A stretch of DNA of 32,183 nt from a virus (Duplodnaviria > Caudoviricetes): the IMG/VR virus record IMGVR_UViG_3300011335_000411, positions 1 through 32,183 of that record; one strand, given 5' to 3'. Within the stretch, counting starts at the first letter, position 1, and the number at the start of each line of letters is the position of its first letter. The notes under the pieces are model-generated. The model was not told where the DNA came from, did not search any database, and saw only the letters and a list, made by a program, of their open reading frames with translations. Made by a program: the position numbers and the translations under genes. Of this stretch, positions 1-32,183 are shown piece by piece.

Positions 1-1
1 C

Positions 2-148
2 CATCGTGTTGATCACATAGCACCTGAGAAGAGAATCACCGTACTTTCGTTTGAAAGAAACGAGGACAAGGAGATTGAGATGCTTGACCGATTGAAATGG
101 GCGACTGAGTATTATGATGAGTATTATTCATTGCTTGAGGCTAAGTAA
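2..148 (+). CDS. 3' end of a divergent YqaJ/lambda-exo-like exonuclease (partial)
   Basis: Translates HRVDHIAPEKRITVLSFERNEDKEIEMLDRLKWATEYYDEYYSLLEAK*, which aligns by eye with the C-terminus of 29011-29682 (HLFSHIPKNRRVKVFYVQKDESVIERIKEQVELCREYY). Confidence 0.7.
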   Translation, partial: HRVDHIAPEKRITVLSFERNEDKEIEMLDRLKWATEYYDEYYSLLEAK

Positions 149-216
149 CAAATCAATAAACCAAAAGGGATAAAAGTTGCCCCTTATATTAAATAGAAAT
201 GATAAATAAGAATAAG

Positions 217-342
217 ATGAAACAGTACAAAAACAACTACGGAAAAGTAGAAGAAGATTATTCAGGCAAAGCACTATTCGTGTTTTTCTTGATTGGAATG
301 GTTATCATTTCAGCAGTAAACTATTTAATTTTTAACCTTTAA
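217..342 (+). CDS. 41-aa cassette membrane micro-protein (MKQYKNN...LIFNL)
   Basis: Preceded by partial motif TAAATAAGAATAAGATG; one hydrophobic stretch; stop falls inside the next motif (AAC CTT TAA). Confidence 0.7.
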   Translation: MKQYKNNYGKVEEDYSGKALFVFFLIGMVIISAVNYLIFNL

Positions 343-354
343 ACTAAAATAAAA

Positions 355-606
355 ATGAACACAAAAAAACAATTAACAGCAGTAGAATTTTATGCAGAAG
401 GATTGGAAAACTTGCAGCACAACCCACTTGAAAAAAATGGCTATGATAATGCCAAACAAAGGTTGCTTGAAAAAGCAATGGCAATGTCAGAAGATGAAAA
501 CCACAAAGCCTATTTGAAAGGGCATGAAGTTGGATTTATGAAAGCAATGGAACAAATAAATGTATTAATTAATGAACATGATGGATTAAGTCCAATTAAC
601 ATTTAA
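355..606 (+). CDS. Cassette protein, TAVE family (83 aa)
   Basis: Motif variant at 334-357; LTAVEF...AMAMSE resembles 30540-30743; stop falls inside the motif at 598. Confidence 0.8.
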   Translation: MNTKKQLTAVEFYAEGLENLQHNPLEKNGYDNAKQRLLEKAMAMSEDENHKAYLKGHEVGFMKAMEQINVLINEHDGLSPINI

Positions 607-617
607 ATCAGAATAAG

Positions 618-851
618 ATGACAGCAGTACAACAAATGCTCAAAGAGCTACAAGAGAATTTTCCAAAGCAAATGGCAGATATGTATGACAGCAATCAGCT
701 TTTATTAGAAGATATTGCTTTAAAAGCCAAAAAAATGGAGAAGGAAGAGAAGATTGAGTTTGCTTGTCAAGTTGCCGAAGCAAGTGCTATGAAGTACATA
801 CAAGGCAAGACAACAAGAATGATAGCAGAAGAATTATTAACTAAACAATAA
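618..851 (+). CDS. Cassette protein, MTAVQ...AKKMEKEE family (77 aa)
   Basis: Motif 598-620 upstream; duplicated at 31576-31809. Confidence 0.85.
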   Translation: MTAVQQMLKELQENFPKQMADMYDSNQLLLEDIALKAKKMEKEEKIEFACQVAEASAMKYIQGKTTRMIAEELLTKQ

Positions 852-856
852 GAACA

Positions 857-982
857 ATGAAAGAAGAACAACTTAAAGAAGCATTAGAAATAATCAAAAA
901 ATTTGTCAATGAATTTGATGAAGAAGGTGAAGTGTCTTGGAATACAAGAGATGAAGCCGAGAATTTTTTAAATAACCTTTAA
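857..982 (+). CDS. 41-aa acidic cassette protein (MKEEQLKEALE...FLNNL)
   Basis: Fills the gap exactly; stop inside motif 974-996; duplicated at 31815-31940. Confidence 0.75.
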   Translation: MKEEQLKEALEIIKKFVNEFDEEGEVSWNTRDEAENFLNNL

Positions 983-993
983 ATCAGAATAAA

Positions 994-1236
994 ATGAAAA
1001 TAACAATCGAACAATACGACCACAAAATCACATACGAAGTTCCTTACAACGATGTGAATCTGGAGCAGATGCTAGAGATACTCGAAAATCTACTAAAATG
1101 TACTGGGTACTGCTTCAGTGGTAATCTAGAGATAGTTGATGATAGTACAGAGTTTAGTCAGGTGTCAACCAATTACAGAGATGGAACAATCGACTACGAT
1201 ACAATAAAAAACCAAATCAAAAATGAAGCCAATTAA
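994..1236 (+). CDS. Hypothetical protein (80 aa), last motif-preceded cassette
   Basis: Motif 974-996 ends at its ATG. Confidence 0.8.
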   Translation: MKITIEQYDHKITYEVPYNDVNLEQMLEILENLLKCTGYCFSGNLEIVDDSTEFSQVSTNYRDGTIDYDTIKNQIKNEAN

Positions 1237-1336
1237 AGAAAAAACAAAAGCAATCATCGGATTTTTATCTGCCATTGCATTACTGATGACACTAGGAACA
1301 TTATTTTGTGCATGGGTGTTCAAAGGAGTATTTTAG
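1223..1336 (+). CDS. 37-aa single-TM micro-protein (MKPIKEKTKAIIGFL...)
   Basis: ATG overlaps the previous gene; basic N-terminus followed by a hydrophobic helix. Confidence 0.6.
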   Translation: MKPIKEKTKAIIGFLSAIALLMTLGTLFCAWVFKGVF

Positions 1337-1407
1337 TAACTTAACAAGTGGTTATTCGGAAATACCGACCACCCACTAAAAAACGTAAACAAATAAATAA
1401 ATATACA

Positions 1408-1650
1408 ATGGAAAACAAATTAAATTCGGGTGCAATCTTTAAGAACGACAAAAAGACGAAAGACACACATCCAGACTACAGAGGAAAAGTAAACGTAAAC
1501 GGTAAGGAAATGGAAGTTGCCTTATGGATTAAAGAGGGTAAAGCTGGCAAGTTCTTTTCAGCTTCATTTAGCGAGCCTTACGTAGCACCAGAAACAATGG
1601 AACGCAGACCAGTATCAGACGCAATGGACGACACCGACCTGCCCTTCTGA
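1408..1650 (+). CDS. Probable single-stranded DNA-binding protein (DUF736-like)
   Basis: GAIFKNDKK..HPDYRG..ALWIK..GKFFS motif and acidic DDTDLPF tail; ATG 1408 is preferred over GTG 1348. Confidence 0.75.
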   Translation: MENKLNSGAIFKNDKKTKDTHPDYRGKVNVNGKEMEVALWIKEGKAGKFFSASFSEPYVAPETMERRPVSDAMDDTDLPF

Positions 1651-1871
1651 TGTACATTGACGAGGGAGGATTGCGAAAGCAATTAGAGATGTTGCTTCGT
1701 ACCAAAACACGAAACCAAATTGTGCAAGAGATAAAGTCAAACACAGGAAGATTCCATCAATACCAAATAGACAAGTTTCTACAGGGAAAGGATGTAACAC
1801 TTTGCACGGTGATAAAGTTAGATAACTACATATCACGAGAGATTTACTTAAACAATTTAGAGCCACTTTAA
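1650..1871 (+). CDS. Small putative helix-turn-helix DNA-binding protein
   Basis: QYQIDKFLQGKDVTLCTVIKL resembles an XRE-like HTH; coupled to the SSB stop. Confidence 0.5.
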   Translation: MYIDEGGLRKQLEMLLRTKTRNQIVQEIKSNTGRFHQYQIDKFLQGKDVTLCTVIKLDNYISREIYLNNLEPL

Positions 1872-1885
1872 CAGGTGGCTTTTTC
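1860..1885 (+). terminator. Intrinsic terminator ending the recombination/cassette operon
   Basis: AGCCACTT-TAAC-AGGTGGCT stem followed by a T-run. Confidence 0.7.
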
Positions 1886-1904
1886 ATTGTTGAAAACTTT
1901 TTAG

Positions 1905-1934
1905 CAACGTGTTTAGATTTTCATCGTAAGTTTG
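1905..1934 (+). promoter_or_regulatory. Overlapping promoters for the sigma gene: ECF-type CAAC-N16-CGT and Bacteroidetes -7 element TAAGTTTG
   Basis: CAAC 1905-1908, CGT 1925-1927, TAAGTTTG 1927-1934. Confidence 0.55.
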
Positions 1935-1949
1935 ATTAGAATTTAATCA

Positions 1950-2477
1950 ATGGATAAACTAACCATACTCGCAAAGCATCACAAAGACTGGGTACGAATC
2001 GTTAATAGTTTTGGCGAATACTTCCTAGCGGATGACATCGTGCAAGAAACATATATCAAAATCATACGTTTAAATCATATAGACAAGATTGTTACTGACA
2101 CGATAAATAAGAGTATGATGTGGTTAGTCTTGCGAAGTGTATACATTGACCATATCAGAGCAAAAAAGAACGATAGTGTTTCAATTAACGAATGTTTTGA
2201 TTTGCAATACACGGAGCATAACCTACAAAAAGACGAAGCATTTAGTTTAATAGAGGAAAAGCTACAAGATGAGATGAACACTTGGCATTATTACGACAAG
2301 ATGTTATTTAATTTATACAGAGAATCTAAACTATCAATAAGAGAAATAGCAGACGCAACTAAAATACATTACACTTCTATTTTTCACACGTTAAAAAAAT
2401 GTAAGAAAAGACTACAGGAAGCAGTAGGGGAAGACTATGCTGATTATTTAAACGAAGAATTTGAATTAATAAAATAG
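1950..2477 (+). CDS. Phage RNA polymerase sigma-70 family (ECF-like) factor
   Basis: Region 2 ADDIVQETYIK...W...LRSVYIDHIR; region 4 HTH LSIREIADATKIHYTSIFHTLKK. Confidence 0.85.
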   Translation: MDKLTILAKHHKDWVRIVNSFGEYFLADDIVQETYIKIIRLNHIDKIVTDTINKSMMWLVLRSVYIDHIRAKKNDSVSINECFDLQYTEHNLQKDEAFSLIEEKLQDEMNTWHYYDKMLFNLYRESKLSIREIADATKIHYTSIFHTLKKCKKRLQEAVGEDYADYLNEEFELIK

Positions 2478-2480
2478 AAA

Positions 2481-2867
2481 ATGGCAAAAACACGAACACC
2501 AAGAAAGAAAGCTGAAGGATTAGGAGATACAGTAGAACAAGTATTAGAAGCAACTGGTATTGCAAAAGTAGCTAAGTTCCTAATGGGCGAGGATTGCGGA
2601 TGCGATGCACGTAAAGAGAAGCTGAATGCATTGTTTCCATACAACAAACCTGAATGCCTAACGGAAGACGAATACAACTACCTAAACGAATCTCAGGTAC
2701 TATTCAAAGCTAGTATCAGACCAACTGAACAAGCAGAGATTCTAAACATTTACAACCGAGTGTTTCACGTTCGTAGAGAACCTACATCGTGTGCTAGTTG
2801 TTTAAGAGAAATCGTATTAAAGATGCAACAAGTATTCAACGAATATAAAGAAGATGCCAATTCCTAA
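2481..2867 (+). CDS. Conserved phage protein with CGC and CxxC motifs
   Basis: GLGDTVE...DCGCDARKEKLN...SCASC. Confidence 0.75.
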   Translation: MAKTRTPRKKAEGLGDTVEQVLEATGIAKVAKFLMGEDCGCDARKEKLNALFPYNKPECLTEDEYNYLNESQVLFKASIRPTEQAEILNIYNRVFHVRREPTSCASCLREIVLKMQQVFNEYKEDANS

Positions 2868-3288
2868 ACCAACATCAGGAGAATCAGAAGCAGACTTCTT
2901 AAAGAGATGTATGTCTGACGATAAAATGATAAGCGAGTACGACCAAGAACAACGTGCTGCAGTTTGTCGTTCTACTTATTCAGAGAAACTTGCAGGAGAA
3001 AAGATATCATTTGATTACGATGGGACATTCTCAACTGCAAAAGGATTTGACAGAGCAGTAAGTTTGATTGAATCAGGTGCAGATGTTTACATTATATCAG
3101 CTAGAGATTCAAAAGAAGGAATGCTACCAAGAGCAAACAAAGCAGGAATACTATTCTCACGAGTTTACGCTACTGGAAGCAATGATGCAAAAGTACAAAA
3201 GGTAAAAGAATTAAACATTACTGTTCACTATGACAATAATCAAGACGTAGTTAATCAACTACCAAACGTAGGTAGACTTTTTACATAA
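2854..3288 (+). CDS. Two-domain protein: small Cys-containing N-domain plus HAD-superfamily domain
   Basis: N-terminus MPIPKP..FLKRCM..QRAAVC; C-terminal HAD motifs ISFDYDGT, IISAR, K, HYDNN. Confidence 0.7.
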   Translation: MPIPKPTSGESEADFLKRCMSDDKMISEYDQEQRAAVCRSTYSEKLAGEKISFDYDGTFSTAKGFDRAVSLIESGADVYIISARDSKEGMLPRANKAGILFSRVYATGSNDAKVQKVKELNITVHYDNNQDVVNQLPNVGRLFT

Positions 3289-3295
3289 ACACGAA

Positions 3296-3484
3296 ATGAG
3301 ATACTACCTAATTGACCACGGAAAAGAAATGCTAGAAACTGCTAATGCAGTAACAGACCTACTCACAAAACAAGGATGTCACTATGTGGTATACTTAACC
3401 GATGCTGATGGATTAATGTGCGTAGAAGAAATCAGTGAAAATGAATTTTTAGACCATTTTAAACACCACAAAAACACGAAATAA
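3296..3484 (+). CDS. Hypothetical protein (62 aa)
   Basis: ORF fits tightly into the operon. Confidence 0.65.
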   Translation: MRYYLIDHGKEMLETANAVTDLLTKQGCHYVVYLTDADGLMCVEEISENEFLDHFKHHKNTK

Positions 3485-3487
3485 CAA

Positions 3488-3919
3488 ATGAAAAGAGGAA
3501 GACCAAGAAAGATAGACACTCCAGAACAACTATTAGAAATGTTCCAAGCATACAAAACCTATGTAAAAGAAAACCCTCGTTACAAATACGTAATGAACCA
3601 ACGCTCAGGAGATATGGTTGCAGAACCTTTAGAATGTCCACTTAGCATTGATGGTTTTGAAGTCTATTGCTATAACAAGTTCGAGTGTACTGTTGAACAT
3701 TATTTACATAATACTAAAGGAGCTTATCAAGATTTTTGCGATATCTCTACACATATAAAGCGAGAAATACGCCAAGACCAAATCTCAGGAGGTATGGTAG
3801 GACAATACAATGCAAGTCTTACTGCACGATTAAACGGACTCACAGAGAAAGTAGAAAGCACTATTATAACAGAGCAACCATTGTTCCCAGATGTTCAAGA
3901 GAACGACAGCAATAAATAA
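3488..3919 (+). CDS. terS: Terminase small subunit
   Basis: GRPRK N-terminus, P22 gp3-like PLSIDGF...GQYNASLTARLNGL; directly upstream of TerL. Confidence 0.8.
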   Translation: MKRGRPRKIDTPEQLLEMFQAYKTYVKENPRYKYVMNQRSGDMVAEPLECPLSIDGFEVYCYNKFECTVEHYLHNTKGAYQDFCDISTHIKREIRQDQISGGMVGQYNASLTARLNGLTEKVESTIITEQPLFPDVQENDSNK

Positions 3920-5051
3920 GATACTATCCTTAAAAAAACGGATAAAGATAATTCAAGGAGGAACATCAGCAGGAAAGACGTTCGGTATTCTTCCTGTACT
4001 TATAGACAAGTGTACACGTCAAGCAGGACTTGAAGTATCTGTAGTAGCTGAATCCATTCCTCACTTGCGAAGAGGAGCATTAAAAGACTTCGTAAAGATA
4101 ATGCGTTGGACAGGACGCTACATTGATGACAGATTCAATAAGTCACTTTTAAGATACGAATTTGGCAACGGTAGTGTAATAGAGTTCTTCTCAGCAGATG
4201 ATGCATCTAAACTCAGAGGAGCAAGGCGTGACATCCTTTATATCAATGAGTGTAATAACGTAACCTTCGAAAGTTATAACGAATTATCCATCCGTACAAA
4301 GAAAGAGATATTTTTAGACTTTAATCCTGCAAATGAGTTTTGGGTACACAAGGAACTAAAAGACGAGCCTGATTCAGATTTCATTATCTTAACCTACAAA
4401 GACAACGAAGCATTAGATGAATCAATTGTAAGTCAAATAGAAAAGAACCGTGATAAAGCAGCAACAAGTTCCTATTGGGCGAATTGGTGGAGAGTGTACG
4501 GACTAGGAGAAATCGGAAGCCTTGAAGGAGTAATATTTGACAACTGGAAAACAATAGACAAGATACCTGTTGAAGCTAAACTCATAGGAATCGGACTTGA
4601 CTTTGGTTACACGAACGACCCTACATCAGCAATTGAGATATACAACTACAACGGACAAAGAATAGTAAACGAACTTGTATACCGTACAGGAATGGTAAAC
4701 TCTGACATTGCAAATATGCTCCCAAATAGTGTAACAATTTATGCTGATAGTTCAGAGCCGAAATCAATCGAAGAGATTAGGAGGTTTGGTAAAATGATTA
4801 AAGGAGTAACGAAAGGAGTTGACTCAATTAGATTCGGTATTGACATTATGCAACGACAAGAATACTTAGTTACCAGTGATAGTCAGAACTTAATTAAGGA
4901 GCTGAGGAGTTATTGTTGGGATGTAGCGAAAGACGGAACAAGAAGAAACGTACCTATTGACCATTACAATCACGCTATTGATGCATTAAGATATCACGAG
5001 ATGGAAACACTAGGTTTAAAAAAGAACTATGGACAATACAACATCAGATGA
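3891..5051 (+). CDS. terL: Terminase large subunit (PBSX-like)
   Basis: Walker A QGGTSAGKT, Walker B LYINE, DFNP, nuclease GLDFGYTNDP and NHAIDALRY. Confidence 0.95.
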   Translation: MFKRTTAINKILSLKKRIKIIQGGTSAGKTFGILPVLIDKCTRQAGLEVSVVAESIPHLRRGALKDFVKIMRWTGRYIDDRFNKSLLRYEFGNGSVIEFFSADDASKLRGARRDILYINECNNVTFESYNELSIRTKKEIFLDFNPANEFWVHKELKDEPDSDFIILTYKDNEALDESIVSQIEKNRDKAATSSYWANWWRVYGLGEIGSLEGVIFDNWKTIDKIPVEAKLIGIGLDFGYTNDPTSAIEIYNYNGQRIVNELVYRTGMVNSDIANMLPNSVTIYADSSEPKSIEEIRRFGKMIKGVTKGVDSIRFGIDIMQRQEYLVTSDSQNLIKELRSYCWDVAKDGTRRNVPIDHYNHAIDALRYHEMETLGLKKNYGQYNIR

Positions 5052-5208
5052 TTTACCAATGATGAAAAGAGTAGTTGAGGACTACATCTATCAGCGTACA
5101 GGAAAACGGATAGCAATAGTCTTTGATGACGTAATGATGATACGAAGACACTTTCAGATGTTAACCGCAGCTTATGACATAATCATAGCACAACAGAATA
5201 AACAATAA
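5029..5208 (+). CDS. Hypothetical protein (59 aa, MDNTTSDDLP...)
   Basis: Open frame fills the gap after terL; below the ORF-track cutoff. Confidence 0.6.
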   Translation: MDNTTSDDLPMMKRVVEDYIYQRTGKRIAIVFDDVMMIRRHFQMLTAAYDIIIAQQNKQ

Positions 5209-5214
5209 ATCGTT
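5191..5214 (+). promoter_or_regulatory. Putative phage-sigma late promoter
   Basis: CAAC-N16-CGTT directly before the tail operon ATG at 5223. Confidence 0.6.
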
Positions 5215-5222
5215 TTATAAAT

Positions 5223-5990
5223 ATGAAGTTAGAAATCAACGTACCTTCAAGCCTAAGTGAAATTCCACTTAAACACTACCAAGACTTCCTAAAAGTTCAG
5301 GCAGATTCTAACGATGAGGAATTTGTCGCTCAGAAGATGGTAGAAATCTTTTGTGGTATATCATTACAAGATGTCGTTAAAATGAAGCTAACGAGCTTAA
5401 ATGAGCTGATAGCACACTTTACAAAGTTATTTAGTGAGAAGCCTAAGTTTCAAAACAGGTTCAAGATTTCAGCAGAGGAAGGAGAGATTGAATTTGGATT
5501 CATTCCAGAGTTAGAAGAGATTAGTTTCGGTGAGTATGTAGATTTGGAATCACATCTTACGAATTGGGACACATATCACAAAGCAATGGCAGTGATGTAC
5601 AGACCGATTGTGAAAACACGAAAGGATAAATACGACATAATGCCTTACGAACCAAACAAAGACTTTCAGGAATTGATGCGATTTGCTCCACTAGATGTAG
5701 TATTGGCAAGTTCTGTTTTTTTTTGGACTTTAGGAAACGAGTTGGTTCAGGGTACTCTGAATTATTTGGAGAAGGAGATGAAGAAGAACAAGGAATTGTC
5801 AACGACTTTTCAGAAACAACTCAGTTTGCAAAACGATGGGGATGGTATCAGTCAATATATGCTCTCGCTAAAGGAGATGTTACAAGATTCGATGAAGTTA
5901 CAAAGTACAGACTTACTAAATGTCTCACCTATCTCACGTTCGAAAAGCAAAAAAACGAAATTGAAAGAAGACAATTTGAAAGAAATTTAA
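5223..5990 (+). CDS. Probable tail assembly chaperone (0-frame product)
   Basis: First gene of the tail module; contains a T9 slippery tract (5716-5724) with an open -1 frame. Confidence 0.6.
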   Translation: MKLEINVPSSLSEIPLKHYQDFLKVQADSNDEEFVAQKMVEIFCGISLQDVVKMKLTSLNELIAHFTKLFSEKPKFQNRFKISAEEGEIEFGFIPELEEISFGEYVDLESHLTNWDTYHKAMAVMYRPIVKTRKDKYDIMPYEPNKDFQELMRFAPLDVVLASSVFFWTLGNELVQGTLNYLEKEMKKNKELSTTFQKQLSLQNDGDGISQYMLSLKEMLQDSMKLQSTDLLNVSPISRSKSKKTKLKEDNLKEI

Positions 5991-5998
5991 AACGATGA
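5717..5998 (+). CDS. -1 frameshift extension of the tail chaperone (gpGT-like C-terminal segment)
   Basis: T TTT TTT slippery heptamer; -1 frame reads ...WGWYQSIYALAKGDV...; its TGA overlaps the next ATG (ATGA 5995-5998). Confidence 0.65.
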   Translation, partial: FFLDFRKRVGSGYSELFGEGDEEEQGIVNDFSETTQFAKRWGWYQSIYALAKGDVTRFDEVTKYRLTKCLTYLTFEKQKNEIERRQFERNLKR

Positions 5999-6645
5999 CA
6001 GGATTCTACGACTTATTGAACAAACTAAAGTATCATTTCGACAATGATGAGATAGTTAATACTGTTACACAAGGTGACATCTTCCAAGTTGACTTAAACA
6101 AACAGACAATATTTCCATTGACTCACTTGATGGTAAATAGTTCTACACTTGGAGATAATACAATGACGTTCAACGTGTCTATTATTGCGATGGATATTGT
6201 AGACATTTCAAAGTCAGAAGTTACAGATGTATTCCAAGAGAACAACAATGAGTTAGATGTTTTAAACACGCAACACGCAGTCTTAAATCGTGCATACCAA
6301 CAGATGTTACACGGTAACTTGTGGGACATCAATATGGTAATCGAAACAGAACCTACGTTAGAGCCATTCACAGAACGCTTTGAGAATTTACTAGCAGGAT
6401 GGACAATGACATTTGATGTTGTAGTTCCTAATGAGATGACAATTTGCGACACTGGAAGCTATGCTCCGTTTTGCTCACCTGCATACGTTGTAAACACGAA
6501 CTCAAGTTATACTGCAACAATCCAAAGTGGAGATACTCTTACATTACCTGATACTACTTTAAACCTACAAATAGACGGAACACAAGTAGCTACTTCAACA
6601 TTCGCAACTTTAAGCAATCAAACAATTAATTTAGTATGGCAATAA
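5995..6645 (+). CDS. Virion structural protein (tail terminator-like, with a Thr-rich C-terminal extension)
   Basis: Position in the tail module; beta-rich composition. Confidence 0.55.
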   Translation: MTGFYDLLNKLKYHFDNDEIVNTVTQGDIFQVDLNKQTIFPLTHLMVNSSTLGDNTMTFNVSIIAMDIVDISKSEVTDVFQENNNELDVLNTQHAVLNRAYQQMLHGNLWDINMVIETEPTLEPFTERFENLLAGWTMTFDVVVPNEMTICDTGSYAPFCSPAYVVNTNSSYTATIQSGDTLTLPDTTLNLQIDGTQVATSTFATLSNQTINLVWQ

Positions 6646-7775
6646 ATATTAACATACCATCACAAGTAAAGACATACGCTAACCTAGCAGCGTTTCCTGC
6701 AACAGGCAGTTTAAAAACAATCTTTATAGCAGAGGACACAAACAAGACTTACCGATGGACAGGTTCAGCTTATGTAGAGATTTCAGCAAGTCAAGCAACT
6801 GCGTGGGGAGCAATCACAGGAACGCTATCAAATCAAACAGACTTACAAACTGCTTTAAACGCAAAGCAAGATAGTTTAGGATTCACTGCAGTGCCTACCA
6901 CTCGCACCCTAACAATAAACGGAACTACACAAGACCTTTCAGCAGATAGAACATTTACCATCTCAACGGGAATAACAATCGGTTCAACTGCGATTACTTC
7001 GGGTACTATTGGACGTGTGTTGTTTGAGGGTGCAGGTAATGTGGTTCAGGAGAGTGCGAATATGACCTACGACAATACAAACCTAATTTTCACGTTAGGC
7101 TCTACTGCAACACGAATCCTTACTTTCAGGCCTCAAGACACTACGGGTGCTTATGGTAATTCGTGTTCAATTAGAGGAGGTATTTCAAATGGAAGGATTG
7201 ACTTTTATTCCGCTTCAAACATTACGGAGGTACGAGATAACATAATTTTATTAACAAGTGCAACAGGACCTAGTATACAAGTAGGAACAGGCTCTATTAA
7301 TTTAAATGTAGGAGGAACAAGATTACAAGTAGCACCGACAACGGGAAATATATTAATAGGCACCACCACAGACGCAGGGTTTAAACTTGACGTTAATGGT
7401 ACTGCGAGGTTTACTGGTCAAACGACATACGCTAACAACATGAATTTTGGCGGAAATTCTGACGTTATAAGCCCAAGTTCAAATAGTGGTAACTTTGATT
7501 TTTTATCAAATTTACCAATTCGTTTTTTACTAAAAAGTGGCTCAGTTGAGCGTATGCGAATTGTATCATCAACTGGGAACATACTTATCAACACCACCAC
7601 CGATGTGGCAAGTTCTAAACTTACAATCGAAAGCACAACACAAGGCTTCCTACCTCCACGCATGACTACAACCCAAAAGAACGCCATTGCAACACCTGCA
7701 ACGGGACTAATGGTATACGATACAACTTTGAACTTAATGTCAGTTTATAACGGAACTACTTGGATAACTTTATAA
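6636..7775 (+). CDS. Tail fibre / receptor-binding protein
   Basis: G/T/S/N-rich; WGAITGTLSNQTDL, internal GNILIxTTTD repeats, C-terminal GFLPPRMTTTQKNAI..GLMVYDTT. Confidence 0.8.
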   Translation: MAININIPSQVKTYANLAAFPATGSLKTIFIAEDTNKTYRWTGSAYVEISASQATAWGAITGTLSNQTDLQTALNAKQDSLGFTAVPTTRTLTINGTTQDLSADRTFTISTGITIGSTAITSGTIGRVLFEGAGNVVQESANMTYDNTNLIFTLGSTATRILTFRPQDTTGAYGNSCSIRGGISNGRIDFYSASNITEVRDNIILLTSATGPSIQVGTGSINLNVGGTRLQVAPTTGNILIGTTTDAGFKLDVNGTARFTGQTTYANNMNFGGNSDVISPSSNSGNFDFLSNLPIRFLLKSGSVERMRIVSSTGNILINTTTDVASSKLTIESTTQGFLPPRMTTTQKNAIATPATGLMVYDTTLNLMSVYNGTTWITL

Positions 7776-7776
7776 T

Positions 7777-8049
7777 ATGAAAGCAACAACACCAACCAAC
7801 GGAGTATCAATCGAGCCGATTGTATACCCACTTAACGAAGGTACTGCAACCTTCTTAACAGTATTAGTCGAAGCATTTATGACGGATGCAACAACTGCAA
7901 TCACTTATTACAGATTGCTCACTGATGATGGCAAAATCCTTACTGACGGACGCTACCAAATGACGGAGGAACAATTCGCTATTTGGGGACAGGATAACTC
8001 GGTAGTTAACGAATATGTCGCTGAAGCAATCGGAGTAGTAATCATTTAA
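7777..8049 (+). CDS. Fibre-associated protein (possible chaperone)
   Basis: Directly follows the tail fibre gene. Confidence 0.6.
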   Translation: MKATTPTNGVSIEPIVYPLNEGTATFLTVLVEAFMTDATTAITYYRLLTDDGKILTDGRYQMTEEQFAIWGQDNSVVNEYVAEAIGVVII

Positions 8050-8060
8050 AAACACGAAAT

Positions 8061-8198
8061 ATGTTAACGCTAACAGAAGAACAAGTAAAACAATTAGAAG
8101 CAATCTTGAGTGAGTTACCGATGAAGTTCGGGGTGCCAATTTTGAATATCTTAAACGAAGCGAGTAAACCTGCTGAAAACACGGATGAAGCAAACTGA
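8061..8198 (+). CDS. 45-aa hypothetical protein (MLTLTEEQVKQLE...)
   Basis: Fills the gap; A-rich start context. Confidence 0.6.
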   Translation: MLTLTEEQVKQLEAILSELPMKFGVPILNILNEASKPAENTDEAN

Positions 8199-8694
8199 AT
8201 TACAACTAGAGTTAAACAAGTTTAGGGACTATGTAATTAGTCAAGCTAAAGCAAACCTTACAAGACAAGGTAAAAACGTGTCTAAGGGATTGTATAACTC
8301 TATTAAAGGTAATGTCAAAGCTAATCCTAATTCATTCGAGATGGAGTTTTCAATGGAAGAGTACGGATTCTATCAGGATAAAGGAGTTTCAGGTATCAAA
8401 AAGAAGTACAACACGGATTACAAGTACACTAACAAGATGCCACCAGCAAAAGCATTTGACAAGTGGGTAGTAAGAAAAGGACTTGCACCTAGAGAAAAGG
8501 GAAAGTTTAAAAACAGAAAGTCTTTGTCGTTTGCTATTGCTCGTTCAATATATAACAAAGGAATCAAACCGAGTTTATTCTTTACTAAACCATTTGATAA
8601 AGCATTTAAGCGTTTACCTGAAGACTTAGTAGAAGCATTCGGACTGGACGCAATAAAATTATTTAATTCAACAACATTTACTAATCAAAAATAG
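8185..8694 (+). CDS. Basic neck/tail-completion protein (HK97 gp10-like)
   Basis: Lys-rich; GLYNSI...YGFYQDKG...MPP...IARSIYNKGIKPSLFF. Confidence 0.6.
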   Translation: MKQTELQLELNKFRDYVISQAKANLTRQGKNVSKGLYNSIKGNVKANPNSFEMEFSMEEYGFYQDKGVSGIKKKYNTDYKYTNKMPPAKAFDKWVVRKGLAPREKGKFKNRKSLSFAIARSIYNKGIKPSLFFTKPFDKAFKRLPEDLVEAFGLDAIKLFNSTTFTNQK

Positions 8695-9741
8695 ATGTCA
8701 ATATTCGCTCGTTCACCATACATCGTAACAATCAACGAAACATCGCAGATTGAAACTAAACTTGAGATATTCCTTTGGAATGGTAATACTGCTCCAATGC
8801 CAAGTTCTCCTGCTTACACGTTAAGCAAGAAAATTCCTTCGACAAGTTCACCTGCGACTTATTACGACATCTCACCTTACATTCGTGAGTTTATCAGTCA
8901 CGATACACTGCAGTCAATCACAACGAGTAATGCTAATACTCCATCAGGTCAATGGTGTTGGGTTGGATTAAAACTTTACAAGAAGATTAGTTCTATATTC
9001 ATTCAGGTAGGAACTACGCAAACACGAAGAGCCTTTGAAGGATTCACATACTACACTGAAGGTTACAATTTTGACTTACCTAGAATCCATCTAGCACAAG
9101 GAACTTACAACTATTACAACGATGGCAGTGGAAACACGGGACACATTACAATCGAAAACATTGTAGGTGATTCTATCAAGTGGACAAACCTAGTAACAGG
9201 AGCATCACAAACTTCATCTCTAGGAACTGCAAACGTACAAGACTACCCAAGAGTTTATTCAACGTATTTAAGTGCAGGAAACCTTGTAGAAATCATTAAT
9301 AGTGGAAGTACAGTATGGAGTGCGACTTTCAGACCTAAAGAAGAGTGTAAATACACGCCTGTAAGATGTGACTTTGTAAATCGTTACGGAGCTTGGCAGA
9401 CTGAGTGGTTCTTCAAGGCATCGAATACTTCTATAAGTATGGAAAACACGGAGTATAACTTAATGCAATCTAGCTATCCAAATTACTCTATTCAGGAAGG
9501 ACAACGCAAAATGTTCAATACTAACTTGAAGCAACAAATCAAGGTAAACACGGATTGGGTAAGTCAAGAATATTCAGAGGTTATCAAAGAACTTATGGCT
9601 AGTGAAAGAATCCTACTAGACAAATCTCCTGTGAAGATAAACACGAAATCAACTGAATTATTCAAGAGCATTAATACTCATATGATTAATTATCAATTAG
9701 ACTTTGAATATGCTTACGATTTAATTAACTCTGTAATCTAA
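8695..9741 (+). CDS. Tail structural protein (distal-tail-like)
   Basis: Position and size; FVNRYGAWQ..F motif. Confidence 0.6.
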   Translation: MSIFARSPYIVTINETSQIETKLEIFLWNGNTAPMPSSPAYTLSKKIPSTSSPATYYDISPYIREFISHDTLQSITTSNANTPSGQWCWVGLKLYKKISSIFIQVGTTQTRRAFEGFTYYTEGYNFDLPRIHLAQGTYNYYNDGSGNTGHITIENIVGDSIKWTNLVTGASQTSSLGTANVQDYPRVYSTYLSAGNLVEIINSGSTVWSATFRPKEECKYTPVRCDFVNRYGAWQTEWFFKASNTSISMENTEYNLMQSSYPNYSIQEGQRKMFNTNLKQQIKVNTDWVSQEYSEVIKELMASERILLDKSPVKINTKSTELFKSINTHMINYQLDFEYAYDLINSVI

Positions 9742-12008
9742 TGAATAGAAAAGTACAAGTATACATCGAAGGACAAAGACTCGAACTATTCAACGATGAA
9801 CAGATTCAGGTAACATCAACTCAACAGAACGTAGCAGACATTTCAAAGACTTACACGGATTTTTCTCAGAGCTTTACTATTCCTGCTTCTACTCATAACA
9901 ATGAAATCTTACAACACTTTTATCAGAGTGATGTAAATGCAACGATTGACCACAATCTCCGCAGAAATGCATTCATTGAAATTGACTTGACTTTCTTCAG
10001 ACGAGGTAAGATTCAAATCGAGAAATCACAACTAAAAAACGGACAAGCAGAAAGCTACACGTTGACATTTTACGGAGAAGGAAAGACATTACTAGACTAC
10101 TTTGGAGAGGACTTGTTATCAGACTTAGATTACACTTCTGTTAATCACACTTACACAGGAGCAGAGGTAAAAACAAGAATTGAAGACAACGCAAACACGT
10201 ATGATGTAAAATATCCTTTGATTAGTTCTAAGCGAGTTTGGACGTATCAAGGAACTCCTCCAACGACGATTTCTCCTGCGTACTATTCAATCCCTACAAA
10301 TAGTGCTAACGACATTCACCAAACTGCAGGACATATTGATTACACGGAGTTATTTCCTGCTTTGCGAGTTAGTAAAATATTCGATGCTATAGAAACCAAA
10401 TACGGAGTTTCATTCAACGGAAACTTCTTGACTGATGACAGGTTTACAAAGTTATTCTTGTGGTATAAAAACAAGAACGATATGCAAGTTCTATCTGAAT
10501 CATATTTAGTAGATATGCAGTCAGTAACTCCTGCGTATATTCAGTACGATTTAACGAACTATTTTGACACTACTTTAGACACATTACACATCACAGAAAT
10601 AACAGGTGTATTAAGTCACCTAATTGAATTAAACGTAACATCTGCATCAACAGGTAATGATTACTATATTGATGTTTACCAAAACGGAAACTTATTAAAC
10701 ACGATTGTAGGAAACGGAACAGGAACTTACACTTGTGATTTCTTTAACCAAACTTCAGGACTTGACGTAACTTATCAATTTAAGTTGAGAGGTGCTACTG
10801 CAATGACATTAGGCACAAACATAAAATACTCAGTTCAGTACATTTCTTCTGGTTCTATTGCAACTGATTACGCAACGTGTTCGAATGCGTCACAAGTAAT
10901 TGTCTTAAACACGGACTTAGCTTCTATGTCGCCTGTAATGAAAATCAGCGAGTTCTTTAGTGGAGTTTTAAAGATGTTCAATATGACTTGTTACGGACTT
11001 GCACAGAATAGCTTTCAAGTTGAGCCATTAGACGATTGGTATTCAGCAGGAGCTATTGTAGACATCTCCAAATACACGGACGTTGATTCTATTGACGTAG
11101 ACAGAATGAAACTTTACAAGAAGATAACGATGAAGTATCAGGATTCGGAATCATTCTTAAACAAACAATTTAGTCAGTTGTTTAATCGTCAGTACGGAAA
11201 CACGAGCTATCAATATAACTACGATGGTGACGAGTTTACTCTAGACGTACCTTTCGAGAATCTTTTACAGACTAAATTTACAGGAACAAATTTACAGGTC
11301 GGTTACTCACTTAATAACGAGTTTGCTCCATACGTTCCTAAACCAATTCTATTATATCAATACGACAATCAAGATGTGGACTTTCACTTTAACAATGGAA
11401 CGTCAACAGGGACAATTCTTAACTACACGCCATTCGGTCAAGACCTATATACGAACTTAACTAACTACACGTTAAACTTCGCTCCTGATATCTCAACGAT
11501 TCTAAACGAACCTGTTCAACAGACGTTATTTGGGACGTATTACTTTTCTTACTTGTACAATCTATACAACTTAAAACAGAGATTAATCAGCGTAAAAACG
11601 ATATTACCAATTGCCTTGCTTACAGGACTACGTTTAAACGATAGATTAGTTATCAGAGATAAACGCTACATCATTAATTCAATGCAATCGAATCTAACAA
11701 CAGGAGAGGTAAACTTTCAGTTGATTCTAGACTTTAGACCTATATCAAATCCTACTCAAAATCCATATGTCGGAGTTGCAGGTGGAGAAGTTCAAATTGC
11801 AATTGATTTTGTTAACGACACTTTTTCAGCGTTTATGAGTTGTACAAATTCAGACGTAACAATCGCACCTGATTACATAGAAGCAAGTCAATTAGTAACC
11901 GTGACTTTACCAGGTGGAACTGCAGGTACTGTTTATCCAGTGGATGTAGAATATACATTGAATAGTGGAATTATAGAAACACGAACCATAAACATAATTC
12001 AAAAATGA
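9741..12008 (+). CDS. Large tail tip / baseplate hub protein
   Basis: 755 aa; SQSFTIPAS..N motif; upstream of the tape measure gene. Confidence 0.65.
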   Translation: MNRKVQVYIEGQRLELFNDEQIQVTSTQQNVADISKTYTDFSQSFTIPASTHNNEILQHFYQSDVNATIDHNLRRNAFIEIDLTFFRRGKIQIEKSQLKNGQAESYTLTFYGEGKTLLDYFGEDLLSDLDYTSVNHTYTGAEVKTRIEDNANTYDVKYPLISSKRVWTYQGTPPTTISPAYYSIPTNSANDIHQTAGHIDYTELFPALRVSKIFDAIETKYGVSFNGNFLTDDRFTKLFLWYKNKNDMQVLSESYLVDMQSVTPAYIQYDLTNYFDTTLDTLHITEITGVLSHLIELNVTSASTGNDYYIDVYQNGNLLNTIVGNGTGTYTCDFFNQTSGLDVTYQFKLRGATAMTLGTNIKYSVQYISSGSIATDYATCSNASQVIVLNTDLASMSPVMKISEFFSGVLKMFNMTCYGLAQNSFQVEPLDDWYSAGAIVDISKYTDVDSIDVDRMKLYKKITMKYQDSESFLNKQFSQLFNRQYGNTSYQYNYDGDEFTLDVPFENLLQTKFTGTNLQVGYSLNNEFAPYVPKPILLYQYDNQDVDFHFNNGTSTGTILNYTPFGQDLYTNLTNYTLNFAPDISTILNEPVQQTLFGTYYFSYLYNLYNLKQRLISVKTILPIALLTGLRLNDRLVIRDKRYIINSMQSNLTTGEVNFQLILDFRPISNPTQNPYVGVAGGEVQIAIDFVNDTFSAFMSCTNSDVTIAPDYIEASQLVTVTLPGGTAGTVYPVDVEYTLNSGIIETRTINIIQK

Positions 12009-12160
12009 TAAAGAACATAATCGCAATGCTTACCATAGATAACTTCTACGGAATATCGGAAAATATAGACATCGCCAAAGGAAAGTATGCATATACTAGG
12101 TCATTCCGTAAAATGACAAGACAAGAAATAAGAAAAAACGCACGTAAAAAAATTAACTGA
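12005..12160 (+). CDS. 51-aa hypothetical protein (MIKNIIAML...IDIAKGKY)
   Basis: Overlaps both neighbours (ATGA and TGATG). Confidence 0.65.
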   Translation: MIKNIIAMLTIDNFYGISENIDIAKGKYAYTRSFRKMTRQEIRKNARKKIN

Positions 12161-13995
12161 TGGCTGAAAAGAAAGTAATAGAATTAGACTTACAAACAAA
12201 CGTAGGTAGCCTTAAAAGCCAATTAAAACAAGCTCAGGCAGAAGTTCAGACGTTAGCAGAAAAGTTTGGTGCAACTTCACGTGAAGCAGTTGAAGCAGCA
12301 AAACAGGCAGCAATCCTTAAAGATAAAATTGGAGATGCTAAATCCTTAACTGATGCGTTTAATCCTGATGCAAAATTTAAGGCTTTATCAGGTTCGTTAA
12401 CAGGAGTTGCAGGTGGTTTCTCTGTTGTTACGGGTGCAATGGGTGCATTTGGAAAGCAAAGCGAAGAAGTAGAACAGGCTTTACTTAAGGTTGAGTCTGC
12501 AATGGCATTAGCATCGGGCGCTCAAGCAGTAGGAGAAAGCATTGATTCATTTAAGCAACTTGGTGCAGTTCTTAAAGCTAATTCCATTATTCAAAAAGGA
12601 GTAAATATTGTTACTGCAGCCTATAATGCTATTATGGCAGCGAATCCTGTTATGGCTATTGTCGCAGGTATAGCAGCTTTAATTGCTATTGGTTATAAGT
12701 TAGTAACAATGTTTCAAGAATCTGCAGAGGCAAACGATGAAGCAGCAGCAGCAACCAAGAGAAACACGAATGCACTAAATCAACAAATAGTAGCAAGTGA
12801 TAAAGCAAGTGAATCATTAAAAACAAGAAATGGTCACGAATATAATATGGCTAAAGCATCTGGTGCAAGTGCTGAGGCATTACGTAAACTCGCTTTAAAA
12901 CACGCAGAAGAAGAAATTGCATTAGAGAAATCTACATTATCAACTGCGAGAAACACGTATGAAAAAGAAAAAAATACTTTAGCTAATTATAAGAATTTAG
13001 GTGTAGCAGATGAGCAAATTGAAAAGCAGCGTGAATTAGTAACAAAATCAAGAGAAGCTCTTAAAGAAGAATACAAAGATTTAAAAGAAGCCTACAAGAA
13101 TAAACAAGACCTTGCGTTACAAAATCAAGTAGAAAGAAAACAAGAGCAAACGGATGCTAAAAAAGATGCTATACAATCTACAAAAGATAAAATAGATGCG
13201 GCTAAAGACCAAGCTGCTAAATTAAAAGAAATTGCCGAGCAAGAAAAAAGTGATAAAATAAAAGCTGAACTGGAAGCGAGATGGGATGAAGAAGAAGCTC
13301 AAAATTTATATACTCAAATTCTGGTTGATGAAGAAAAAAAGAAATTAGATGCAAAAAAGGCAGCGGATGAGGAGTACAGACTTTGGAAAATAGAAGATAA
13401 TAAATTAACAGTTGAAGCAAGAGAATCGCTTAATAAAACTTTAGAGGAATCTGATAAGAAAAGATTAGAGAATGAAAAAGAAATCAGCAAGGCTAAATAT
13501 CAAATGGCTTATGATTCATTATCATTAATATCTCAAGTTACAGAATTATTCGGAAGGAGAAATGAGAAGTCTGCACGTATAGCATTTGGAATTGATAAAG
13601 CCGCAAAAATAGCATCTTCTACCATAGCAACTATTGAAGGAACTATTGAAGCTTGGAAAACTGCACAAAAGTCACCTTACACAGCTATTTTTCCTGGATA
13701 CCCTGCAGTTCAAGCAGGTTTAACTGCAGCATTTGGAGCAGCAGGTATTGCTAAGATTGCTCAAACTAAATTTGGAGGTGGAACTCAATCTGTAGATATT
13801 CCTGGAGTTGGAGGTGGAGGAGGAACAGGTAGTTCCGTTATGTCACCAAACTTTAATATAGTAGGTAACTCAGGAATCAATCAGTTAGCACAACTTCAAC
13901 AACAACCTACGAAGGCTTATGTGGTTTCAGGTGACGTTACAACTGCTCAGTCGCTTGACAGAAACAGAATTGAAAATGCAACATTAGTACAATAA
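12160..13995 (+). CDS. Tape measure protein
   Basis: 611 aa, Ala/Glu/Lys-rich helical coiled coil with hydrophobic ANPVMAIVAGIAAL segments. Confidence 0.85.
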   Translation: MAEKKVIELDLQTNVGSLKSQLKQAQAEVQTLAEKFGATSREAVEAAKQAAILKDKIGDAKSLTDAFNPDAKFKALSGSLTGVAGGFSVVTGAMGAFGKQSEEVEQALLKVESAMALASGAQAVGESIDSFKQLGAVLKANSIIQKGVNIVTAAYNAIMAANPVMAIVAGIAALIAIGYKLVTMFQESAEANDEAAAATKRNTNALNQQIVASDKASESLKTRNGHEYNMAKASGASAEALRKLALKHAEEEIALEKSTLSTARNTYEKEKNTLANYKNLGVADEQIEKQRELVTKSREALKEEYKDLKEAYKNKQDLALQNQVERKQEQTDAKKDAIQSTKDKIDAAKDQAAKLKEIAEQEKSDKIKAELEARWDEEEAQNLYTQILVDEEKKKLDAKKAADEEYRLWKIEDNKLTVEARESLNKTLEESDKKRLENEKEISKAKYQMAYDSLSLISQVTELFGRRNEKSARIAFGIDKAAKIASSTIATIEGTIEAWKTAQKSPYTAIFPGYPAVQAGLTAAFGAAGIAKIAQTKFGGGTQSVDIPGVGGGGGTGSSVMSPNFNIVGNSGINQLAQLQQQPTKAYVVSGDVTTAQSLDRNRIENATLVQ

Positions 13996-14001
13996 ATCGT
14001 T
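13979..14001 (+). promoter_or_regulatory. Putative phage-sigma late promoter
   Basis: CAAC-N15-CGTT before the protease ATG at 14010. Confidence 0.55.
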
Positions 14002-14009
14002 TTTATATT

Positions 14010-14597
14010 ATGAAAATTATCGAATTAATCATAGACTCTAAAGACAAGTTAAGCGGAATTGACGCAGTTTCTGTCGTTCATTCTCCAGCCATAGAGGAAG
14101 ATTTCATTTATCTATCGAAACACGAAGTAGAGTTAAAAGAAATTGATGCAGAGAAACGCATCTTAATGGGTGCTGCTTTAGTTCCAAACAAACACATCCC
14201 CAGACGAGATAAAAAAAACGAAGAGTATTACATCTATTTTTCTGAGGATACAGTACGTCAAGCATCAGAGTTATTCTTAATGAACTCAAACCAAAACAAC
14301 GCTACTTACGAACACGACAAAAAGTTAGACGGAATGTCAGTAGTAGAATCTTGGATTATTGAGGACGAGAAACACGATAAGTCAGTTAAATACGGATTCA
14401 GTCTACCTGTAGGAACTTGGATGATTTCAATGAAGGTAAACAACGATGACGTATGGAAAGACGTAAAAGAAGGAAAAGTAAAAGGATTCTCTATTGAAGG
14501 ATATTTTGCTGACAAGTTAGAAATGTCGCAGATGACTGAAGAGGATATGTTAATTGAAAAAATCAAACAAATAATCATAGAAGATGAGCAAAACTAA
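14010..14597 (+). CDS. Prohead protease (XkdF-like serine protease)
   Basis: ATYEH, VVESW, PVGTWM, GFSIEG motifs. Confidence 0.85.
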   Translation: MKIIELIIDSKDKLSGIDAVSVVHSPAIEEDFIYLSKHEVELKEIDAEKRILMGAALVPNKHIPRRDKKNEEYYIYFSEDTVRQASELFLMNSNQNNATYEHDKKLDGMSVVESWIIEDEKHDKSVKYGFSLPVGTWMISMKVNNDDVWKDVKEGKVKGFSIEGYFADKLEMSQMTEEDMLIEKIKQIIIEDEQN

Positions 14598-14781
14598 AAC
14601 ACCAAGTTATTCAAGTCCAAAAGGTGGACGTAGAGGATGTCTATGCGAAAATGGAAAATACTCCTCTAAATGTTGTGACGGAAGTCTACAAGCACAAGGC
14701 ATAGGGATGACTACAGGAACTGAAAATGTTACGATAACAGTTGATTCAGGAGTAAGAACTACAGTACGTCAGAACGGATAA
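14584..14781 (+). CDS. Small Cys-rich protein
   Basis: GCLCENGKYSSKCCDGSLQAQGIG. Confidence 0.7.
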   Translation: MSKTKTPSYSSPKGGRRGCLCENGKYSSKCCDGSLQAQGIGMTTGTENVTITVDSGVRTTVRQNG

Positions 14782-14786
14782 AAATA

Positions 14787-14810
14787 CAACAGAGATATAA
14801 TTAATACGTT
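14787..14810 (+). promoter_or_regulatory. Putative phage-sigma late promoter
   Basis: CAAC-N16-CGTT upstream of the capsid operon. Confidence 0.55.
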
Positions 14811-14828
14811 AAATTAAAAAAGATAACA

Positions 14829-15218
14829 ATGGGATTAAACGAAGTATTTAGAAAAGTATCAGCAATCAATGAGGTTACTGAGTTAGCAAAACACGAAGTT
14901 GATTTAACTATCGTAGATGATTTTAATAAAGAAGCAGCAATTACTATTCAAGGTGTAAATGCAGGAAATCAACTTGTAGCACAAGCGGGTAAAATATTAA
15001 ATGATGCCGCTTTAAAATACAAAAGCACTATTTCCTCAAATGAAAAAGCAATTCAAACAGGAAATAAAATTATTGCAGATGCAAAAAATTTAGGTATTCC
15101 TGCTCCTACAGTAATTGAATCTACTGTTAAAATGTTACAAACACGTTTAAAAGATTTACAAGGTGCTGCTGACAGAATATCAAAAATGGCAAATAGTTCT
15201 TACGGAATTAATAAATAA
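14829..15218 (+). CDS. Helical protein in the head module (possible internal head protein)
   Basis: ELAKHEVDL motif shared with the protease (LSKHEVEL). Confidence 0.65.
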   Translation: MGLNEVFRKVSAINEVTELAKHEVDLTIVDDFNKEAAITIQGVNAGNQLVAQAGKILNDAALKYKSTISSNEKAIQTGNKIIADAKNLGIPAPTVIESTVKMLQTRLKDLQGAADRISKMANSSYGINK

Positions 15219-15227
15219 AAACGAAAA

Positions 15228-15818
15228 ATGAAAAATAGCACAATTAACAAAATCAAAGCACTTTTAGGAATGGATGTAGCTTTAGAAATGATGAAGTTAG
15301 CAGACGGACAAACAGTTCTTGAAGCAGACGCATTTGAAATGGACAACGAAGTTTTTGTAGTTACAGAAGACGAGCAAAAAATTGCTTTACCTGTAGGTGA
15401 ATATGAACTAGAAAACGGAATGATTCTAGTAGTAGAAGTTGAAGGTATCATCAAAGAAGTCAAAGAAGCACCAATGGAAGAAGAAGTTGCACCTGAAGAA
15501 CAAGCAACTCCTGAAGTACCTGTTGAAGCAACTGAAGAACCATCTGCTTCCCAAGCGAAAAAGACAGTTGAATCTATCGTTAAAGAAACATTCTTTTCAG
15601 AAATCGAAGCATTAAAAACAGAAAACATTGAATTGAAAGCACAATTGGAATTGCTTTCTAAAGTTGACGTAGTTACAGAAGAGGTAACCGAACTTTCAGA
15701 AGAGCCGAAACCTATTATGCACAATCCTGAAAACACGAATCCAGTTGAAACATTCAAGTTTGCTAAAAACAGAGAACGTAACACACTAGATTCAATCTTA
15801 GAAAAATTTAACAAATAA
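15228..15818 (+). CDS. Capsid scaffolding protein
   Basis: Very acidic, with a coiled coil; directly upstream of the major capsid gene. Confidence 0.8.
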   Translation: MKNSTINKIKALLGMDVALEMMKLADGQTVLEADAFEMDNEVFVVTEDEQKIALPVGEYELENGMILVVEVEGIIKEVKEAPMEEEVAPEEQATPEVPVEATEEPSASQAKKTVESIVKETFFSEIEALKTENIELKAQLELLSKVDVVTEEVTELSEEPKPIMHNPENTNPVETFKFAKNRERNTLDSILEKFNK

Positions 15819-15837
15819 TCTTTAAAATTTAAACAAA

Positions 15838-16809
15838 ATGAGTTTACAAAAAACAAACCTTGCTACGACGACCTCGATAAGTACAACGTATGCGGGAGAA
15901 TTTGCGGGTCGTTACATCGCTGCTGCGTTGTTATCTGCACCAACATTGGACAAAGGTGGAATCACTATCGTTCCTAATGTTAAGTACAAACAAGTTATCA
16001 AAAGAGTTGCTACTGACGATATCGTTAAAAACGCAACTTGTGACTTTGATGCTACATCTACAATCACTTTAACTGAGAAAGTTTTACAACCTGAGGAGTT
16101 CCAAGTGAACTTACAATTGTGTAAAAAAGATTTCGTTTCTGATTGGGAAGCAATTTCAATGGGTTACTCAGCATTCGAAGTGATGCCGAAAAACTTCACA
16201 GATTTCTTATTAGCACACGCTGCTGAGAAAGTTGCTGCTGCAATGGAGACATCTATTTGGACAGGAGTTAATGCAACTGCAGGTCAGTTCGCAGGTATTA
16301 TGACTCAATTGACTACAGATGCTGCTTTACCTGCTGCACAAGAAGTTGCTGGTACTACAGTTACTGCTGCTAACGTAATTACTGAGTTAGGTAAAATCGT
16401 TGATGCTTGTCCTGCTGCTATCTACGGAAAAGAAGACTTAATCCTTTACGTTCCTAATAACATCTACCGTGCTTATGTACGTGCTTTGGGTGGATTTGGT
16501 GCTTCTGGATTAGGTGCTAACGGATATGACAATAAAGGAACAAACCAAACTTTAGGTGATGTTTACTTTGATGGTGTTCGTGTATTTATGGCTAACGGAT
16601 TAGCTTCAAACACTGCGTTGTTGACTCAAAAATCAAACTTGTACTTTGCGACAGGATTGTTGAACGATATGAACGAAGTACGTGTTATTGATATGGCTGA
16701 GAACGATGGTTCACAAAACGTACGTGTAGTTATGCGTTTCACTGCAGATGCTAAGTACGGGTTTGCATCAGACGTAGTTACTTACGGAATCACAAACGCT
16801 GCTAACTAA
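15838..16809 (+). CDS. Major capsid protein
   Basis: 323 aa after the scaffold; highly biased codons; followed by a terminator. Confidence 0.85.
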   Translation: MSLQKTNLATTTSISTTYAGEFAGRYIAAALLSAPTLDKGGITIVPNVKYKQVIKRVATDDIVKNATCDFDATSTITLTEKVLQPEEFQVNLQLCKKDFVSDWEAISMGYSAFEVMPKNFTDFLLAHAAEKVAAAMETSIWTGVNATAGQFAGIMTQLTTDAALPAAQEVAGTTVTAANVITELGKIVDACPAAIYGKEDLILYVPNNIYRAYVRALGGFGASGLGANGYDNKGTNQTLGDVYFDGVRVFMANGLASNTALLTQKSNLYFATGLLNDMNEVRVIDMAENDGSQNVRVVMRFTADAKYGFASDVVTYGITNAAN

Positions 16810-16826
16810 AATTAACAGACTTATAG

Positions 16827-16856
16827 AAAGGGGAGGTCAAATGCCTTCCCTTTTTT
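16827..16856 (+). terminator. Intrinsic terminator
   Basis: AAAGGGGAGGT-CAAAT-GCCTTCCCTTTTTT. Confidence 0.85.
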
Positions 16857-16881
16857 GTTTAACTTAAAAAATATATAAAAA

Positions 16882-17442
16882 ATGGCTTGTGATATCGCAA
16901 ACGGAAGATTAGAAGTATGTAAAGACGCAGTAGGTGGAATTGACGCTATCTACTTTATCAATTACGGTGACTATTCTTACCCAACAGACATTACCTATGT
17001 AACAGGTACAGATACAATCGATGCAGTTGCTAACGTAACATCATTGTACAAATACGAATTAAAAGGAACTAACTCTTTTGACCAAGTGATTACTTCTTCT
17101 CGTGAGAACGGAACTTCATTTGTTGAGCAAACTTTGTCAGTTATCCTTAAAAAACAAGATGCTGCTACACACAAAGCAGTTAAATTGCTTTCTTACGGAC
17201 GTCCTAACATCGTAATTAAAAACAGAAACAACCAATTCTTCCTTGCAGGTTTGGAACACGGAATGGAATTAACTACTGCAAACGTAGCTAACGGAACTGC
17301 AATGGGTGACTTAAATGGTTACACGTTAACTTTCGTAGGAACTGAGAAATTATTAGCTAACTTGTTAGACTGTTCATCTGAAGCAGACTTAGCAGGTGGA
17401 GCAGGTGACGTATTCGGAACTGCAACTATCGTTAACTCATAG
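16882..17442 (+). CDS. Major tail tube protein
   Basis: 186 aa, beta-rich; CKDAVGGI...GTAMGDLNGYTLTF; followed by a terminator. Confidence 0.7.
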   Translation: MACDIANGRLEVCKDAVGGIDAIYFINYGDYSYPTDITYVTGTDTIDAVANVTSLYKYELKGTNSFDQVITSSRENGTSFVEQTLSVILKKQDAATHKAVKLLSYGRPNIVIKNRNNQFFLAGLEHGMELTTANVANGTAMGDLNGYTLTFVGTEKLLANLLDCSSEADLAGGAGDVFGTATIVNS

Positions 17443-17464
17443 TATTCTTTTCTCTAGAATTTAG

Positions 17465-17492
17465 AAGGGGTGGCTTAGGTCATCCCTTTTTT
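17465..17492 (+). terminator. Intrinsic terminator
   Basis: AAGGGGTGGC-TTAG-GTCATCCCTTTTTT. Confidence 0.85.
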
Positions 17493-17498
17493 ATTTAA

Positions 17499-17521
17499 AA
17501 CGATTTAATAGTTTATACGTT
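17499..17521 (+). promoter_or_regulatory. Putative phage-sigma late promoter
   Basis: AAC-N16-CGTT between the terminator and ATG 17530. Confidence 0.6.
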
Positions 17522-17529
17522 CTATTAAT

Positions 17530-17862
17530 ATGATAGTATTAAGCACATCTACTTCAGCACAAACCTTTTCGTTTATTCCTCGCTTTGAGAATTACACTAC
17601 GATGGCAATTACGGACGAACAGACGAACGTAACTACAACAGTAAGTATTACAAATTCAACGCAGGGTGGCTATGTAAACACGATTACTGCAACATTTGCT
17701 CTAGTAGAAAACCATACTTACACACTTTTACTATCTAATGGTTCAACTATCTGTTATAAAGACAAGATTTTCTGTACTGACCAATCAATATCGACATTCT
17801 CCGTAAACAACGGAACATATACTTCTAATGCAACCACAAACACTTTCATAGTTTATGAGTGA
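17530..17862 (+). CDS. Virion protein (possible head-closure protein)
   Basis: 110 aa, beta-rich, upstream of the portal gene. Confidence 0.5.
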   Translation: MIVLSTSTSAQTFSFIPRFENYTTMAITDEQTNVTTTVSITNSTQGGYVNTITATFALVENHTYTLLLSNGSTICYKDKIFCTDQSISTFSVNNGTYTSNATTNTFIVYE

Positions 17863-19642
17863 TAACTTACATATACTAAGCCTAAGTGCTTACACAACGC
17901 CTACAATCCAAGAATCTAAACGTGATAACTGGGTTGAATATGGCGAGGACAATAACTACTATTCATTTTTGATAGATAGATACACGAACTCAACAACAAA
18001 TTCGGCTATTATTAACAACATAGCACGACTTATTTACGGAAAAGGTCTTACTGCATTAGATGCGAATAGAAAGCCTAGCGAATACGCTCAAATGATGGCG
18101 TTATTCAGCAAAGAAGATATCCGTAAAATCGTTCTAGATAGAAAGATGTTAGGTCAATTTGCTATCCAAGTACACTACAACGAAAGACACGACAAAATTC
18201 TAAAGGCTTACCATATGCCTGTAAACTTGTTACGTGCTGAGAAATGTAATAAAGACGGAGAAATCGAAGGGTATTACTACTCTGATGATTGGACAGACGT
18301 TAAAAAGTTTGCTCCTACAAGATACCCTGCATTCGGAACTTCTAAAGAAAAGGTAGAAATTTTATTCTCGAAGCCTTATTCAGTTGGAATGAAATATTAT
18401 TCCTATGTTGACTATCAAGGTTCTTTGCCTTATGCATTATTAGAGGAGGAAATAGCAGATTACTTAATAAACGAAGTACAAAACGGATTCTCAGGTACGA
18501 AAATCGTAAATTTTAACAACGGAACCCCTACTGAAGAACAACAGTCAATGATTACGTCTAAAGTAATGAATAAGTTAACAGGTTCTAGAGGTCAAAAAGT
18601 AATCGTAGCATTTAACGACAATGCGGAATCTAAAACAACTGTTGATGATATTCCTTTAAATGACGCTCCTGAACACTACACATACTTATCTGAGGAGTGT
18701 TTACGTAAGATTATGTTAGGTCATAACGTGACTTCTCCGCTATTATTTGGAGTTGCTAGTTCAAATGGATTCAGTTCAAACGCAGACGAGCTTAAAAACT
18801 CCGCAGTGTTGTTTGACAATATGGTTATTCGTCCATTCCAAGAAGAAATCTTAGAAGCATTTGACAAGATTCTAGCATTTAACGGAATCAGCTTAAAACT
18901 TTACTTCCGTACATTACAACCTTTGGAGTTTGTAGACCTTGAGAACGCTCAAAGTACAGAACAAGTAGCAGAAGAAACAGGAGTTGATGGAACGCAGTTA
19001 AGCAAAATGGATAACGAAATTGCAGATGCGTTGATTGAATGCGGAGAGGAAGTAGGTAAAAATTGGGTATTAATTGACGAATTTGAAGTTGATTATGACA
19101 AAGAAGACTCAATTGATTTAGAGATTGAAAAAGCAAATAATGCAAAACAATCTTTATTGTCTAAAATTTACAACTTTGTGAGTACAGGAACTGCTAATCC
19201 TAGAGCGAAATCAGAACAAGATAAAACAGTTGATGGATTCAAATTCATCACACGTTATAAGTATAGCGACAATATCAGCGAAAATTCTCGTGAGTTTTGT
19301 AAAAAGATGGTTTCCGCTAAAAAAGTATATCGCAAAGAGGATATCGTTAGAATGGGTTCACAAGTAGTTAACGCAGGATGGGGAGCAAGAGGAGCAGACG
19401 AATATAGTATTTGGTTATTTAAGGGGGGTGGTTCTTGCCATCATAAATGGATTCGTCAAACTTTCGTAGCATTTGAAGAAGGAAGAGGAATTGACCCGTT
19501 AAGTCCTAACGCAAAAACAATCAGTACAAATAAAGCAGAGAAAGCAGGTTACAGAGTAAGGAATCCACAACAAGTTGCAATGCGTCCTGTAGATATGCCA
19601 AATCAAGGCTTTTTACCAACAAATAAAACATACGGGAAATAA
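17855..19642 (+). CDS. Portal protein with C-terminal MuF-like extension
   Basis: Portal-like first ~370 aa (IMLGHNVTSPLLFG, IRPFQ); C-terminal SREFC...KGGGSCHHKW. Confidence 0.8.
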   Translation: MSDNLHILSLSAYTTPTIQESKRDNWVEYGEDNNYYSFLIDRYTNSTTNSAIINNIARLIYGKGLTALDANRKPSEYAQMMALFSKEDIRKIVLDRKMLGQFAIQVHYNERHDKILKAYHMPVNLLRAEKCNKDGEIEGYYYSDDWTDVKKFAPTRYPAFGTSKEKVEILFSKPYSVGMKYYSYVDYQGSLPYALLEEEIADYLINEVQNGFSGTKIVNFNNGTPTEEQQSMITSKVMNKLTGSRGQKVIVAFNDNAESKTTVDDIPLNDAPEHYTYLSEECLRKIMLGHNVTSPLLFGVASSNGFSSNADELKNSAVLFDNMVIRPFQEEILEAFDKILAFNGISLKLYFRTLQPLEFVDLENAQSTEQVAEETGVDGTQLSKMDNEIADALIECGEEVGKNWVLIDEFEVDYDKEDSIDLEIEKANNAKQSLLSKIYNFVSTGTANPRAKSEQDKTVDGFKFITRYKYSDNISENSREFCKKMVSAKKVYRKEDIVRMGSQVVNAGWGARGADEYSIWLFKGGGSCHHKWIRQTFVAFEEGRGIDPLSPNAKTISTNKAEKAGYRVRNPQQVAMRPVDMPNQGFLPTNKTYGK

Positions 19643-20139
19643 TGGAAGCTTTATTTATTACTAGAGAAGATATCGTTAAGTACACTGCTTTAAATGGCAA
19701 TGTAGACACGGACAAGTTTATTCAATTTATTAAGATTGCACAGGACATTCACATCCAGAACTATCTAGGTACAAAACTATTTCAAAAACTACAAGCTGAC
19801 ATCGTTGCTAATACTCTTTCAGGTAACTATTTGACTTTGGTAACTACTTACGTTAAGCCAATGCTTATCCACTGGGGAATGGTAGAATATTTACCTTTTG
19901 CAGCATACACAATTGCAAACAAAGGAGTTTACAAACATTCTTCTGAGAACTCTGAAAACGTAGATAAAAACGAAGTAGATTACTTGTTAGAAAAAGAACG
20001 TAGCATTGCTCAGAACTACACGCAAAGATTTATTGACTATATGTCTTTCAATCAGCAGTTGTTCCCAGAGTATCGTTCAAACAAGAACAATGACGTATTC
20101 CCTGATTCAATGAATAACTACGTATCTTGGTACATATGA
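19642..20139 (+). CDS. Head-tail adaptor protein
   Basis: Helical 165 aa after the portal; AQDIHIQNYLGT motif. Confidence 0.6.
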   Translation: MEALFITREDIVKYTALNGNVDTDKFIQFIKIAQDIHIQNYLGTKLFQKLQADIVANTLSGNYLTLVTTYVKPMLIHWGMVEYLPFAAYTIANKGVYKHSSENSENVDKNEVDYLLEKERSIAQNYTQRFIDYMSFNQQLFPEYRSNKNNDVFPDSMNNYVSWYI

Positions 20140-20246
20140 AAAAAAGGATTAAACTAGGTGCTTACAAACCTAAAGAAACTAATGTTGAAAAGCTTCGTGT
20201 TTTTCTCGCTAAACTAAACAAAACATCTAAAGTAAATGAAAACTAA
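20136..20246 (+). CDS. 36-aa basic hypothetical protein
   Basis: ATGA overlap with the adaptor gene; fills the gap before the holin. Confidence 0.5.
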   Translation: MKKRIKLGAYKPKETNVEKLRVFLAKLNKTSKVNEN

Positions 20247-20661
20247 GCTATCACTATTCGTGTTTTCAATACTTACTATTTTAACGCCTGTTAAACCACT
20301 AGTTCTAATCGCAGTCTTTGCAATCATCCTAGATACAGGCTTCGGCATTTGGCGTTCAGTTAAAAAAGGAGGGTGGAAATCAATTCGCTCCCGTAGACTA
20401 TCTCACACCATTTCTAAGAGCCTTTTGTATAGCGGTGCTATTGTGTTTATCTTCTTGCTAGAAAAATACGTTGTAGCAGATATTTTAGGACACTTCATTG
20501 CTATTGATTTACTAATGACAAAAGCCTTTACTACGTTCTGCGTTTACACGGAAGTTAAAAGTATCAACGAATCTTATTTCTCAGTTACAGGAATAAATGT
20601 ATGGGATAAGTTTATCGCATTTGCCAAAAGAGGAAAAGAAACACTAGACGATTTAAAATGA
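20236..20661 (+). CDS. Holin
   Basis: Three to four hydrophobic segments, DTGFGIW and EVKSINE motifs, directly before the endolysin. Confidence 0.8.
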   Translation: MKTKLSLFVFSILTILTPVKPLVLIAVFAIILDTGFGIWRSVKKGGWKSIRSRRLSHTISKSLLYSGAIVFIFLLEKYVVADILGHFIAIDLLMTKAFTTFCVYTEVKSINESYFSVTGINVWDKFIAFAKRGKETLDDLK

Positions 20662-21221
20662 CGATAATAGAAAAGTACGTGAAGTTTACTAAGAAGTGGG
20701 AAGGTGGTTTATCTAGGGATAAATCAGACTCAGCTTCTTCTTATCCGTGTCCAACTCCTTACAAGGGAAAAACGGGATATCACACAAATGCGGGAATAAC
20801 ATACAAAACTTGGGTTTCGTTTTTTGGAACTGATAACGATGCAAGATTCTATTTAATGAACGCTGCTGATTGGTTCGCAGTATTTAAAAAAGGTTATTGG
20901 GATGGCGTTCGTGGAGATGCTTATAACTCTCAGAACATCGCAGTATTCGTTACAGGAATGGCGTGGGGTTCAGGCGTTAAACAAGCTAGTAAATCCTTAC
21001 AGGTAGCTATTAATCATTGTGGCTTACTTTGCACAGTTGATGGAATCATAGGGACAAAAACAATACTACTTGCGAACTCAATTGAACCACGTAAATTGTT
21101 TGATGCATTAACTGCTGAAAGAGAAAGATTCTTTTACGCAATAGGAACAGGTAAAAACGCTAAATTTTTGACAGGATGGTTAAACAGGCTAAACGATTAT
21201 CGATATACATTTCGACCTTAA
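20658..21221 (+). CDS. Endolysin, GH108-like with C-terminal peptidoglycan-binding domain
   Basis: WEGG...TNAGIT catalytic region; VDGIIGTKT; FLTGWLNRL. Confidence 0.85.
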   Translation: MTIIEKYVKFTKKWEGGLSRDKSDSASSYPCPTPYKGKTGYHTNAGITYKTWVSFFGTDNDARFYLMNAADWFAVFKKGYWDGVRGDAYNSQNIAVFVTGMAWGSGVKQASKSLQVAINHCGLLCTVDGIIGTKTILLANSIEPRKLFDALTAERERFFYAIGTGKNAKFLTGWLNRLNDYRYTFRP

Positions 21222-21634
21222 TTATTTTAAGTTCGTGTTCTGCTCATTACCACATTGTGAAAGCAATGAAGAAAGGGTACAGATGTGACGAAACTAGCGA
21301 TACTATACAAGTTTCGACAATAGATTCAATTCCTTACGTTTTAAGAGACTCTATTTTTTGGGAGAAGTTAATTGTTCAGAAAGATACAATCGTTCGTTAC
21401 AAAGCTTCTTTCGTGCCTAAAACGCGATTCCTGACACGTATTGAATACAAGTACAAGATAAAATACATAAAAGCGGAAGCACAAAAGGTAAAATACCAAA
21501 ACAAGTACATCACCAAGTACAAGACAAGATGGTTGTTTGTAATTATTGCTTTCATCTTGGGATTTTTTACAAGACTAGCTTTAAGCGAAACATTCAGAAG
21601 CAGAATCAAATTATTTACCAAACTATTCAAATGA
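21176..21634 (+). CDS. Lipoprotein with C-terminal TM helix (unimolecular spanin-like)
   Basis: Lipobox ILSSC; C-terminal WLFVIIAFILGFF; follows the endolysin. Confidence 0.65.
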   Translation: MVKQAKRLSIYISTLIILSSCSAHYHIVKAMKKGYRCDETSDTIQVSTIDSIPYVLRDSIFWEKLIVQKDTIVRYKASFVPKTRFLTRIEYKYKIKYIKAEAQKVKYQNKYITKYKTRWLFVIIAFILGFFTRLALSETFRSRIKLFTKLFK

Positions 21635-22668
21635 GTAAAACACCAAGAATTAGACTGAATCAGCAAGAGTTTGAATTAATACAACAATTCAGAGCAATAA
21701 AAGAAGAGTCTAACGGACTTGGTTTAAATGATGAGGATGTAAAACACGGATGGTTAAAGTCTAAAAATGCTTCATTGTTCTTCAAGAATCCTAACTTTAA
21801 AGAAGCTGAAGAAGTAAACTACAAAGAATTACAAGAATTAATCCTTCAGGACATTCGTGATTTCAAACCTGAATATCCAACTATCTTTCGTAATCCTTCA
21901 ACGGATGGTCATTTACTAGTGGTAGACCCTGCAGACGTTCACATAGGTAAGCTCTGTGATGCGTTTGAAACAGGCGAAGACTACAATAATCAAATAGCAG
22001 TTAAACGTGTTAAAGAAGGCGTACAAGGAATACTTGATAAATGTGCAGGATTCAACATTGACAAAATATTATTTATTGGTGGAAACGACATTCTTCACAT
22101 TGATACTCCAAGACGAACTACTACAGGAGGAACGCCACAAGATACAGATGGAATGTGGTACTCTAATTTTCTAATCGCAAAAAGGCTTTATGTTGATATT
22201 CTGGAAACTTTGCTATCTGTCGCTGATGTGCATTTTACTTTCAATCCATCTAATCACGACTACGTTCACGGATTCTTTCTTGCTGACGTCATACAGACGT
22301 GGTTTAAAGATTGTGATAACATTACTTTTGATTGTAGCATTTCTCATCGTAAGGGATTTCTATACGGAAAGAATCTAATCGGAACTACTCACGGAGATGG
22401 AGCGAAACACGAACACTTACCTTTATTAATGGCTACCGAGTTTCCACACGAATGGAGCTTGTCTAAGCATCGTTATGTTTATACTCATCACGTTCACCAC
22501 AAAACAAGTAAAGATTACATTGGAGTTACAGTAGAATCTCTTAGAAGTCCATCAGGAACAGACTCGTGGCATCACCAAAAAGGTTACGCTCACGCCCCTC
22601 AGGCGGTTGAAGGATTCCTTCATCATAAAGAACACGGTCAAATTTGCAGGATTTCCCATTTATTTTAA
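21631..22668 (+). CDS. Calcineurin-like metallophosphoesterase
   Basis: DVHIG, GGND, SNHD, HGD, HHVHH motifs; ATG 21631 overlaps the spanin stop. Confidence 0.85.
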   Translation: MSKTPRIRLNQQEFELIQQFRAIKEESNGLGLNDEDVKHGWLKSKNASLFFKNPNFKEAEEVNYKELQELILQDIRDFKPEYPTIFRNPSTDGHLLVVDPADVHIGKLCDAFETGEDYNNQIAVKRVKEGVQGILDKCAGFNIDKILFIGGNDILHIDTPRRTTTGGTPQDTDGMWYSNFLIAKRLYVDILETLLSVADVHFTFNPSNHDYVHGFFLADVIQTWFKDCDNITFDCSISHRKGFLYGKNLIGTTHGDGAKHEHLPLLMATEFPHEWSLSKHRYVYTHHVHHKTSKDYIGVTVESLRSPSGTDSWHHQKGYAHAPQAVEGFLHHKEHGQICRISHLF

Positions 22669-22703
22669 TACCTTTGACGAGTTAAATTAGTTTTTGTATT
22701 CAG

Positions 22704-22739
22704 AAAGGGGTTGTCATCACGTTGGCAATCCCTTTTTTT
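22704..22739 (+). terminator. Intrinsic terminator ending the late operon
   Basis: AAAGGGGTTGTCA-loop-TGGCAATCCCTTTTTT. Confidence 0.85.
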
Positions 22740-22922
22740 ATGGCTATAACCTTAAAGCGAATACCCCTTCGCTAAATAATCTTTGTAATAAGTAGCACGT
22801 GTCACACTTTTTAAAATAATTCTGTCGCATATTTATCGGATATTTGCGACATTTTACCTTTGTTCTATTACAAGAATTTCACAATTTTACCCTTGTTTTG
22901 TAACAAACATTTGCCACTATTT
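22738..22922. other. Non-coding stack of different palindromic, operator-like sites
   Basis: For example AGCGAA-N6-TTCGCT 22756-22773, TGTCGCA-N15-TGCGACA 22823-22851, TTGTT-N4-AACAA 22893-22906. Confidence 0.55.
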
Positions 22923-22996
22923 CTATTTATTGGCTTTTGTACACCTAGTAAAATCAAGCATTTTAAAAATAAATGTAAAAAAGTGAAAAAAAATTG

Positions 22997-23026
22997 TTGA
23001 TAATTGAAACCTTTGTTTTATATTTG
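22997..23026 (+). promoter_or_regulatory. Bacteroidetes housekeeping (early) promoter
   Basis: TTG-N19-TATATTTG; shares TTTATATTTGCATATAA with the promoter at 28437. Confidence 0.8.
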
Positions 23027-23059
23027 CATATAATTAATTCACAAACTAATTAACACGCT

Positions 23060-23224
23060 ATGAAAAAGACAGAAATGATTGATTTGATTCTACAAGAACA
23101 CGAAGTATTATTCAATGAATATATGGAGATGTACAACGAGTTCGGAATTAACGACTCTGCTACTGAATCAGCAGGAACAAGATTAGCAACTATTTCACAA
23201 CTTATTAAAAAACTTGGATTATGA
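23060..23224 (+). CDS. 54-aa early protein (MKKTEMIDLIL...)
   Basis: First ORF after the early promoter; ATGA overlap with the next gene. Confidence 0.7.
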   Translation: MKKTEMIDLILQEHEVLFNEYMEMYNEFGINDSATESAGTRLATISQLIKKLGL

Positions 23225-23415
23225 AAATTACAGACACACAAAAAGACTTTTTAGGCGGAGTTATTGCCTTTACTATGTTTTGGTTTGTAATAGGTTTTTT
23301 CACCGTTACGCAACCTGACTACACAAAGACTACGAAAGCACCGCAGATTGAAGCTAAACACGTTCAATCACCAATTTTAGAGAAATACGGAGAACTAATA
23401 ACTAACAATAAATAA
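23221..23415 (+). CDS. Single-TM early protein
   Basis: FLGGVIAFTMFWFVIGFF helix. Confidence 0.7.
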   Translation: MKITDTQKDFLGGVIAFTMFWFVIGFFTVTQPDYTKTTKAPQIEAKHVQSPILEKYGELITNNK

Positions 23416-23416
23416 A

Positions 23417-23758
23417 ATGAATAATTTCGAAGTAACAGATTACACTCTTTCAGTTTATGATTTAAACTTGGAGTATTTTTTAAACGACTACTACTACAAT
23501 GTTAAATGCGATTTTGAATGGTCAGACGAATGTACAAGTAGCTATATAGATTTTACTATCACTCCTTTGTCGGGTACGTTTTCCCATAGCGACACAGACG
23601 AAACGGGAATCATTGAAATAACGGATGATTATAAACAATGGTTACAAGACGTTTTAAAGGACTACAGAAAGAATACTTTGTGGTTATACAACGAATCACT
23701 TGAGAAAATGCAGAGTTTTAATGATAACGAACAAGATTGGAGCTACTATGGTATTTAG
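23417..23758 (+). CDS. Acidic early protein (113 aa)
   Basis: Asp/Glu/Tyr-rich ORF in the early operon. Confidence 0.75.
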   Translation: MNNFEVTDYTLSVYDLNLEYFLNDYYYNVKCDFEWSDECTSSYIDFTITPLSGTFSHSDTDETGIIEITDDYKQWLQDVLKDYRKNTLWLYNESLEKMQSFNDNEQDWSYYGI

Positions 23759-23876
23759 ACTACAAAGGATGATTAAGTTTTGGACAACCAAATCATCACA
23801 CGAACACATCAGAGGTACATTCAATGAGGAACTCTACAAAAGAATTTGTGAAATTAAATTCAATCAGCAGTTATGA
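23748..23876 (+). CDS. 42-aa hypothetical protein
   Basis: Overlaps both neighbours. Confidence 0.6.
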   Translation: MVFRLQRMIKFWTTKSSHEHIRGTFNEELYKRICEIKFNQQL

Positions 23877-24112
23877 AGCAGTGCTTTGATTGTCGCAGAA
23901 TGTTACCACTTAACGAATACACGGAAAATAAACGCATCTACGCTTTAAAGACTGATTTAGGACGTAACAGAGTATGTAAGCTATGTAACTTTAAACGAGC
24001 AGTGCAAGACCTTAAAATCGTCCGTTTAAATGAAGAAGGTAAGTTTCACATTATCGAATTTGAAAACGTAGGACAAGTAGCAGAATATTTTAAACAAAAA
24101 AACGAATTATGA
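23873..24112 (+). CDS. Zinc-finger protein (CxxC...CxxC)
   Basis: CFDC...CKLC. Confidence 0.75.
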   Translation: MKQCFDCRRMLPLNEYTENKRIYALKTDLGRNRVCKLCNFKRAVQDLKIVRLNEEGKFHIIEFENVGQVAEYFKQKNEL

Positions 24113-24291
24113 CAAAAGAAGAAGCACGAGAATATCTTAAAGGATATTTAGAAATGAAAGATTGTAATTTACCAATAGTAGATGAAATAGTAATGAGATT
24201 ACAAACGCCATTTGTGATTTCAGATATAACATTTTTAGGTTTAATCTGTATCGCTTATGATTTAAGACCACAACAAAAAAACGAATTATGA
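24109..24291 (+). CDS. 60-aa protein flanked by a 20-bp direct repeat
   Basis: AACAAAAAAACGAATTATGA at 24093-24112 and 24272-24291. Confidence 0.7.
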   Translation: MTKEEAREYLKGYLEMKDCNLPIVDEIVMRLQTPFVISDITFLGLICIAYDLRPQQKNEL

Positions 24292-24455
24292 AATACAAAC
24301 TAACATACAAAATAGGATTAGCAGTAGTACAAGAATGGATGTTCACATCTAAAAGTTTGTGCTATTGGAAGAAAATGGACTTAATAGAAACAGGACGTTT
24401 TAGTATGGGTTGTTTTGAAATCGAACAAATAGATGTTTTAAAATCGAACAAATGA
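24288..24455 (+). CDS. 55-aa hypothetical protein (MKYKLTYKIG...)
   Basis: ATGA overlaps at both ends. Confidence 0.65.
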   Translation: MKYKLTYKIGLAVVQEWMFTSKSLCYWKKMDLIETGRFSMGCFEIEQIDVLKSNK

Positions 24456-24865
24456 AAAATAACTTAATAGAGAAAGTCACTTACTTAATTGAGCGTGACC
24501 AATTAGACAAGCGAAACAGACGTAAAGAAATCATATACAAAAAATGTTACCTGATGAATCGTTTACGAGAAGAGCAGTTGACTTATCACGAAATCGGAGC
24601 TTACTTTAATCAGCATCACGCAAGTGTAATTCACAATGTACAAACTCACAAAGATTTAACTAAGTATAAAAATCAGGACTACAAAAACACGATCACTGAA
24701 TACAGAGTATTTTTAGTAGACACAAAGTACGTTGTTAATCCAAGAAACATTCTTGACGATGTAAAAGCGTGTACAAGTCTTTACAAGCTCCAAAGAGTAA
24801 AACGATGGATTGACGAAGGAAGATATAATTATTTACAAGAAAACAAAACAGAAATAGAAAATTAG
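24452..24865 (+). CDS. DNA-binding protein with DnaA C-terminal-like HTH
   Basis: LTYHEIGAYFNQHHASVIHNV resembles the DnaA domain IV HTH. Confidence 0.7.
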   Translation: MKNNLIEKVTYLIERDQLDKRNRRKEIIYKKCYLMNRLREEQLTYHEIGAYFNQHHASVIHNVQTHKDLTKYKNQDYKNTITEYRVFLVDTKYVVNPRNILDDVKACTSLYKLQRVKRWIDEGRYNYLQENKTEIEN

Positions 24866-24868
24866 CGT

Positions 24869-24876
24869 TATATTTG
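24869..24876 (+). promoter_or_regulatory. Bacteroidetes -7 promoter element for the replication operon
   Basis: TATATTTG; no clear -33 TTG. Confidence 0.55.
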
Positions 24877-24880
24877 TACG

Positions 24881-24982
24881 TGGGTAAGCAGACCCTATTT
24901 AAAGAACTTATTAGAACCTCATTTGGCGAGTAGTGCTGCTTCACGAAAACCGAATGGGGTTTTTTCATTTTAAAGCAGTAAA
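24881..24982 (+). ncRNA. Structured leader RNA / attenuator with complementary loops
   Basis: GGGT-AAGCAG-ACCC hairpin; 12-bp stem 24915-24926/24950-24961 plus U-run with apical loop CTGCTT; another AAGCAG at 24973-24978. Confidence 0.6.
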
Positions 24983-25576
24983 GTGGCAACAGAAAAAAAA
25001 TCATTTCTATTGTATTGTGATGTTATTCACACGGTAGAAAAAATGAAAGATGTAGATGCAGGAGCATTACTTAAACACATCTTACGTTACGTAAATGACC
25101 AAGACCCAGTAACGGACAATCCCATTGTAGAAATAGCATTTGAACCAATTAGACAAAGTCTTAAAAGAGATTTAGTTAAATACGAGAATATTCGAATGCG
25201 TAATAGTGAGAACGCAAAGAAGCGATGGGATGCGACCGCATCCGACCGCATACCAAATGTACCAAGTGATACCAAAAATGCCGATAGTGATAGTGTAAGT
25301 GATAGAGTTATATCTAAAGATATATATAATAAAACTACATTAGATAATCGCAAACAAAAGTTTGCCGATTCGTTAGTTCCTTTTTTAGAAAAGTATGGGA
25401 AGGATATGTTAAACAAGTTTTATATGTATTGGACTGAACACGGTGAGCGTGATAAAAAAATGCGATTTGAGAAAGAAAAAGCATTTAACTTAGTGCTTCG
25501 TTTAAGCAATTGGTTTGAACGAAATAACGAAAGAAAGAAAATAGAAGTTAAATTACCTCCTCAAATCATAGACTAA
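24983..25576 (+). CDS. Replication initiator / replisome organizer (DUF6291-like N-domain)
   Basis: KKSFLLY...DAGALLKHILRY N-terminus, low-complexity DSDSVSD linker, FYMYWTE..MRFEKEK C-terminus; precedes the helicase. Confidence 0.75.
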   Translation: MATEKKSFLLYCDVIHTVEKMKDVDAGALLKHILRYVNDQDPVTDNPIVEIAFEPIRQSLKRDLVKYENIRMRNSENAKKRWDATASDRIPNVPSDTKNADSDSVSDRVISKDIYNKTTLDNRKQKFADSLVPFLEKYGKDMLNKFYMYWTEHGERDKKMRFEKEKAFNLVLRLSNWFERNNERKKIEVKLPPQIID

Positions 25577-26580
25577 TGTACAACAGATTAACAAGCCTAA
25601 ACACAGAGATGTTTGATATCAGGCAAAAGAAAGATATTCGAGGTAAATCAATTGGATGGGATTGGGAAATGCTTCCATACACAATCAAAGAAGGATGTAC
25701 AACTTACATCGGTTCAGCTCCTGCCAGTGGAAAAACGGAGCTTTGGTTTGAGATACTTATTAACCTTTCGTGTTTACATAATTGGAATCACGTTATATTC
25801 TCACCTGAAACAGGAAGTAGTGCTGAAATATTTGCAGAGCTTTGCTACAAGTACATAGGTAAACCATACGTACAAGGACAGAACTCAATGAGTAATTCTG
25901 AACAGATAGTTGCAGAGATGTTTATTAACGAACATTTTATTGTAATTGACCCAATTGATGAGGATTTAACCATAACTAAGTTTTACGAGTTAGTAGATGA
26001 AATCGAACGCAAGGAAGGAATGAAAATTCACACTACAACGATTGATCCTTGGAACGAATTAACGGAAGAGTATTTACCAAGTGATTTAGGAAGAGAAGAT
26101 AAGTACCTAAGTAGAATTTTGGGAGCAGTACGAAAAAACGCAAGGAAAACAGGTAGACACAATTGCGTAATTAATCACGTTCGTGACCAACCTATGGTAA
26201 GCTCCAAGACAATAGCAGGAACTGACATCAGTTACTTTCCAATGCCAAGTGCAAGAGATTTCGCTGGAGGACAAGTATGGTTTAGGAAAGGACTTAGTGT
26301 ATTGATTCCTTGGCGTCCTCCGTACGGATTAATGGATAGTGATGGAATAGGAGCTGAGAAAAATGAAGTACATTTGAAAGTTGCTAAGAGTAAACCTAAA
26401 GGCGTATCAAAAAACGGAACGTACAAGTTATATTTGGACTTAGATAAATATCAATACTATATGCTTGATTACAAAGGTAACCGTGTTTACGCTAATCGGA
26501 CAAAGAAAGTACCTGAACAGAAAAAGATTACAATGGTTGAGCAAAAATTAAACGCATTAAACAACAAAGGATGGACATAG
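25576..26580 (+). CDS. DnaB-like (SF4) replicative helicase
   Basis: Walker A SAPASGKT, FSPE, Walker B IDPWN, VINH, KVAKSK. Confidence 0.85.
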   Translation: MYNRLTSLNTEMFDIRQKKDIRGKSIGWDWEMLPYTIKEGCTTYIGSAPASGKTELWFEILINLSCLHNWNHVIFSPETGSSAEIFAELCYKYIGKPYVQGQNSMSNSEQIVAEMFINEHFIVIDPIDEDLTITKFYELVDEIERKEGMKIHTTTIDPWNELTEEYLPSDLGREDKYLSRILGAVRKNARKTGRHNCVINHVRDQPMVSSKTIAGTDISYFPMPSARDFAGGQVWFRKGLSVLIPWRPPYGLMDSDGIGAEKNEVHLKVAKSKPKGVSKNGTYKLYLDLDKYQYYMLDYKGNRVYANRTKKVPEQKKITMVEQKLNALNNKGWT

Positions 26581-26867
26581 GACTAAAACTACTTTACATC
26601 AAAGGACTTATACAAAAGAACATTTGGAAAGTAAAGCTAACAAGAGAAGAGCTGCAGGAGAAAAGACCATCAGCAGTTGCATACATTAACGGAGCGAAAG
26701 ACACAGAGAACGATTTAAAGCAAGTTGAACAAGCAATACACGAACTCGAAACAGAACTACGATTACAGGGTAGAGAAATCATCAGATGTCTGCAGATAAA
26801 CGGAGAATTAAAAAAGAAAATTGAAGAATTGGAACACGAATTAAAATACAAAAACGTAGAATTATGA
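26571..26867 (+). CDS. Coiled-coil protein (98 aa)
   Basis: Heptad-rich sequence; its 3' end is duplicated at 27252-27286. Confidence 0.75.
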   Translation: MDIGLKLLYIKGLIQKNIWKVKLTREELQEKRPSAVAYINGAKDTENDLKQVEQAIHELETELRLQGREIIRCLQINGELKKKIEELEHELKYKNVEL

Positions 26868-27049
26868 CACCGAAAGAGAAAGCAGAAGAGTTAGTAGATA
26901 ATTTTGAAAATGCATTGACTATTAAAGATTGTGCATTAATTTCAGTTGATGAAATAATTAATTGTGATTATTTCTTTAAAACATTAGAAGATACAAAATT
27001 ATTTATAGATTATTGGTATAAAGTACAACAAGAAATAGAAAAGCTATGA
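26864..27049 (+). CDS. Cassette-family protein (EKA...CALISVDE...YW..V..EI)
   Basis: Paralog of 30141-30374 and 31033-31278. Confidence 0.8.
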   Translation: MTPKEKAEELVDNFENALTIKDCALISVDEIINCDYFFKTLEDTKLFIDYWYKVQQEIEKL

Positions 27050-27249
27050 CAAAGAAAAAATTAAAAACATTTGAGTTAACCACAGAAGGAGAAATATATA
27101 GCATAACATTTCATTATCAAGAAAGCGTAAAGTTTATTGAAAAACAAAAAGAAACCTATAAATCATTAGCAGAAAATTCAGAAATAGCAATAGTATTTAT
27201 GGATAAAGATGGAAATTACACACAACTAAAAAACGAAAACAATGACTAA
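27046..27249 (+). CDS. Hypothetical protein (67 aa)
   Basis: ATGA overlap; AT-rich; inside the repeat-flanked insert. Confidence 0.65.
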   Translation: MTKKKLKTFELTTEGEIYSITFHYQESVKFIEKQKETYKSLAENSEIAIVFMDKDGNYTQLKNENND

Positions 27250-27282
27250 ATAACACGAACTTAAATACAAAAATGTAGAACT

Positions 27283-27624
27283 ATGAATAACAAAGAGAAA
27301 TTTTTAGAGTTAGTTTCCGATGAAGAAACGCAAACAATTGAACGAGCAAAAACACGAATGACTAAACACCACAAACTAGTAACACTATCAGCAGTATTAC
27401 CTGTATTAGCTGACTTCATTGATGACCTTAATGAGCAGTATGTTTTTAAACAAGACTTGAAACGTAAAGCAAACATACTAGCAGATGAGATTAGAAAAAC
27501 GGACTACAAAGTTCTACAGGTATATGGAGAGAAACGAGAAGAAATATACGCACAACAAGTAGACTTGCAGCTGCTATTTAGACAATGGATTGAAGAAACA
27601 ATAAAATTTGACGATGCGCTGTAA
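27283..27624 (+). CDS. Hypothetical protein (113 aa)
   Basis: ORF in the operon; an alternative start at 27358 is possible. Confidence 0.7.
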   Translation: MNNKEKFLELVSDEETQTIERAKTRMTKHHKLVTLSAVLPVLADFIDDLNEQYVFKQDLKRKANILADEIRKTDYKVLQVYGEKREEIYAQQVDLQLLFRQWIEETIKFDDAL

Positions 27625-28126
27625 AAATTGCAAAGAAAAGTTCGAACCTATCCGTTTCAATCATAAATTTTGTTTAAAAGACGAATGTATTAAAGCCTTT
27701 GTCGAAGAAGTCAAGGTAAAACAATGGAAGGAAACAAAAACACGAATGAAGAACGACCTAAAAACGACACAAGACTGGTTAAAGGAAGCACAAACAATAT
27801 TTAATAAGTTCATAAGGCTTCGTGACTCGGGTGTAAATTGCATTTCGTGCAATAAGCAACCGCTTAAAAAAAACGCTGGACACTATTTTAGTTCTGGTGG
27901 ACATTCTAACGTAAGGTTTGACGAAGACAATGTACATCTTCAATGTGAGCATTGCAATACTTTTCTGAGCGGGAATCTTTTAAACTATCAGATAGGTATC
28001 GAAAAACGAATTGGAGCAGAAAGATTGATTGAACTACAGGGAAAAGCACACCTAGAAAAACGATGGAGTGTAGAAGAACTAAAAGAAATTATAAAAAAAT
28101 ATAAAAAAAAGATAAAAGAATTTTAA
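27614..28126 (+). CDS. ninG: NinG/Rap-like recombination endonuclease
   Basis: RCKNC, FNKFIRLRD..CISC, NAGHY, RFDEDNVHLQCEHCN. Confidence 0.9.
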   Translation: MRCKNCKEKFEPIRFNHKFCLKDECIKAFVEEVKVKQWKETKTRMKNDLKTTQDWLKEAQTIFNKFIRLRDSGVNCISCNKQPLKKNAGHYFSSGGHSNVRFDEDNVHLQCEHCNTFLSGNLLNYQIGIEKRIGAERLIELQGKAHLEKRWSVEELKEIIKKYKKKIKEF

Positions 28127-28149
28127 TAAAACCTTTAAATCACAATAAT

Positions 28150-28236
28150 ATGACAATAATTTATGAATGTATATTAGGATTATGTATGATAATAAGTGGA
28201 TTATTATTTATAATATCAGTTTATCAAGAAAAATAA
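28150..28236 (+). CDS. 28-aa single-TM micro-protein behind a cassette motif
   Basis: Motif AACCTTTAAATCACAATAATATG at 28130-28152. Confidence 0.55.
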   Translation: MTIIYECILGLCMIISGLLFIISVYQEK

Positions 28237-28240
28237 TAAA

Positions 28241-28402
28241 ATGACATTTATTGCTAATACATTATTTGTAATTTTTACACTGTTTTGTTTATTGTTTATA
28301 GTATTATCTATAATTAACAAAGATAAAACATCTTTATTTGATGGAGCATCAAGTGAAAGACAAGAAAAAAATGAAGATTACAATAAAGATTATTACCCAT
28401 AA
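28241..28402 (+). CDS. 53-aa single-TM micro-protein
   Basis: MTFIANTLFVIFTLFCLLFIVLSII...; very AT-rich. Confidence 0.55.
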   Translation: MTFIANTLFVIFTLFCLLFIVLSIINKDKTSLFDGASSERQEKNEDYNKDYYP

Positions 28403-28436
28403 AAAAGCAAATAAATAAAATTATTTAAAAAAATAG

Positions 28437-28466
28437 TTGTTTATATTAAAATAGTGTTTATATTTG
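28437..28466 (+). promoter_or_regulatory. Bacteroidetes housekeeping (early) promoter of the recombination/cassette operon
   Basis: TTG-N19-TATATTTG. Confidence 0.8.
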
Positions 28467-28489
28467 CATATAACAAAAACAATTTAACT

Positions 28490-29014
28490 ATGGAAAAATT
28501 ACTTAAAATTCAGGCGGAATTAAAATGTCCAAAGGGTAGCTTCAACTCATTCGGTAAATACAAGTACCGAAGTGCAGAGCAGATTTTAGAATCATTGAAA
28601 CCTGTGCTACAGAAACACGAAGCTACATTGGTTCTAACTGATGACATCATTCAAGTAGGTAACAAGCTATTTTTAAAGGCTACTGCAACACTTTCTGATT
28701 CTGATAGTGTAATTCATTCAAATGGATTCGCAGAACTCGGAGAACACAAAGGAATGTCATCTGAGCAATGTACAGGAACTGCATCAAGTTATGCACGTAA
28801 GTATGCTTTAAACGGACTATTCTTAATTGACGAAACGGAATCAGACCCCGATTCAAAAGATAACACTCCAGTACAACCAAAGAAACAAGCATTAGACTCT
28901 AAGAGATTCCAAGACGCAGTTAAGGCATTAAACGATGGCAAGATTACACGTCAATCATTAGAGGATAAATTTAATTTAACTGATGGTCAAATTGATATAT
29001 TAAACGCATTATGA
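28490..29014 (+). CDS. ERF-family single-strand annealing recombinase
   Basis: IQAELKCPK..NSFGKYKYRSAEQI; Q.TGTASSYARKYALNGLFLIDE..DPD; ATG 28490 lies downstream of the promoter. Confidence 0.9.
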   Translation: MEKLLKIQAELKCPKGSFNSFGKYKYRSAEQILESLKPVLQKHEATLVLTDDIIQVGNKLFLKATATLSDSDSVIHSNGFAELGEHKGMSSEQCTGTASSYARKYALNGLFLIDETESDPDSKDNTPVQPKKQALDSKRFQDAVKALNDGKITRQSLEDKFNLTDGQIDILNAL

Positions 29015-29682
29015 AAGTTAGATGCTCTGCTATAGGAAAAATTATGAGTAGTCCCCGTAACAAATCGGAGGTGCTTTCACAGACTGCAAAGAGTTACATT
29101 CACGAGTTAGTCTTGCAGGATAAATACGGAATCAGAAAAGAGTTTAGTTCACGTTACACGGACAAAGGAAATGAGGTAGAGAACGAATCAATCAACTTAG
29201 TTAACGAAGTGCTTGATGTTGGATTCATTTACAAGAATGAGGAATCATTTGAAAACGATTGGATTACAGGAACTCCCGATGTAAACACAGATGAAGTTTT
29301 GTTGGACGTTAAATCAAGTTGGGATGGTACAACATTCCCATTCTTTGAAACTGAAATACCCACAAAGGATTACTTTTACCAATTACAAGGCTATATGTGG
29401 TTAACTGGCAAACAACAATCCTTACTTTGTTACTGCTTAGTCGATACGCCTGCTGATATGGTTGCAAGTGAAGTTAGAAGAACTCACTACAATTTAAATA
29501 AAATAGAAGAGGATTTAGAATTAACAAAAGAGATTGAATCAAAACATTTATTCTCACACATTCCAAAGAACCGCAGAGTGAAGGTTTTCTACGTACAAAA
29601 AGACGAATCAGTCATTGAAAGAATCAAAGAGCAAGTTGAACTATGCCGTGAGTATTATAATACATTAATAAATTTCTTATGA
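29011..29682 (+). CDS. YqaJ/lambda-exonuclease-like PD-(D/E)xK exonuclease
   Basis: RCSAIG, KGNEVE, GTPD, DVKSSW, YFYQLQGYMWLTG. Confidence 0.85.
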   Translation: MKVRCSAIGKIMSSPRNKSEVLSQTAKSYIHELVLQDKYGIRKEFSSRYTDKGNEVENESINLVNEVLDVGFIYKNEESFENDWITGTPDVNTDEVLLDVKSSWDGTTFPFFETEIPTKDYFYQLQGYMWLTGKQQSLLCYCLVDTPADMVASEVRRTHYNLNKIEEDLELTKEIESKHLFSHIPKNRRVKVFYVQKDESVIERIKEQVELCREYYNTLINFL

Positions 29683-29954
29683 ACCAACAAATAGAAGATA
29701 AAATAGTATTACGTGTTTTGGCACGTTTTAACGAACGAAGTCAAGTAGGAATAGCTAAGTACAACACAACACTGGAAAGAACCGATTTAAGCACGTTAGA
29801 ATGGCTTAATCACGCACAAGAGGAGGCGATGGACTTTGTTCTTTACTTGGAGCGACTGAAAGACGAATACAAGATGCCATTTGCAGACAGATTAATGCAA
29901 GAAATGATTAAGCAAGAAAAGGAAAAAATTGATAGGCTTACAAAGCATTTATAA
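29679..29954 (+). CDS. Conserved phage protein (possible all-alpha NTP pyrophosphatase fold)
   Basis: GIAKYNTTL...WLNHAQEEAMDFVLY with an EExxD motif. Confidence 0.6.
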   Translation: MNQQIEDKIVLRVLARFNERSQVGIAKYNTTLERTDLSTLEWLNHAQEEAMDFVLYLERLKDEYKMPFADRLMQEMIKQEKEKIDRLTKHL

Positions 29955-30003
29955 ATCAAAATAGTGGCAAATGTTTGAATAATAACAATTAAATCAGAAT
30001 AAA

Positions 30004-30129
30004 ATGAAGATATTACACCTAATCAATGACACTTATCAAGTTGTAAGTGAGGATGAGCAGACAATTTTCTTTCAAGGTAGCCAAGAAGATTGTGAGAGAT
30101 ATAGAATGAATAAACTTTTTAACCTTTAA
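30004..30129 (+). CDS. 41-aa cassette protein (MKILHLINDTYQVV...)
   Basis: Bounded by motifs; paralog of 31439-31564. Confidence 0.8.
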   Translation: MKILHLINDTYQVVSEDEQTIFFQGSQEDCERYRMNKLFNL

Positions 30130-30140
30130 ATCATAATAAT

Positions 30141-30374
30141 ATGACAGCGGTAGAAAAAGCAAAAGATTTAGTTGAAAAATTTAACTATGAGTCAAAACAT
30201 TTTTTAATGTTAGACTCCAAACAATGTGCATTAATTGCAGTTGATGAGTGTATAAAATACGAACAAAAAATACGAACACAAATTCAATCGGTAAACTTCC
30301 CTAATTCATTTATAATTATTCTAAATGATGGAGTTTTTTGGGAGGAAGTAAAAAACGAAATTAGTAACCTTTAA
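30141..30374 (+). CDS. Cassette protein, CALIAVDE family
   Basis: Bounded by motifs. Confidence 0.85.
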   Translation: MTAVEKAKDLVEKFNYESKHFLMLDSKQCALIAVDECIKYEQKIRTQIQSVNFPNSFIIILNDGVFWEEVKNEISNL

Positions 30375-30383
30375 CAGAATAAG

Positions 30384-30521
30384 ATGAAAGTAATTAAAAT
30401 AATATTTATTGCATTATTGTTAAGTGCGTTTATTTGTATGATTGGGTTTTTAAAATACAAAGTATGGAGAGCAGAACACCCAAATGCAGAAACTTGGACT
30501 TTTTGGGTGTCAAGAAAATAA
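30384..30521 (+). CDS. 45-aa single-TM cassette protein
   Basis: MKVIKIIFIALLLSAFICMIGFL...; bounded by motifs. Confidence 0.75.
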   Translation: MKVIKIIFIALLLSAFICMIGFLKYKVWRAEHPNAETWTFWVSRK

Positions 30522-30539
30522 CCTTTAAATCAGAATAAT

Positions 30540-30743
30540 ATGACAGCAGTAGAATTTTTATTAAGACAATTTGCATTATTAGGATACGATGTGCATCAAT
30601 ATGAAACAATTATCAAAGAAGCCAAAGAAATGGAGAAGGAGCAGATAGAAAAAGCATATATATATGGAGCTGCTTATGGGATTGATATATCAAATAATTT
30701 AAGTCCCGACATATATTACAACGAAACCTTTAAATCCGAATAA
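30540..30743 (+). CDS. Cassette protein, TAVE...AKEMEKEQI...TFKSE family
   Basis: C-terminal TFKSE* is encoded by the motif itself. Confidence 0.85.
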   Translation: MTAVEFLLRQFALLGYDVHQYETIIKEAKEMEKEQIEKAYIYGAAYGIDISNNLSPDIYYNETFKSE

Positions 30744-30744
30744 G

Positions 30745-30876
30745 ATGACAGCATTAATTATAACACTATTTGTATTGGTAGCATCCGTGTTTTTCTACAT
30801 TGGAAAACACCAAGAGAGAATTGAGTGGAACAAGCTAATTAAAGACGGAATACTTCCTAAACCAAATAAAAAATGA
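30745..30876 (+). CDS. 43-aa single-TM cassette protein
   Basis: MTALIITLFVLVASVFFYIG...; motif upstream. Confidence 0.75.
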   Translation: MTALIITLFVLVASVFFYIGKHQERIEWNKLIKDGILPKPNKK

Positions 30877-31010
30877 TTTGGCACATACTACCTATTGATG
30901 ACCTAAAAGAACACGAAGAAGAAAGCACTTGTGAGTGTTATTCATCGGTTAAGATAGTAGATGGTGGTGATATGCTAATAATACATAATGCCTATGATGG
31001 CAGAGAATGA
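30873..31010 (+). CDS. 45-aa putative metal-binding micro-protein
   Basis: MIWHILPIDDLKEH...CEC...HNAYDGRE; ATGA-coupled. Confidence 0.7.
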   Translation: MIWHILPIDDLKEHEEESTCECYSSVKIVDGGDMLIIHNAYDGRE

Positions 31011-31032
31011 ATAACATTTAAATAAGAATAAG

Positions 31033-31278
31033 ATGACAGCAGTAGAAAAAGCAAAACAAATACACAGCACGCATTATTATGCAATAGCTGCAGATGGTTC
31101 GTACTCATTTGAAATAGCAAAAGAATGTGCATTGATTTCAGTTGATGAGATAATGAAAGCACCATTTGAAAACAGTTACTTGGAATTAGTTCCCGATTAC
31201 GCACCCGATTCTGATTGGTATTGGGATAAATTCAGAGAATATTGGGAGGAAGTAAAACACGAAATAAATAACCTTTAA
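31033..31278 (+). CDS. Cassette protein, CALISVDE family
   Basis: Bounded by motifs. Confidence 0.85.
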   Translation: MTAVEKAKQIHSTHYYAIAADGSYSFEIAKECALISVDEIMKAPFENSYLELVPDYAPDSDWYWDKFREYWEEVKHEINNL

Positions 31279-31289
31279 ATCAGAATAAG

Positions 31290-31427
31290 ATGAAAGAGAA
31301 TAAATTAGGAAGAATGTGGTATTCTAATCAAATTGGATTTATGATAAGTTGGGGAGTAGCAAGTATTCCAAACAGAAGATACATAAGTATTGACTTACCA
31401 TTTTTAATTATACAAATTTACCTTTAA
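31290..31427 (+). CDS. 45-aa cassette protein (MKENKLGRMWY...)
   Basis: Bounded by motifs. Confidence 0.75.
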   Translation: MKENKLGRMWYSNQIGFMISWGVASIPNRRYISIDLPFLIIQIYL

Positions 31428-31438
31428 ATCAGAATAAG

Positions 31439-31564
31439 ATGAAGATAGTAAACCTAATCAATGATACTTACCAAGTAGTAAATCAAGACGAATCAACCGT
31501 TTACTTTCAAGGTAGTAAAGAAGATTGTGAGAGATATAGAATGAGCAGACTTTTTAACCTTTAA
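31439..31564 (+). CDS. 41-aa cassette protein (MKIVNLINDTYQVV...)
   Basis: Bounded by motifs; paralog of 30004-30129. Confidence 0.8.
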   Translation: MKIVNLINDTYQVVNQDESTVYFQGSKEDCERYRMSRLFNL

Positions 31565-31575
31565 ATCAGAATAAC

Positions 31576-31809
31576 ATGACAGCAGTACAACAAATGCTCA
31601 AAGAGCTACAAGAGAAGTTTCCAAAGCAAATGGCAGATATGTATGACAGCAATCAGCTTTTATTAGAAGATATTGCTTTAAAAGCCAAAAAAATGGAGAA
31701 GGAAGAGAAGATTGAGTTTGCTTGTCAAGTTGCCGAAGCAAGTGCTATGAAGTACATACAAGGCAAGACAACAAGAATGATAGCAGAAGAATTATTAACT
31801 AAACAATAA
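31576..31809 (+). CDS. Cassette protein (copy of 618-851)
   Basis: Within the terminal repeat; one amino-acid difference. Confidence 0.85.
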   Translation: MTAVQQMLKELQEKFPKQMADMYDSNQLLLEDIALKAKKMEKEEKIEFACQVAEASAMKYIQGKTTRMIAEELLTKQ

Positions 31810-31814
31810 GAACA

Positions 31815-31940
31815 ATGAAAGAAGAACAACTTAAAGAAGCATTAGAAATAATCAAAAAATTTGTCAATGAATTTGATGAAGAAGGTGAAGTGTCTTGGAA
31901 TACAAGAGATGAAGCCGAGAATTTTTTAAATAACCTTTAA
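31815..31940 (+). CDS. 41-aa cassette protein (copy of 857-982)
   Basis: Within the terminal repeat. Confidence 0.75.
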   Translation: MKEEQLKEALEIIKKFVNEFDEEGEVSWNTRDEAENFLNNL

Positions 31941-31951
31941 ATCAGAATAAA

Positions 31952-32183
31952 ATGAAAATAACAATCGAACAATACGACCACAAAATCACATACGAAGTTC
32001 CTTACAACGATGTGAATCTGGAGCAGATGCTAGAGATACTCGAAAATCTACTAAAATGTACTGGGTACTGCTTCAGTGGTAATCTAGAGATAGTTGATGA
32101 TAGTACAGAGTTTAGTCAGGTGTCAACCAATTACAGAGATGGAACAATCGACTACGATACAATAAAAAACCAAATCAAAAATG
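31952..32183 (+). CDS. Copy of 994-1236, truncated at the window edge
   Basis: Within the terminal repeat. Confidence 0.8.
   Translation, partial: MKITIEQYDHKITYEVPYNDVNLEQMLEILENLLKCTGYCFSGNLEIVDDSTEFSQVSTNYRDGTIDYDTIKNQIKN

Follow-up and report, generated by a model that had tools for sequence, protein, structure and literature searches.

A conserved leader RNA with complementary hairpin loops ahead of replication genes in phages of the Bacteroidota: a putative RNA switch

Background

The C4 RNA is a cloverleaf accompanied by the icd/kil leader ORF, and the I-complex and pT181 plasmids rely on counter-transcripts made from the opposite strand, with control of pT181 exerted by attenuation. 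The P4 CI RNA arises from the leader and stops the replication genes by pairing at two sites, seqA upstream and seqC downstream (PMC4825925). In the guanidine-IV (mepA) riboswitch the loop of a 5' hairpin kisses the loop of the terminator hairpin, a precedent for kissing-loop antitermination, and the kiss is disfavoured when a lengthened terminator takes up part of the linker (PMC11611296). In the I-complex plasmids, where RNAI or Inc RNA kisses SLI and repZ has its pseudoknot, a single loop change can alter compatibility (PMC10724649).

The leader considered here belongs to a tailed phage known from 32,183 nt of IMG/VR record IMGVR_UViG_3300011335_000411 (positions 1 to 32,183, the whole stretch analysed, referred to below as the window). 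It resembles P4 CI/seqA/seqC and the c4 RNAs of P1/P7 (RF01695) in having a same-strand antisense segment within the leader, between upstream and downstream complementary sites, and P4 immunity in the control of replication genes by premature termination, which for the present leader is a prediction (PMC4825925). Unlike these, it consists of three simple hairpins with the antisense loop on the terminator itself, and the cloverleaf and the icd/kil leader ORF are absent. With guanidine-IV it shares a 5' hairpin loop that would kiss the loop of a terminator hairpin (PMC11611296; pairing here read from the sequence), but its loop letters vary freely (47 loop sequences, or 'keys', in 92 leaders, among the matches listed) with no ligand pocket pattern, phage replication genes take the place of the transporter gene, and there can be a third copy over the start codon. 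The likeness to the I-complex plasmids lies in loop-loop recognition ahead of a replication initiator (PMC10724649; here position and pairing), whereas a conserved opposite-strand promoter of the TANNTTTG type, as would suit a counter-transcript of the I-complex or pT181 kind, is missing here.

The Rfam search suggested in an initial annotation of this DNA did not place the leader in the C4/CI families or with guanidine-IV: the window and 20 homolog loci gave no matches at gathering score, and the matches under it were noise only (mir-454 and caiA, E 0.7 and 9.5). On this comparison the element would appear to work like a hybrid of P4 CI and guanidine-IV while being a member of neither family. 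We found no description of it in the literature, most subscription papers being outside our reach; the parts of Weinberg 2010 (PMC2864571) and Weinberg 2017 (PMC5737381) that were covered hold no matching motif, and four readable supplements of Fremin 2023 (PMC10690425) gave no match, although the element could be among the 8,495 unnamed DNA-virus candidates of that study. What is new here is the third hairpin, which covaries with the key and lies over the start codon, together with a set of cultured carriers suited to tests.

The leader in the window

The leader and the adjoining genes are arranged as follows.

24452..24865, + strand: upstream ORF, 137 aa, with a DnaA-C-like HTH (PF08299, E 2e-6, under the curated cut-off)
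24869..24876, + strand: -7 promoter element of the Bacteroidota type, TATATTTG (consensus TANNTTTG), with a predicted start site at about 24881
24882..24895, + strand: hairpin 1, 4 bp (GGGT 24882-85 / ACCC 24892-95), loop AAGCAG at 24886-24891, the first 'lock'
24896..24914, + strand: linker, AU-rich, 19 nt, length-constrained
24915..24965, + strand: terminator-like hairpin, with a 12-bp lower stem (24915-26/24950-61), a purine-rich internal loop (AGTA 24929-32 / GAA 24945-47), a 3-bp upper stem (GTG 24933-35 / CAC 24942-44) closing the apical loop CTGCTT at 24936-24941, the 'key', and a U-run of six T (24960-65)
24965..24986, + strand: hairpin 3, 8 bp (24965-72/24979-86), loop AAGCAG at 24973-24978, the second 'lock', with the GTG start within its stem
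24983..25576, + strand: DUF6291-domain protein, 197 aa, likely replication initiator (Pfam PF19808, E 1.4e-22)
25576..26580, + strand: primase/helicase-type helicase, 334 aa, overlapping the initiator stop (phrog_239, E 1.8e-12)

The loop CTGCTT of the terminator hairpin is complementary to both AAGCAG loops, and the whole three-hairpin element spans about 105 nt. The coordinates that the initial annotation had given were all confirmed on the sequence; it had put the element at the head of replication genes, which the DUF6291 initiator and the helicase bear out. It had also placed a second AAGCAG immediately before the initiator GTG; the copy is present, with a gap of 4 nt between it and the start at 24983 instead of abutting it. 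Overlooked at that stage was that this third site forms the loop of a hairpin that buries the GTG. Hairpin 3 (-3.8 kcal/mol) starts 3 nt beyond the terminator stem and is much shorter than the terminator hairpin. The initiator has in addition a weak PHROG primosomal protein match, and its homologs in cultured phages are annotated 'replication protein'. The 137-aa upstream ORF stops 3 nt 5' of the promoter, and transcripts from it would also run into the terminator.

The internal loop AGTA/GAA, which we take to resemble a bulged-G motif, is invariant at 3 of the 4 AGTA columns in alignment A2, which is partly a product of selection, and purine-rich internal loops are conserved in both of the leader classes defined below. 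The same -7 element stands 3-6 nt upstream of hairpin 1 in homologs, again partly by selection in the pattern searches; its consensus and its -12..-5 numbering follow PMC6847099.

Taken singly, the sequence of the window is weak evidence for such an element. The minimum free energy fold of the leader contains all of the hairpins, with a stability inside the range of shuffled sequences (z -1.0; 30 of 200 shuffles equally good), the + strand of the window has 24 copies of AAGCAG, and the TANNTTTG box is not enriched across it (41 observed, 45 expected); from the window alone, therefore, the element is not beyond chance. A simple terminator scan of the window, restricted to loops of 3-8 nt, does not list the leader hairpin, and no second copy of the element occurs elsewhere in the window. 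It is conservation across homologs, to judge by the comparisons that follow, that takes the element beyond chance, and we regard it as almost certainly a real, conserved RNA element.

Conservation of the loop pairing

In the leaders of related initiators the layout is kept, and the loops differ yet match each other. A search of IMG/VR that was blind to the loops, its pattern holding the promoter, the linker and the end of the terminator only, returned at least 121 loci. With a match defined as a Watson-Crick run of at least 6 nt between predicted loops extended by 2 nt of padding each, loops 1 and 2 are complementary over 6-9 nt in 92 of 110 unique leaders among the matches listed, and these 92 leaders hold the 47 distinct keys. 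Shuffling the loops of the 110 leaders gave a mean of 3.2 matches and a maximum of 10 (200 shuffles), and 7% of non-cognate pairings match. The covariation of the two loops that the initial annotation had proposed as a check is thus found, the match being kept with changing letters. Five of the 18 leaders without a match have a 5-nt key match and the same layout, and the remainder look unrelated. We estimate, for one strict pattern, a family of about 670 IMG/VR stretches.

Two classes of leader were aligned, class A with 37 hand-picked leaders (the window included), which is biased in that many came from a loop-containing pattern, and class B with 47. The kiss helix is paired in 37/37 (100%) of class A, with two-sided changes at 3 of 6 pairs, a result partly selected on loop sequence, and is 97% paired in class B, with two-sided changes at 6 of 8 pairs. 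All four pairs of the hairpin 1 stem show two-sided changes in the 37 class-A leaders, and the terminator hairpin covaries in both alignments. The first linker measures 14-20 nt in class A (16-20 nt in 36/37) and 11-14 nt in class B (13 nt in 36/47).

A scanner found the element upstream of the initiator in 54 of 80 initiator loci, as compared with 0/80 downstream and 4/80 on the other strand; the figure of 54 is a lower bound, as about ten more loci are recognisable by eye and two have too little flank. In 6 of the 80 loci the element lies 260-550 nt upstream with an intervening gene. It also precedes other types of gene, namely other initiator families, primases, HNH, ERF-like and small unknown genes, families that we presume from N-terminal sequences. 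Initiators about 90% identical to that of the window have different keys or a leader of the other class (L001/L003/L084), so that the leader acts like an exchangeable module. Model R2, run on 49 phage records out of a set of 73 intended loci, matches 29 of them, three twice, and in two of these three the additional match is a real element that differs in key. In 16 bacterial genomes, with 150 candidates per genome scored, model R1 gave three real elements and four plain terminators; each of the former is on a small contig, next to a DUF6291 gene or one gene away on its 5' side. A single 354-nt contig of a relative in the RNA run X1 starts at the promoter, passes the terminator and extends into the ORF; as a contig it carries no information on ends, strand or level, and it may be DNA.

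Several individual loci have arrangements of their own. In L135, L144, L149, L156 and L098 an extra gene, which we take from its N-terminus to be a likely HNH/NUMOD4 endonuclease, separates the leader from the initiator, about 545 nt downstream. L323 (G007:C71:29022-29148) is one of two elements 2 kb apart; it stands before an ORF of 391 aa that resembles P-loop ATPases, and the other, farther downstream, stands before the initiator. L175/L176 come from a 45-kb contig under the label Gammaproteobacteria, on which element and initiator are present in two inverted copies; the contig is likely a misbinned or misassembled Bacteroidota phage.

The third site

Of the 37 class-A leaders, 30 (7 keys) have a further complement of their own key no more than 45 nt downstream, against 78 of 1104 in the foreign-key control; in class B the count is 1 of 47. 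With the upstream site in 37/37, class A has the seqA-CI-seqC order of upstream site, internal antisense and downstream site that had been suggested by analogy with P4; the further expectation that all three 6-mers covary holds for class A and fails for class B. The three-site layout is a subtype and not a property of the whole family.

The class-A site lies 0-6 nt before the start codon and 6-19 nt from the terminator base. In 15 of 20 distinct contexts it is the loop of a hairpin closed by at least 5 bp, compared with 2.6 expected from flank shuffles, and the five contexts without a closed third hairpin are the group with a 7-nt key, in which the site abuts the ATG. Over the whole alignment the hairpin 3 helix is 78% paired, versus 42-52% in slid registers, and its pair-type counts there are no better than in shuffles. 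As hairpin 3 presents the third site in its loop, the subtype of the window has two identical locks for one key.

In L149 and L305 the third site stands before the start codon of the gene inserted between leader and initiator. One class-B lineage has the site right before the ATG and has relatives with the same key that lack it (L109/L107 versus L003, L200, L301 and L307), which suggests that the third site arose more than once.

Changes in the keys

On parsimony trees built without the key columns, the keys of class B underwent 6.9 changes per pair and the stems 7.6-8.3, and the corresponding values in class A are 1.7 and 4.3-5.5. Between nearest neighbours, where the pairs are not independent, two-sided changes in class B are twice as frequent in keys (37/256) as in stems (42/637), and one-sided changes number 3 in keys and 61 in stems; class A, with the same dependence among pairs, has no excess of two-sided key changes (4/162 versus 14/486 in stems). 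The nearest-neighbour changes prove strict pairing of the predicted helix and only hint at key switching, and the evidence for diversifying selection on the keys is mixed and does not establish it.

Cultured carriers

All six isolate loci that were retrieved through the initiator protein have a matching loop pair upstream of the initiator.

Flavobacterium phages 11b, tooticki6-1 and elemoA 7-9A: loop pair upstream of the initiator
Olleya phage Harreka_1: loop pair upstream of the initiator
Cellulophaga phages phi13:2 and phi19:3: loop pair upstream of the initiator, with a weak hairpin 1 and the match read by eye

Cellulophaga phage phi19:1 likewise carries the element, and a blastn search with two leaders against cultured phages gave nothing useful. 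Baltic phages isolated on LMO6/LMO9 have three keys at one position.

Key GTGAGACG: tooticki, together with 19 further non-RefSeq records that do not differ from it in the region
Key GTGAGAAG: morran9-1
Key GTGGAACG: snusmum9-1 and mumin6-1

The tooticki and snusmum leaders have 10 differences in 113 nt, 4 of which are the paired key change, and these near-identical leaders with three keys, in cultured phages of the same Flavobacterium hosts, offer a ready test set. The tooticki key mirrors a class-B key with loops 1 and 2 exchanged (L366:1632-1745 versus L142), so that the direction of pairing is not fixed. Mumin-type phages have a second element with the key GTCGTCG, in front of an endonuclease gene, some 1 kb 5' of the replication leader (L366:597-700, L370:338-440, L371:338-440); at that position morran9-1 has a different gene and, in the stretch checked, no promoter. 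The idea of one shared key per genome was rejected, as the keys differ in 5 of 5 two-copy records (the G007 contig, G049, G060, tooticki6-1 and phi13:2), a result also expected from independent acquisition, given dozens of keys.

A possible RNA feedback and its alternatives

That the element regulates the genes downstream of it is in our judgement likely. As for how, we propose an RNA-only negative-feedback switch on the replication genes, in which transcription, termination, the direction of control and action in trans are what we infer, and which we hold to have about an even chance of being right. Early on, the nascent loop 2 would kiss hairpin 1 ahead of the synthesis of the terminator's 3' strand, and this kiss would hinder closure of the terminator and hold loop 2 off hairpin 3, with the result that initiator and helicase would be made. 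Transcripts that terminate would yield an RNA of about 85 nt (about 24881-24965) in which the closed terminator frees loop 2. As this RNA accumulates it, or a same-key RNA from a co-infecting phage, would bind hairpin 1 of newly made transcripts, with loss of the cis kiss and more termination, and the same RNA would dock on hairpin 3 of read-through transcripts and lock the start codon. Expression of the replication genes would in the end be limited by copy number or in time, and cross-talk would depend on the key.

The fixed length of the first linker fits a cis kiss, which needs it. Free loop letters make a small ligand unlikely, so that the natural competitor would be an RNA with the same key, and we found a single conserved source of such RNA, the terminated transcript. 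Opposite-strand promoters of the TANNTTTG type within 150 nt downstream number 4/37 in class A and 3/47 in class B, versus 10 and 14 in control stretches. An 11-bp antiterminator joining the 3' side of hairpin 1 to the 3' strand of the terminator can be drawn in the window and was rejected, as it is not conserved and its cognate and non-cognate pairings are equally stable (both -6.2 kcal/mol). Neither that antiterminator nor an opposite-strand promoter is thus conserved, which leaves the kiss as the one alternative pairing that we found to be kept among leaders, and there is no sign of a separate antisense gene. Nor would the leader be read by one downstream protein, since the proteins encoded downstream of the leaders are unrelated. 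By a rough geometry (2.8 A per step; closed terminator hairpin, 19 steps), the loop of hairpin 3 would not reach loop 2 in cis once the stem has closed, which favours a target in trans, and pairing near the start codon reduces initiation in Flavobacterium (PMC6847099). Against the feedback stand the energies of a 6-bp kiss (about -7 kcal/mol) and of the stem (-14 kcal/mol), with no ligand to help, the lack of the third site in 46/47 class-B and 7/37 class-A leaders, and keys that change no faster overall than stems; moreover, P4 CI is a processed RNA, whereas processing of the present leader would be conjecture.

Some of these same points would suit a throttle that acts in cis only, in which the kiss fixes the fraction of read-through and, in the present subtype, loop 2 later leaves hairpin 1 for hairpin 3 of its own molecule to give a short burst of translation per mRNA, while the keys drift neutrally. 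It needs no diffusible RNA, and the fixed linker, the rate of key change and the absence of the third site from most of the family agree with it, but the third site is placed by the start codon (0-6 nt) and not by the terminator (6-19 nt), contact with it in cis would by our geometry require an open lower stem, and two-sided key swaps occur between near-identical leaders; we consider this account possible, if doubtful. The conserved purine-rich internal loops of both classes could point instead to a phage or host protein (an antiterminator, an RNA chaperone or the ribosome) that switches the terminator on recognising the internal loop or the shape of the kiss, leaving the letters free because shape alone is read. 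Genes up- and downstream differ between carriers, however, a search that was not systematic identified no shared candidate protein, and the covarying third copy would be left unexplained, which makes a protein-driven switch unlikely.

The superinfection immunity that the initial annotation had put forward is disfavoured in its prophage form, i.e., a lysogen whose short RNA silences incoming phages of the same key in the style of P4 and P1. The three-site logic shared with P4 and the many keys speak for it, as does the lack of an evident repressor, which that annotation had noted and which our screen upholds: in a set of 31 genomes of carriers or related phages (G000 included, 27 with a completeness of 90% or more), HTH_3 was over cut-off in 1/31, and no canonical CI-type repressor was evident. 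In the same genomes, however, a tyrosine integrase was found in 0/31, a resolvase in 0/31 and ParA over cut-off in 0/31, and the cultured carrier tooticki6-1 is described as lytic (PMC7077304), so that the lysogenic role of P4 and C4 would have no counterpart here and we consider prophage immunity very unlikely; the carrier phages may have an unrecognised carrier or plasmid state. Finally, the kiss might stabilise a terminated short RNA with a separate, structural or host-directed job, the replication genes being read by simple leak-through. An RNA that begins with a hairpin near its predicted start and finishes with a terminator would indeed be compact and stable, but the element precedes replication genes in no fewer than 54 of 80 initiator loci and is kept there despite an inserted gene, the third site lies over the start codon, and there is no fixed loop sequence for an outside target; this reading seems highly improbable.

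If the feedback switch is true, it shows how phages of a major aquatic phylum that lack repressor and integrase limit their replication genes, and it joins kissing-loop antitermination with internal antisense of the P4 type in the compass of one short leader. One might then speculate, as a tentative extension that we consider less likely than not, that lytic phages of the Bacteroidota possess a protein-free RNA counter with an address code, in which the aborted leader represses itself via the two identical locks, the swappable 6-9-nt keys set incompatibility groups and with them which co-infecting phages silence one another, and differing keys prevent cross-talk between the switches of one genome. 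The family is in any case large and missing from Rfam, and its naturally orthogonal keys would be useful regulatory parts for Bacteroidota.

Other features of the window

Two further TATATTTG boxes, at 23019-23026 and 28459-28466, are followed by CATAT/CATA and each heads an early-gene run without a hairpin leader. The early region also holds three small phrog_21441 paralogs (26864-27049, 30141-30374 and 31033-31278), to which no function is assigned. A 175-aa ORF at 1950-2477 has sigma-factor-like PHROG matches (phrog_1740, E 1e-9) and lies directly 5' of the packaging genes, where it is possibly a late-gene regulator.

What the first reader, a model, noticed from the sequence alone, without database searches (positions are those of the whole stretch)
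29984..32183. Integron-like array of mini-gene cassettes joined by a 23-bp stop/start adaptor, inside the recombination operon
Seen: ten copies of AACCTTTAAATCAGAATAA(N)ATG, 137-376 bp apart, separate about 12 genes of 41-81 aa. The motif ends the upstream gene in any frame: AAC CTT TAA gives 'NL*' (five genes, plus a 'YL*' variant), ACC TTT AAA TCM GAA TAA gives 'TFKSE*', and T+AA gives a stop at 30519. Its ATG then starts the next gene. The array lies between ERF + exonuclease and SSB, under one early promoter (28437) and one terminator (1860). Known: A at -3, -6 and -11 to -13 matches SD-independent Bacteroidetes initiation context. Phage single-strand annealing recombinases can use short homologies. 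Loosely analogous elements are T4-type PeSLs and mycobacteriophage start-associated sequences. Inference: the motif works as both translation signal and recombination site, letting promoterless genes be gained, lost and shuffled with no integrase.
Basis: partly seen in the sequence, partly recalled or inferred. Interest (0 to 1): 0.88.

Follow-up and report, generated by a model that had tools for sequence, protein, structure and literature searches.

The report
Two-level gene-shuffling joints in Bacteroidota phages
A 23-letter DNA joint that ends one small gene and starts the next is repeated ten times in this phage and marks where gene neighbours change between many unrelated aquatic phages, and a second shared block inside one small-protein family marks where gene halves change partners, so these joints likely let phages swap whole genes and half-genes by short-homology recombination without an integrase.

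Summary
Confirmed. Ten copies of a 23-bp stop/start joint separate 12 small genes between ERF-exonuclease and SSB (13 matches in the window vs 0.08 expected). The joint recurs in about 450 IMG/VR stretches; a second dialect (TFKQQEQ*) recurs in about 230. Among 46 relatives picked by exonuclease, 95 of 223 array genes start with a joint, against 0 of 778 outside. When two phages share a near-identical gene, the neighbour across a joint is unrelated in 87-91% of pairs, against 14-22% across other small-gene junctions, and homology ends at the joint. One cassette is 98-100% identical in an ERF phage and three 58-67 kb phages lacking a detectable ERF. New here: a 26-bp in-gene block marks where halves of one small-protein family change partners (14 homologues share only the window gene's N-half, 12 only its C-half, none both). 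Corrections: ERF and the joint are each not required, 1-595 is a second phage joined by the assembler, and excision was not seen in reads. It works like T4 PeSLs and phage 'boundary sequences', not like an integron. This scan reported the joint before on other genomes.

The parts
29984..30006 (+). Joint A copy 1 (2 mismatches) + ATG of 41-aa gene 30004-30129
30121..30143 (+). Joint A (ends FNL*; starts 77-aa gene 30141-30374)
30219..30248 (+). In-gene block of second family (CALIAVDE, phrog_21441); other copies at 31120 and 26924
30366..30386 (+). Joint A with 2-base deletion (ends SNL*; starts 45-aa gene 30384-30521)
30520..30542 (+). Joint A, exact (T+AA stop; starts gene 30540-30743)
30540..30743 (+). 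67-aa 'TAV' family gene (MTAVE..AKEMEKEQI..YYNETFKSE), a chimera of an N-half and a C-half each found with other partners; predicted three helices 3-13, 18-45, 56-65
30618..30643 (+). 26-bp in-gene crossover block (codes EAKEMEKEQ), inside the predicted central helix; diverged copies at 31681 and 723
30725..30747 (+). Joint A (ends TFKSE*; starts 43-aa gene 30745-30876)
30873..31010 (+). 45-aa gene without a joint at its start (ATGA overlap), phrog_2864
31013..31035 (+). Joint A (2 mismatches); starts 81-aa gene 31033-31278; 31016-31296 is 95% identical to a cassette of L186 that has other neighbours
31270..31292 (+). Joint A, exact (ends NNL*; starts 45-aa gene 31290-31427)
31419..31441 (+). 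Joint A (ends YL*; starts 41-aa gene 31439-31564, an 83-84% paralogue of 30004-30129)
31556..31578 (+). Joint A, exact (ends FNL*; starts 77-aa gene 31576-31809); point where homology with the second phage begins
31797..31817 (+). Joint of dialect B (1 mismatch to TAAACAACAAGAACA); starts 41-aa gene 31815-31940
31932..31954 (+). Joint A, exact (ends NNL*; starts MKITI gene, complete at 994-1236)
28130..28152 (+). Extra joint A after NinG, outside the array, starting a 28-aa ORF
28459..28466 (+). Bacteroidota -7 promoter box (TAHHTTTG) ahead of ERF; promoter activity inferred
28490..29014 (+). ERF single-strand annealing protein
29011..29682 (+). Exonuclease (phrog_5715)
29679..29954 (+). Conserved 91-aa gene at the left edge of the array in relatives
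1..595 (+). Segment of a second phage (other exonuclease tail, two other small genes, joints at 334 and 598) attached by the assembler through a shared cassette
1408..1650 (+). SSB, right edge of the array in relatives
1859..1882 (+). Intrinsic terminator-like hairpin

Best explanation
The repeat is a portable gene junction shared by unrelated phages of likely freshwater Bacteroidota: it holds a stop for the gene before it and a start context for the gene after it, and it likely serves as the short homology at which general recombinases exchange, insert or delete whole promoterless genes. Shown: the stop in several frames, the fixed ATG, the confinement to the variable array, homology ending at the joint, exact joint-to-joint indels, and near-identical cassettes in unrelated phages. 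Inferred: strong, coupled translation (from Flavobacterium start rules) and crossover inside the 21-30 bp of identity during co-infection, by whichever annealing or RecA-type enzyme is present (ERF+exonuclease here, other enzymes in the larger phages). A crossover between two joints always gives correctly stopped and started genes under the one upstream promoter, so the joint would spread with the genes it moves. The commonest cargo family repeats the principle inside the gene: its start block, a 26-bp middle block and its end joint frame two variable halves that are exchanged in frame, likely within a continuous helix, giving a combinatorial family of small three-helix proteins. These likely act on variable host targets early in infection; that step is the weakest.
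For: Repeat real and strand-specific. About 450 stretches with dialect A and 230 with dialect B. 95 of 223 array genes vs 0 of 778 outside in 46 exonuclease-picked loci. Neighbour unrelated across joints at >=95% gene identity: 147 of 169 upstream and 105 of 116 downstream, vs 34 of 177 and 14 of 97 at nearby joint-less junctions. By family 35 of 38 vs 72 of 188 (p 3e-10) and 27 of 33 vs 22 of 45 (p 0.004). Holds in motif-independent loci: 12 of 14 vs 15 of 30 and 8 of 9 vs 11 of 28 families (p 0.044, 0.019). Homology ends 15-22 nt before and mostly 5-7 nt after the ATG. Six exact joint-to-joint indels. A 248-265 bp cassette 98-100% identical in L190, L221, L261 and L264. Window cassette 95% identical to L186 whose core is 70-78%. 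Joint codons invariant in 46 of 46 genes. Half-gene swaps. pN/pS 0.24-0.27. Minimal pairing length 23-27 bp for Red-beta, and Erf shown to be an efficient recombinase (PMC3945230 passages).
Against: No recombination event was observed. The array has the same order in two studies and no supported deletion or circle joint appears in contigs. 67 of 78 gene indels are at junctions without a joint (some are gene-calling artefacts). 22 of 80 relatives have no joint in the fetched stretch. The motif-independent test is only moderately significant, and half of the joint-less array families also break (15 of 30). The exact motif is also an ordinary gene start in three Flavobacterium chromosomes. Cargo function has no database support.
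Confidence: 0.78

Rival explanations
1. The motif is only a strong translation start; genes arrive by illegitimate recombination anywhere, and selection keeps those that land behind a good start.
For: Both dialects carry all four favoured adenines and are unstructured. The exact motif starts a chromosomal gene in three Flavobacterium isolates. Most indels occur without a joint.
Against: Core genes of the window use many different start contexts and none matches the joint. Positions with no reported role in initiation are invariant, as are synonymous codons. Homology ends at the joint on both sides, and the empty allele is the exact recombinant in six cases. The in-gene block shows the same pattern with no start role.
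Confidence: 0.1
2. The joint is the target of a dedicated site-specific or RNA-guided enzyme, or the binding site of a phage or host regulator (SAS-like), supplied in trans.
For: Near-invariant asymmetric sequence on one strand only, in phages with different recombination genes. A to B exchanges are rare: 1 of 321 pairs with joints on both sides.
Against: No hairpin or inverted arms. No tyrosine recombinase in G000, G003, G004 or G006. Breakpoints spread over the joint and into shared codons beside it. Three different blocks (A, B, middle block) act alike, which points to homology rather than one site. Rare A-B exchange is also what homology predicts.
Confidence: 0.08
3. The mosaic junctions are chimeras made by assemblers at a 21-30 bp repeat.
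For: The window's own start is a join of two phages. All data are metagenomic assemblies; no isolate among 50,697 phage records holds the array or the TAV gene.
Against: Contigs of a second study reproduce the array letter for letter over 29828-31043 and 31139-31950. The lasso join runs through 630 bp of shared cassette, not through the joint alone, and a single contig spans 1-647. Cassettes shared by unrelated phages carry substitutions under purifying selection.
Confidence: 0.04

Closest known systems
PeSL cassettes of T4-type phages (PMC2839356, passages read; PMC4122927, abstract read)
   Same: A repeated element between small unknown genes in a variable region, proposed site of homologous crossover that gains, loses and swaps genes; the authors also compare it with integrons.
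   Different: A PeSL is a promoter plus stem-loop, so each cassette has its own promoter. This joint has neither; it is a stop plus start of about 23 bp under one shared promoter. It is shared letter for letter across unrelated phage groups of 30-224 kb, and there is an in-gene second level. Mini-circles are shown for PeSLs, not here.
'Boundary' or linker sequences of mosaic phages (as summarised in PMC3029335, passages read)
   Same: Short conserved sequences at gene boundaries that allow homologous recombination between otherwise unrelated modules.
   Different: That paper says such sequences cannot be found at most mosaic boundaries and gives one ~50-bp example in mycobacteriophages. Here two standard sequences mark hundreds of junctions, carry the stop and start, and can be tested statistically.
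Start Associated Sequences (SAS/ESAS) of Cluster K mycobacteriophages (PMC3203893, passages read)
   Same: Asymmetric repeat just upstream of ATG of non-structural genes, one orientation, sometimes holding the upstream stop.
   Different: SAS is 13 bp, Shine-Dalgarno-like and limited to one cluster; the passages read propose a translation role, not recombination.
Integrons and phage CALINs (PMC9892861, abstract read)
   Same: Array of promoterless genes behind one promoter, each bounded by a repeat.
   Different: No IntI, no attI, no hairpin attC; exchange appears homologous rather than site-specific.

Membership tests
Integron / CALIN | Integron integrase (tyrosine recombinase) in or near the array | tested here: not met
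   No PF00589 match in G000 (100% complete; control rings in 14 of 14); none among 65 ORFs in PHROGs. CALINs lack it by definition.
Integron / CALIN | attC: imperfect palindrome that folds into a hairpin as single-stranded DNA | tested here: not met
   Four exact copies with flanks fold to 0 to -2.4 kcal/mol on either strand.
Integron / CALIN | Promoterless genes behind one upstream promoter | tested here: met
   One TAHHTTTG box at 28459, none on + through the array; activity not tested.
PeSL | Each element holds an early promoter | tested here: not met
   No Bacteroidota -7 box in or beside the joints; the element ends 1 base before ATG.
PeSL | Stem-loop or terminator in each element | tested here: not met
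   No stable fold.
PeSL | Indels and replacements map to the element | tested here: met
PeSL | Mini-circles formed by recombination between elements | tested here: inconclusive
   Only contigs were available; they drop rare variants and showed no supported joint.
Boundary / linker sequences | Short conserved sequence at boundaries between unrelated modules in several phages | tested here: met
Boundary / linker sequences | Crossover by general homologous recombination within the sequence | not testable with these tools
   Inferred from breakpoints; needs an in vivo assay.
SAS (Cluster K) | Asymmetric repeat directly upstream of start codons of non-structural genes | tested here: met
   ATG at +20 in 213 of 228 matches, none on the other strand.
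SAS (Cluster K) | 13-bp GGGATAGGAGCCC consensus with Shine-Dalgarno core | tested here: not met
   Different sequence; 0 of 71 called starts in the window have an SD-like word.

The most novel reading that the evidence does not exclude
Aquatic Bacteroidota phages of unrelated groups share a two-level, integrase-free parts standard: two stop/start joints for whole genes and in-frame mid-gene blocks for half-genes. Together they run a community-wide combinatorial library, in which a three-helix scaffold with two independently swapped variable halves (about 80 types of each among some 90 genes sampled) is diversified to engage changing host targets such as defence proteins. This would be domain shuffling by short homology, comparable to exon shuffling but without introns or a dedicated enzyme.
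Probability: 0.4. Interest if true: 0.92.

Novelty: new variant of a known kind. Interest (0 to 1): 0.78.

Why it matters
Whether phage mosaicism arises at conserved boundary sequences or by random illegitimate joins filtered by selection is an old question; PMC3029335 notes that boundary sequences are missing at most junctions. Here two defined 21-23 bp sequences mark hundreds of junctions across unrelated phages, breakpoints concentrate at them, and a simple two-copy deletion assay in Flavobacterium would test the idea directly. The in-gene block adds a route to new proteins, in-frame half-gene exchange, in an abundant family with no known function. It also warns that these repeats and shared cassettes can join different phages in assemblies, as at the start of this contig.

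Tried and rejected
Isolate phages: no record among 50,697 holds the array (only ERF and exonuclease pieces) or the TAV gene. Exact 29-30 bp cassette starts found nothing in metagenome or viral contigs; the 77-aa cassette gave 2 distant loci. Reads: all joints listed have 33 letters or fewer on the short side and unknown or other letters between, so I treat them as other phages bearing the same blocks, not as excisions; contigs cannot show rare circles. Cargo function: no Pfam hit for the array genes; Atlas neighbours are only unnamed viral clusters; the fold model (pLDDT 83.5) has no PDB or BFVD match at E<=0.001, and its best Z of 4.7 among 48,161 chains is unremarkable for helices; this shows neither a new fold nor a function. 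attC, promoter and hairpin readings were rejected. ERF as the required enzyme was rejected. The single A-A-A indel (L196/L049) is not an exact product and was not counted. Half-swapping in the second family is thin: 2 swapped vs 1 intact pair among 11 genes. Host loci L206, L207, L212, L213 and L215 were dropped before the breakpoint counts. Literature: searches found no description of these motifs in the library; subscription papers and supplements were not seen and may bear on novelty.
Full report
OBSERVATION. The repeat is real: 13 matches with up to 3 mismatches, all on the + strand, against 0.08 expected. Nine lie between 29984 and 31950, and a tenth with a 2-base deletion is at 30366. 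ERF, exonuclease, NinG and SSB are confirmed. One Bacteroidota -7 box precedes ERF and none lies on + within the array; a terminator-like hairpin follows at 1859-1882. The host is inferred to be Bacteroidota from that promoter box, from 0 of 71 called starts having an SD-like word, and from the A-rich starts described for Flavobacterium (PMC6847099, passages).

THE CONTIG IS A LASSO. 596-1225 repeats 31554-32183 with mismatches only at 601, 617 and 659, while 1-595 is unrelated to 30959-31553 and begins with the tail of a second exonuclease. In run X1 one contig covers 1-647 at depth 4 beside a main path at depth about 14. Run X4, from another study, holds 191-631. So a second phage carries the same cassette behind a different gene, and homology starts at the joint. 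X1 may be the source sample and is not independent. X3, from another study, reproduces 29828-31043 and 31139-31950 without a difference and runs from 31921 on to 1715, so the order is real and stable there. No supported deletion or circle joint was seen; contigs cannot show rare ones.

DISTRIBUTION. The exact 23-mer occurs in an estimated 450 IMG/VR stretches (124 loci fetched, contigs of 4-224 kb). The ATG sits at +20 in 213 of 228 matches and none is on the other strand. Of those 213, the upstream gene stops at offset 16 (TFKSE type) in 121, at 6 (NL type) in 35, at -1 in 25, at 10 in 3, and none was found in 29. In 80 relatives chosen by exonuclease, not by motif, the order NinG-ERF-exonuclease-(91-aa gene)-SSB is kept while the exonuclease-SSB gap ranges from 233 to 3740 bp. 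Most use a second dialect, AACCTTTAAACAACAAGAACAATG (TFKQQEQ*, ATGA overlap), found in about 230 stretches. Of the 80, 41 have B only, 12 A only, 5 both and 22 neither; in the 46 with both flanks, 95 of 223 genes in the gap start with a joint and 0 of 778 outside do. Both dialects place A at -3, -6, -12 and -13. Among 185,579 prokaryote genomes only 11 stretches match. Three are the same chromosomal gene start in Flavobacterium isolates; six others look phage-like by their small-gene arrays (my reading), and two were not inspected.

BREAKPOINT TEST. I called 4419 genes in 338 loci (263 populations) with a simple caller, after dropping five host or short loci. For gene pairs at least 95% identical from different populations, the upstream neighbour is unrelated in 147 of 169 pairs with joints, 34 of 177 at nearby joint-less junctions and 45 of 322 at distant ones. 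Downstream the figures are 105 of 116, 14 of 97 and 51 of 227. By gene family: 35 of 38 vs 72 of 188 (p 3e-10) and 27 of 33 vs 22 of 45 (p 0.004). With exonuclease-picked loci alone the contrast holds but is weaker: 12 of 14 vs 15 of 30 and 8 of 9 vs 11 of 28 families (p 0.044, 0.019). Homology ends 15-22 nt before the ATG and mostly 5-7 nt after it. Of 78 X-Y-Z versus X-Z cases, six have dialect B at all three junctions and the empty allele is the exact recombinant. However, 67 have no joint, many at ATGA overlaps and some from gene-calling gaps, so the joint is a hotspot and not a requirement. Pairs are not phylogenetically independent; family counts reduce but do not remove this.

TRANSFER BETWEEN UNRELATED PHAGES. 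A 248-265 bp joint-to-joint cassette is 98-100% identical in L190, L221 (58 kb), L261 (66 kb) and L264 (67 kb), with unrelated DNA directly on either side, and is absent precisely from L184. L190 encodes ERF. The other three records show neither PF04404 nor the window's portal, while control L186 shows both (the L261 record is only 56% complete). The window's 31016-31296 is 95% identical to L186, whose core matches at 70-78%. Five records of 114-224 kb carry 1-9 joints and match neither the window's ERF nor its portal; one has a clear RecA. No tyrosine recombinase was found in the window's genome. So neither ERF nor an integrase is required.

A SECOND LEVEL INSIDE GENES. The commonest cargo family (MTAVE..AKEMEKEQI..YYNETFKSE; 105 distinct genes in my loci) has a 26-bp middle block. 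Its codons are fixed at choices that are rare elsewhere (GCC 86% vs 9%; GAG 74-85% vs 35%; CAG 88% vs 27%). Of 72 proteins returned for the window gene 30540-30743 (itself included), 66 could be split at the block: 14 share its N-half, 12 its C-half, none both (two of the 14 had C-halves too short to score). Among 86 locus genes, 25 pairs share one half only and 1 shares both. 18 of 22 high-identity pairs are partial, against 37 of 655 for joint-less small genes and 14 of 86 for other joint-led genes. L345, from a 61-kb record without ERF, matches the window over joint plus start, then diverges, then matches 123 of 128 bases from the middle block to the next ATG. The block is in one frame in 132 of 144 copies (2 in another frame, 10 without a called gene), and both halves show pN/pS near 0.25, as do joint-led genes overall (0.26), so the products matter. 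The model has helices 3-13, 18-45 and 56-65 (pLDDT 83.5), which puts the crossover inside the long helix, where a swap would keep the register. No function could be assigned.

MECHANISM. Shown: shared joints, breakpoints at them, exact indels, recent transfer across groups, in-frame half-gene chimeras. Inferred: crossover by general recombinases within 21-30 bp of identity during co-infection. PMC3945230 (passages) gives a minimal pairing length of 23-27 bp for Red-beta and 31-34 bp for RecA and shows Erf with its exonuclease to be as efficient as Red. Also inferred: strong coupled translation from the joint, and spread of the joint because crossovers at it give intact, expressed genes. Joint codons are invariant in 46 of 46 KQQEQ-ending genes from exonuclease-picked loci, which fits constraint or homogenisation at the DNA level. 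An early anti-host role for the cargo is a guess from position and diversity.

COMPARISON AND NOVELTY. It works like PeSLs (PMC2839356 passages; PMC4122927 abstract) and the boundary-sequence model (PMC3029335 passages), and it sits like SAS elements (PMC3203893 passages). It fails the defining tests for integrons (PMC9892861 abstract) and for PeSLs. Searches found no paper on these motifs; the library omits most subscription journals and I read no supplements. Earlier notes of this scan describe the same joint, and two motifs, on other genomes; I reached my reading before seeing them and do not count them as support. A search of those notes for the half-gene block returned nothing. Verdict: a real and well-supported new variant of boundary-sequence recombination, with an apparently undescribed in-gene level. 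Interest 0.78.

Noticed in passing
window, 24 sites on + (e.g. 1706, 2489, 3288, 5615, 6493, 7109, 8051, 9021) and 6 on -: The octamer AACACGAA is strand-biased and over-represented: 24 vs 6 in the window (AAACACGA 24 vs 3.6 expected on the circle), and 441 vs 34 in pooled relatives (99 expected). It is spread through core genes at roughly 0.6-1 kb steps over part of the genome; it could be a polar replication, recombination or regulator site.
   Followed up: partly
window 26833-26866 and 27252-27285: A third candidate junction repeat (AACACGAA..TAAATACAAAAA.GTAGAA.TATG) precedes two small genes upstream of NinG (family D5).
   Followed up: no
window 22976-23033 and 28416-28473: A 58-bp repeat (71% identical) holds both early promoter boxes (23019, 28459).
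   Followed up: partly
window 22893-22930 and 29951-29988: A 38-bp inverted repeat (82% complementary) 7 kb apart; the right arm abuts the first joint of the array (I1).
   Followed up: no
window 1-595: Belongs to a second, co-occurring phage; the record is a lasso chimera with a 30,958-bp circle.
   Followed up: yes
L207, L212, L213 at 3001-3023: The exact joint A is the start region of one chromosomal gene within a run of short related genes in three Flavobacterium isolates; possible origin of the joint, or coincidence.
   Followed up: partly
relatives L127-L191, directly after the exonuclease: Many different small genes are inserted between the exonuclease and the next conserved gene with ATGA overlaps kept on both sides and no joint: a second insertion hotspot with a different rule.
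   Followed up: partly
window, whole circle: GATC (2 vs 99 expected), CCGG (0 vs 12), GCGC (2 vs 17) and GGCC (1 vs 8) are strongly avoided, suggesting host restriction pressure.
   Followed up: no
L022:3113, L098:301, L123:301: Joint A sometimes starts a core-type gene (an exonuclease in L022 and L098; an SSB-like gene in L123, by my reading of the sequence), so it is not strictly limited to accessory genes.
   Followed up: no
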